NCBI GenBank assembly: GCA_000708835.1
Contig: DF237310.1
Location: forward strand, 28,965 to 92,964
Reading direction: 5' to 3'
Length of the DNA stretch: 64,000 bases
Origin: Klebsormidium nitens
Lineage: Eukaryota > Plantae > Klebsormidiophyceae
The notes beneath the pieces were generated by a model. That model saw only the letters and a program-made list of their open reading frames with translations, was not told the origin of the DNA and searched no databases. A program made the translations under genes and the position numbers. Below, in pieces: positions 1 through 64,000 of this stretch. The stretch's first letter is position 1. Each line of letters opens with the position of its first letter.

Positions 1-700
1 CCACCGTCTTGAAGCGGCCTGGGGAGCAGAATAGCAATGGTTGGTTAGGTTTCGTCCTTAAGGTTCTGACCGAGGGAAACCTGGTTAAGAAGCTGTTTAG
101 ACCCAAGTTATTGGTCATCAGCAATGTCCTGAATGTTCCAAACTTGAAGCGGCCTGGGAGGGAAAGGATGCGAACGTTCCTTAGGCTCGGATCTAGAATG
201 TTTTGAACGCTGGAAAATTTAGTTAAGAAGCGGGTCCTATTTAGAACCAGGTTGTCGGCAATGTCCTCGATGATCACCGCCTGGATGGGCGAATCCTAAG
301 AGGCTGGTTAGGCGTTGTTGTTAAGGTTCTGACCAGAAAGAAACCTGGTTAAGCAGCTGTTCTAGAACCGGGTTATTGTCGGCCTGGACATCCGGATTTT
401 TCGGCGGCCTAGCGGGCGGACACAAGGGCTACCTAGGCTCGAATCTAAATGGTCTGACCAAGTGGAAACCTGGTTAAAAAGCCATTCAGAACCAGGTTGT
501 TGGCCTGTCCTGGATATTCACGGTTATCGAGCGGCCTGGGGGGTGCAGTTACGAAGGTTGCTGAGGCTTGGTTTTGAGAGGTTTAACCAGGAGTGAACCT
601 GTTAAGAAGGTGCGGCTCCTGTTTAAAGACAGTTACTGGCCAAGTCGCGAATAGAAACCATTTAATAAAGCGGCCTGTCGGGGCAGGGAATCAATCGACG
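1..700. repeat. Degenerate tandem repeat, ~130-bp unit, 5-6 copies (runs off left edge)
   Basis: GCGGCCT(G/A)-type motif recurs at ~14, 149, 277 (CCGCCTGG), 404, 531 and 670. GAAACCTGGTTAA recurs at ~76, 340 and 465, and TAGAACC(A/G)GGTT-like motifs recur with the same period. Confidence 0.75.
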
Positions 701-1086
701 TAAGAACTGACCTAGGACTGAAGGCAATGGAATGCGCTATGAAGTTGAAACCGAATTCTCTTCAGCAGTGCTGTCAAAAGGTGGCTCAAGCAAACTACCA
801 ACGCAACATTTTTGTCCATTGAAAGAACACCTGGACAGCTCTCAGATTGTGCCCTGTCTCTACTACGGAGACCGCATAAGCACAGGCTTAATGTGCGTTT
901 GCCTTGGGACTCATTTCAAAAACCAAAGCTTTCTTGAGATGGGTTTAGAAACTCTGAACATGGACCATCATCTCCCTCAGATAATAGAGCAAACATCAGC
1001 ACCCCCGCCGGAAGTGAAACAAGGCCACCTCAGCATGTGAGAAGAAAGAACCCATGACTGACCAGAAGACGGCACGAGGTACTTAC

Positions 1087-1216
1087 CCGTCGTCTCGTCC
1101 ACAGTGAGCGCCTCCGAGGCCTCGTCATAGTGCTCGAGGACGGACGTTCTTAACCGGATGTTGGTCGGCTGTGACTCCAGCTGGGCCCAGACATGGTCGG
1201 CGCCAGACTTGTCTGC
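1087..1216 (-). CDS. Probable internal exon of an unidentified gene that continues off the left edge (…KSGADHVWAQLESQPTNIRLRTSVLEHYDEASEALTVDETT…)
   Basis: Minus strand shows acceptor CCCCTTTGCAG, an open GC3-rich frame and donor GTAAGT. No family recognised; boundaries approximate. Confidence 0.35.
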
Positions 1217-3839
1217 AAAGGGGTGGGAGCAACAAATCAGTCCTGCGCAAGCTTCAAGTGCATAAATCCCCCGTTCTAGTTTCCTGTAAGCTGTATGCAG
1301 GACAAAAACTTGCCTGGCAGCCAACGGACTCAACTCTCAAGAGTCCGAGCAACAGATGCTAGGTTTTTTGTAAGCAAGCTTTCGTTGATTCATCCGACAG
1401 CAGAAGCCTCTTCATCATTTCTACTCGTCCCCCTTTTTCAACATTCTTCTTGACACATAGTTTAATAGACCAACAAGTCTATTGAACCGGGGGAAATGTT
1501 TCTGTGAACTGCTCCTCAAGAACTTGTCCAGACAGAAGCCTCGACTTCTGCAATCAACACCGTGCACGCTGAAGGCGCAAGTGCGTTGATCATAGCCCAC
1601 CTTGGGAGAGCTTGCTTGCAGATTGCTCAAAAGGGGTGACGTTCGGAACCCCTCCATGAGCTGCAAGTCCCCCGATGTGGCTCTTGGGCTTTGTGGTAGG
1701 GGCCGAAGCCCCTTCCGGCTTGTTGTCGGCCATTCGCTCTCAGAGGTGATTGAAGAAGCTGACTCAAGCTGAGGCCGCAACACGTGGTGGGGGTATAGTG
1801 CTCTGTGGAGCAGAGAGGCAGCAATGAATGGTGGGGATGGTGAAACGGTTGTAGAGCACAAAGATTGCTAGAGACTGATGAGCCTGTATAGGTTCATCAG
1901 GTTCATCAGTTCATCAGACCTATAGACGCAAATTAAAACAGCTAGGAACAACAAAGCCGACAGATCTCTAGGATATATGTCATGAAGTTGGACCTCTTCT
2001 TTCCTTTGTTGGTCAGACTTGCAACTTACAACCCACTTTCTTCAGCAAACAATAACAAAGTTTCAATACTGATTTCAAAACAAAGGACACCCACTTTTCA
2101 AGCGACTCTGAAAGGGATCAGCGCGAGTGAAAGATCAGCACGGATTCCTACCACTCTGGCTTTTGTGCTGCCTGTGCAGGAGGACAGCTTAACATCGGAG
2201 GCATCAATGTGGCAGAAGGATAATGCAAAATACATTCATTGAAGCAGAAAGACCACACAAGAAGATACGCGAGGACTGTACAGACATCAGGAAGTGCGCT
2301 TTACAAGCAAGCACTGGAGTTCTAAAAGACCAATAAGTGTGCACTGTGTTCTGAGCTTGTCGGTCAGCCGCATACACAATGTGACTCACCAGCTACTCCA
2401 CACTTGAGTGCGAGTTGAGATGACCTTTGAAACGAGGAGACTTTCGACTATGATCTTTCTCTGGGCCGCATTAAGGGCCAGCTACAACCTGCGCTGCAGC
2501 TACCACACAATGACACCCAAGGAGAAGAGCGCGTTGACAGGCTGCCCTCTAGTCAGTGCCTTCCCGCACTAGTGTCCCGGTAGAAGTCTAAAGGGCATCA
2601 GAGACGCCCTTCCACTAGACAATGCAACAAAGCAGCATCACGAGTCTTGGCGTCTAAGTTCTACTTCTAAGTTCTAGAGCTGAGGAGATGAATCCGAGGA
2701 GCAAGAATTCCGATGTCACGATCAGAGGTTGCCGCTGCAGAGATAGCACTGTTAGCAGCACCACTGCAGCTACAGATGTCCACAGCTTTTCCGTAGCTTC
2801 AAGTAGACTCGGGACTCTAGAGATTAGAGTCAACTCTGGTGAACTCTGGGCCAATCATGTGGCGGACATTGTTGAAATGTTTGAGCGGCCGAAGTTTCTC
2901 AGCTGCGAAAACTCCAGGCTTCATGGTGATGCCATCGCATCGAGTCGATGTCAGACTACTGTGTTTGTACGAAAATGGCACCACTTTAAAAACCGAAAAG
3001 TCTGGGCTCAAATCTGGTAGCAGTCGGGCTTTTGTGATCACCTGTTTGCAAACTAATTTTTATAACCCAGAACGGTGTCAGAACAATTGCAGTCTTGCAC
3101 TATCGACGTCGACGACTTGGAGTCGGACATCGAAGATGTTTTCAGTTGCTTCACGAATCACGATGCCATGGCCGATTCGAGAAGGGCCGAGTGTACGTCA
3201 CTTTTTACGGCCCGCACAATCATAAGGGCGACGCGTGGCACAAGTGCGTCACCTGAGGTTCTTCGAGTACTTTTAGCCGGGACATTATTACCGGCTGGTA
3301 GAAAACAAAGCTTAGCGGACGTCGAGGTCTGGGCTACCAGCCGGTAGAAGTACCTAGTACCAGTCCCCGACTTCCCTGGTCAACTTTAGCAATGATTAGA
3401 TGATTGGCAGACGTCAGTGTCAACGGCGGTCCAATGCGAAACTGTCAGACAGCCAAATTCGGAGAACCGTCGACGGTGCAACTTGATTGACATCGACGAT
3501 CTTAAAGAGCTATGAGGTTCGAGCTGATTGCTGGTACACCTTCAACTGTTCGATTGCGAATCGACGGCTCTGCAATGCACATCTTCTACGACTTGACATC
3601 AAACATTCCATCTAGACGAGTTCGATCTCGCCCTAGTTGTTGCTGCGCTCCTGCCTCAGGCTAGGGCACATTTGATTCCCCCATCAATATGTCATTCAAA
3701 TTGACTTCACCTGTGTGGCGGTGACAGGGGAGAAGAGGCACGAATACAGTATGCTGTAAGAAAAGCAAGTTCTATTGCACTTGCTCATAATTATGAGGGG
3801 TGAGCGCAGCGCTCTCTGATCACTTCCCCATCTGGCAAC

Positions 3840-6800
3840 ATGGCGGGAATAGCCAACGGTGCCGAGGCCTCCGACTCTCCTTCAGCGAATGCGTCCAATC
3901 AAACAGAACCGAAACAATCAGAGGCCCCTACGCCAGCTCCAAAGCCTATACAGTTCCCTGGTGCGTTTGAAAGTCAAGAGTATTCTGTCCTTAGCAAACT
4001 GTCCGTAGCTTTAAACAAGGGTGTCACACATGATGAGGGCAGCTTTAACATATGCTTCTGGATCTACCTTGTCAAGAACACGGGAGCTGGGGTGGTCATC
4101 CGGCAGGTGAGAGGGGGCTTTCGCTTTCAATCTGGTGCATTAGAGTACAACTGGAACACTGCGATTTCTCAGACAAAGTCAGCTGGCTTCATTGCGTCCA
4201 TTTTAGCACGATCCTCCCAGGGTGCCATACTTTGTCGTCTTGGAGTTTTCTCCTCAAAATCCAAACTCGTTCAATTCAGTAGGCCCCTTCAATTCTGCCA
4301 GAGCGGTTAGATTGACAATTTGCCGCAAAGGATGTTACAAGGTTCTTCCTTTCAGAGACTCGCTGTGCTGCTGAATTCTTCGATGCATTCGACGCCTTGC
4401 AATGTGCAATCCTTTTTGGCGATGGTGTTAAAACAAAACCTGGCACCCTCAGCTACACTTTTGTTTCAAGCACAACATGAAAGTCAGACTGGGGCTTAAG
4501 TGACGTACTGAATGTGTACCACATGCGTACGCCCCGCTTGCAGAGCCTGCAGGTCTTCCCCACTTGACAGTGATTTCGAAAGGAGCGTTGCCTGCAATTC
4601 CTCTCTTCACTGTGCACTCCATCATTTAGCAGCTGACAGACGGTGCATGTCTTTCGCCCCTTCTTACAAATTTGATTGCCCCCCCGTCAAATATTTGCAG
4701 GGCCGCCCCCGCGCCCTCTCCGCCATTCCGTTCATCACCTTGGACAATGAGCGCAAGCTTACGCTCCACCCGCTCCCTCCCCCCCCTCTCACAAGCGCCC
4801 CTGCGGATTTTTCCCTTTCAAGCAATGCCACTCTGACCTCCGACATTGCTTGCCCCCTTGAAAAATGGATCCACGTCGGGGCTGAGGTGAGCATTCCACT
4901 GCCCTGATGTCAGACAAACATATAGGACAAGTACGCAGAATACCCGCAGGCCTTCGGTTGGGGTCTCGACGAGCGGAAGGGCATTGGCGTCTGTTCGTAG
5001 TGAACTGTGCCTTCGAGACCAGTTGGCAATGCCGCTTTTCCTCACTTTAAGGACTCTTAGATAAATGTATAGTGATCAAGGGCGCTCAGCCAATTTATAA
5101 AGCGTTTGGACAAGTTGCCCGGCCCTCTTTGAAGCGAAGGTGCTAGGCAGATCAGCCTTGCTTTTACCCTTCAACGTACGGTCTGGTTTGTAGAGTCCAA
5201 CCAAGATTACTCGGAGACAGAGACCAGGTCAAACGTGGGCCCTTCTGTGAGGATCCTCCTCTATTCCCAACCACCTACCCTTTGCAGATGTTAGCCGCTG
5301 AGTAAAACCTGTTGTTACAAGGCATCATGCCTTCGTTAGGTCCCACCATACCGGTCGAATCGATGCCCTCCCCCCCTTCCACCTCAATGCCTCTTGTGTC
5401 GCACTTCCATAACACTTCTCACGTTGGAATGTGTTATCTAACATGATGAACATTTGTTTCAATCAAATTGGCAGGTCGGACCAAACTTGGCGCGGCTCCA
5501 TATCGATACCGTAGTGGTGGCTCAGAAAGAGATTCCGGCAGACGGGGGTGGCGTGGGGGGAGATGCAGGCCCTGTGCTGCTGTCGGGGGGGGACGGCTCC
5601 CCCTCGGGGGGTTCCGTCCAGGCGTATGCGCACTTCGTCAGGTTGTTGCGGACGCCGGAGGTGACCCAGCACTATGTAAAGGTAGGCGCGTGTGCGAACC
5701 TTTGTCGGTAATCTGACTTGAAGGTTGTTGTTCCTCTGGGTTACAATGTTGGGTGTCCTCATGCGAGCGTAACTCTCCAAAAGTTGATGTCAGTAGCAAG
5801 GTGGGAGATGTTGATGAGACCTGGCAAACAATTCGGGAGCTGGCCCGCACTCATATAAGCAGCGATTTGACTTGCCTAAATGCCAAACAGAAACATTTTC
5901 GGTGAGCACCCGGCAGGCTATCTATTCAATGAAGGCCCATCATACCGGCGCCCCTGTTTACACGTTCCAATTAAGAGCCAGCGTGAGCGGTAAGAAAAAA
6001 GGGAACCGTTACTCCACCTTTCGTGCTGAGTTGAGTTCCTTCCATCTACTCTCAATGAACGTCAGTGGGAGGACGAAAGTCCGAGTCTGTCTGCTTCTGA
6101 CGCCGATGGTTCAAAGCATCAGACCCCATAACGCGAGGGCTCTGCGGTGACATACTATTCTCCGTGGCAACAACGAACGGAGTCCTCAAAAAGTATTCTT
6201 CGCCCAGGATTTCTCACGCATGACCTTTTTGAACCTGGCAGCGTTGTTTGCGATAGTCCCTTTTCTTGCAGCCACAGCAACCGTGTTCCTGCCTTTCTCT
6301 ATCTTCGCAAGCCAGTACTTCCAAAAAGTGAAGTATCGACTCTACGTTTTTCAATCTTGGAGAAGATTGGAACGGAGGCTTCCTTTGCCTCTGCAGAACC
6401 CTCCGCTCGAGCTGACCTTGGACACGTCGGAGACCGGCGAGGGGGACGACAACGAGATCGAGGTCTCGTCGGACGGCATCTGGAGCGTGGTCGGCGGGAA
6501 GGTGAGCCGCTTCAAAGATTCACGACGATTAGTTTGACAGCCGTGACTATTAGTACTCGAATCACGGCTCAGCGCTTATTGAGACCCTCAGCCTTTTTAA
6601 GACTATCCGAGATTTCCAACTCCGATGTTCATTATTGGAGCACATTTTGTATTCCAGGTTTCTTACCCGCTTGTATCCGGTCACCCGCTTCTGATAAGAT
6701 TCCGGTTCTTTTTGCAGGCATCATGTCGGCGGAACTTCAACTTGGAGGTCGCTCTGATGGACGCGCTGGGAAGGCCGGTCCACCGAGAGATCGATGTGAG

Positions 6801-9800
6801 TACCGCTTCCTGTGTGGCGACCAAGAGCTGGGGCGGAGACCCTCAAAAGTCGCCTTTTGAGTCAGCCTCTCCCGTCAGAAGGAGGTTGAGCCTGCGAGCC
6901 TAGTCGTGAGCTGACTCTTGGATGGCTGCGTCACACCCTGAGGTAAAGCATATCCATTATAATCAGCGTTATGGTCCGACGAAGGTCACGTCACTTCGCT
7001 ATTGGATTAAAGGAGCATCTGGGATGAACCAGTGCCCGGTTGATTCGCATGACGGCGCAGAGACGAAAAGAGCCATGATTTGTAAAAGATAACTTTCGAA
7101 ACCTGTCTTCAGCACTTCAGTGAGACTGGATTTGGTACCATTACTCTCTGCAGGTGCAAGCGGTGCTCATCTATGCGGACGACAATTGCCGGGTCACTAA
7201 GCTGAAAGAGGACGCAGAGGTGCCGCTGTTGTCGACTGTTGACGGCGTCGAGTACCCATCGACCGACGTGCCCGTGCGACTGATCCACGGACGGGCGACC
7301 TTCAAGCTTAAGATCTCACAAGTGGGTTATGTTTCTTCGTTCTTTCCTTTTGTTCGGAGACTTGAATCTTGCCGTGGAAGTCTCCACCTATCTGCTTCGA
7401 GATTGGAGGGTTCAAGTGCGCACCCTACGTAGCTGTCGTTTGGCGGCCAGGGGGGGAGTTTTCAGGGGCGTTTGAACCTTGGTTGAATTCATTTTCCGCC
7501 CGCCTTGCGGGTGGTTCTCAATCTCCTACAGATTGAATCTATAAAATCATCGACACTTACTTTCCCTCTTTTACCCTTTCCGTGCTTCCGAGCCTGCTTC
7601 TCCTCAGCCGTCACTGGGCTCTTGGTCAGTCGATTCTCCACAGCTTCTTGTGAGAACGGGCATTCAATGTATTCACTTTCCACAGATCACCTCAGGCTGA
7701 ACGTCCTCTTCTAGGACTTGACAACCCTCTGAGAATCCGAGGACACCGTTCCATCCAGTCCGTGACTAGTGGCCGGCATAATTTTACCAACGGTCTTCTG
7801 ATTTCCCCTTTGCCGCTCATCGCAGCTCTCGTCCAAATGCGACAATTGCCTCTTTCGCGTCTGCTTCGAGCTACCTGGAAATGGGGCAATCAAACTCGTT
7901 CCGTAAGCTTCTCTCCATTTTCTCCAACCCATTCCTAAACCTTTTCCCTGAGCTTATTCTTCCCCTGAACGCAGCTCTCGTCCAAGTGCGACAACCGCCT
8001 CTTCCGCGTCTGCTTCGAGCCCGTCGGCCCCACCCCTTTCACCCCTAACCCATTCGCTAACCCTTCTAATTTTCCAACCGTATACTTAACCTTCTCCTGC
8101 CCTTCCCGCAGCTCTCGTCCAAGTGCGACAACCGCCTCTCCCGCGTCTGCTAAGCCCGTCAGTGTACCCCTTTCATCCCTAACCACTTCGCTGACTCAAA
8201 CGGTTTTCTAACCGTTTGCTTTACTTTCTCCCTCGCAGCTCTCGTCCAAGTGCGACAACCGCCTCTTCCGCGTCTGCTTCGAGCCCGTCGGCCCCACTCC
8301 GCGCCACCCCTTCCTGCGCGCGCTCTCGCGCCCCATCCGCTGTGTCTCGCGCGTGCGAGTGCCACGTCAGCTGCCGCACCGGTGGGGCCCCGAGTTTCTG
8401 TCAAAGCACGATTTGGCAATTTTGCCAGAGTCTCCGGGCGCGCGGAAGAAGCGGCGGCTGAACGGGGGCGCGTCACCCGCGGGCGCGTTTGACCTGGAGT
8501 TCTTTGGCAAGGAGGAGGGGCTCAGCTTTTTGGACGCGGAGATTCAAAAGTAAGTGATAAGCCTGCATTTACTAGAAAAGTTGTGAATGGTATCCTAAAA
8601 GGTACTATTTGACCTGAATTTTTTTATCAAGGAGGAGGGGCTCAGCTTCTTGGACGCGGAGATACGAAAGTGAGGGGAACAGCAGAGCGGAACGATGTTA
8701 ACGTAATTGCGTAACTGGGACTAAACAACGGAGATTACCAGCGGTCGCCGTCATCAATCCGATCAGTGCACACGTGGCTCGTTAGGTTGTGTTCGTACTC
8801 TTGTGAGAACAGTCGTGCCATTGTCTTGTCATATTGGAGGTTATTCCGATTCAGGAACCGCCAAGAGCAACATAAGCACAAAGAAACAGAAGTAAATCAA
8901 AAGAGGTTTGGTGATTCTTGTCGGAAGAGCTGGTTGTCTTCGAAGAAGTGGCTTCGCTGCTTAATGATTGGACCATCTGATGCACTACACGACAACGCCC
9001 ATGGAAGGGGCTGTCCCACATTGCCACTGATCTCTTCCCGAATATCCCCGCGGCAACAGTCGAAGCACAACATCCGTTCGTGGTACCCTCGCTTCCACTA
9101 TCTTTCGTAGGTCCGCTTCAATTCTGATAGTCTGTCCGCTCCCAACCGCCCGCCCTGGCTGGACTGCATTCTGACCCCCTGTCTGTTTTCGCTTTCTAGA
9201 AACGCCCTAGCGGCGGCATGCTCGTCCTCTGAGAGCGAGTGTTCTCTCTTGTTTGAGGTTTTCCGGAAGCTCCCACCCGCAAAGAACTCTGGGGAGCATA
9301 GTGCCACCTCAAATTGTTCTCCGCCTCCTCTCAGGTCCGCCCTAGCACTGATGGGGGGCCAGCCCCGAGAGCCCCCCCCAAGCGCGCAAAACGGCTCAGC
9401 CCCTGCTCAACGAGAGCCGATTCACACCGAGAACGGCGGCTTCCAGGACCAGGTGGTGTACAAATACTCGCTGGAGAGCATGGCCAGCCGGGGGGAGTTC
9501 CTGAAAGCGGCCGTGAAGAAGCGCAGCGAAGCGGACCTGGCGCACTTTGCGGAGCGGGTCGCGCAGTGCACGGGGTGCCGGCACAACGGGTGAGGAGCGC
9601 GGTTATCGGTTGAAATTTGCGGTTTCAGGGTATTGCATTTTTCGTTTGGTCTTGAGAATGGAGTTCTGGTTTCTTGGCTCTCGATGCAGGAGCCAGATGA
9701 CCTTTAATGGCACGGGGTGACGGCAGAACGGGTGAGGGGCGTAGTTTTAGGGTTTAGCAGTCTGGGTTAGACGTATAGGTCATTTGCGGCACTAACAGTG

Positions 9801-12800
9801 GGGACTCAAGTTCAGGGTCTGATATGGTTGCAGAAGCCAGGAGATCTCGGACGGCGGAAGGTATCCATACAAAAGGTGGGAGGCGCGGGATGTAAGATGT
9901 GGAGTATCATAAAGGGCCTGAGACTTCAAGTTTCTGGTATGCATATAAAAGCCGGAAGATTCTCGACTGCCGCCTTCGTTTCCCGGCAGAGCCTAGCAGG
10001 TCGGGCCTACCTTTTGTCCGCCCCTGCTAGAAGCCAGTAAACGTCGACAAGCCTGTTTTTGTCTTTTGACATTTCCAAGCGGTTGCTGCAAGACGGCGTT
10101 GACCTTAAAAGCTCCTGCTCGACCAACCAAACCAAACCGTATTTGACAGAACGGATGGAAGGAGAACAGGGACTCCCAGTGGACTCTCTAAGTAACCCCC
10201 TTTCAAAAAAGAACTCTGCGATCGACGGGGAACTTTGGTGATTTCACTCCACTTAGACCGTCGATCGTTAGAGGGTAATATTCAGGAGGGGTCTCTAATG
10301 TCGGCTCGGAAGTCCATGTTCTGCCTCTATCCGTCCTGACAGTTGACTTCTTCCAGGTACCAAATAGCCATCTCCAAGCGGTTGCTCCAAGACGGCGACG
10401 ACCTGTGGGAGCGCGCGGAGGCTGCGCACTACCCCGTGGTCCTGGGGGAGCTGCTACGAGACGTCGAGCACGAGTTCCAGCGGCTGACCGGGGCCACGGA
10501 ACGGGCCTTCTCCGAGAGAGTGAGCAATTTTTGGCCTTCTTTCTCCTTTCCTAGCAGTTTGTCTTCTTCGTAGCAGTGGGGTTGTCGCTTGTGCCTTCGT
10601 CTTGGTCTTCCTTTTGCTCCGATGGTTTCGTTGTAAGAGTCATCGACTGACCGAGGCGATGGACCGGACTTTCTCGGCGAGAGTGAGCTTTCAATGAGTC
10701 ACTCTTGCCCTTTGTTCCTTGGTGCACATTCCGCTCTCCTTCATCGTGACTTCCAGCCGCTGACTGGGGCCACTGTCCGGGCAATTGAGTTAGCGTTCCT
10801 CTCTTTCATTCCTAGGCCGTTAATCATCGATGTGGCATGTCCGTTCCCTCTTCTCGTTTGTCGCGCTTTTGTCAAAAGTGCACGGTTTCCTCTTCTGCAG
10901 CCGCTCTCTTCCGGAAATAGTCTCTGATTGTATTCTTTCATTGAGTCCATTCTTCTTATCCAAGCAGCCCAGACCGCATCTTTCTGGCCAGGCCATACCT
11001 TTCGAACGAATCCCAGACCTGGCACCCACTGCTTTCTCTGGAACAATCTCTGAATACTTTTACCTCCTTCAACCACCTCAACTCTTTTACCTCAGCACAC
11101 CCGGATTGTTCTTCTGAGAGACCCAGACCTTTCTTTCCTAGCCAGTCCTAACCCTTTCTTGCAGGACCGCATCTTCTTGTGAAAATCGTCATCATGCGTG
11201 GCACCCTCTAGTGCAGTCGCACAGAAATAGTGTCCGCTCTTTTAAAGGAGTCTGAGCTTATCCCTCCTTTCTAACCAGCCCAAACCCTCTCATAACCAAC
11301 CCAACCGTCTCCTGCCATTTCTTGAGCACGTCATCATGCGGGGCACCCGCACTTTTGCGGGAAAATCGTGTGAAGCTCGTCTCTCACCAAGTCTGTACCT
11401 CCTATCGCACCAACCTCACCCCTCCCCTCTGGTCAGCCCAAACCCTCTTCCTACCCATCTTCAACCGTCCCTCGCAGGACCGCGCCTTTCTGAAACACGT
11501 CATCGTGTGTGCGGCACCAATCATCAAGCTGGTCTGCTCAAGAGATTGTGGAGCTTCTCTTTATCAACTTCAACCCTTTTATCTAAGCACACTAAAAAAT
11601 CTGCTTGTCGACTTCTTTCCTCACCAGCCCTAACCCTCTCTTGCAGGACCGCGCCTTCCTGAAACACGTCATCGTGCGTGGCACCCACTACTGCAGCCGC
11701 ACCGAGTTCGAGCGCCTCTGGCACTGGCTCTACCCGGTCGCGCTAACCCTCGCTAACCCCCAGTTACGAGAACTTTGGGAGAGCGGGGACCCGTGGATCG
11801 CTGGCTTTCTGACACGTGGCGAAGCGGAAGTCTTATTAGCACCGCATCCCGAGGGTACCTTTCTGCTGCGGTTCGGACCGTCAAGGGTGTGGCCGCACCC
11901 AGACGCGGGAGCGCTCGTGGCTAGTGTGGTTGCGACCGGGGGGGAAGTCGTGCATCGGTTGCTGACGATCGACACCGGGATGCTGTGAGTGCTCTTTTCG
12001 GTCGTGTTTCGTGTGAGAATTGTACTTGCATGTGCGCTGGTAGGGATTTTGGACGGATTAACAATAAGCGTCTGGTTCGCGGCTGGGTACACGTCGTGCA
12101 GTGGTTGCCGACGATCAATACGGCGATGCTGTGCGTGCTGTCCTCTGTGGCACTTCGTTATTACTGCTCCCGTGCACGCTGGTAGATTTTGGTCAGAAAA
12201 GCTTCCTGTGTCTGATTTGTAGCTGGCAACTGTAGCGTGCAATGGACACAGGGATGCCTTGAGTGCTGTCTTGTTTCATTCTCTGGTCAATCGTGCTCCT
12301 TCCGCGCCGGTGGATCAATTGCAAGTGTTTTTGGGCAAAACGTCCAATGGTTGCTACCACTAGACACTGGCATGCTTTGCGCCACCGTCTTTGCAAACAA
12401 TTCGATCACGTTCAATGGCAGCCTCGCCTGCGGGAAGGGAACGCTCGGCTGCGGCCTAAGCTGTGTCCCAATTGCATCCTGCAGGTCCCCCGAGCTAGCG
12501 GACGAACGGCCGCCCCTGATGGTCGAACTCTTGGCTCAGCCGGAGCTCAGAATACTCTACCGGTAAGGGTCACTATCCCCGGCCATCTGCTCATCGTTCC
12601 TTAGTCTCTCTTCGTTCGTCTCTATTGGATGAGTTGCATACGGTAGTGGACTTGACCATACAGCGCGGCTGCTTCCGTTCCGGAGGCGTCAGGAAAGCTT
12701 AGATTCAAACGTAAATCGTGCGACAATCAACAGATCTGATCCGAAGAGGAAGAATTCGAGAAAACAAAAGCGCCCAAACAACTCTTCTCTCGGATCGAGG

Positions 12801-13179
12801 GTCAGAGTTCACGTATAAAATAACGCCTGCTCTCCATGAGGCTCCCCAGGAAAGGGCTCCAGACGTATGCACAGCCGAGTTTCGGAATTGTTTGCCGGTT
12901 GCCGGTATGTGACCAGAGGACGAATCGGTTTGCTCGGATTCGATTTGCCCCTGTCCAAAGGGGGCGCTTTGTACGCGGCTTTTGTCGAAGGGTGACAAAC
13001 GCATTGGTGTGCGGTTCGCTGTTGTTTGTCTGTTTGCAGTCCGGATTCTTATCGCCCCCAATGCATTATTAGTGTTAAATATCTCCCGTACACTATGCAG
13101 GCCAGAAGAGGTTCTTCGAATCGAAGGAGCCCCTGCTGAAGAGACTCAAGCCGAACATCCGCCCTCTGAAACGGTCTGA
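3840..13179 (+). CDS. Plant STAT-like SH2 domain-containing protein (SHA/SHB, STATL family), ~744 aa, 12 exons: 3840-4106, 4701-4886, 5475-5681, 6397-6501, 6718-6795, 7154-7321, 8239-8549, 9335-9589, 10357-10519, 11647-11984, 12485-12562, 13101-13179
   Basis: All junctions are GT-AG with consistent phases. Motifs match Arabidopsis SH2 proteins: KWIHVGAEV, PPLELTLD…DGIWSVVGGK, VALMDALGRPVHRE, GRATFKLKISQLSSKCDNRLFRVCFE, and SH2 core WIAGFLTRGEAEVLL…GTFLLRF…WPHPDAG. Confidence 0.92.
10144..10341. mobile_element. Fold-back MITE, family A, copy 1 (~198 bp), in SH2-gene intron 8
   Basis: Imperfect ~33-bp terminal inverted repeats (TGACAGAACGGATGGAAGGAGAACAGGGACTCCC … GGAAGTCCATGTTCTGCCTCTATCCGTCCTGACA) and an internal inverted pair (TCGACGG / CCGTCGA). 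Homologous to 18630-18823. No clear TSD. Confidence 0.7.
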
Positions 13180-14447
13180 TCAGAGAATCTTCCTAAATGT
13201 CGGAGGTTATGAGGCGAAAGTGTTCAACCCGAACGCCTTGTGTCTCGTGTTTTAGCAGCCTGCGCATTCACTGTACAGATTCCGAGACAAACTGAATAGA
13301 AAGGCTCAAACTTCATTTGTGCAGATCCTTGTCCATAACGCCCTTGCATTGTGCCTCCTTGCATAATGCGAAACCTTGTGCCACTCTCACCCATCGCACA
13401 AGGGTATTGATAGCCTATCACTTGTCAACTCGTGGCGTGCATGACATAGGACGGTATAACCAGTCGGACATGCGAAGTTGCCTCACCAAGACTCATCCAT
13501 GCGTAAGTTCGCCTGAGGCGGCAGTCGCTTTTACGAAATACATTACCTTACCAAAACACTAGATTTGATCGAGTGACCGTCTGTGCGGCCCGGGCCAGGC
13601 TGTACTGCGTCACATCATGACTCACATGTGTAGGCGTACTAGGTGCATCATTGATTGGTGTCATGCAAGGGATCGGGTGCAATGATTTGGCATATGCATA
13701 GTAATCATGTGCAATTCAATGACATTGAACACGATGGAATTTTCGTAGCTGGAGTTTTTGCGTGGGATTAGTTCACAAGGTTCTTAAACCTAAATGGTTG
13801 GAAACCTAATGATAAGCATGCGGATATGCGATTGGTTGAAAAGCGCCGGGAGCAAGCTTACGTGCAATATAAAGACAAGTGCATGTGTTTGCGACTTATT
13901 CTGCATTGAATGCGTCAAGAAAGGTGACGCCCACGGCAAAACACGAATTGCAGGCCGGTCCACAACGGTGCCGCGTCATGCGCAGCAGACCGTCTTGGGC
14001 GACTAATCTACCGTCGACCTGCAACTCAAGTGAGGGCTCCTTTCATGACTTGGCTCTGATTGTCGCCTTCATCATGGGGCATTCTAATTGTCGCCGATCA
14101 TGCTTTTGATGCCAAGTACGTATACTGCAACAAGTAAGTAGACATAAGGTCTTGTATGTGAAAATTTGCACGGTTTTGTAATCTACCGATACAAAAAGGC
14201 GGAAGATAAATGGAGGATGACTCGATAGGTATTAGAATGTCAATATACCCATCCCACGATACACGTCAAGCAAGTTTTCCGTTGATTTCATGCTTCGTTT
14301 GAACCAATTGTGGCGCACGTACCCACACTAGTGGCAAATTTTCATGTTCGATAACGAGCCCTTGTAATTTTGGTTCTCTTCACATTCTACTTATGTTGAA
14401 AGATTGACTCTTTGCAACGAAGCTGTCCGATTTGGCTGCAAGACTTC

Positions 14448-15857
14448 TTAAGGTCTCAGAATTCGGTCCGACTTGATTGCAATCGTTTTACTGGGAGAAA
14501 CCCAGCAATCTCTTATCACAAACCAGCTCGAAGGATAGTCTCGGGCAAGACCTGTGACCACCTTCAAAACGTCCTCTTTCCTCTCGTCCTTGAGCCAAAT
14601 AGTGATATCCATCTGTTGAATGCTCTTACACGCGGCGACAATCAATTTAAGCTTCGAAAGAGCCTCCTGCTTCGTGCAGAAATTCCAATGATCCAACTCA
14701 ACGTGAAGACGCTGAAGCTCTTGAAAGCATGGGCTGTCGCCCTGCTGAAAGATCTTGCCATCGCCAACTTTACTGATGAGAGACCAGGCTTCCGGATGGA
14801 GTCGCAAAAAGCGCACCTTTCCGCATACTTTGCTGAGTTTCTGCAGCGATGGGTAGCTCTTCTCATGCCAGTCTTGGATATCCAATGAGGTCACGTTCGG
14901 TGAGGCGGTCAGGATTTTGAACACGGCAGCCCAACTTCCTGTTCCTACGACGCTTAAATCTAACAGAGAGTCCATTGATTCGGCGCTGTCGAGAAGTATT
15001 TTATTGCGGAGGCAAAGCCATTCTAGTGACCTAGAGCGCAGGATGACCAACCGGCCAGTGCGCACGGTCAACTTCTTCAAAGTAGGAGCCTTGACAACTA
15101 GTCTGCTAGTGACGTAATAATCGACCCCCTTAATACCGTCGCACCAACGTAGCTGCTCCAAAGTGCTGGATGCCACAACGTATTCGTCCAAGTTTCCGAG
15201 CTCAGAGGATGGGAGCTTCTTAAGTAGGCTGACAGTAAGATGCCTCAGCTTTGGCAAGGCTGACAGCGTACTGTGAAAAGTAGCCGGGGACGCCGTCAGG
15301 CGGAACATTCTTAGCTCAATAAGGGAGGAAAGGGGCTTCGTAAGGGTGAAGGCGGAGGAGAGACTCACAGATGCTTCACCCTTGTAGGAGTCTATTGATA
15401 CCTTCTTGAGGTTTTTGCAACCCTGGAGCATGGCACTTAGCTCGCTCCATCCAGCTGAAGCATTATCAATCCCACCAATGGAATCCCAAAGCAGGTACAG
15501 AGTCAGGGACTCCAAGGAATCTGCCGATGACAACAGGACTGGAGCGACAACCGCCAGATCAAGCGGTTTGTCGCGCATGTCTTCCAGCACGATCCTCTTC
15601 CATTGTGCATTTGGATTGCAAGAGATGAACCTGAGAAATCGTGTCGCGTCTTGGTCCTTCCCGATATTCCACAGAAGAACTCTCTCCTCTTTCAACATGC
15701 AAGAGAATAAGCTGCAGGTAGCCCGCAGCCGCCTTGCCCGCTCTACCGACCGTAAGTTGTCGGGCACGCCAAGAATCTTCTTCACAAGATCCAAAGGCAA
15801 GTGGTCGAAGGGATTGGCTGGGTCACTCGCCACAGACGCTTCGTCTAGATTTTCCAT
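14448..15857 (-). CDS. Intronless F-box / LRR-type (RNI/FBD-like) protein, 469 aa from first ATG
   Basis: Uninterrupted ORF 14448-15890. N-terminal F-box signature PFDHLPLDLVKKIL…RLRATCSLF, followed by LRR-like LxxLxL repeats (LESLTLY, LKKVSID, LRHLTVS, LKKLTVR, LQRLHVE). Confidence 0.85.
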   Translation of the reverse strand: MENLDEASVASDPANPFDHLPLDLVKKILGVPDNLRSVERARRLRATCSLFSCMLKEERVLLWNIGKDQDATRFLRFISCNPNAQWKRIVLEDMRDKPLDLAVVAPVLLSSADSLESLTLYLLWDSIGGIDNASAGWSELSAMLQGCKNLKKVSIDSYKGEASVSLSSAFTLTKPLSSLIELRMFRLTASPATFHSTLSALPKLRHLTVSLLKKLPSSELGNLDEYVVASSTLEQLRWCDGIKGVDYYVTSRLVVKAPTLKKLTVRTGRLVILRSRSLEWLCLRNKILLDSAESMDSLLDLSVVGTGSWAAVFKILTASPNVTSLDIQDWHEKSYPSLQKLSKVCGKVRFLRLHPEAWSLISKVGDGKIFQQGDSPCFQELQRLHVELDHWNFCTKQEALSKLKLIVAACKSIQQMDITIWLKDERKEDVLKVVTGLARDYPSSWFVIRDCWVSPSKTIAIKSDRILRP

Positions 15858-16517
15858 GTTCCAGGAAGTTTGTTTGTTGAACAAAGACAACCTTAGGGCA
15901 CCATCTGGGACTTGAATGACTAGGAAGGCTACTCTAGCCTCAAACCAAGTCTATCCTCATGTTTCTAGTAACTGCGCGCTTTCAGAGAGAGAAGTATGGA
16001 GTTATCAGGCAGGATTGATTGCAGTGGTGCGCCTTCGAACAAAACCCTCGCGTACCAGAGCGCTAGCTCCCTAGCAAGCCTCTGAACCTCCTGCTGAGCT
16101 GGATAGAGTTGTACTGCGTGATTGAACTCCTGCGAAAGCGCGCAGCCTCCAGCGTCTCAGCGAAGACGGCGACTCTGTATCAGACCGTAGTGTCAATCAA
16201 TCAGCTTCAGATTGTAACGTAATGCGACTGACACATAGCCGCGTGGCATAGCTCAAAGGCTTTGACGCACTTTGACGATCGGCAAGGAAGAAGGCTGCAC
16301 GACTGAACAAACTTGATATTACAGCGCGCGCGGACGCACGCGACGGTTTGCAGTGGCTTAGAAGGCACCTGCTTATAGCGCAAGATACAGTAACAAGGGC
16401 TTCGAGATTGTGCGTAGAGAAGTCCGTCTGCCTTTGCAGCCTGTGGTGGAGTTTTTTGGTAAGTACACCTCTGAATAATGCTTGGCAGTTGAGTGGTGTT
16501 CAGATTGCCAAAGAAGC

Positions 16518-17186
16518 ATGGAGAAGCTACCCGAGGCAGTGGAGTCCATGACGCTTGGCTCTTCCGGAGACATGTTCGATGAGGACGAGCCCGAACTCGA
16601 AGATTTAATGCCTTTCTACTTGTCTGCGGAACCTCTGCTAGGCAAAGATTTGCTTCCTTTCAAGAGACGAGCGGAGGAGAGAGGCATCACGACTCCGGCT
16701 GCCTTTCTGCAAGACAAGGGGTTCCGAAAGGCGCTTGTGAAATTGGTCAGAACAAAAGCAGGCATCGATGGGACAGGAAGCCCCGAGAACCTTGAGGGTA
16801 CGCGATGGTATGGGGAGTTCTTTGCGGATATTGTGGAGCCTGCATGCGACATTGATAAAACACTGGCCAAGTCCCTTGGGTATGAATCCGAACCAGAAGA
16901 ATCTGAGCCAATTGACATGACTTTGGTGCCGCTCCCAGGCAAGGCCTTCCTTCCACTGAAGAGGAAAGCAGAGGAAAGACGCATCACCACCCCTAAGGCT
17001 CTCCTGCAAGACGAGGAGTTCCAGAAGGAGCTGTCGAAACTGGTCAGAGTTATGGTCACCATTGATGCCAGCAGCGATTTGGAGAATGCAGAAGGAGGGG
17101 AGTGGTACAGGGATTTTGTTCCTGAAGTTTTGGAGCCAGCTTGCGAGATGGACAAATCTCTCGCGAAGAAGTTCAACTGTTTCTAA
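16518..17186 (+). CDS. Hypothetical intronless protein (222 aa) built of two tandem ~95-aa homologous domains
   Basis: Open frame with an internal duplication: PLLGKDLLPFKRRAEERGITTP…FRKALVKLVR…ENLEGTRWYGEFFADIVEPACDIDKTLAKSL versus PLPGKAFLPLKRKAEERRITTP…FQKELSKLVR…ENAEGGEWYRDFVPEVLEPACEMDKSLAKKF. Both copies stay in frame, which argues for a real gene. Confidence 0.75.
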   Translation: MEKLPEAVESMTLGSSGDMFDEDEPELEDLMPFYLSAEPLLGKDLLPFKRRAEERGITTPAAFLQDKGFRKALVKLVRTKAGIDGTGSPENLEGTRWYGEFFADIVEPACDIDKTLAKSLGYESEPEESEPIDMTLVPLPGKAFLPLKRKAEERRITTPKALLQDEEFQKELSKLVRVMVTIDASSDLENAEGGEWYRDFVPEVLEPACEMDKSLAKKFNCF

Positions 17187-17304
17187 AACGGTGCTAGCGG
17201 TGCCTCCGACCCCTTCAGGTAAGAATGAGTGAAAAAAGATTGATCGCCAACTTCTTACAGGAGTTGACCGGAGGGCTGCAGAGACTGCCATGGCTTGAGA
17301 GAGG

Positions 17305-18250
17305 TCAGAAAGAACCCGCTGACTTCTCGAGTTGTTCCTTAATGAAACTGATTGGCTTTTGTTTCATGTCGAACCAACCTGGAAAACTAATGATAAGAGC
17401 TGAGTGTGTCAAGTTGGTAAGAAACGAGTTCAGGTCTTCGTGGCACACCCGTTCAAGTTGACTCGTTTCCCGTCTGAAGACGAGGGATCGGAAACCTTCA
17501 ATTTGCGATTGCTCAGGTTTGTAACTTGCTGGATGCTGTCTGTCCTTCGATGTCCTTGTCTGTTCTTCGATGTCCTTGCTGATGCATCTCGAGCTCAGAA
17601 TAGACTTGAATGGCAATGCTTGAGATCTAAGCAGATGAGAGAAACGGCCTGCGACTACATCGATCCGATGGCAGATTTAGGGTACTTGTCGCCATGTGGG
17701 ATGTTTCTATTTCGAGAAAATCAGTCAGACGTTTTCTCTGCAAGAAGGCGTTTGGAGAAACGGCGGCAAAAGTCCCGGTGGAAGCAAATCTTGGCCAGTT
17801 CCCCTTCGTCAGACCCAATCCCATTCTCATGTCACCTCGCCTTCGCAACGAGCGCTTCTTCAGACCTTTCACGACTTGACGGGCATACTCTGAGGTGAAT
17901 TTTCGACCGTTCGTGCAGGTTTTGCTCCCTTCGTGTCACGCAGGCCCGTTGCTGCAGAGGTCAGCGCTCTCTGGTCCAAGGCCCGGATCGCCTCTAGGTT
18001 TTGTCAGGTCCGAATTGGCAACGGCTGCTGTTGAGATTAGGTTGCAGCGTCCGAAAGGTTCTTCTTACAGGTTAGAGGTCGAAAGGTCCTTCTCGCCCTT
18101 TGTATAGCCGTAGCCCGGAAGGGGTTGAACGGTGGTTTTGGATATAATTTTAAGGCTTGCTTGTAAATTGCTTCGCTGACCTGAAGCGTCTTCGGGTGTT
18201 ACTTGGACTTCAAATCTGCGCCAATTGGATCCAGTTGCTTCCTTTTGCAT
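17305..18250 (-). CDS. Possible multi-exon hypothetical gene (MQKEATGSNWRRFEV…; …VKGLKKRSLRRRGDMRMGLG…)
   Basis: ATG-initiated ORF 18065-18250 with a possible GTAAGA donor, plus further ORF pieces 17627-17872 and 17305-17616. No family recognised and the exon chain was not resolved. Confidence 0.25.
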
Positions 18251-18629
18251 CAGCTTCTCGATAGCTTTCTGCTATTTATCATGATCATAAGCAGTTGAAT
18301 TGGCTCCTCATGCACTTCACGAAACTGAGCTACCTGCCCTGCAAAGCTTCAGAGCGCTAGGATCTGAATACTTAGACCCGGTTAGATCATCCTTTCCAGC
18401 AATTCCGTAACATATACCCGGGCGTACTACTCACAGAAGCGCTTACTCCACACATACCCTACTGCTGACTCATGGTCGTGCCTATCGCTTCAATTCAACG
18501 AAGTCTACCATAGAACGAAGCAGTGCAATCCTAGGCTTTCGTACATAAAAGTCCTCGTGAAATCCTCATCACACAGATTTACATGTACAAATGCAGCGAC
18601 GATCACCTGCAGTCAGTTCATTGTATTCC

Positions 18630-18823
18630 TGTCAGAACGGAAGGAAAGAGAACAGGGACTCCCGGCAGACTGCGTAGGACGCCCTTCAACTATAACCCCT
18701 TCGACGGTCAGAATCAGTGAATCCAGTCAACCCAGACCGTCGATCCTAGGGGGTTATAGCTAGGAGGGGTCCCTTACGTCGGCTTGGGAGTCCACGTACG
18801 TTCTCCCTTCTTCCGTTCTGTCA
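18630..18823. mobile_element. Fold-back MITE, family A, copy 2 (~194 bp)
   Basis: TIRs TGTCAGAACGGAAGGAAAGAGAACAGGGACTCCC … GGGAGTCCACGTACGTTCTCCCTTCTTCCGTTCTGTCA, with an internal inverted pair ATAACCCC..TCGACGGTC / GACCGTCGA..GGGGTTAT. Colinear with 10144-10341. Confidence 0.72.
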
Positions 18824-19331
18824 ATAAGAGTTCAGTGTCGTGCATATACGTGTGCATCTGGCACTCAAATCCATGTGCCTGCAACCGACCTCGGGATCAG
18901 CTGCATCGGTTCAGTAGCATGTGACGGTCCAATATTGGTTGGGAATGACTAGTAATGCGGCAATGTACACCATCCGTTCAAGATGGTCATTGGGTCATGC
19001 CTGAATAATCCACATGTGAAAAGCTAGCTTGAAAGTGAGCCTAGATTGAAATCAAGCTCAATCAGACCGATGTACATGCAACCTTTATACACCATCATGC
19101 ACAAACATGATCTTCAACAACAAAAAAAGAAGAATATCAAATTTTGACCACATCAAACGAGCACCCATCATGCCTACCTAATTTTCTCTCAAGTCAAGTT
19201 GTGTTTTTCCGAAATACTTTCTGCGACTTCCATAAGTGTGCTGTCGATTATTGCAGTAACAAAACAATCTGCCGCAAATGTGCAACAGCTTGACTTATTG
19301 CGTTGACTTGCGTCGACAAGAACTGCACTTA

Positions 19332-22016
19332 TCAGTGCACCCACGTAGACCTCCCTTCCAAACCCAGCCCGTTCGCAGTAGGCAGCTTCCAACTGGACCG
19401 ACATGCTTTGCCGCTAACCCCACGGCCCTTTACTCGGCTTGGCGTCCAGCCCAGCTCCTCTGCCCTTCCCGAGAACAGGTCGAAAACCCCCAAGCCAGCA
19501 ACACATCCGGCTGCCGGCGCCTCCAAGTCGCCCTCCGCTTTCATCCTCTCCGCTCTCCTAACATCCGCGTGAACTCTTGCCGGCTGCTGCACTGCCGTCG
19601 CTCTGACGAAAGGCGTCCCTCCCCCTGGCGAACTTGCCGCCATTTGCCGCTGCGCTGCCGCTTTCTGCTGCAACCTGTACCGCTCCCCACGCGACCCAAT
19701 CACCTGCCCCAGGATCGCCGCTAAAATCGTGAGCACCATTGCCGTCTTGGGGATAAGCACCGCCTTCCTCAGCATCGCCACGAACGGAACCGCCGCGTGC
19801 ACCGCCACGAACCACTCCGGCGAGAACTTCTCGACATGCTCCCTCCACATCCCGAGAGGCACATTCACCGCTAGTGTGGAACCCCCCACCGCGAGCAGCT
19901 TCCATTCCAGGGGCTGGGGGCGCAACTGCCGGATGGGGGGGGTTTTGGAAAGGGCAACCCTGGCAGCAATGATGGGGGCGGGACAGCTGAGTTTGATGTT
20001 CTGGGGGTTGCGGAAGAGCTCGGTTGCTGCGGGGGCCAGTTCCATGATCACACGGTGCATCTTGGCGATGGGGCAGTTGCTTGTGCTGAGCCACTCCTTG
20101 GCATCCACCGGCTCTCCGTGGACGTGCTGCTGCAAGAGACGCACGGGAGGGGGGGTCAAGGGATGGAGAAAGGGATGCAGCAGCCAGTGGGTTACTTGCA
20201 TTGGGCGAGCAAGATCGCTCAGGAGAGCGATTCTGATGCAGGCCTTAAGAACATTAGTATTTGACTGCTCAAATACTCCTCATGCGGAAGCAAAAAGGCA
20301 TTAAAGGCAGCAACTTCTTCATTCCCTAATCACAGATTGAGGGGACAGCACACGGCGAGCGATGAGGTCATTGCACTGTATTGAAAGACAACGTCAGAGA
20401 CACAAATGCCCGACGCTGGCAAAATCACTACTTTCAAGTTGACTCTAATATCCTTTAGACAACTTCCATCCGTGCATGCACAGCTCAAGCAAAACCACAG
20501 GAGCACGCGATGGTGCAAACAAGCAGAACGACGCACCTGCGTAGGCGCTTCTGGCGCAGCAACTGCCTTCGCAGGCTTTGCTCTTGCCTTCGCTTGTTGA
20601 GGTTTTGGACCAATCCCAATCTCTGCTCTAGTCTTCAGAGTCTCTGACTGCGAAGCAGGCTCTCTACCACCAGTTGATGCCTCAAGGCGTCTGCTGCTCT
20701 TTGCTGGTTCCGGGCGACCAGATTTTGCTGGTTCTGGCTGTGTACGCTTATTTCTGGCAGCCATGAAACCATCCCAGCTGAAAGGGTTGGGAGCCTGCAA
20801 GGCGAGCCAACGAGAGGGTCATTGAGGTGGCACTTACCATCAAAATGTACGTGCTCGGAAATATGCATCCAACACAGTCACAATACAGGATTTTACAATT
20901 CGTTAGTGCAAATAGCAACATGCCCCAAGTAGCATTCTGTGCACTTTAGGTATCGTACGGTCCACATCATTGAGGTAACATCCTGCTTGATCTTGAGGAG
21001 TCCTCGAGAACGAACGAGACTCAATGGACGATAGACAAAGGTGTCCACAAGGTGTAAATCACTCACCCCTCCCCCAAAGGCAGAGATGCTGATTGTGGCT
21101 GCAGATGCGGCAAGTGGATGCTGAGCAGTCCGCGGACCATCTAGGGCTTGTGTTCTAGGACACGCCCTATCTTTAGCCCTTGCTGGAGCCTCAGACTTGT
21201 CCAACTGCTCTGAGAACCTTGCCAACGGAACAACTCCCCCAGAACCATGGAACAATCTGCGATCAACAGAAAGACAAGCCACCAAGTCAAATGGAAGTCA
21301 CAGTGCATGCCCTATGAATATTGAGCAAGATCCAAATTGCTGAAGTGCTGAGAACCCCCACCTCCTGAGCATGTGACAAAATACAAGTTGATATCACGTC
21401 AATGAATCCCACCATGGCAAGATCAAGTGTGAAAATGGCCTCATTCAGGAACCAGGCCAAGCAAACCAGGCCATGCAGACAAACCTGCGACAACATCACA
21501 GCGACATCCTTGCCACATGCCTTGCCACTTATGCCTCTTCTTGACTTCCGAGAGAAAAACTTAGGGCAAAGAACTTGCAGCTCTCTGCATCATACCTGCC
21601 TGCAACTTCTCTGCATCAAACCTGCCAATGGATTTGGCTGTCGAACCCTCCGAGGATGGTTCCTGGGCTTCAACCCTTTTATTGACATTGACGATGAGAA
21701 AGCCATCTAACGGCCCAAGATCACGAACCATGCTCAATAATTTGGACCCATGACGCAAACAGCTTGTAGCTGCCGCAGCTCACGTCCTTCCAAAATCTCA
21801 CCTTAGTGTTGACTCAAAATTTGGCTCGTCACAGAAGATGGGGCCCCGCTGCGCAGGGCACTGGCCTTGAGCCCTATCTTTGGTTGCCGAAGGTCCGCCG
21901 GGGGCCTTTGCAAGATCCACATTGGTGTCCTTCATGATTGACCTAAGAAAAGGACACGCCTGCACCCCCATCGATATGACGTCCATCCCTTCTGCAGCTC
22001 CTTTGAGAAACTCCAT
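19332..22016 (-). CDS. NHR2A/NHR2B-like (At5g45410/At4g25030 family) protein; exons 22016-21802, 21256-21067, 20794-20537, 20129-19332
   Basis: Family motifs ACPFLR, RGPIFCDEPNFESTLRLFHGSGGVVPL, HPLAASAATISISAFG, EWLSTSNCPIAK, LRPQPL…VNVPLGMWREHVEKFSPEWFVAVHAAVPF…LGQVIGSRGER. GT-AG junctions are in phase. Confidence 0.88.
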
Positions 22017-22560
22017 CCCCAATTTAGCTTGGAGTCCAACTGGCAACTGCTGGTATGCCTTTCCTGTCTGGTCCCCAAGGAAAGCGTTCACAAGGGTGAC
22101 GCCTCTACTCTATGAAACCATTAACAAATTTGAAAACGACCGGCTCCAACCTTCACTGCACTTTGCACCCCTTGCAAGCAACCTTGCTCTTGTCCCTGGA
22201 CCTGGCTCCTGTGGACTGATGTCACTTTGAGAGAAAGGGAGGCGTTCGCAGGGAGAACAAGTTGAAGGGAACTCTGTGTCCCGGCCTGCCTACTACTAGG
22301 ACAAAGGCCCAGGGCCAGGGTTGCTTCAGGTTGCTTCCTCCGAAACCAAGCATGTGATACTTGACTCAAGTCTTGAGCCTGCTTGAGCTGCAACTGGTCA
22401 ATGACGCGTCCAATAGGGTTATGGCTAGTGTTACATTCGAGACAGTCGAAAACTGAACCGAGGCAAATTTTGGGGTTAACAAACGAGAATGGAGATTTGC
22501 TGGCCCGTGGGAATCTCTAGAGGTTGCGGCGTGTTGTTGACATCAGCCCGATCAGGCGCG

Positions 22561-22779
22561 CAGGGATTCCCACAACTGGCAGCCTGGGGCGGACCTGGCT
22601 GGCCGGGAAAGGACCCTGGCTGGTGCCGAAGGCACCCCGCCAGCTCGGTAGCTGGTAAAATCGACAGGTCCGTAGGGCACTCAGCTGGCCGGTAGAGCCA
22701 ACCGCCTACCACCCAGCTGGTACAACCGGGGGGCTGCCTGTGGCTGGCTGGCCGGGACGAAAGTCCATGGGAATCCCTG
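22561..22779. mobile_element. MITE family B (219 bp) with 12-bp perfect TIR and 10-bp target-site duplication
   Basis: CAGGGATTCCCA (22561-22572) … TGGGAATCCCTG (22768-22779). Flanks ATCAGGCGCG (22551-22560) and ATCAGGCGTG (22780-22789) differ by one CpG>TpG change. Confidence 0.8.
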
Positions 22780-23621
22780 ATCAGGCGTGCAGTTTGAGAT
22801 CGTGAATTAATTTGACCAGTATTTATTAGGTCTTAGAATCATGCTTGGGGTCAGCGCGAAAATGGGAGAAGCAATCGACGGTTCAGACCACGGGTTTTTG
22901 CCACATGGTACTAGAACATGTTAAATGAACGGCTTTGAATGCAGGTTCGTGTACCCTAGAATCAAAGAGGTGTTCTGAAATGCCAGGCCCTATTGACGAC
23001 CACTGCTTGCATCATGCAGTTGCATATGCAGTGCTGAGATGCACTCGAGATCTTGATTCAAGAGTCTTCTAGAAAACCTCGGGGCAGGGGGATCGCCCCG
23101 CTACCGCGGCGTATACCGCCTCGTAGGACTGCGGCCGGATCACATGCACAACATGCAGAATGGTGCTGACTCCTGAGAATCCAAGTGAGCTAGGTAGCTG
23201 GAGATGCCGCGCCGATCGAGGGAGTCATGAGCTGCTGGCAGTTCCTGCAATGCTGTGATCTTTTCGCCTTGAAAGTCAAGCTGACGGATTGATGAGACAG
23301 TCGCCCCTTCCATCATCTTGCTTTTCGTGAAGCTCAGCTGAATATTGCTGCAGTTTGGACTGAAGAAGCTCGTTCCTCAAAGAGTCCCCAACAAGAGAGG
23401 AGACTTCTCTTACTTTTGCTTGGCGTCTGCGCAATTGAGTCTTAGTTGCACGGATCGATAGCACAGTCGATGTTTAGCAGCATCTCTGAAGTCAGAGCCC
23501 TGATCGCACCTCTGATCGTGCAAACAGGCTTGCACTGATAGCAGCACCGTCAAGATCAAAGTTACAACTCCAACTTGGTTGTGAAAAGGAGGTTGCTTTG
23601 CAGTGTCAAATTTCTGCAACA

Positions 23622-26600
23622 ATGAAGGCGGTGGTTATCACCAAGGCTGGCGGGCCGGAGGTTCTGCAATTGCAGGATGTGCCGGCCCCTGAGCTGAAGT
23701 CCAACGAAGTGATGATCAAGGTCAAGGCAGCGGGAATCAACGGGGCAGACAAAATGCAGAGGCACGGGCAGTACCCCGTCCCACCAGGTGGGGGGGATCT
23801 CTTTTATTTCTGATTCAAGCTGGAAAGGTTACTTTCGTTCTTGGATACTTTTTGAGAGGAGTTTTTGGAAAACCACCCGGTGTTTGAGGGAGGATTTTTG
23901 GTTCAAAGGGAGGCTACTTTTGTATAAGAAGGCTATTCAGTCCAAAAAAAGGCGTCAGCTTGGTTTTTCGCAGACCATGTTGGGTTTGATATCAATGATC
24001 ATCAATCTCAGTTATTTGGCAGTCAATGCTGCTCTTGCACCTTTGCCCCTCACTGGAAGAGCTTCAGTTCCTTTGAGTGTACGCCTTTGCTTAAGTCTCC
24101 TAAGGCCCTAATGACTGCTTCTATCGCTGATTGATAGACACAGCAGTAGTGCACTCGTATGAACGGGGCTAGCAAGTGCAAGCAATGTGCTGCTTTCTTC
24201 TCTTAGCTCCATGCATTGCCCCCCCCAGACTTTGACTGGCCTCTTGAATTACTGGCTCAACAGTAAATTGTGTTTCTATAGGGTGTGCCCTTCCATACAG
24301 GTGGGTCTCTTTACCCCGGGCTTGAGGTCAGTGGGACAATTGAGGAGGTGGGCAAGGAAGTCAAGGGGTGGAAGGCAGGCGATGAGGTGTGCGCACTCCT
24401 GGTGGGGGGTGGGTATGCTGAGCGAGTCAACGTTCCTGCGGGACAGGTGAGAAAGGTTTACTCGCAAACATCGCAGAGATCACTCCACAAAGGTCTGAAA
24501 AGTGTGCATTGTTTGGGGTTAAGTCTTGACTACCAAATGATTCATCTGCTTCTTCTGCGAAGAGACTGGCTGACTTGTTGAATTGGTTTCACCTCATCAA
24601 GACGCATGCATGCGTCCTGGTATGGGCGTTCTGGTTGCCTGTTCTTAGAAGCAGGTTGCAAATTGTTGTCCGGATGCCCATCCCATTCGAGCATCTGGTC
24701 ACCAGAGTGACAAAGGATTTCGAACTGCTCGCAGCTACTCCCCATCCCAAAGGGCGTCTCTCTGGTTGACGCCACAGGCCTGCCGGAGGTCTCGTGCACT
24801 GTGTGGAGCGTTGTGTTTATGGCGGCGAAGTTACAGGAAGGCGAGAACTTCCTTATTCATGGTGAGCACGTTCCAATATCTGTCCCCATGTGCATCATTG
24901 GAAGTTTCCATGGCCGTTCTAGGCCTTTTCCTGTCATTCTCTTTTCGATCCTGTGTGCGCGATGAATAATTATCGTCCGCTGTCTCATCAAAGACCTTTA
25001 TCTGAGTTGCTCCAAATGGGTAATCTGGTGGAGTTTGGGCCTTCTTTCGTGGGGACAGTAATAAATAAACATCCCCTTCGGTTGGTTGTGCAGGGGGTTC
25101 CAGCGGCGTCGGGACGTTTGCCATTCAGATGGCCAAATACAAGGGGGCCAAAGTGCTCGTGACGGCAGGCAAGTTTCTAACACGAGGCTCTCTTGAAACT
25201 TTGCGATTTTAGCATAGCACATGGACGTTTCTGAACGAGAATGTTACAGGGCGCACTTTGCAGAGGGAGTGGTTTCGTGACGTGGGCCTGACTTAATTTT
25301 GATACCCAGCGTCCCGAGTTTCGGAGGTACATCAACAGATTTAAATGGTTCAAAACACGAATTACGTTCATAACTCGGAGTCGCGTTCAGCTCCAAACTT
25401 GGTGTACTTTGCCCGTTTTGTCTTTACCCTTCTTTCTGTCTTTCCTAGTTCTTCTCATCTCGCTCTTTGATAGACCCCTGATACCTTGCCTCTTGTAAAG
25501 ACCGCTTAGCTGATGTTTCTGGACTTGTCTTGACTATCTTGCGCATTTCACGATTAATCAGCAACCCGTATGTCGTTGCAGAAAACCGGTTTTTAGGTCA
25601 GCCGGACACTTGCTGACGTCGTTCAGGGTCTAGGAGTACTCTTGACGTCACTCCTGCTTTGGTTTTCGGGTGGGATCTCGTTGACAACCTGCGCTGCACG
25701 CCGCTTTTTGTCACCCTGACGTCACACTGCCGTCACGCAGGCTCGGACGAGAAGCTCCAGGCGTGCAAGGAGCTGGGTGCTGACGTGGCCATCAACTACA
25801 AGTCGGAGGACTGGGTGGCCCGGGTGAAGCACGAGACCGGCGGGAAGGGCGCTGACGTCATCCTGGACGTCATGGGCGCGCCTTACCTGAGCAAGAACAC
25901 GGAGAGCCTGGCGCCCGACGGGCGGCTCATCGTTCTGGGGCTGCAGGGAGGCGCGGTGAGTGTTCTTGGCTGGACAAGGGTTTGCCAAAACTGAACTTTT
26001 GGTGCGATCGTGTTTGGTCAAGAAGCCAAAGGAACAGCTTGAGCACAAGCATGAGCGCCCGGTAAGAGGACGAGTTGCCGGACACCATCCAGTGACTATG
26101 ACCAACCGATGAGTGTTGACCGGTGACTGAAGATCGAGGACCTCTGTGTGCGGATCACTGTGAATTCGCTGAGTGTAACTGTGCTTCTTGCTTGAAATGG
26201 TGCTTACTCGCCAGGTGACTTGTGACTACGCGAGTCGACTTGCATTTCCGATAGACAAAGTAAAAGTGAGAAGGAGTTTTGCGTTACGTCTGGGTCTTGA
26301 TGCCGTCCTGTGCTGATGATTTTTCTGCTCTCAAAAGTTTTGCGCCAAGAATTGTCTCGTTGGGCGTGGCTTCAGCAGACTTGATCAAATGTACGCTGTC
26401 GTTTCAGGGCGTACGATGTTCAATCTTCAAGCTGTCCGGGTCCATCAAGTACTTCTTTTTTCATTCAAGTCAAAGACACCCTGCTTGGTCTAGGATAAAT
26501 TTTTTAGTCATTGTACGCCGCCGTTATCTCTAGTTCCTTCCACAAATATCCGGTCTTGTCCCTCCATTGTTCTCGTCTCCCCATGCAAGTTGCTAGTTCA

Positions 26601-26937
26601 TTTTTCAGGAGGTTGCCGTCAGGTTTGAGGATTGCTCTCTATCGGCCACTAACTTGTTCCTTGTTCCTGGCCCTCTCTCCACTCACAGACCGGAGAGATC
26701 AACCTGGGCGCCCTGCTCGCCAAGCGTGCGACCATTTTCGTGCTCGCTCTCCGCTCGCGCCCGCTCGAGCAGAAGGCGCACATTGTGGAAGAAGTCCGCC
26801 GGAATGTGTGGCCAGCAATCGAGGCTGGGAAAGTGAAGCCAGTCATTGATAGGACGTTCGAGCTGAAAGACGTGGTCAAGGCGCACGAGTGGGTCGACAG
26901 CAGCGGGCATATTGGGAAGGTGCTGCTGCTGGTCTAG
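23622..26937 (+). CDS. NADPH:quinone oxidoreductase, PIG3/zeta-crystallin type (MDR family), 325 aa; exons 23622-23787, 24301-24446, 24735-24861, 25094-25168, 25741-25955, 26689-26937
   Basis: MKAVVITKAGGPEVL, YPGLEVSG, LPEVSCTVWS, LIHGGSSGVGTFAIQMAK, GADVILDVMGAPYL, GHIGKVLL. The exon sum of 978 nt is in frame; intron 4 starts GC. Confidence 0.95.
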
Positions 26938-28304
26938 TGGATTGAAATACTCTGGATTGGTAATATGACTACATTGCTCGCTCTACAATTTTGCACGCGC
27001 GTACTGGTAGAGATCATGTATTGAACGTCTGTCCGCTTGCTTCTGTGTCAAGACAGTCTGGACGAATCTTGGAAGTTTTGGCCGCGGTCAGTAAGCCGCA
27101 TAGAAGGAGGTGTAATCTGCCGGTTGCATGCGTTGCTATAGCTTCGCCAGGCTTGCATGCTGACCATTGCTGTCAATATGCTCTGTACAACATACCATAT
27201 TCTGATTGAAGTAGAAGGCATCGACCTAGAGCTAAGAGTTTGTGTAGGCATGTATAACTCAGATACGGTTGGCAGACTTGCAAGCTTGCGGCGCGTATAT
27301 GCGATTTTAATTTGAAAGTGAACACTCAATTCAGTCCCTAGCTCAGACACGATGGCCATGCACCGTCGATCTTCAACGACCGCCCATGTGCCTTTCCATG
27401 CCGCCTTGATGGACCATATTTATAGCTTTCATTTGTGTTTGCCAGTTGATTGAAGGTGCATATGCTAGCGGGGCTCCTAGTTGCGCAAATTTAGCTCGTT
27501 TAATTCCTTGCAACGCAAGCGTCATCATTCATATGTCGGATGGCAACACGAGATTTCGAAGATGCAAGCAAAATATCTATATTTATATATGGGCCCTCTT
27601 ATGGGTGTAGTGTTTTGCTGCCTGATCGAGGAGCTCGATAAGCATGCCAGCAATATCGTTTGCATGTTGACAAGCTGGAAATCGAACCATGAGGCAAACA
27701 CTGCAATGTAAGACGTGATGAACATAATACCGTCTTGATTGATACGAAGGTGCGCAATATTGCTGTAACTATCGGATGCTCATGCAGCATGCATTTGGTG
27801 CAGCGTTCTAAAGTCACAGAGTGTTTAAGCGTGTGACCATATCTGCTGATCGAGCTCGACTGCCGTACGTAGCTTGCCCACAGGCATGAGAAATATTACC
27901 ACTTGCACTGAGGTGGGCAAGTCCAGCCTGCCCGCCAACAACGCATGTCAGCTCCAAGGGCTCGTTTCAGGCAATAAACAACCGGCAATTCTAACACCTC
28001 AGGTCGTTAGTTGTGACGCTGATGATTACCTACGGTCACCAACAGAGGACAATCAAAGACTTAGACTAAGACCAGGAGCTATACGCAGCTTGCGTGCATG
28101 CGTACGAGAACGACCGAATCGGCTGAAACTATACCAGAGAGCCGCCGTTTGGTCGCTATACGTTTCCCTGGATCCGTAAGCGATGACGACTTAGGGGATC
28201 TCAGCAAGGATCTCGGCAGATCTGGAATTGAAGCGACTCATCAGAAGATGGTCGCTGGCCTCATTCTTTGGACGCTCTGACAAGGTACCGCGCAAGGGGA
28301 CGCA

Positions 28305-30668
28305 CTAGTGGTCCCCGCTCGCGCATCCCCGGCAACCGCAATGGGTGCACTCGATCACTTTCTCCTCCCGCGACTTGTTGGGGACTCGACAGATGCACGT
28401 GGTTCCGAAGTTGGTGTCCTTCGGTTGTATGCACCGTAGACAGCATAGCCGCTCGTATCCCGACTGCAAAAAGAGGAGTTAGATTGTTAGGTCCAAAAGA
28501 AAGAGCGTTCTTTGAAGGGTTGTTTGCCACCTGAGGTCGAGTCAAGCCGACGCGACTCTTAAAAAGGCTGTGGACGACACCTGCAAAAGATTGTGGGGAG
28601 TGGAGGCGTCGTTCGAAAGGCCAGTCAACGGATGACAGCTCGGGACTCGACGCAGGACAAACAGGGAGCTTTGCAGCCGTCATTTCAAACGTTGACATGG
28701 ACATACGACGCAAAAAGTCACCCTCTCTGGGGCCTGCGTGCGGGCCCGAGAAACAAGGATACTTCAGCTGACACGGCAATCGATCAGCCGACGGCACTCA
28801 AGACAAACCGACTTCAAGTCTGGGTCAGTTTGTACAAAGACTTTAGCACTTGACGGAAGCCAATATCACGAAATGGTAAGGCAAACCTTCATCCAGACCA
28901 GGCCCCGTAATCCTACGCTTTTTTGCACTCAAACGACCAAAGGGCCGCTTACAGCTCGAGTCAAGACCCCCTTACGTGAATCAGTTTCACAAGCTTTCCG
29001 TCCTTGCAGGAGTTCAACAAGCTCTAAACACACGAATCTCGACTTGCTTCGGAAGGTGACCGCCTCAAGCGGCCACTGAGTGACTGCACCTGCCTCGTCA
29101 GCGAAAAAGTGCTCAAGGTTGGCGCTCACTGAACTCAAGTGTGTAGATCAGGTGGAAAAGCGGGACTGAACCTGCAGTCAGGACCACAGCAGGAATTTTG
29201 CGTCCAGAAATTCTCACCTTTTTCCACTTGGCTATGAGCGCCTTGTCAGCATACCCCTGTGCGAGGCAGAACTCGTACAGGTCCCGCGAGATCTCCTTCC
29301 GCTTGTAAAAGAGGTCGTAGATGAACTTGCTCTTCTGATGCGTCAGCTTAAAGATGGGCCACAGGGCCTCGCACTTGCGCTTGCCCTCGTGCGTCTCCAG
29401 CTCCGCTGCAGAAGGAGTTCGGTTATGGTTAACCTTGATGAATTCTCGTCAGGGGCTGCGTCTGATCTAGTTCCTGCTTCGCACTTGCGCTTGCCCTCGT
29501 GCGTCTCCAGCTCCGCTGCAGAAGGAGTTCGGATATCGTTAACCTTGTTGATTTCTCGTCAAGGGCTGTGCCTAATCTGGTTTCTGCTTCGCACTTGCGC
29601 TTGCCCTCGTGCGTCTCCAGCTCCGCTGCAGAAATGGTAGGGGTAGCTTTAACCTTGATGGATTTTCGAGGGCTGCGTCCGATCTGGTTTCTGCTTCGCA
29701 CTTGCGCTTGCCCTCGTGCGTTTCCAGCTCCGCTAAAGCAAGGAATGTGTTGATCAGGTCGGGTTCCTCCCTGGATGGATCATCGACACCGCTGCGGCAG
29801 AAAGTGAATCGTTGTCAACCCCAGTTCAAAAAGTCCTGGTCTATCGAGGTCACCCTCATCTGCTTCAAGAATCTACTTATGAAAAAGGAAGCGTCTCGGA
29901 CTTGCTCTCGCTCGTTCATCACCGGAACCGCTGCAGAAGACAACGTCGCACGTGATGGTCCTGCTCCCGAATGCAAGATCAAGGGCACCATCACTATTGG
30001 CTTCTACTGCTTTGGTTTCAAAAGGAGCGGCCGCAAGAGTCTCTCGTGAGTCCCGTCTTCACTGGCGCAAGAAGCACGGGATGTATTCATTGCTTCTGCA
30101 TTTACGACTGCCTCAACTTTATCCCTGAATGCAGGGACGGAGATGCATCTTGGCCATGAACCCTGAAATTAGCTCGAAAAATCAAAGAAAAATTTCGACT
30201 CACGAAGGACATGACCGTATGGAACAATGTGTGCAGCGGGACTTCGTGGCTTCTCAAAATTGGCAAAGCAGATCCTTGCAACCTTATAGACCAATCACAC
30301 AAGGTCCCAAGATACTTCTGAAGTAACAAAGCGCCCCGAATGAAGCGAGACATTTCTTCCGACGCCCGTGTCTGCGAGAGGACCTTTGTATAGTCGTGGG
30401 AAACTAAACCACCAATTCATCAAAAAGAACCAAGTGTTCGGCGAACGAGCCAAACAGATAAGAGCACCGTTCTGCCATCTTTTGCAAAACTTTGGAGGGC
30501 TTGATCCACCATTTGGAAAGACGTGCTTACAGAAGTGTGAAGACAAGAAATCAATCAGAGGTACGGCGCCTCACCTTCCCGCATCTTCTGTTCCAACTCC
30601 TGCATCGTCGGTTCGATGAGCTCCCAGCCATCGGGGTACTTGAGCTTGGACGTTCGCACCTTCGGCAT
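28305..30668 (-). CDS. BUD31: Splicing factor BUD31/G10 homologue, 146 aa; exons 30668-30575, 29405-29218, 28463-28305
   Basis: [122 protein letters not shown]…[17 protein letters not shown]. Phases are consistent (441 nt). Confidence 0.96.
29406..29745 (-). repeat. Three extra ~110-bp tandem copies of the BUD31 exon-2 acceptor plus first ~36 nt of the exon
   Basis: GCACTTGCGCTTGCCCTCGTGCGTCTCCAGCTCCGCTGCAG (plus strand) occurs at 29371 (true exon), ~29481 and ~29591, and in slightly mutated form at ~29698. Confidence 0.9.
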
Positions 30669-30679
30669 GGTTGCCAAGT

Positions 30680-32482
30680 CTGCTGCTTTGCTGAGACGCG
30701 GGGACAGTGCTCACTCTTGGAAGATTCTGGAATCAGGAACTAATTCGGATTTTCAACACCTGCACCAACACCTGCACCAACAGATCGAGGAACGATCATG
30801 AGAGAGATGCGTGAGTGGTGGTGGGAAAGGTGAAGAAGCCTGATAGAAATCAAGAATCTTCACAGGTACCATCTGAGGGAGCCCCGGGCAAAACCCTTTC
30901 CTGTGAAGCTTTGACAGGATTCAGTCCACAAACTCCTCTTGGACAGTCCTGAAGGGAATCAGTCCACGACCTCCGCTTGGACGATCGAGAAGAAAACGCC
31001 ACCATCGATACTGCCAGCCCAATGAGAGGGGACGATGATCTACTGAAAGGATAAAGGAAGAGTGCTGATAAACAACAACTTCAGAAGAAAGTGGTCATAC
31101 AAAGTCCACACCCCCGTCACTCACAACACATACATATGGAAGAGAGCCAGTGCACTTGACTCAAGCTGTGCAGAGAAAGCCCACTAATCAGTGCTTTTGT
31201 CTCCACGGTGGATTGGAAAGACCACCACCAAAAAAGGCGAACACTGAAAATTGATGAGTGAAGGACATGACTTGCTAAAACGAATGAAATGTAAAACCTT
31301 CGTTGGAGATGATATTACTTCAAAACAGACTGACAAAATTCTACCTGATAGAGGGGCGAGCAACGAATCTTAGCAAACAGAAGGTGGTGGTAAACTTTCG
31401 TACAAAAAATCCCTGCCTTGTGTAGGAAAGGTGTACCTGTCAGTGCCCAGGCTCGCAAATGTTAATTCCCTTTCCTTTTCTAGCAGCCATCAAACGCAGG
31501 ATTCCCTCCAGCTCTACAGTGCGCCCTCTGCTCTTCCCCCGAGGCTCCTCTATTTGCACCACTCAGCTAGCCCTCTAAACACTCGACGGCAGGGTAACCA
31601 AAACCATGCAGTGAAGAGGGCGGCAGCGGGGCGGCAGCACAACAGAATCCAACAAGAAGCGGCTAGTAGCAGCAAGCAGTGGCTGACTTCGTACGCCCCA
31701 CACCCTGAGCTCTGCCAAATCTATTGCCAATGCAAAACCAACTGAGAATGCTTACGAGTTGCAGGAGAAAGCGGCAATAAGGGAGCTGGTGCTCGCTTGC
31801 GGCTGCGCTGTGCTGCGCTTGGTACAGAATCAAAAAACCTGCTGAGAAAAGCTAAGTAAGAGATGCGCTTGTAGGCCAAGAGGCTACGATAGTTTAACAA
31901 GAACGCCTCAATTGGAAAGGTGAAGACGACTCCTGACTCTGACGTACAGTGAATCTTCCTGGAGTGCAGGAAGGCAAGGCAGGAAGTGTGATCTTCTTGA
32001 AGGGCAGGAAGAGCAGGAATTCGATGGGGTTAAGATTCAGGTTACTTTTAGCGTGCCGACCAGTGCGCGAGGTTTGGAGTCGGTACGTTCAGGTTAAGAA
32101 ACTTCACGCTTTCTGTGCCGCGAACCGGGGACCGCACCGGGGACTACCCTGACAAATTTTCGCGGGTGTTAACGTTGAACGGTTAAGACTTTTCTTTCCT
32201 GGTCAATGCGGTCCAACAAGACTCACCTAGCTGGGTGCAAAGGATGACGTTCCTGCCGGATTCACAGCAAAGCCAATTGGCGCAGACTTTGGGGGGCCAG
32301 CTGTCTCTGCAATTGATTGGCGCATTGCTCAGTTTGATATCGGCAAGCCGCTTGTGAAAGGCTCAAGAAGTACCACAGGGAACTGGCTTTTTGTCTAAGA
32401 TTTGGCGGGTGTAACTTTCAAAAATAGGCTGTTAGCGCGGATTGAAGGTGCTTTGTGTGATTGACAGCGACGTGGCGAGAAA
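30680..32482. promoter_or_regulatory. Probable BUD31 5'-UTR intron and shared divergent promoter region of BUD31 and SYP61
   Basis: Minus-strand acceptor-like GCAGCAG just upstream of the BUD31 ATG, a long minus-strand pyrimidine-rich tract, and a candidate GTACGT donor near 31945. The genes are head-to-head. Confidence 0.4.
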
Positions 32483-35400
32483 ATGTCTGCCCAGGACCCC
32501 TTCTACCTCGTCAAAGAGGAGATCCAGGAGTCGGTGCGTAGCCCCATCCTTCCAGAATTGAAAGTTCACCTTCAGCGTGAAGAGGGCCCTCTTTCGAAAT
32601 CTTTTGTCCTTGCTCGCTCAGCCTGCTATAATGCTCCCAGGAACGTTCTGCTTCTGTTGCTCTGTTTGCAGATTCCAAAACCGGCTCTGTGTGTTAAAAT
32701 TTTCTTTGACCTGCAGGTAAATAAGGTCAGTGCTGGATATGCTCGATGGGAGGGTTTGAGTACAGGCAGCGCTGAAAGGGACAGGCTGACCCGGGAGCTC
32801 GAGAGTGGTTGCGAGAGCGTGGAGTGGCAGGTACCGATCATTCTTCTCTACCTTCAGCTTGTTTAACAAGCCTAAGGAGCAGCCTCTTCAGGGGGGAACA
32901 AGGTTGAGATCTGAATGTAGCTGTAGAGGCTGAGCAAAGCCTGCTTGTTATTTCATTTCCGATTGTCTCTCCTTCAGCAGCTTTTGGTCCAAAGCTTGCC
33001 AATTCGGCTCAGTTGGCATCTAGTTGCAAAAGCATAAGTGGAGCTGAGAATCCGATGGTATGTGCTTCCCGCAAAAGATGGAGTTCCATTGGTCAAGCAC
33101 AACGTGGGGATGATCGCACTGGAGACTTCTTGATTAGGGTTTTTCGACAAGTCCGATGAACGGGAGATCAGGGATTTCAATTGGGAACTGGATTGAGATA
33201 AAGCTGGGTTGGTGAAATGATGCACGGCTTCGAAATGCTCTCTTAATCAGAAGCTATGAGAGTGATTTTTCAGCAATTGGGAGAATTAAAAGCTTATTGT
33301 GGCCCTCTAAGCTCTCTCAGAAGCATTTTCAAGCGATGGGTGGAAAAGGCATACGTACTAAGAATGGGGTTTGTGTTGCCCGCACTTACAAGACAACTCG
33401 CTATCAAAGCAGTAACTTGTTCTGCATCCACACCATGTCGCATGATGTTGAAATTCCTATGATGCAGGTTGACGAGCTTGAGAAGGCCATCAACGTGGCG
33501 GAACGGGATCCGGCACGATTTAATGTCAGCGCAAGTGAGATTGAAAGTAGGAGACAATGGACGAGCCAGACGCGAAAAGAGGTAGGTTCTCTAGTGGCTA
33601 CTGCTTGGTGGGATTGGCATGCAAATTCTTGATGGGGACATGGTTTTACGGCGCGAAAGTGTTTCGAGATTAAGGCAGTGCCCTAACAGCTGATTGGTGC
33701 GGCCAATAGGTGCACTCCCATTGATCAATTACCAGGGGTCCGAGCGTGCACGAGCCCCAATCATTATGCAGACAGAGGTCTCTGACGTCATTGAGTTCTT
33801 TCACGCTGCGAAATCTTTGAAACTGAAGTGAGGGTCAACGCGACCCTGGCAGTTGATCGCTGGTTTGCATTTAGTCATCCCCCAAAACGAAGAGCAAAAC
33901 AGGGGAGGCATCAATCTCGAATCCCCACACAAGCAGCTGATTGGTTCGCAATTATTGTAAACCTGGCTGAATGCCAGAGCTTGCTGGTCTCTGCTGAGGG
34001 CTTAGACTGGTTGATGGTACACAACCATCGAAATCATCCTGAAAACATCCACGAAATGTTGTTCGACTCTGTTAAAACTATCAACCTAAAACGAAAGGCG
34101 TTCTCTTGATGTCTTGACACTTCATACGAAGATTTGGATTGAACCTAGAACGCGTCTCTACTAAGAAAAGCCCCAGAACACGCTCTCTTAATCTGCAGGT
34201 GGTTAGGATACGAGGGGTGGTGAAGATTAAACATCAAGAGCGCTCCTTGGATGCGTCACTACTTCCCAGAACTTTTGAGAATGAAGTCAGAACATGTTTG
34301 AGATGAAGTCGTCTAGACTGCGCAGGCCAAGTTGGAAACGTGCCCCAATGCTTCGATGATTCCCATGACCTGATCAGAACACGTTCGTTTTCAGATTAGA
34401 TCCAACATACGTTTCCATGCTGCAGGTCGAGAGGATACGACGGGTGGTGAAGACTGCTGCGCAGGCAGCGCAGGTCAAGTCGCGGCAAGAGCTCATGCGG
34501 GGGCCTGCCGGGGGGAAGGATGTCTCGTCCCGGTTGCAAGGAGCAATCACTCGAGAAAATGATGCATTTCTCAATAACGAGTCTGACAGGCAGCAGCTCC
34601 TGATGAGGTAAGCCACGAAAGGCACGAGCCGTTTCTCTTCCATACGTTTTGCTTGGAAAGCCGGCCATTTCGCTCTATAGGCAAATGCACGGAAGCAGTT
34701 GCACGGAGGCTCGACGCGCTCAGGTTTTGCGGTTTTTACAGAGACATAGGTGGGGGCTGCACAGCGATTGTAAAGTCTGCACAATACGTACCCTGTGCTG
34801 AAGAATCGCGAAGCAATCTTGGGCCAGAAATCATGTCATCTACGAGGGTGCATTGGGTGCAAGCGCTCAAAGGAGCCGCTTCTTCAGAAGCGTCACTCCA
34901 GCTTTGAACAGATGGTTTTCGTGTCCTCGGCCTGCATCCAGGGTACATGGTGGAGACCGGCCTTGCCTTGCATCGTGCAAAGTTTTGCCCTCGCTCCCGC
35001 CAAGAAGACCTCAACAAAGAGTCAGAAAAGCTGCTGGAATCTGCCATGCAACAGGTCTTCACGGTTTTTTTGAACTTCACGACAGGTTTGGTGACAAAGC
35101 CCTGATGCACCTTCAGGAGGCGGAAGCGACGAGGCCATTCTCAGCTTGAGTGCAAGTAAGCCTAGTGGAACCGCTCATCCTTTTAGCAGGCTTCGTTCTA
35201 CGTTTTGCAAATGATTAATCGGAAACCTTTGGTTCCTTGATCTCCTCCCAGGGAGCAAGACGAGGACCTGGACGAACTAGAGCGGGGCATCGCCAACATC
35301 GGTAATATCGGCAAGGCGATTCACGACGAGCTGAGCGAGCAGGACCTAATTATGGATGAGCTCGACAAAGACATGACCAGCACCAGCAGCAGGCTCGACT

Positions 35401-36208
35401 TTGTGCAGGTAGGTTGTTCCATATTGCGCCTTCTCCTTCCTTCTACGTTCGCCCGTTTGTTTCGTCTGGGCTTGCCATTCATTGAGGGTATGGGGGTTGT
35501 CGAAAAATGTTTTTGAGAACGGTTGTTCTTTTCGTCTGTGGTCGAGTTGAGAACGAGGACAACCCGCACAAAGCAGCGGGCGAAGGAGAGAAGTGGCGAC
35601 TCATGGTAGCATAGACCGAACCCCTTGCACCAATTCGGATTGTGTGGTACTCTATCATGCGGGTTACACTGACTCTAGTCGGGGTTCGTCGAGTAAAAAA
35701 CCGTGTATTGTTGCAGTCACTGCGTTTGGGGGCCGCTCGAGCCTTTGAATGGGCATTGTCCATCTCTCTTGCCTTCTTGGTTCCTGAAGGCAGGCGGACA
35801 TCCCTTTTGGACTGCTGGCTTGTCAATATATGCGTGTTCCTGGTAATGTCCGCCTTGGGCTCGATGAAATTGGATGATGCGCGCCCTCTTCGTGATGGAC
35901 AAATTAGACCACATCTTTTCGCCGCGCTTGAGATCCAATCTTCAAATGAGAGATCCGAAACACGAGACTTCGTCTTTATCAAAAGGGTCCTTCTGTAGAC
36001 ATAGAGATGACGTTTATTATTGATATATTATACGAGTCGAGTCTCATGTCAAGCGATTGTCAGCTTCTGAAGGCCCTCTTAACCTGTTCCTTTGCAGAAA
36101 AAGATGGCGAACGTTATCAAAAAAGCCGGGGTAAAAGGCCAAATTTGCATGATTGTTTTTTTACTCGTCCTCTTCATCGTTCTAGTAATTTTAGTTTTTG
36201 AGACGTGA
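32483..36208 (+). CDS. SYP61: Syntaxin-6/SYP61 (Qc-SNARE); exons 32483-32533, 32717-32830, 33468-33581, 34426-34607, 35252-35408, 36098-36208
   Basis: N-terminal QDPFYLVKEEIQES, SVEWQVDELEKAINVAERDPARF, SNARE motif EQDEDLDEL…IGKAIHDELSEQDLIMDELDKDMTSTSSRLDFVQKKM, and C-terminal TM ICMIVFLLVLFIVLVILVF. Confidence 0.95.
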
Positions 36209-38214
36209 TTTCAGAGGCAAGTTGAGTCCATTCCGATACATACAGACAGAGTGTAATATGTTGTCGTTGATCATTTGCGCATGCTTGTTTCGTTTGGACA
36301 TGTCTTCAACCAAATAGACTCTGCCAATCCACAAAGGAACTCGGTATTGGCTGCGGATGCCTGCCAAATGACGGCCGTGCCCCTTTGTGTAATGGCGAAT
36401 GTAGTCTGACCTAGATCAAGTCGAAGAAGGCTTGTAGCTATGTCATTCTATCAAGAGCAGCGGATAAATCTCGGTAGCATGGATTTCTGAGATGAATCCC
36501 AAACAACCTTCCCATAAAATATGATTGTTTATATGTAATTGTCCGCAGATGAACATTCACCTAGCTAAACATTCAGCCATACCATCTTCTTGTATTGGTG
36601 CAAGCTCCGCCGCGTCTCACTACAGCCGAGCCGACTCGGGGATTCTATACATATAATTTGTACTGTATTAGAGTTAATCAGTACGAATATCCACTTGCAC
36701 TCCTAGCTGCCAAGACAATCCGCTCAGCCCCTCGGATTAGCTGCACACCAACAACACAATGTACTAATGATAGACGTTGTATTATCGATATAGCTTGTCC
36801 TAGCTAGATTGCCACCTAGGGTAATCCAAAGGCTCTATGCAAACATGGCCGCGTTGGATACGATGCGAGTTCCCTTGATATTGATGATGTAATTTGAGTT
36901 CCCAACATTAAAAAGCATTGGCATCAAGAAGGATATAAGAATGATGAAGCGAAGGGAGCATAGAAGCATGAGCTGTATGCATAAAGACGTCTTCAAGATT
37001 GCAAGTTTATCGTCCCGACTCCCACGGCATTATAGGGTTTTGATAATAGGTAGAGAAGTTCTGAAGTTCAATCCTCAGACAACAGGTACCTTAGGTAGCA
37101 TCACAACTTCTACAGGGCAGATTCAGAATCGGCAGAACGATCCTGGTCAGTGGACGCTGTAGCGGCGGCGTAGCCAATGCCTCCGCTTGCGCAGCGCGCC
37201 CGTGCAGCCAATGATTAAACGCACGCGTGACACCACGGTCCACCCGTCCGGGCCCCGGGGCCGTGACCCACCGGTGACCGTATACCATATAAAATCAAGA
37301 TTACCTACTCCGTATGTCGTACGGTCCGCAATGTGACTGGACTCTGGTTGTCTAGGCCCAGGGTGGTGCTCGGGGGATCGAAAACATTACAAACCTTTAG
37401 GCTTTAACCAAGAATTCACACGCGCTGTTACCTGTACCGAGTTCGATAGCCACTTTACTGAGAACACGGTTTCAATACCCCGAATCCACCCCCTCTTTCT
37501 TCCAGGCACTTTCTTTGGTCAATTCATGGGACCAAGAGAACATCCGTACTACCTTAGCCCTTTTAAAAGTCAACGTCAATGATTAAACATCCCCGTCGGG
37601 CCCCGGTCCATCCGACTCCACATGGAGAGGACAGGGAGTGCCATAGACTCTATACCGCCAGGGCCCATTCCTGCTATATGGGTAGATCGAGCTCTATCAT
37701 TTGGAGTCTACCGGTAAACTTGTATATGCCACTCATGAGGGATCAAATGTCTGACCTCAGGAGTCAGGGCTTGATTTTCGCTGCATCAGTGAGCGGTCGC
37801 AGCGGGTCGCAGAGACGTCGTCTACTAGATACCTTCAACTTTGTAGGTACATCACAAGTTACTATGGTTTCTATCAGTGTTGGACTAAATCATGCATTAT
37901 CAGCCTGTGCAAAGCTTCCCCTAACTCTGGTCTGCGGGGGGTCCTGCGTCACTGCCTGTCTCTGCGCTGCCATGGGCCCTGCAGGAGCTCATCAACTTGT
38001 ACAGAAAAGTGACCCTACAGTTTCAGTCGGGTTTCAGTCGGAGGCAAAAGCATTGAGCCATAATGCAGGACGTCAGAATAGCTCTGCGTTGGAAGAGCAG
38101 GTGCTGATTATGTGAACAGCTCTGTTCCAACCCGCTGTCCGCATTCAATTGTTCTCTTGTCACAAAATCGGAAGTTGCTCAGAGCAAAGGCGGCGTTGAA
38201 GAACCGCCGCGACC

Positions 38215-41200
38215 ATGGCGGACCCCCTTGCAATCCTAGATTTGTGCCTAAACATCATGGATAGGTTGCAAGCCGCAGCAAGGGCGGTGGAGTTCTCAAA
38301 AAAGCAATGCATTCGGGCAGCAACTAGAGTGGCCGAGTACAAACACCGTCTGGTGGAGTGGCGGCGCCATCGGCTTGGAGATCCGGGCTCTGATTTGCTA
38401 CAGCGGATGCATGCCTTGCAAAGGTTGGAAGCCACGCTGCGGGAGGGGATCCTGCTGATAGAAACGTTTGGGAAGCAACGGTACCTGATCAGGCTGCTCC
38501 ATAGAGACGTGAATGCAGAGGGGTTTGAGACGTTCCATCAGAACCTGGACGAGTGCATCAGGGACATCACGCTCGATGTCGTCATGGAGGCAGCTGCCGC
38601 GGGGAGGGCGCACGAGGCGGAGAGGGGGCTGAGGGAACAATGTGCCAGGGAGGACAGGCAGGAGCTCAAGCAACAGATGCTTGAGCTCAAAGAAAAGTTG
38701 TTGTCTGAGGCTGGGCACAGACGGAGCGAGCAGGACAGGAACCAAGAGAAGCTGGCGCAGGAGATAGTCAATCGGCTTGATGCACGTGCATCGGAGCCTG
38801 GCCAAGATCTGGCCGTCCTCCAATTGAAGAGGCAAGACGTCCAGTACGAAGGGTGCTTAGTGCTTGGACATGGGGGGTTTGGTATAGTGTACCGGGGCCG
38901 GTATCTGAATGACGAGTGGGTGGCTGTAAAGGCGGTGGAGTGCAACCGGCCGGCGGCTCAGGGAAAAGTAATCAGGGCTCTCATGGAGGAAGCCAGGCTG
39001 TGCTTTAAGGCAAGGCACAGTCGAGTGGTGCAGCTTCTAGGGGTCTGCACGGACGAGTCGCCGTACCTTTTGGTTATGGAGTGCCTTGCCGGAACTCTAG
39101 AGAAACTCATGAGAAGGCGGCCGTCTCCTCCTTTCAGTGTGGCGGAGAGTGTGGGGATACTGCTGCAGATCGCAGAGGGCGTTCAGTTCCTGCACAGGCA
39201 GGACATAGCCCACCGAGACCTCAAACCGGCAAACATCCTTGTTGAGGATCTAGACGCGGAGCATATCAAAATCAAGCTCTGTGATTTTGGCCTGGCCAAG
39301 GTCAAGCGGGAGACTTCTCTTGCCACGTCAAAGGTGGGGACTGGTTGCTACCGTGCACCAGAGTGTCAGTCAGACGCAGCCGGCAGATACCAGGCACGAG
39401 CAGCTGACATCTATAGCTTTGGCGTGACGACCTATGAGGTGCTGACTGGGGAGTGGCCCGCCGACCTCGTGACTCAACTCGGACGAGCAGCGGCAATCGC
39501 AAAGATGGTAGAAACCGTCCGCTCCGCGTGCGGCGCTGAGCTTGCAAATCTTGTGAGCGATTGCTGCCAGCACGAACCAAACTTGCGGCCGGCTAACTTT
39601 GGCTTTGTCTGCACGAGACTCAAGCTGGCAAGGGACAGCCTCCTGGATCCGGTCGGGCTCGCGCGCCGCTTACAGGACAGCGTCCACATTGGCGAGGCCG
39701 TTGAGGCTGACTCTCTTGCGTCCCCCTCAGGTAAGCCAAACTCCTCTACTTTAAAGGTGACAATGGGCGCTTCTGTTCAGGCATCCTTTCATGTGTAATT
39801 GGCTTAAAATGCAGAGGCATCTGAAGGGGCAACAGAATCCAAGGAGGATCTCTGTCTTACATGTGGGGGTATTGATCATTCGAAAGTACGCGTCAAAGAC
39901 AACGTAAGCAGTCGTCAAAAACATCATTCCTGATCCGCTCTGCAAGAAGGGCCTGCCTTCTGCGAATCGCTCAAAGTCAGCACAGGCCCGCTGCACGCTC
40001 CATGAAAAAGTGCTGAAAAGAAGCTTGCGGTTTGCACTTTCAGGGGTTGCAAGCGAGACCTCGAGGAGCGGTGGCGCTTCATCGGCGCACGCTGACCAGG
40101 TCGGAAACTTGTCCCAGCCGCCATCCTACAAGACACCGGCAGCTTCTCCACGGTCAACCCTGCAGCCTGCAATCAGTAGTAGAGGTAAGTCATCGAGGAG
40201 GAATGATGATGCTCCCTCTCACATGTTACTCCGATCTGTTGTCCCCTCCCAACAGCTTTTTCCTCTGAGTTTCACCATTCCAATCTTCTGCCGGCAACCC
40301 CAGGCTGGGATGAAAAGTTAGCTGCTTTCGGTACGGAAACAACCCAAACTTCTAAATAAAGATATCTGATACTGAGGGTCACAAGGATGAGGGGAGTGGG
40401 GAGAAGTCCTGAGAGTTTAAGAAGTGGGTCTGTCGAGTTGTTTTTATTCCAGGAAACTTGGCGGTCCATCGTTGTTCCCTTTGATAGAGCTGCACTTTGC
40501 GGTGTCGTTTTGCTTTGAAGAAAGCGCTGTTCCTACCAAAACACATGGCTGTCTATGATGTCCCCCATGCCCATCCTCACCCCTAATTGTTCCACAATTG
40601 CATTTGTATCTAAACCACCTTTGATTTCTGATCGATTTGTGGACACACCAAGCGACAGGATTGGGCAGCGTGGCCTCCTTGACACTTCTTTGAAAGTCAA
40701 GGCCGAAAGCGGATCATATCGATGTTCATGTTGAAAAGGAGCAACTCATCAAGCAGACATAGTTCTTTGAAGAGAGAACCATGAAGCTGCGCAATCAGGC
40801 ACGTGCATGCAGACGTTCCTCCAAACGTCTGTCACTTAATCCTGATTCAGAAGAAAGGGAGCGGGCCGCTTTCGAGACGTGGAGGAAGACTGTCGGGAGC
40901 GACGGAGAGGCGACGTGGGAGCGCTTCTGGGAGCTGTTCGAGGGCGACCTCCACATCTGGGACGACGAAGAACGAGCCCGGTTCCAGGACCAGGTTTGCC
41001 GTAGCCCTGTTGCCCCGACAATCAAGAGAGCGGAGTGGGTCCGGGCGGTTGGCTCGAGCGCGAGCGCGATTGACTTCTGGAAGAGCGCGAAGCAGAGGAG
41101 GTGGTCGCCTGCGGGCTTGGCGCGGGGACAAACGGACGGGCAGTGGACCCACAAAGTCGAGGCGCCCGCGGGCGCGTTCATTGTCCAGTGGAAGGTGACG

Positions 41201-41559
41201 ACGAGGCAGACGGGCGCCGTGTGTACGGGGAGGAGACGTTCACGATCGACACGGTGGTTGGGATCCAGGGGAAGACGGGCAGTGGGCAGTGGCTGGATCT
41301 GCTAGGAATCGCGGACGCTGGGGCGGGCAAAACACTCCCCGAGCAACCGGACGGGTTCGCTCGAGTGACTGGGAGGGCAGGTGGCTGGCTGACCAACTTC
41401 ATGGGCGTTGGTGCCGTCCGTGACTCGCCGTGGGAGGATTCCGGAGAGCGGGCCGGCTTGACCCCGAGCAGCAGAGTCGTGGGCTACCAGATGCGGGTGA
41501 CCGGTAGTTACGCCGAGACGGTTCGGTTCCTGTTTGCAGAGCCAGTCCGGACTGTTTGA
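38215..41559 (+). CDS. MLKL-type N-terminal four-helix bundle + coiled coil + catalytically intact TKL-like kinase + helical segment + putative jacalin-like (beta-prism) domain; exons 38215-39730, 40044-40184, 40851-41559; apparent 2-nt insertion at ~41219-41224
   Basis: Kinase motifs LGHGGFGIVYRG, VAVK, HRDLKPAN, DFG, YRAPE and DIYSFG are all present. The N-terminus aligns by eye with the MLKL 4HB (KKQCIRAATRV vs human KKQCRRLGHRV). All three splice junctions are phase 1. The last exon needs removal of one TG from GTGTGT to join ORF 40781-41305 with ORF 41101-41559. Confidence 0.8.
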
Positions 41560-42612
41560 CGGTCTGGTCGGGGGTAGATGTCAATGATATAGGTGGGTTC
41601 TACAGAAAGCGTTGAAAATACATGACGGTATTGTACGGGGATTGTGTGTATAAGTACTAAGTAATAGCGCGTTGATTGGAGTTTAGCGAAACTTCTTAGT
41701 AGCTCGTCAAGTAGTTGGTCACTAACGATGATATAGCCAGGCGTGTTTCTGCACGGGATCGTCAAAGTTGAGAACAGTACGGGTATACAAGATTGATCAC
41801 ATGCAATCACCTTTCATGCTACCGTCCATATACAAAGGCAATGTCTTGTCCAGTCCAAGCTGTGCCTGACATTGCAGGGGGTCGCCCGAGGGGCATGGGC
41901 ATCCGCCGGATAACATTGTGGCGGTAATTCATTTGCAATCAAGGCGGTTTTGTGCAAGTATATAGAGACATATAGCCGGGGGCCCGGACACGGCAGAGAT
42001 CAGATTGAGTGCTACAACCGTCGTGACATGAAGCTGTCAGAGACTGAGTACGTGTATTTGTATGATGCCGCCGTATAGGTCTTAAGCAATGATTGTGCGC
42101 AAGTGCTAGGTCCGGTTTGCACCGTCATGGACCGCATGACCGCGTCCGATTGAAGACCATACGAGTCCCCTGATGTATATCTCAATCAAGATTTGAGCGG
42201 CCCGTTTGCATGGATACGTGGTTCTACCGGCCTTGTCGATTGCAACAACTCAAGATATATATGCAATGACAACGCACATGCATACCTATTGATATATAAT
42301 GATCAGTGCCATGCAGTCAATCATTGCGCATGCATGTACTTCTACTAACATAGTATATGCCCAGGTCGTATCCTCTCGCATTAATACGTGCTAAGTTCGA
42401 ATGCGCCAGATGACGATTTGTGCAGATTAAAATAACGGCGCGAACAAGACGTGCAGATGACGTGGCACCTGACAGTGGTATCATTTGAGGACTGCCTGAC
42501 TCCATAGTGCCAGATAATTAGCACATGCCTCCCGAGTCGCCAGAGAAGTTCTCCTCCCATTTAACCAACACCTTTTCCCAACTAAAGCGCGCCAACAACT
42601 AAGCGCGTAAGA

Positions 42613-45600
42613 CTAAACGTCTGCAATAGGAGCAGCGAGCTCAATGCTCTCGCCCTCAATAGCCGCCTCCACAAGGCGGAACTCCGTAACGGACACGTCC
42701 CGACCTAGAAACTCATCTTGTACCGGGACCTCGTTTGGTCCCGAAGCCTGCGCCTCGGCACGCCGGGCCGGGACGTCAACTTTCAACCGGTCGAGCTCCT
42801 GCTTCGCGAGCTTGAGCCACAAACTCCAGTCGTCTTTGCACTGATCAGGAAACAGAAACATCAAGCGTCGGAGGCAGTGGTAGACCCCACAAAGGATTTG
42901 TTGGAGACGGCATTGCTGAAAAACTGTCGACCCGATGCCCGCTGAAGGTCGCAAAGTTAGGGTAAAATCGGACCATCCGTTTTAGACGCAGAACTTCCAC
43001 TTCGAAGCGAACAGCTCGACGAGATTGGAGGCGGGGCAGCAGGGGTGCTGGCGCGGCTTGTGGTGGAAAGGTCAGCTTCTCAATGATAGGCCACGCAATT
43101 GCAATTGATTTGGATCTACATGCAGTTTGAGCAGTAACCAGCGAGCCTCGCGGTCTCCAAAGTTTCATCGGACCTATTAACGATTACCGCAAGATCGGAG
43201 ACCGATTCGCGGAGTTTCATTGCAACAATTCACGATTATTGCAAGATCGGAAACCGGTTCGCGACGAGAAAAAAACAGAGTGCGACGAGCCCATTTTTGC
43301 GGAGTGGCCCACCTCGGCCAAGGCGCCGCTGCGAATCTTGCCCGCGAGCATGAAGAACTTCTTGAAGTGGACGCCCGTGTAAGCGGTGACGTCACACGAA
43401 GACGGGCCGGCTGTCTTCACGATGAACTTATTTTGCACCTGCAGCAGCAGAGGCAAACAATTGAACAGTCGATCAAAACAAGGCCTTTGAAGAAGTCTGG
43501 TAACACAACAGATAGGCACGACGAGCAGAGTCCGCAGACTCTCTCTTGGTCTCAAGCTTTTCTCCCTTTGACTCTCTCTTGGTCTCAAGCTTTTTTCCCT
43601 TTGACTTGAAAACTACGTTGAACAGCCTCCAAGATCAGGTGAAATCTCAAGAGCCTACGATCAGCCGGGAAGCAAACGTGTGAAGGTCGTCTGACGTGTG
43701 CAGATCCGTTTGTGAATATTCTCGAATTGTCACCATAAGCGGAGCCTGGAATCACTTCCCGAATGAAAGCACGTGCAATTACCAGTCTATCAGCAAAAAC
43801 TTTCAACCTGCCAGGATCCATGAGTCTCGATCTGACGGCATCTTTAAGGGTTGCTCCTGTTGTGCACAGGCCACCTGTCAAGGGTATGAAGAAGAGTCTC
43901 GTTGTTTGCAGACCCACCTCGAAGAACGAGGCAAACGGGATGTCGTGGGCTTGCGAGATGACCTCCAGCGTCTGCAGGACAGATCCAGCGAGGTGTCAAG
44001 ACAACTCAAAAGGGACCATCGGTTGGTCTTACCTGACAACGACATAGGTTAGGAGTAGACGGATAAGACATCAGCAGCTCTCTCATTCAAATGGGCGACG
44101 TCGAACGGAGCACACTGCTTAACTCCGCTGTCCCCTTGCGGAAAGCAGAACGCGAGATCCGCAAGGGAAAAGAGAAAGTAGTTGACTTAATCTCTAAAGA
44201 CGCTTTACAGTCTGGCGGCCAATTAAGAATCGCGCGGTCTCTTTGACCGCATGACCTGAAGCTTTTAAAGCCTTGCTCTGTTTTACTGGTATCAGTTGGG
44301 AGGGAAACACTCGACAATCTGCAGCCTCCTTCCTGTTTCAGATGCTCAGATATCTCAAACCCCCTAGATTCGCCGGTAAGGAGCATTTAACCCAGAATTT
44401 AACCCAGTGACAAACCCTAAGACCGCAAGTCTTGAAACTTCGACGCTGTGACTTGACGCACTGACGGTATCTAGAAGCAGAGTCCTAGTCTGGCACGTTA
44501 TGGATCACGTGCAACCGCCATCGAGTCTTGACTCCTGAATATCACCCTTTCTTGGAATGGGAAAGGGCCAGACGCAGGTGCCCCACAACCAACGACGGAG
44601 ACCATCGAACCCTATATCCCAACAAATACCATTGTGAGATCGCTCCCCACGGAACTGTTCACACTCGTTAAACAGGACTGCTGCTTCAATTCCCGCAACT
44701 CGTAAAACCCAGGGCGCGAAGTGCGTCGCCTTACATAGAGCCAGAAGCTTGAAACGCCGGACTGAAAAATTCTAATACACCCAACATTTCAAGCATCCCA
44801 TAGTGACGTCACTGACCAGGACCTGATCCCGCTCGTCGTACATAACCTGCCGTTCCAATTCTGCAAGCTCGAAATGTTGGGAGCAGAACGCGTCCGCTTT
44901 CCAGAAACTCAACGCCCCCGGAACGCAAGACTTAGTAAGCCTTCACTTCGAACCGCTAAAACCTAAGACCCCTAAAAAGATTGTCACGATGACGTCACTC
45001 ACCAGGACCTGATCCCGCTCGTCATACATGACGTGCTGCCAGTCGGTCATGGCGCTGTCGTAGGGGCACATGGGGCTGGTGCACAGGAACCGGAACGTCA
45101 CCTTGCGGACGAGCCCCCCGTACTGCTCCGACGGCTGCCACCGCTCCGCCTGCAGAAACAGAATCCGAGACTTCACCCCTTTGAAGGTTCGCCCTCCGCC
45201 TTTTCCCCCCGCCTTTTACTTCCCAGAGTGGCTCTCTTTGGCCGTTGCCGTTTGCCTCATCAATGCCCTCTGGGCTTGCTCCCTGCTTCGCTTATCAGAA
45301 AGACATATCCCTGCTGAGTTGCTGAATTGGAATGAAAGGTCTGTACAAGGGGGCGATGGGAGGGCTGCGCTCGACCAAGCCCCGCGCGAAGCATCTCGCG
45401 GTCCACAGGCCCCGGCTTTAAGGACTTGGGCCAATTATGATCGATTATCTCGCGGATAAAAAGTGCGCTGGCCTAATCGTACTTCGCGATCATCGCGAAA
45501 AGAAAAAAGAGACGCTTTATAAAGGATGGTAGACGAACAAAAAGTTGACAATAAAACACTCTTGTTCATCATTCAAATAGCCTGAAATTTCGCTGCTGAG

Positions 45601-48600
45601 TTGGAAGCAACTCGTCGATTCAAAGATTTAGTATATCTACGCCTCACGAACCCAGTCGCTGACAGGTTGCTCCTGAAGGTCTCGGCTTCTGAATTCCGAG
45701 TCATCGCCCACTGATTCTGACGAGCGCAGTGTGAACTTCTCTATTGTTTCAGAAGCTCCGAGGGCTAGAGCTGACACAGACTCGTTGAAGCAGACTCCAA
45801 TCTCCATGACCAGAGCATCGTGCTGCAAAGTAGAGCGCCTCGAGTAGGGCGTATAACGACGCATAAGAATCCTACCAATTGCACAGCGGCCCCCTCTGCT
45901 TTTGTGTCGCCCAAAAATTTGCATCTAGACATTGCGTGCACCGCTGGCAAAACGTGACCGGTGCTGACGCTTTCGGCCGCTCGGTGACGAAAACGCTAGT
46001 AATCAATGACCGGGCTGACGTTGACGGCGGTCCCGATGACAGGAGAGCAACGATGAGAAACCGGCTTACCTGCAGATTCGTATCCTTCCGGCTCCCAATC
46101 CGGAACTGCTCCGTGAGGTCCGACTCGTCGCTGTAATAATAATCGAAAAAGTCCGCGGCAGTGATCGGCAACGTGTCCTGCGGAGAAGATGAAGGGCACG
46201 GAGTCATAGAGTGTAATGGCGGGTGCATCAGGCCGCAATCCTGGAAACCTCCAAGCCGAAGGCGAATGTCAATGCGAGTCTGTCAACCAGCTTCTTGTCA
46301 GGCAAATGTAGTGTTAGTCACAGGGCTCTTGAAAGACTCCCGGTCATGTTTTCTCTCGAGATGGTGGATGGCAACCCTTCGAAAGTCTTCAAAGTTGCAC
46401 GGAAGACGATTGGTACGGGCGACAAGCGGTAAAAAGAAGTCATCTGGAAGAAAGAAACCCTTCGTGGCCAGCAGATGCAGAGAGCGGAAAAAAGTCGAAG
46501 ACAAACGAAGATTGGTGGTGAATCCGAGCAGTTCTTAGTTTGCACCCTTTCGATATAATCAAGACAAAGTAGCTGCAAATCTGGAAAGACGTTCTCCGGC
46601 TCACAGGTCCTTATCCTGCAAATCAGATCGGACTTCCACATGCTACGCAATAATTTCGCACCTGTATAATCTCCGTCAGTTTCTCCTCCGACAAAAACGG
46701 CTCGAGCGCCGCCGCGGGGCGCGGCGGCGTCTTGAGCCGCTCCAACGTCACCTCCGGGGACGCCGCCACGGCCTCGGCCGCCGCTGACGTCATGTCCCGG
46801 AGGCTGCTCGCGCGCAGCAACGTGCCCCGTTCCTCGTGCGCCTGCTGCTTCTCTAGTTCGTGGTACGCTTTCTTGCTGCGCTGGAGCACGCGCCAGGCGT
46901 GGTTGCGGTTCCAGAATGAAGCGAACTTGTACTTGGCGCGGCCTGTGGGGTGAGTGTGCTGTTATTTTTGAGGCGAAAGCGGCGGGATAAGTAGGATTTG
47001 TGAGAAGACACGCAGTCGGGAGGTTTCCAATGCGTGACTGCGGTTCCGGAACGACGCGAACTTGTACTTGGCGCGGCCTGCAAAGAGAAATGAAGGAAAT
47101 TCATTGTAAGAAGTCTGATATTTACGGTTCCAAACGACGCAAACTTGTACGACGCACGGCCTGTAGGGCGGAAAAGGGCAGAGTGGTGGGAAGGTTTTCG
47201 GTGCGTGGTCGTGGACGCGAATTTGGAGCACGGCATACAAAGCGGGCGAATTGTGTGTGTGTTTGCGGTTACAGAAGGACGCGGGCTTGCACTTGACGCG
47301 GCCTGCCTGGCGAGAAGAGGGGTTTACGTGTGATGCGTTTCAATATGCTTGAAGAGAGCTCGTTGGGTTTGGAAAGAATGTTATCTACTGACAGACCTCA
47401 AACGGCGCACAAGCGTCCGAAAATTGCAAAAGCGTTGAGCAAAGAATCTCGTCAAGACATTCGGCAGACATTGGTTTGAAGGACATAGGCCGGTTTGGCA
47501 TATGAGCGAGGACAGAAAACAGGGTGTATGTACTTTCGGAACAGCGTAGATCAAAAGAGTCGGCAGCTGAAACGTCCTAGACAAAACCTAGAGATAGTCT
47601 GATGCACGATGTTCGACACAGGTATGATATCCATGTACCTCGAAGAGCTGCAAAATGGAGAAATCCTGACAAATAAAGGGTGTCAAATCTCAAATCGCAC
47701 TCACGTCATCCGGGTCCAGAAGGGGTTGGTCGTGGGAGGTACTATGTTGCACCTTGGAAGAATGCCTTGGCGACCACTTTAACGAGATGAGTGGTTTCGG
47801 GTCGCCAAACGATTGCGGGTTAAGGAAGTCCTGTCTAGAGCGAGTGGTGAGAAGCTCCAGACCGACACAAAAGGTTTTGGCTGCTAACCAGGCTGACACT
47901 GGGATTGACCAGGCTGTCAACCCTTAACCAGGCTGAAACTGAAATTGAGTCTCAGGTTATTGAACAATAAACCGGGCTTTGACCTTGTTCCTAGGCTGGT
48001 TACCGCCCAGGTCTGGTTATCGGACGCTTAACCATTTTTTAACCAGCCCTAAATCAGCCCGCAACCAACCGTGGTTAAGGGTCAGAAAACCCTGTGCAAA
48101 CTAACCAAAATAAATGTGCTTACCGTCTGGGCTGGACAAGGGGGGCACCCCATGCCCCCCCGCGCCCACTCGCAACACGATCGTAACCGCAGGGTTAATC
48201 AGAGCGTGGTAGCTCTTCCGGATCTCCTCTATGTCCTCAAAGGGTATCGTCACCTGCAGCGAAACTTCGTTCGTTGTTTTGACCAGGTTAGCGTTCAATA
48301 AGTGTTACGAAGCCAAGGAATCACGTTTCCACGTTGTTGCAACCCCAATCTGAGGTGGCAGGCAACCCGAATCTGAGGTGGCAAAGACACTCAGCCTTTG
48401 CTGCGAAGCCGGGCCAATTTCAAGAGCAGTTTTCGCTGCTGACTGGGGCTGCTGCTGCTTACTCTGGAAGAAACCAGACTACTACGCTTTGACTAGTAGC
48501 TCGCAAAGGTCATGTGCTGTCATGTTGTTAACGACGAGCCTTCCTGAAATTAAGATTGACCCTGCAAAGTGCGACTATTTTTCCGAAGTTATCGTGGATA

Positions 48601-51600
48601 AAGGAACACTCGATGCGGCCGATTGCGAGCCTTTGACGCTGTTAACAATGGGATCGACTACGCATCGCTCGACAGTATACCGCTTGAAAGTTGGAGTCGC
48701 TGACCTTGATCCCCTTCGAGAAAATGTTGGAGTTGAAGCAGACGTGGTAGTCCGACACATACATGCGGCCGTGGTACAGAAAGCTGCGCTCCATTGCGCA
48801 CGAGAAGGTGTGCATCGCGATCTGCAACGGATTCGTGGGGTTCGAGAGGATGGAAGAGTATGGGAGATATGAGATACCACTCTAGTAATTCCCATTTCGG
48901 TCAATAGCCATTTCACTTGAGATAGGCGCCCGGGAGACGGGTAGGGTTGGTCTGGTAGTTATGGATGCGGGTGCGGAGCTTGGTGATTCTGTTGGTTGTG
49001 GTTTGTACTTTGTTTGCCCGGGTAGCTCAGATCTTGAGTGGATTGGCTCTTCGGTGTTATTGGAGTTACCAATATTGAGACGCCTTTTGGAAAGCTTTCA
49101 AGTTACGAGCATTTGAGGATAACGATCGTTCTTAGGCTTATGCCGCCGTCAATCTGCCCCACTGCGCTTGAAAAGATCGGACGCGCGATCTGCCGAGAAG
49201 TGGCTTTTGAGAGAGCCGAATCCAGGATTGGAGAATTGTTGATCTGGGGGGGGAACAAGGTGAGAAGGATTTTGTCGAGAGGCAACGCAATCCACTTCAA
49301 GGCGCGACACGTTCTTTATCCGAAGGCTTGATAAACAGCAAGTTTGGAAAGAGTCTCGCTCGACGCAATCGTGATATTCCATGGTGCAGGAGAGCGTTTG
49401 ATGCACAATCTACGGGTCAATTCTGAGAATGAGTGTCAACCTTGTAGGCGGCAGATCGACCAAATCATCCACGGCAGGTCATTCACGAACATGCCACCTC
49501 GTTGAGGAGCAGCTGGAAGAAGGTCCGCAAATATAAGAGGGGCAAGACTTTCACACTCATCGCTGCAAGTCACACAGGACAGTCTCACCTCGTCGGGGGG
49601 CAGCTTCTGGAAAAATAGAGCCGAACAAAATTTTCAGACTCATCAACCAGGGATATTTCACCTCGTCAGGCGGCAGCTTGAAGATGGTCTGCAGCGGCCC
49701 CGGCTTCTGGCGCACCATGGTGCCCTCCCGCTGCAGCGCCGGCGTGGCGTCGGACATGCGCCGCCGCCGCTGGTACATCGTCAGCCCCGTCACCGCCGAG
49801 TCCTTCCTGCAGGGCATAAGAACCCCGTATTTCAGAGCCTTGCACGATGCACTGCCGCATCATGCAAATGTACTTCCTGAGGCTGGAAACGTTGCAATGT
49901 TCCCGGATTTGTGTATTTGCAGATGTGCTCCTCTCTGTACACATATCGCGGCTCCGTTTTTGAAGTAATGCTTTGTTTGATTATCTGAGTCAGGTCAGCT
50001 TGGTAACGCTGGATCCCGGTGTAGAATAAAGGCTCGCTGAAGGGTCCATAAGCGCCGTTGCCTCGGAACGGATACGTTCCAGGTCCGTAGGCCTGCTATC
50101 CGCAATCAGGACGGACACCATAATGAAGAAAGCGAACCTGGAATCTGCTCATTTCATGACATGCTTTTTCAAAGCTGCTTCCTTAGCGAAACTTCGCACT
50201 TGAGACAGATCAACGAGCGGCCCAAAAGGATCTGAAGACTCAGTCGACTCGGTCTCAAACCCGTTCGACTTGGCCTTGAGACTCAGCCGTGTCAAAATAA
50301 GCCCTTTCTCAAAGTCATCATTACGCACTTACTTCGTACTGTTCAGATAGTCGAACGTCGGAAAGCTCACCCTGTGAATGTGACGTGATGTGACGACGTC
50401 GTCACCTGCAGCTGCACCTGCGGAATATCGAACAGACTCCATTTCAGACAACCTGCCCAACGCATCTAAGAGACTTGCAAATCTTCAGACTGCCGACACG
50501 ACTTCCAAAGCGGTCCACCATACTCACAGCGGTTATGCCTTGCACAAGTGTAGACAATCGCCGGGACTGAAGAGCCCAGCCGCGAACCACTGGATGCCGC
50601 CGGATGAAGGAAACGGGACAGAAAACTCAGGGGGTCAACAGTGGTCACAGGCGTCGAGCACAACATTTCACCTTTAGTGCGGGTGTTCCTTGTGAATCAC
50701 TTTGCCTGAGCCTTTCTCGAAAAATCAAAGGTATCAAAATCCACCAGTAAGCGGATAGTCAGTAGGTACGTACCTGGCCCTGCCCTTTGTCCAGTGGGTA
50801 CCAGTCGGGCTCATCTTCCCCCTCTCCGTCGATCATGATCGTGGTCTCGCCCAAACCCCTACTCCGCCATAAGATGTCCCAGTCGTACAAGCAGATTGTC
50901 AACTGCAGAGGTGAGCTTAAGGTAAGGTCAACGTTAATTTCGGCGTTGACAGGCCCGGAATAAAGTACTGGGCTCCCCTCTCCCGCAGCTCTCGAACTAG
51001 GGCCAGTCTGCACGTGCTCACTTATCCGTCTTCGTCCACCAATCTTCCTTCTTGGTAGGAATAGAAGCGTTCTCACCCTTTCGACAAATGAAGATTTAGG
51101 TTTCACTCGAGAGCGAGACCTGCGCGGGCTTAGATGCCACTTGGCACAAAGTACGACAGGCCTGTTAAACTTTAAATGGGCGTAGGGACCTGACCAACGG
51201 CTCTGCTGAGAACCAGTGGCGTTGCTCTTTTGACTGATGACGATCTGGGACGGGACTGGCGGTACAAGATCCAGACAAAGTGAGCCGTCCGATCGAAACT
51301 GCAAGCGCGCTTCTACACCCACTTTCAGTGAAATTATATTGTGAAGCCTTGTTTACAGAATGCAGAAAAGAAAGGTTACACCCCCACCTCTGCAGGCAGA
51401 TCGTCGAGCAGAAACTCAAAGGTCTCCCCCCACAGGGGGTTCCTTGTGCTTGGGACCACCGAACTGCACAACACAGGAGCTCAATTGAAGTTGGCAGTCA
51501 TCCTTTCAAACTTTGTTCGAATCCGCAACGGTCCAGGTACGTAGATATATGCTTCAGGTATTCCATTTTCGACGATTTTCCCAACCTGAGCCCTGACATA

Positions 51601-53112
51601 CCTTAATGACTCTAGATCTTGGACACTGACTTTGTCCTTTGCCCGTTTCATTCTTACTGGACTCGCATGCTTTTACAGTCTATCATTCGCTCCTCTTCCT
51701 GCCCGTTGGTTTATCAGCAAACCCACCCTGCGATCATGATGCAGACAAATTCTCATGTCACCTTCGTGCCGGGCACCAGCCAGGTAATTGGCGGCTGAGG
51801 GAGACTCACCTAAATCGTTTCTGGTCCCGACAGCTCAGCAGGGCATATGGATCTGATGTGCCATTCATGTTGGCAGCGACAAGATTTCTCGCAGCCTTGA
51901 GCTCCACCTGCAATGACATGGGGAAGAGTCATTGACTCGTGGATAAGGTTTGGCGCCATAAGCGGGGGGACAGACTAGTACGAGTGCAAGAGAGGGAGGC
52001 AGGTAGCCTCCTGGCATATGATTATGATTGTCATGGAAAGCTGCATTGTGACATGGGTCCAGTCATGGTGCAATTATGGACGTTGGACTCTCACTTTCTT
52101 ACTCAAAGAATTTGACAAGGTATGGCAGGTTGAGGGGAAGGATCTGGCAGCTTTTCTTGTTATCATTCAACCATCAAAACGATTGATTGCTCCTGAACAA
52201 AAGCCTGGATTGATGAGCGACCAAATAGATCCAACCTCTGCATTGGCGTTAGCCAGCTGCTCAATTGCAAGGGGCAGAGCAGTGCTGACCTTGATTGTGT
52301 AGATACGTGTTCGCCCTTTGCCGTTTGCATCTGCCAATGCATCACCCTGCAAGACAGAGCCTCCTCTTTATGTGGTGGACTTGGCACTAATAGGTGTCAG
52401 AGCCCTGTTCAAGTTGCTTGGAACCCAGACTGAGCAGACCCAACATCACAAAGTTGATTTTATACATGCTCCTTGGTGGACAATTGGGGGCATGTTCTCT
52501 ATGATGTCCGTCAGATGCGCAGAGAGAACATCCACTGGCACTGTACATAAAGCTCAGCCCCAGTAGCCTGGCTGCAATGGGACAATCTGAAAGATCTTCC
52601 ACAGTCAATTCGTGAAGTGAGCCTGTGATAGAGTCTTCTTGACTAGTGACAAAATGTAGGTGCAACTTGACAGGAACAGCCCTCTGCTCATGTGGATTCT
52701 TCCATCCCGTGTTTTTGTTGCATCCTTGATCTTTGGGGTACCAAAGGCCGTGAACAGAATCATACCCTGGGGGAGGTTTGGAATACTGCAACGAGTGTGC
52801 CCTCACCTCAGCAGATGACATCTTGTCTGTCGTCTCTCGCCTTTTAGTGGCACTTGGACCAACCCGCAGGTTAGCCTCAAGCTGGCTCCTGACCTCAGGC
52901 AGCTTCGTCAACCGGTCCTCAACATTAAACCCCGCAAAGATTCTGAGAAGGTTATAGAACAAGATAACTGCGCACGCAGCTGCGAACGAGAACCACAACT
53001 CCCGCGAAGATGGCACGACAGTGGCCTGAAAGGCCTCGAGAATGGAGCCGCTGCTGTACGCTTGGGGAGCAAGGATAGCAGCCAAACCCGCTGGCTTGCT
53101 CCCCATCATCAT
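42613..53112 (-). CDS. C2-GRAM-VASt protein (BAG-associated GRAM protein 1-like), 15 exons: 53112-52894, 52346-52290, 51907-51810, 51463-51388, 50902-50774, 50417-50371, 49806-49662, 48821-48705, 48253-48124, 46942-46662, 46177-46070, 45149-45003, 43971-43918, 43438-43313, 42840-42613
   Basis: N-terminal TM; C2 ([37 protein letters not shown]); GRAM ([69 protein letters not shown]); VASt ([34 protein letters not shown]). All phases are consistent. Confidence 0.95.
43537..43606. repeat. Two tandem copies of a 33-bp unit (intronic)
   Basis: GACTCTCTCTTGGTCTCAAGCTTTT(C/T)T(C/T)CCTTT-type unit present twice. Confidence 0.85.
47880..48110. repeat. Degenerate AACCAGG/GGTTAA-rich intronic repeat, possibly related to the 1-700 repeat
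   Basis: AACCAGGCTG-like motif occurs three times at 47885-47936; TTAACCAG and GGTTAAGGGTCAGAA resemble the reverse complement of the 1-700 unit. Confidence 0.4.
48339..48385. repeat. Two tandem copies of a 23-bp unit (intronic)
   Basis: GCAACCC(C/G)AATCTGAGGTGGCA present twice. Confidence 0.8.
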
Positions 53113-53548
53113 GGGAAGCTTTGAACCAGACCGCCCTCGAGCTGGCCTTCCTCAACTCTGATTAATGAGTTGCTAACTTAGTTTCTTTTGCTGCGAATTT
53201 CTAGAAGGTGACGGTGGAGGCATGCTTTTTCAGGCGCCATGCATGCAACTTCCCCAACTGGCCCTGGATTCCTAAAGTGGAAAGATGGTCGCATGAGGGG
53301 TCTAGGCAATCCCCCAACTCTTCACAGAATGCGAGTCCGCGCGATCAGAGGCTCTCTAGCGCAAGTAGGCGCTGGTGCGGTCAGGGCTGGTAGGAAAGTT
53401 ACTGCGCGTGGCCCAAAAGGACAATGCGAGGCGCGCGCAAATTTTCAGCGTGAACAAAGTTGGAGGAAGAACCCAGCCCACAAGGGCCAAGTGCTGGCAG
53501 TGGAGACACAGATGGAGTGTTGAGGAGAGGGTAAACAGGCGCAAGGTC

Positions 53549-56500
53549 ATGGCGCTGGGAGCAGGCCAACGGGCCGCAGGGTTGCTGACGTTGCTTTGGT
53601 TGGCATCCTGGGGTACAGGATCCCTTGGTGCAGGTAAGTGATGGTATTTGTCTGTCTGGCATTGCTTGGTCGTTGCCGAAAACGCATTCTGTTCCAAGAA
53701 TCTTTTACTTGCTGTGTACTCAATGAAATTGACTGCTTCCTAAATCTCGTTTACATTTACTTGAACGGGTCTGTCTTTCTGAGAACGGCAGGTGTTCCCA
53801 TATCTGGAGTACGCAAATTAGGGTTTGGGTATGCAAGATCCTAATATGAAGAAAGCCGCTGGTTTGCTATTGGAAAGATGCAAGAATACATGTGATACAC
53901 GCCTTCTGAACTTTGCCTTTCAATCAACTCAAGGCTGAGAAGTTTGGCCTGCTTTGATTGCCCTCGAGCCGTTTCACGAAGTTGCCACTTCCACAGACCG
54001 CTCCAGATTTATTGCTTTTGGCCCATCTTTTTTGTCTGTCTGCTTTATAGTCCTAACCGGCAACGTCTTTTTATCTGTAGCAGGGACCCCGGCCACTTTC
54101 CGTGTTGCATACAATGCGGAGGTAGACATTCCGGCAGCATCTTGCAAAGGTAAGTGCTGCTGACCTGTGGGGCAACATGATCATGAACGCGATTCAAATG
54201 TTCCTTTCTACACCTTGTCCTTGACAACTTATCAGCCTGGTTGATCCACTATCCATTTCTCCATCATTGTGCAGCAACAGAAACTCTTGTCCAGTGAGGG
54301 CCTCGGATGCTTACTTATTTGCGGAATAATGCATTTCAACGAAGTTGTTGTCCTGTCTGCTTGCCTAGCACTCATTGAACCTGGCTGGAAGTGGTGCAAC
54401 CATGTTATGCTTCGAATACAAAGAGAACATTGGCACTGCCTCCGCCAAACCCCAGGCATGGCCCTTTGCAATCTACAAATCCCAATCTTTTCGAAAGCTT
54501 GGGTTCTGAAAGGGCCAGCACCCTTCTCCGCAGCACACTTTGTGGAAGGATGGACGTTCCCCTACACCACAGGGGGCCAAACTTGGAGAGACATGGGGGT
54601 AAGATCCCTTTTATGTTTTGCTTCATGTTTCAAGAGGCTGCCACAGCTTTCCCTGACTATAAGATCTGGAACTTCAGGGCTTCTAAGAAAGTAGGGCACT
54701 CAAGATGGAGATTCAAAGACACTTGCAAAGTCCGTCACTGGGAACACAGTATTTAAAACATTGCTCAGAAGCAGCAGGCTCGTCAGCTTTGACTGCATGT
54801 GATGTTGAAACGTCAAGTCGAAAGCCTGCAGGTTGATCAGTTGAGCTAGGATCAGGATCTTGTTGCCTTATGCATGACGAGCTGAGAGCCATTTGTTCTC
54901 TTGATCGCACCAAGATTTAGAAAGTCTTCTTTTGAATTCAGCTTGATGGAGACCAGCGCGTGAGCAACGTGTACGTGACAGCTTCGCCAGGCTACAACAC
55001 AAAGTATCAGTATGTGAGTTTTACAAGTCACAACCGGGCAAGCAGTTCTGAGAGCGGTCTTGTCAAATTATACTCAACCTGGTAATTGCGAAGTTTGGGA
55101 CGGTTTGGGGATCGCATGTGCCTCTCGCTGTCAACAACGCCCTTCCTGGAAGGCTCTGGATATTCAAAACAAGAGACATGAGGTTTCATTGCCCTTCTCA
55201 AGTCGATTCTGAAGAATCTCATACCACTGTTTGTACGGGCCTTGTACAATATACCAGCCTTGGTAATGAAGTTGTGCCGCAGCAACCTTGCTTCTTTAAG
55301 ACTGGTAGAACTTGTCAAAATGCAGCGTCTGCTGAAGCTCTTCGGCTGGAAGCATTGCGGCTGCTACCTGCATCGTTCGAGCTTGTCACCTTCTTTTGCA
55401 GGGTTGGAACAATGGAGCCTGGCGCATCTCATGGTACACCTCTACTTCGTCCCTATCTTACACCGTGTCGTACGATAAGGTAACTCCTTCATCTTTCTTA
55501 ATTCGCGCCGCCCGGACAAAAGAATGACAGTCACCTTGATGTCGGAGGCTATTGCAGTCTGTTCCGGCTTCCTTGGCTGATTGTATCAATGCGAGCTGCC
55601 GGTTGCTGGGCTTGCTGTAATGATTCTATGTTGTGACTAGTCAGAAATAATTGCAGAATCCTTGCTCCTCAATGGTGGTGGCTTTGCTTATGAGACACTT
55701 GACGTTCAAAGGTGACGGTCGACTTCGTATGTTATCCTGTAAACTGCTTGAAGCGACAACATCTTGAAAGGCGTATGCTTTTTATTTTCCAGGACAACGC
55801 GATTCGCCAATGTGGCGGCAATGCAACGACCGGTGTTCCAGGCACCTACACCGCCCGCTTCGCCACTGGGAAATGGTCGCAGCAGATGAATGTAAGGCTG
55901 CGCTAATCTTTTGCAGAAGTCCCTGTTGAAGGCCAGACTCGCTTATCAGATGGTTCCAGCTACTTGGAGTGCTTAATTTAGACCAGGTCTGAAGTGCTGC
56001 CTGTCAATGTTTGTCTTGTCTATCTTCCTCCTTAGGAATGCAGTCTTGCAAGGATAAGCTTCATGTCGAGAGAAACACACTTTTAGCAGCGAGACCTCCG
56101 CGGTTGCAGCTGCCACTAGCCGACTCCCCAGTGGGTCGTCGCAATATGATGCGTAGGTGGAGGTTACTTGATAGTCTTGTAGCTTCTCCCGGATTACCCT
56201 TTGCGCTGCGAAGTGGATGTCAAGGCGTTGCAGGCCGACAGCCTTTTTGAAGCGCCACGTCTCCTTCATACTCCGCTGCATTTGAGCAGCAACTACGACT
56301 CCAAGAAACCTGCGACTCCGCAGCATCTTCGAAAAGCCGCCCTGTTCTGGCGCCAAAGGTACGAGACGGGCTGTACCTCGATTTGATGGACCGGTTCCTT
56401 AGGCATTGACTGAGTCTTGCTTTTTCTGTTGCAGGCCCTAATAGTTACCTTCAAGCTGGGCTTCGTCCCTTCAACGAGGCCGACTCTAGCCGTGGAGGTT

Positions 56501-59500
56501 AACGGTCTAACCCGGCCTCTTAACCCGCAACTCTCCGGGGACGGCTCAACGGTCACGGCCACCCTTAATGGGCCCCTCTTCTCGAACCAAAACGCCGTCT
56601 TCACGTAAGTAGGGGCCAGTTGCTGCTCAGTGTGTTGCGCAACATGGTTTAAATACTTGGTGGAAGCACTTACGGTGTCAGAGCGCTTCTGAAATTTAAG
56701 AGCACTTGTGTAGTTGCGAAGCACCCGTGAGTTCGTAAAGGTCGGCTGCGGTATGGTGGGATGCTTGAGTCGAACGCTGGCTCTGTGTTGCAGTTTATCA
56801 TTCCGCTAAGCAACGGCTTTAAGGCACACCTGCTTATGATGTGCATGTTCACTGGATCGTGTTCAGTATTTCGACACTGATCTCCACCATCTTTCCTTCT
56901 TTGCAGTCTCACGTACGACTACGGGTCGAGGTGAGTCCCTGAGGCAATGTCGCTTGTCCTTATGTTCAGAGAGGTCCAAGACTAGGATGGTCGACACAAT
57001 CCTTAACGTTGGTGACTGTGACTCAATGATGCTCGGACCAAGATTTGTACTTTTGAAAAACTACTTTCTGATCTATCTTCGCTCTCTTGAACTCGAACTT
57101 TTTTACCGGCGTTTGATCTCTTCAATATCGACCGCAGATAAGTCAATATTTGCCTGCTGAAGGTTTCAGCAATTTATATCAAGCGGTTTCGAGTCGATTT
57201 AGAAACTTTCAGCAGTCTACCGAACTCCGAGAACTCTCCTAAAATATCATTCGGCGTCGAAGCTGACGGAATCAAACGCTGGGACGGTACCGGATCTTTT
57301 TGAGAAAAATGGTCACTTGCGCAAGGATAAAGAGAGAGCGCTCCTTCCCTCTTACCTTGGCTGCTCCTCTGCTTGAACCCAAACTTGACTGCATGGGACG
57401 CCCTAGCAGATGGTCCTACGCCATCTTTGCAACCGTCGGGAGTGCCTCTTATTCAGGGATCAACCGGGCCCGATATCCCTTGAATCGGAAGTATAGCGAC
57501 GAGGAGAGTTCAAAGTCAATAGTCTGACAACCTAAGACCCTGAAAGCGCTCCCTTCGTGCTCATGTCACCAGAGGCTCAATCCCAAAGACTTTTTCATTT
57601 CCTCGAAACCTAGGGAACTTCGAGTTCCTTTAGAAACATCGAAGTCTCCTGCAAATCTCTTCTGTCTGTAATTTTCAGAGCAGATAATGGAAGAGCCAAA
57701 AAAACTGGATGTTGCAGGTCCTGAATCGTGAGACTCTAAACGTTTTTCGAACGCCCCTCCGTGCAGCCCCCGGCCAACTTGTAGCTGCTCCTCGGCGTCT
57801 AGCACGTCTAGCGGAAAGGGCGGCGTACTTGGCGGCATCATCGCCGGAGCGGTCTTTCTAATCATCCTCGTGTCCTGTGGCATCGGCTGCCTTGGCTTGT
57901 GAGTTGGCACCGTACTGCTCATTTCTGAGATTTGATTCTCGTGAGAGAGCCGTGCGTTTGCGCTAGGCTCTAGTACGGGGCTGGATGTCCTTTCTGATCC
58001 GCTGACACGAGGCTTGTAAGGATCAGAGGCGATCGTTTCCTTGGAAACTGCCTACTTTGTTGGCTGCTTACTTACAAACTGTTACGGTAGTCGTGACGTT
58101 GTGCCAGGAGTGAAGTCCTTTCTCGAAGCGTCTAATTGCTCGGAAATGGCAGTTGTTGGAATGGTTGCAACTTCGCTGGATCCGAGTTGACTAGCTTCCA
58201 AGTAGATTGCCACCTTGCTTTCGATACCGACCCACTTGTTTACAGAGCCATGAAGTTGTACAAGCGGAGCCGAAACCTGTGTCGTTGTAATCGAAGTGGC
58301 ATCTTCATTCATGAGTCTCACTTCTTCGACTCCTTTAAGTTTGTCTTTGATGATCTGGTTTGAACGGTCTCCGCACACTAGCTACTCGTCTGCCGCACTT
58401 CTGACGTCATTACTCTCGTCCTGCTTGTGTCAGGTGCATGTCCACCAAGACCACGTGTCCCTGCTCGCGCTGCAACGGACGGGGCTACCTGGGCGCGGGA
58501 GGGGTCCTGATGCCTCCTGCACCGAACGGGATGTAAGCCCTAACCTGCTGCCCAATATCCCCAACACTTTCTTGGACTGCTTAATGGCCCAACCACTTTT
58601 TGATTGTGCGCGGCATGCAGTGCTGTGGCGGGTCGTAGCGGCTAAAGCCTTTCAGCACCCTCAAGAGGCTTCGGCTTCTTGCCTGTTGAGAGCGGCACCT
58701 TTGTGACGCCTTCTTTCTTGGCGGTAGTTGCGAAAGCTACTCCAAAGCGGTCAAAGATCGCTGTAATAGTCAAAACAGAGTGTAATCATATCGATCCAGT
58801 CAATCCCGGAGGCATGTTAGAGGTTTTCTGTCATCCGAGGGACACTCTTATTCTTGCCGTCAAGCCCCTCCAGGAAGCTTCTGACTGCCTGTTGTCGAGT
58901 TCTATGCAATCGTTGCCGAACTCAACCCTTTGTAGGGGTCTTAGCCTCCAGGTTTAGGGTTCGGCCTCAAACCTTTCCTCTACCTTCTGTGGCGCCTTTT
59001 GCCATCCATATCGCACCCGATGCTCATCTTGCACAAGTTTAAAAGATGGGAGCAATAGCATTCTGCCTCTCATCAGAAATACTGGCCATAGATCCGTATA
59101 TTGTCGAGGACATGCACCAGTTCTGGTTCCCAACCAAACGCCTGAGATCTGCAAATCTATCGTTGCCTCAGGTACCGTGACGTCGCTCCAAGCAGCCCAC
59201 CCCCGCCCCCAGGCTACTACGACCAAGCCCCCGTGACCGGAGTTCCATATCCAGGGATCCCCCAAACCGATGCAAAGGACTTTGCCCCGGGCACTTCCTC
59301 CGGTTACCAGTACCCGCCGCCCCCCCCAGCCGGTTACCCCCAGGCTAACCCGGGTTACAACCCCGGTTACTCGCAAGCACCCCCAGGTTACAACCCCGCT
59401 TACTCGCAGGCACCCCCGGGTTATCCCCAGGTTGGTCCGCCCGGGTACCCTCCTCAACCAATGTACGCCTCGTCCCCTCCGCCGGGTTACCCTGGAGCCG

Positions 59501-60969
59501 GTTACGGGCAGTACCCGCCCCCGCAACAGTTCGCACCTGGGATGACGTGAGTCCGGGCCCACACCTTGCAAGGGCCTCCGCATTGAATTTTTGCTGGTTG
59601 CGTAGACGGTGGGGAGGAAGAAGTGAAGGAGCAGAGCAGGCTGCCTTCTTGCTCACTTTTCTGTATCCAGGTTGTGTGCTGCAGGGCGTTTTGTATCGGA
59701 GAGCTGCAGAGCATTCCTAAGACATTGCCGAGTGCACCTGCCCTCTCATATTCGTCCTCACGATTCAACTTCTGCTTTCTCCTTCCGTTTCCGTCAAGCT
59801 TTCTCGAGCAACAGCTCCATAAAACGACTTTTGCACCAGTGACGTTTTTTGCAGCACGAACCACTCAAAGGGCGTCATTCCAAACAGTCCGCTGTGTCAG
59901 CCTTCTCTCAAACGTCGAATCTTTGCTTTCATCATCGTCATTTGTTTCCTTCGCCTCTGAAGCCGGGAACAGTCCCCGAACACTTTTGACACCAACTTCT
60001 CTGTCTGCAGCATCCCTATGCAGCCCCCTGGTACAACGGTTTGCCCCCAGTGCCAGGGCAAGGGCACCGAGGTCCGCCGCACAGTGCCCACGTGGGCCAA
60101 GGTCTTCGGTGCCATGGGCATCGCGTGCTTCCTGTGAGTAAACGCTTCCTCGTTAGGGCTGGCGTTTTTGAAGAAGAGGAACTTTTGGGCGTTTTATTCC
60201 CCTTTGGAAGGTTATGTGGATTGAACTTGCCAATCTATTTGCCATCAGGCGAAGTGCAGCGTCTCCTTTTGGCGTCCTTTTCAGTCAGTGCTAGATTTGA
60301 TCGTGAGGTTTGTAAGTAGTGCGCCAGCATTCTCATCTGCAGAAAAAGGACGAAATGGAACTCGAAACGCCTTATAAGACAATCGGCTACAATATGGTCA
60401 GTAGGCAGGGAAGCATGAGCTGCGCCACAGTCTGAACATTGAGTGTTAGTCATTGGGAGCAGTACTGAATCTCGGTAAACGCTCCTCGGCCAGCCCCTAG
60501 CGCTCTTCCACTGGCCTCCACGTACGGAGCCACTCTTCCCCGCAGCTCTGCTGTCGGCGTTAGTCTTCTTCCGCTCTGCCGCCTCCAGCGGAATCCGCAG
60601 TGCCGCAGCACCTTGGCATGTTATCGACTTCCCCTTACTTGAGTCCAGCAAGAGCTCAGCTTGTCACCAGTCGCCCACCGACAATAGATCCAAATGTCGT
60701 TTCAGTCATTCCCTCCTCCAATACGAGATTTCGGAAGAAATTATTACGTTGCGTGAAGAACTTGTCAAGTTACATCCAAGTCATGATGCTTTCTGACTTT
60801 CAGGTGCTTCTGCTGCTGCTCCGGCGGTGGATACCACCAGCAGTACGGGTACAACTCGTGGTGGAACGGCGGGGGAGGCGTTGGAGGCAACGGCTGGAGC
60901 AGCGGTGGCGGGGGCAACAGCGGCGGGGGCGGAGGCGGAGGCGGAGATGGCGGGGGCGGTGGAGGTTAA
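53549..60969 (+). CDS. Uncharacterised membrane protein, 512 aa, 13 exons (53549-53633, 54081-54149, 54534-54598, 54942-55013, 55402-55479, 55793-55891, 56435-56604, 56907-56930, 57785-57898, 58434-58532, 59172-59546, 60011-60133, 60804-60969): signal peptide, beta-rich ectodomain, TM, CxxCxGxG, Pro/Tyr-rich insert, CxxCxGxG, Cys-rich hydrophobic segment, Gly-rich tail
   Basis: Every junction is GT-AG and phase-consistent (1539 nt total). Signal peptide MALGAGQRAAGLLTLLWLASWGTGSLGA; TM GGIIAGAVFLIILVSCGIGCLGL; CPCSRCNGRG; PPGY-type repeats; CPQCQGKG; WAKVFGAMGIACFLCFCCC; poly-Gly tail. Confidence 0.75.
59300..59530 (+). repeat. Coding low-complexity Pro-Gly-Tyr repeat (PGYNPGYSQAPPGYNPAYSQAPPGY…)
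   Basis: CC(G/C)GGTTAC-type motif recurs about 8 times; an imperfect ~30-nt unit is duplicated. Confidence 0.8.
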
Positions 60970-61702
60970 CTTTCGGGATACTGGGTTAACCTAACGAGCC
61001 CGCATGCGGCGGCAAGGCCTTCGATTAAGTATTGAGTAACAGGTTTGTAGCTAGGATGTGATTTGCGGTGATCTAGAATTCACGTGAAAGCGTAGATGTG
61101 GTAAGGTATCGAAGGTGGTGTTGGCAACAACTTACCTAGACGGTTGCTTCCTAGCATTATCTCATCTTTGGTCGAGCGTCAGTTTCTCCTTCCTCAATCG
61201 ACTAAGTCACGGATGTGGCCTTACGGTACAGTTATGGTTGCTGGTCACATTATACTTGAGGATTGTTCTCGTTTGGTCGTAGAGACCATGAGCTAGCAGG
61301 ATGCATTGCTGGATACTGGATTTAAGGACATTTTGGCTCTTTCAATCTGGTTTTAAGCTCGGGTGCAGTTCAACATGCAATCCATGGTCGCAATGATGCA
61401 TCTTAACGGTAAATCGCAGACGGGACGTGACGAATGTCCGCCAGGTATATCAATCTGGTTTTATAGCTACAGTCCACACTGCATGTAGGCCGCATGTATT
61501 TGCGCTGGCGGCTGCCCGGATTACTGGGACGTACACGACTCGGTTTTTGCGTCTGCTTGATTGTTGAGCGATTCATGATCGAACTAACCACACTTACTCT
61601 TACTTTGCGTGCTTCTGTGAATCTCCAGGAGTGGTAAGCCGTGCACTGACATGTGAGTCGGGCTGTGAGTCCGTATATCAACGGCCTGTCACACGCGGTC
61701 GC

Positions 61703-62431
61703 CTAGAGCTGGCCAGACCGCTGCGGAATCGACTGACCCACCTCCCTAGTCACCTCATCTATCTCCTTATTGATCCACCTCTGAAAGGCGCCATACGGCA
61801 CAAGCGTCGCTGGCAGCAGCCACGTTGAAACCCCGAGCCCACCCGCTTTGTTTGCGTAACCCTCCTTCTTTACTACACCCTGCCAGTCGCCCACAACGCC
61901 CATGTCTTCGATGAGCATTCCCCCAGGGTCGGCGAACTGGCTGAAAGCGTCCGTGTTACCATCCCACTCGTTGGTCCCCTTTGCGTGCACCCCATAACCC
62001 AACTTCTCCCCTTCTTTTTCCAATCGGGCTTTCGCGGCCCGGAAGTGCTGTGTATCCACAATGTAACTGTCCGTCTTAACCCACCGGTCGTTGAGCCTGA
62101 CCTCCGCATAGGAGTGCGTTATGGGGCTCGGCGGCGGGACCGAGAAACAGCCCCTCAGTATCCGGTTATCAATGTTGACCACGTGCTGCCGGGCCTCTAA
62201 CCCGGTCTCCCTCAGCAACTCCACAAACAACGCGCCTTTGGGGTTACAGTGCCCCCGGTTAACCTTAACTGTCTGGGTTGGGGATGCGGCATCGAACCAG
62301 GCTGTGAAACCAAAAGGAATCTCCCGGACGTAGTCATGGATCCGGACCGCTTTCTCGACGGGCGTCTGGCAGCCTTGAGTAAGATGAGCCGCCAGGTCAC
62401 GGATGCCTGAATGAGGTTTGGCCATGGACAT
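61703..62431 (-). CDS. Intronless transglutaminase-like (TGc) superfamily protein, 242 aa
   Basis: Papain-like Cys-His-Asp triad pattern GHCNPKGALFVELLR / THSYAEV / RWVKTDSY, preceded by the typical EKAVRIHDYVRE segment. Uninterrupted ORF. Confidence 0.88.
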   Translation of the reverse strand: MSMAKPHSGIRDLAAHLTQGCQTPVEKAVRIHDYVREIPFGFTAWFDAASPTQTVKVNRGHCNPKGALFVELLRETGLEARQHVVNIDNRILRGCFSVPPPSPITHSYAEVRLNDRWVKTDSYIVDTQHFRAAKARLEKEGEKLGYGVHAKGTNEWDGNTDAFSQFADPGGMLIEDMGVVGDWQGVVKKEGYANKAGGLGVSTWLLPATLVPYGAFQRWINKEIDEVTREVGQSIPQRSGQL

Positions 62432-64000
62432 CTATCAGCTGAGGCCTGCAGAAAAGGACAAGGGCAGAATTATGGAAGAGGTTGGGGTCAAGTTGGTAAT
62501 GGGCTGACGACTTGGGCTCTAAGTGGACCGTTAGTGAAGAGAACAAGACAACACGCAATCTACGGTTGTGGCAGGCGAAAAGAGTACCAGGCATCTCTGC
62601 ACCCAAAGCGGTCTGCAAGCGAGACCGGTTGAGCGCAGGCTTGCTTGCGACGAGCTTTCTTGCAGACGCCTGTCTTGCATTCTGCTCGGCCCTATGTTAC
62701 ATGGGACTTGGAAAAGCGTCGACAAAGGTTTATTGCTCTGGGAGATTAGCAGTCATTAAATGATCATACGGAGGCCAGTGCTGCTGGAGTATATTTCGTA
62801 GTCAGAGAGGGACGAGTCACACGGGGGGGAAATTCCTTGAGATCGGGAATGGCTTTTAGCTCGGTCGAGGAGTCGCTTGAGGTCTCGTCGAAGGATGCTA
62901 TGTATAAATATGGCCTGCAAGTCTCATGAGAATTTCTTCAAGAATGGTAACAGAATTGGTGATTCCTTGGTCCTACTAGTACCGTACATCTGAATTATAG
63001 TAGAAGAGAAGCTAGTTCCCACCTTTTGAAACAAAAGTAGCTCCCTTGTACTCTGTGAAGACGAAATTCAGAAAAGTCTGCATAAACGTGAGAGTGTTGC
63101 CAGCTCCAGTGACATGAAGACGTGGTCACGGCCAAGCAGCAGACGCCATGTTCATGACTCAAAAAACAAGCTGTCCCCTTGAACTCAGTAGCAGCCCACT
63201 ACATAATCCGTAGGCTTCCAGCTCATCAGTGACTCACCCTTCAAAAACACCGGTGGCAAGTTAAAAAAAGCTCCACTGTGGTCAAAATCGGCTGCCGGTG
63301 CTGGGCCACAGGCCAGGCGAACAAGGTGGCGGAAACTGCTTTATTGGAGGATGACGAGGACCACAATCCGCTTGAAGCTTCACGCCTTGGATCGATATAT
63401 ACCTGATCAAATGTACCTGCAGGTTGATATCTAAAGCTATCAGTTGCACATGGATTTGAGGATAGCATCTATCGCATCAGCTCGCAAGCGATGACCAGCT
63501 ACTAGGATTGGCTTCAAGTTACAGATGAATCTGCGCGACCAACCGCATGAACTGCAGGAACATCAGCGGAGCTACATTGGGGACGCAAGATTTCCTCACA
63601 AGCATTGCCAAGTGCACGTTTTCCAAGTCTTGAAAGGCTTGTCCCTCTACTCAAAGTGCTCGACTAGCGTCAGTACTCAGCTTCCTCGACCTTTCGCAGA
63701 CTGAGCCAAGCTGCTCGCCACTTACGTCAGCCGCTGCTGCGGATGCAGGCCGGCCCGGCCCTACATTGTCGCGATGTCGACAGTACGCAACCAATCGAAG
63801 GTCGACGCGTGCCGTACGTGGCAGCACGAGGACCACGTGGAGACTGGCGGGGGATCCCCCCGGTCTGAGATCCTATCGGTGCCACGGTCGACCATAAAGC
63901 ACGGCTCGCGCTAAACTCAAACCGCATGCCTATCGTCGTCGAAACCCCGCAAAACCGGGCTCTCCTGCTCAGGGGAAACTTGAAATGCTGCCAGACTACA

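Follow-up and report, generated by a model that had tools for sequence, protein, structure and literature searches.

An expressed Klebsormidium nitens gene with an MLKL-type bundle, a kinase domain and an apparently frameshifted beta-prism domain

The window, a stretch of 64,000 nucleotides from the alga Klebsormidium nitens, contains a forward-strand gene that is real and expressed, as demonstrated by RNA contigs from four runs belonging to four studies. The evidence for splicing consists of assembled contigs from runs X1, X5, X9, and X10, and rare isoforms are dropped by assembly. All of the RNA runs share one organism label and possibly come from one strain. The features of the gene are as follows.

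37700..38214, + strand: 5' leader of the mRNA; contigs start at 37700-37784
38215..39730, + strand: coding part of exon 1 (MLKL_N bundle, brace, and kinase domain), from the ORF and the donor used in four runs
38260..38661, + strand: MLKL_N domain of the four-helix-bundle type, aa 16-149 (Pfam PF22215)
38602..38814, + strand: brace-like long helix predicted between bundle and kinase, about aa 130-200 (single-sequence AlphaFold)
38860..39594, + strand: protein kinase domain, aa 216-460, with all catalytic motifs kept (Pfam Pkinase, 157.9 bits)
39731..40043, + strand: intron 1, 313 nt, GT..AG, spliced in X1, X5, X9, and X10
40044..40184, + strand: exon 2, Ser/Pro-rich linker of 141 nt (47 codons, phase 1-1), from translation and RNA contigs
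40185..40850, + strand: intron 2, 666 nt, GT..AG, spliced in all four runs
40851..41830, + strand: exon 3, the last exon, unbroken in contigs at 40849-41826 (X9), 40849-41783 (X1), and 40849-41867 (X5)
40853..41089, + strand: helical EF-hand-like pair, aa 554-632, probably degenerate (Atlas model match; a lead only)
41096..41221, + strand: first strands of the beta-prism in the exon-3 frame (GQTDGQW to AGAFIVQWKV matches homologues)
41195..41268, + strand: unsupported 74-nt "intron" of the public model (no joint in four RNA assemblies)
41219..41224, + strand: GTGTGT run at which the domain changes frame (codon tables of both frames; gapless profile alignment across X)
41224..41559, + strand: rest of the beta-prism, about 110 codons, out of frame, with a stop at 41557-41559 (profile match)
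41303..41305, + strand: stop codon of the observed-mRNA frame (703-aa product), from translation

The ORF at 38215-39798 is present, and exon 1 closes in phase 1 at the GT donor that follows 39730, giving a 1,516-nt exon that is open throughout. Eight upstream ATGs are found in the leader, where the longest upstream ORF spans 37726-38115. Both introns were spliced at their GT..AG ends in the contigs of 4/4 runs. The original prediction, made from the DNA letters, had placed three exons on one transcript with a phase-1 Ser/Pro linker as the second; both of the proposed junctions were spliced exactly in the RNA contigs of the four studies, and the linker was found at the expected phase. The contigs run on through exon 3, against the scenario of transcripts ending after exon 1, and the mRNA 3' ends fall at about 41783-41867. 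Run X1 also recovered forms retaining introns 1 and 2, at depths of 5.8 and 26.5 versus about 130. No close orthologue of the gene was found in the databases searched.

The N terminus had been proposed to be an MLKL four-helix bundle, and a Pfam search supports the assignment to MLKL_N. The MLKL_N profile PF22215, which stands for the MLKL/HeLo-type executioner bundle, matched aa 16-149 with 31.8 bits against a curated cutoff of 27 (E 1.2e-7), from profile positions 9 to 135 (127/142 covered); in the full ORF, the score was 29.1 bits. The ten best language-model neighbors that bear a family were all MLKL_N, RPW8, or MCAfunc. An AlphaFold model of the N-terminal region, computed from the single sequence with no homologue alignment, was of low confidence (pLDDT 61.5, pTM 0.37) and predicted helices at 4-24, 29-52, 61-85, 89-96, and 104-193, in the places expected for a bundle and a brace. 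The putative brace is a continuous helix over residues 104-193, with pLDDT 78-84 for aa 150-190 in a model of low overall confidence. MLKL executioner-domain entries led the Foldseek list, which given the poor model is only suggestive; the best match, executioner domain 6d74, was weak (E 0.096, TM 0.34-0.43). The full-length protein was colinear with the solved MLKL chain 6lk5 (query 23-460 on chain 19-458). A pairwise search of the N terminus against PDB sequences did not find MLKL, and relatives of aa 1-200 (within the full protein) and of aa 1-205 alone were sought among 5.8 billion proteins, with only the protein itself returned. By sequence, and mainly by the one profile match, we assign the N-terminal domain to MLKL_N. 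This candidate bundle might kill cells or form pores.

The kinase domain retains the VAVK, HRD, and DFG motifs that had been predicted, together with a Gly-rich loop, the alphaC Glu, and APE: GHGGFG (218-223), VAVK (236-239), LMEEARL (256-262), HRDLKPAN (333-340), DFG (357-359), and APE (381-383). The loss of phosphotransfer residues that marks a pseudokinase is thus not seen, and because all of the catalytic motifs are present, we do not class the protein as a canonical MLKL. The domain is apparently a catalytically competent, TKL-like Ser/Thr kinase, as judged from its motifs. Its best solved relatives in the PDB are MLK4, MLK1, RIPK1, MLKL, BRAF, and IRAK4 and not plant RLKs, a set that does not resolve the subfamily. 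These MLK, RIPK, and RAF relatives neither prove nor rule out common descent with the MLKL_NTD-kinases of land plants.

Following the linker is a helical region whose Atlas model (aa 554-632) resembled EF-hand pairs and the Cbl EF-hand, with TM scores of 0.55-0.67. Pfam had no match to this region, and a weak match to it lies upstream of the beta-prism exon in another locus, L011. We suggest from the model that the region is probably a degenerate EF-hand-like pair.

The C-terminal domain is a member of a green-algal domain family that has neither a name nor a Pfam match. Searching Pfam with the K. nitens C-terminal pieces at E values up to 10 gave no family, and ten homologues of the domain searched at E values up to 0.1 gave none either, including Jacalin (PF01419) and VOMI. 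A language-model search with the domain yielded no usable match. The homologue P0147:189-344 was modeled by AlphaFold with a pLDDT of 81.5, using a 23-row alignment that included the K. nitens piece; the fold was tested on the homologue and not on the K. nitens domain itself. Compared with ZG16, this model gave a Z score of 12.0 and an rmsd of 3.2 over 131 residues, and all of the top 50 entries were beta-prism I structures. The top structure matches were all jacalin-related lectins, and the matches fell in VOMI and Jacalin clusters. The predicted fold of the family is a jacalin-like beta-prism I, the fold of three Greek keys. The resemblance to a jacalin beta-prism suggested earlier for this C terminus thus stands at the level of the modeled family fold, and the match to PF01419 did not materialize. 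By eye, the alignment shows a conserved Gly-rich start, GQxxGxW. At the last hairpin, K. nitens has GSYAE and some members have VD[ST]A, and others lack any acidic residue there, as read by eye from the sequence alignment; the GxxxD sugar-binding loop, judged the same way, appears not to be conserved across the family. Glycan sensing by the prism is conceivable.

The domains that accompany the prism in other algae vary. A TIR domain is found in the same ORF in P0140 and in the next same-strand ORF at five further prism loci, and in P0166 the prism is fused to a kinase-like domain that lacks the catalytic Asp. When the prism homologue loci were searched by tblastn with the bundle and kinase of K. 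nitens, nothing matched, and no second MLKL_N-kinase-prism gene was found. The bacterial Ig-repeat proteins P0141, P0143, and P0145, weakly matched by the prism query, were discarded, the matches being attributed to repeats or composition.

The stretch 40851-41559 had been read as a single exon in one frame. It is not one open frame: translation of exons 1, 2, and 3 reaches a stop at 41303-41305, giving 703 aa, and the "...RVTGRAGGWLTNF...VRFLF" part falls in the other frame, that of the ORF at 41101-41559. When compared with a profile built from homologues without K. nitens, the frame at 41224-41559 scored 112.7 bits (E 1.4e-36), and this out-of-frame part is free of stop codons and retains every near-invariant residue. 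A read-through with X at the break gave a single gapless domain of 133.1 bits, versus 6.1 plus 90.5 bits for the annotated model and 15.4 bits for the mRNA frame, which covers only profile positions 6-33. The proposal of three modules in one polypeptide therefore fails, as the frame change at 41219-41224 cuts the protein short beyond the first prism strands. The product of the observed mRNA is 703 aa long and retains just a stump of the prism. No indels relative to the genome were seen in the RNA contigs of the four assemblies. The break is likely recent, because the prism sequence downstream of it still fits the family perfectly, and it may be specific to the strain sequenced, since the RNA runs share an organism label and may be from the same strain. 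A scan of metagenomes for natural variants, allowing the GTGTGT run to be 3 to 7 bases long, brought up three bacterial contigs sharing only about 40 bases, which we rejected as chance matches.

In the public protein P0001, of 763 aa, the two frames are connected by way of an extra 74-nt intron at 41195-41268. If that model were right, the product would carry a slightly shortened but functional prism, and sensor, switch, and executioner would sit in one intact chain. The segment does have GT..AG ends and its removal restores the frame, and a minor spliced form is possible, as rare isoforms can be missed in contigs. Exon 3 is unbroken and the joint absent in all four RNA assemblies, however, even though X1 caught the retained introns 1 and 2. 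Moreover, the 25 codons removed align to residues conserved in all homologues, and the spliced product loses prism profile positions 22-42, or roughly two strands. We consider it very improbable that the public model is right; the 763-aa protein is probably not made, and the short predicted intron masks a frameshift. A ribosome shifting frame at the break could also produce the full-length prism from the unspliced mRNA, which would account for the perfectly preserved downstream frame, but there is no slippery heptamer at 41216-41226, nothing else indicates recoding, and a recent mutation explains the preservation equally well. This scenario strikes us as extremely improbable.

Taken together, the data probably describe an expressed gene of the MLKL_NTD-kinase type that once had a full beta-prism I and is now frameshifted to 703 aa, with the public intron patching the break. 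A competing view is that this is an ordinary TKL/MAP3K-like kinase in which the N terminus is a regulatory or dimerizing coiled coil with no role in death or membrane permeabilization, the MLKL_N match reflecting a generic bundle. The nearest solved kinases, MLK4 and MLK1, are MAP3Ks, the N terminus has no pairwise match to MLKL structures and a weak fold model, and in Pm13 death came from a brace-kinase fragment and not from the MLKL_NTD (PMC11297308). Against this stand the score over the curated cutoff across 127 of 142 profile positions, the uniform MLKL_N/RPW8/MCAfunc neighbors, the MLKL executioner-domain entries that top the Foldseek list despite the poor model, and the association of the former C-terminal domain with TIR domains elsewhere; we regard the view as somewhat unlikely. 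Alternatively, the whole locus might be a decaying pseudogene with the frameshift as its first visible lesion. The frameshifted last domain, the long leader with many upstream ATGs, and the failure to find a close orthologue in the databases searched are consistent with decay. The open first exon with every kinase motif intact, transcription and correct splicing in four studies, and an out-of-frame prism that has no stops and keeps its near-invariant residues, which points to a recent lesion, make it improbable.

If the locus is indeed a frameshifted MLKL_NTD-kinase gene, its parts in order would be an MLKL-like bundle, a brace, a competent TKL-like kinase, a Ser/Pro linker, an EF-hand-like pair, and a formerly full prism, with the 703-aa product closing on an Arg-rich tail read out of frame. 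The bundle, brace, and kinase may form an autoinhibited unit, as in Pm13/MLKL-K and MLKL, and activation would lead to kinase-dependent signaling and possibly to membrane attack by the bundle. The prism would have been a ligand-binding or clustering module, as may be the case in its TIR-fused relatives, and the present allele would be left without its input.

What is new here is the algal occurrence, the EF-hand-like and beta-prism tail, and the recurrence of the prism in other algae as a fusion with TIR and with a pseudokinase. A design known from wheat resistance genes, an MLKL bundle joined to an active kinase, is now found in a streptophyte alga, which bears on whether the MLKL pseudokinases of plants and animals come from active kinases. 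In green algae, the Pfam-less prism family recurs beside TIR domains; it is a candidate recognition module in algal immunity. Tentatively, the family might act in terrestrial green algae as a sensor module exchanged among death and immune effectors (TIR, MLKL bundle plus active kinase, pseudokinase, and membrane-anchored forms), constituting a modular, NLR-independent receptor-executioner system before land plants; the K. nitens gene would then have been complete until a very recent two-base slip, with intact orthologues in other Klebsormidium strains. The correction of the public model also matters, since architecture surveys using such models count a fusion that this strain no longer expresses.

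The architecture had been put forward as undescribed, but the bundle-kinase pairing is already known from wheat Pm13/MLKL-K, and 714 MLKL_NTD-kinase proteins have been described in Poaceae and Arabidopsis (PMC10951266, PMC11297308). Under the definition used for that type, an MLKL_NTD, a brace, and a competent Ser/Thr kinase in one chain (PMC10951266), the K. nitens gene belongs with it. Pm13/MLKL-K of Aegilops longissima likewise has an MLKL-type bundle, a helical brace, and a kinase with all catalytic residues, and both proteins are cytosolic, with no signal peptide and no NB-ARC. Pm13, at 476 aa, ends after the kinase, whereas the algal gene adds the Ser/Pro linker, the EF-hand-like pair, and the broken beta-prism. 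The Pm13 kinase is of the RLK/Pelle LRR_8B type, and the solved structures nearest to the algal kinase are of the MLK, RIPK, and RAF type. The likeness is not taken as orthology. The Pm13 N-terminal domain alone did not kill (PMC11297308).

Animal MLKL and Arabidopsis MLKL1-3 have the same order of bundle, brace, and kinase-fold domain, and in plant MLKLs the kinase fold is followed by a Ser-rich region, as in the algal protein (bioRxiv 10.1101/681015). Animal MLKL and AtMLKL1-3 are pseudokinases, whereas the algal protein keeps GxGxxG, VAVK, HRD, DFG, and APE. Jacalin-related lectins and other beta-prism I proteins (ZG16, banana lectin, artocarpin, and VMO-I) have the same predicted fold as the prism family, with Z scores of 10-12 over 120-131 residues and TM scores of 0.55-0.70. 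The family differs from jacalin-type lectins in sharing only about 10% identity with them, in matching neither Pfam Jacalin nor VOMI, and in its apparently nonconserved GxxxD loop; the K. nitens domain is, in addition, split by the frameshift. Zebrafish Dln1 and the lamprey immune protein, which are among the structural matches of the prism model (rows 39-40 and 47), combine a jacalin-like beta-prism module and a membrane-damaging one in a single chain, as proposed here; unlike the algal protein, they are secreted, have no kinase, and use an aerolysin-fold beta-pore module rather than a helical bundle.

The 527-codon open reading frame (ORF) at 38215-39798 is present. In the databases it most closely matches (99% identity) P0001, a public 763-aa gene model of the streptophyte alga K. 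nitens, whose sole annotation is [quoted passage not shown] Rebuilt from the window with introns of 313, 666, and 74 nt, the model gave a translation identical to P0001.

Exons of the public model P0001
38215-39730, + strand, exon 1
40044-40184, + strand, exon 2
40851-41194, + strand, exon 3
41269-41559, + strand, exon 4

The exon limits of the original prediction (39730, 40044-40184, and 40851) and its phase-1 junctions proved correct.

Logan contigs of four runs (X1, X5, X9, and X10) from four studies were aligned to positions 37700-42000. The runs are labeled only "RNA?", and we treat them as RNA because spliced joints are present. In all four, 39731-40043 and 40185-40850 were removed with GT..AG ends, and a single X9 contig (3149 nt) spans 37700 to 41826 across both junctions. 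Thus, the bundle, kinase, linker, and last exon belong to one transcript, as had been proposed for the three exons, and the gene is real and expressed. The joint 41194/41269 was absent from the RNA contigs of all four runs; exon 3 is continuous from 40849 to 41783-41867 (X1, X5, and X9) or to 41278 (X10). No insertions, deletions, or letter changes relative to the genome were reported in these contigs. X1 contains minor forms that retain introns 1 and 2 (depths of 5.8 and 26.5, versus about 130), and a form spliced at 41195-41268 would probably have been seen at a similar share, with the proviso that contigs cannot prove absence.

The mRNA leader (37700-38214) is about 430-515 nt long and carries eight upstream ATGs. 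One upstream ORF (37726-38115; up to 129 codons) shares the frame of the main ORF and stops 100 nt before the main start codon. Leaky scanning or reinitiation may be needed for the main ORF to be translated.

Translated as transcribed, exons 1, 2, and 3 encode 703 aa, with a stop codon at 41303-41305. The beta-rich sequence in which the original prediction saw a putative lectin is not in the frame of this product and lies in that of the ORF at 41101-41559. When 1.84 billion representative proteins were scanned in full with HMMER, this second frame retrieved about 20 short relatives, whose alignments begin within the annotated 74-nt intron. A profile of these relatives, with K. nitens excluded, scored 112.7 bits (E = 1.4e-36) against the second frame, from 41221 to its end. 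The exon 3 frame holds the beginning of the domain, GQTDGQW to AGAFIVQWKV, which matches the prism start in Trebouxia and Apatococcus proteins and the upstream exons of two environmental loci. The region 40851-41559, originally read as one frame, therefore comprises two, which meet at a GTGTGT run (41219-41224). This break is identical in the genome and the four RNA assemblies. Three versions of the C terminus were compared with the full-length family profile.

Match of the C terminus to the full-length profile of the prism family
Both frames joined by X at the break: 133.1 bits, single domain without gaps, positions 6-144
Public model: 6.1 + 90.5 bits, positions 22-42 missing
Frame carried by the mRNA: 15.4 bits, positions 6-33 only

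Together, the profile scores, homologue alignments, and RNA contigs indicate that the 74-nt intron (41195-41268), which lacks an RNA joint, takes in sequence to which homologues align, and costs the profile positions 22-42, is a patch with which the gene model bridges a genuine frameshift. Because of the break and the stop at 41303-41305, this strain's mRNA does not encode the three modules on one polypeptide. The out-of-frame part of the prism is free of stop codons and retains all near-invariant residues of the family, which points to a recent lesion. The lesion may also be strain-specific. The 27 codons that would follow the break in the observed mRNA (41222-41302) are Arg/Ser/Gly-rich with a Cys at the end, and they gave no match to the prism family.

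The domain calls of the original prediction were largely right. For residues 16-149, the Pfam MLKL_N profile scores 31.8 bits (cutoff, 27; E = 1.2e-7) and is covered at 127 of its 142 positions, so that an MLKL-type N terminus is accepted at the profile level. The protein-language-model neighbors of residues 1-200 all fell in MLKL_N, RPW8, MCAfunc, or DUF7792 clusters (scores of 0.79-0.86), which we regard as a lead only. Since no sequence relatives of this region were found among 5.8 billion proteins, its AlphaFold model is single-sequence only. This low-confidence model (pLDDT, 61.5) has helices at 4-24, 29-52, and 61-85, a short one at 89-96, and a long one at 104-193 that is predicted to include the brace. 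Foldseek placed the human MLKL executioner domain first and listed other MLKL entries (E = 0.096; TM, about 0.35-0.45), and an MLKL-type fold is probable. The kinase domain (Pfam Pkinase, residues 216-460; 157.9 bits) contains GHGGFG, VAVK, the alphaC Glu, HRDLKPAN, DFG, APE, and DIYSFG, including all three motifs originally described as intact. Its closest solved structures are MLK4, MLK1, RIPK1, MLKL, BRAF, and IRAK4, that is, the TKL group, and one solved MLKL chain is colinear with residues 23 to 460. Judged by its motifs, the kinase is predicted to be active, and the protein may be autoinhibited.

Exon 2 encodes a Ser/Pro-rich linker of 47 residues. The "TWERFWELF" segment (residues 554-632) had no Pfam match; its Atlas model superposes on EF-hand pairs and the Cbl EF-hand (TM, 0.55-0.67), and by eye both loops lack acidic ligands. 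It also matches weakly directly upstream of the prism exon at locus L011 (E = 1e-3 in a small database). An EF-hand-like region is a lead rather than a finding.

The C-terminal family matched no Pfam family. We folded an intact member, the second prism copy of P0147 (Trebouxia sp. C0006), with a 23-row alignment that included the K. nitens piece. The all-beta model (pLDDT, 81.5; pTM, 0.78) retrieved almost exclusively jacalin-related lectins among the best 50 Foldseek matches (ZG16, ZG16b, banana lectin, ipomoelin, and artocarpin; TM, 0.55-0.70). VIA-align aligned it to ZG16 with a Z score of 12.0 (131 residues, 3.2 Å), and 50 of 50 listed entries were beta-prism I proteins; an Atlas search gave VOMI and Jacalin clusters (TM, 0.61-0.70). 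The suspected beta-prism is thus correct at the level of the predicted fold, modeled in a homologue. With an identity of about 10% and a GxxxD sugar loop that varies across the family, lectin activity is putative. The prism may sense a ligand.

Both named members are from trebouxiophyte green algae, Trebouxia and Apatococcus. P0147 is a tandem two-prism protein, and in P0164 (Apatococcus fuscideae) a hydrophobic stretch resembling a membrane anchor precedes the single prism; each carries a hypothetical-protein annotation. P0140 joins the prism to a TIR domain in one ORF, and at five further loci a TIR ORF lies 0.2-1.1 kb downstream on the same strand. TIR thus accompanies the prism at six of the nine homologue loci whose neighboring ORFs were examined.

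Prism partners on environmental alga-like contigs and in a spliced transcript contig
L001, 10001-10987, prism then TIR in one ORF
L002, 2683-3213 and 4271-4831, prism then TIR, adjacent same-strand ORFs
L008, 2026-3528, prism then TIR, adjacent same-strand ORFs
L010, 6403-7824, prism then TIR, adjacent same-strand ORFs
L012, 1332-2400, prism then TIR, adjacent same-strand ORFs
L014, 117-1040, kinase-like core fused to prism (P0166), spliced transcript contig; exons also in L015-L017

At one locus, L001, an LRR ORF (8280-8717) lies 1.3 kb upstream. The exons of P0166 are separate in genomic contigs, and its N terminus is cut by the contig end. Its core, which among PDB entries best matches the kinase core of NIK (E = 1e-3), has HGA for HRD and SGFE for DFG, so that both the catalytic and the DFG Asp are missing. 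This fusion parallels the K. nitens arrangement with a pseudokinase, and K. nitens is therefore not alone in pairing the prism with a kinase fold. The TIR and pseudokinase partners indicate that the prism accompanies immune- or death-type domains. The K. nitens gene may have a cell-death or immune role.

Our literature search found no paper on this K. nitens gene or on any MLKL-type protein with a beta-prism. An older survey reported no RPW8 genes in K. nitens (PMC5039405), and a later NLR survey listed an "MLKL" class in all species tested, without detail (PMC11218826). Animal MLKL and AtMLKL1-3 have kinase-like domains without phosphotransfer residues (bioRxiv 10.1101/681015), whereas the K. 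nitens kinase is predicted to be active. [quoted passage not shown] In Pm13, a brace-kinase fragment causes kinase-dependent cell death, whereas the N-terminal domain with the brace does not (PMC11297308), which makes the bundle as executioner just one of two live mechanisms. The K. nitens gene, which shares the architecture of Pm13/MLKL-K, is a variation on this described design and not a new kind of protein.
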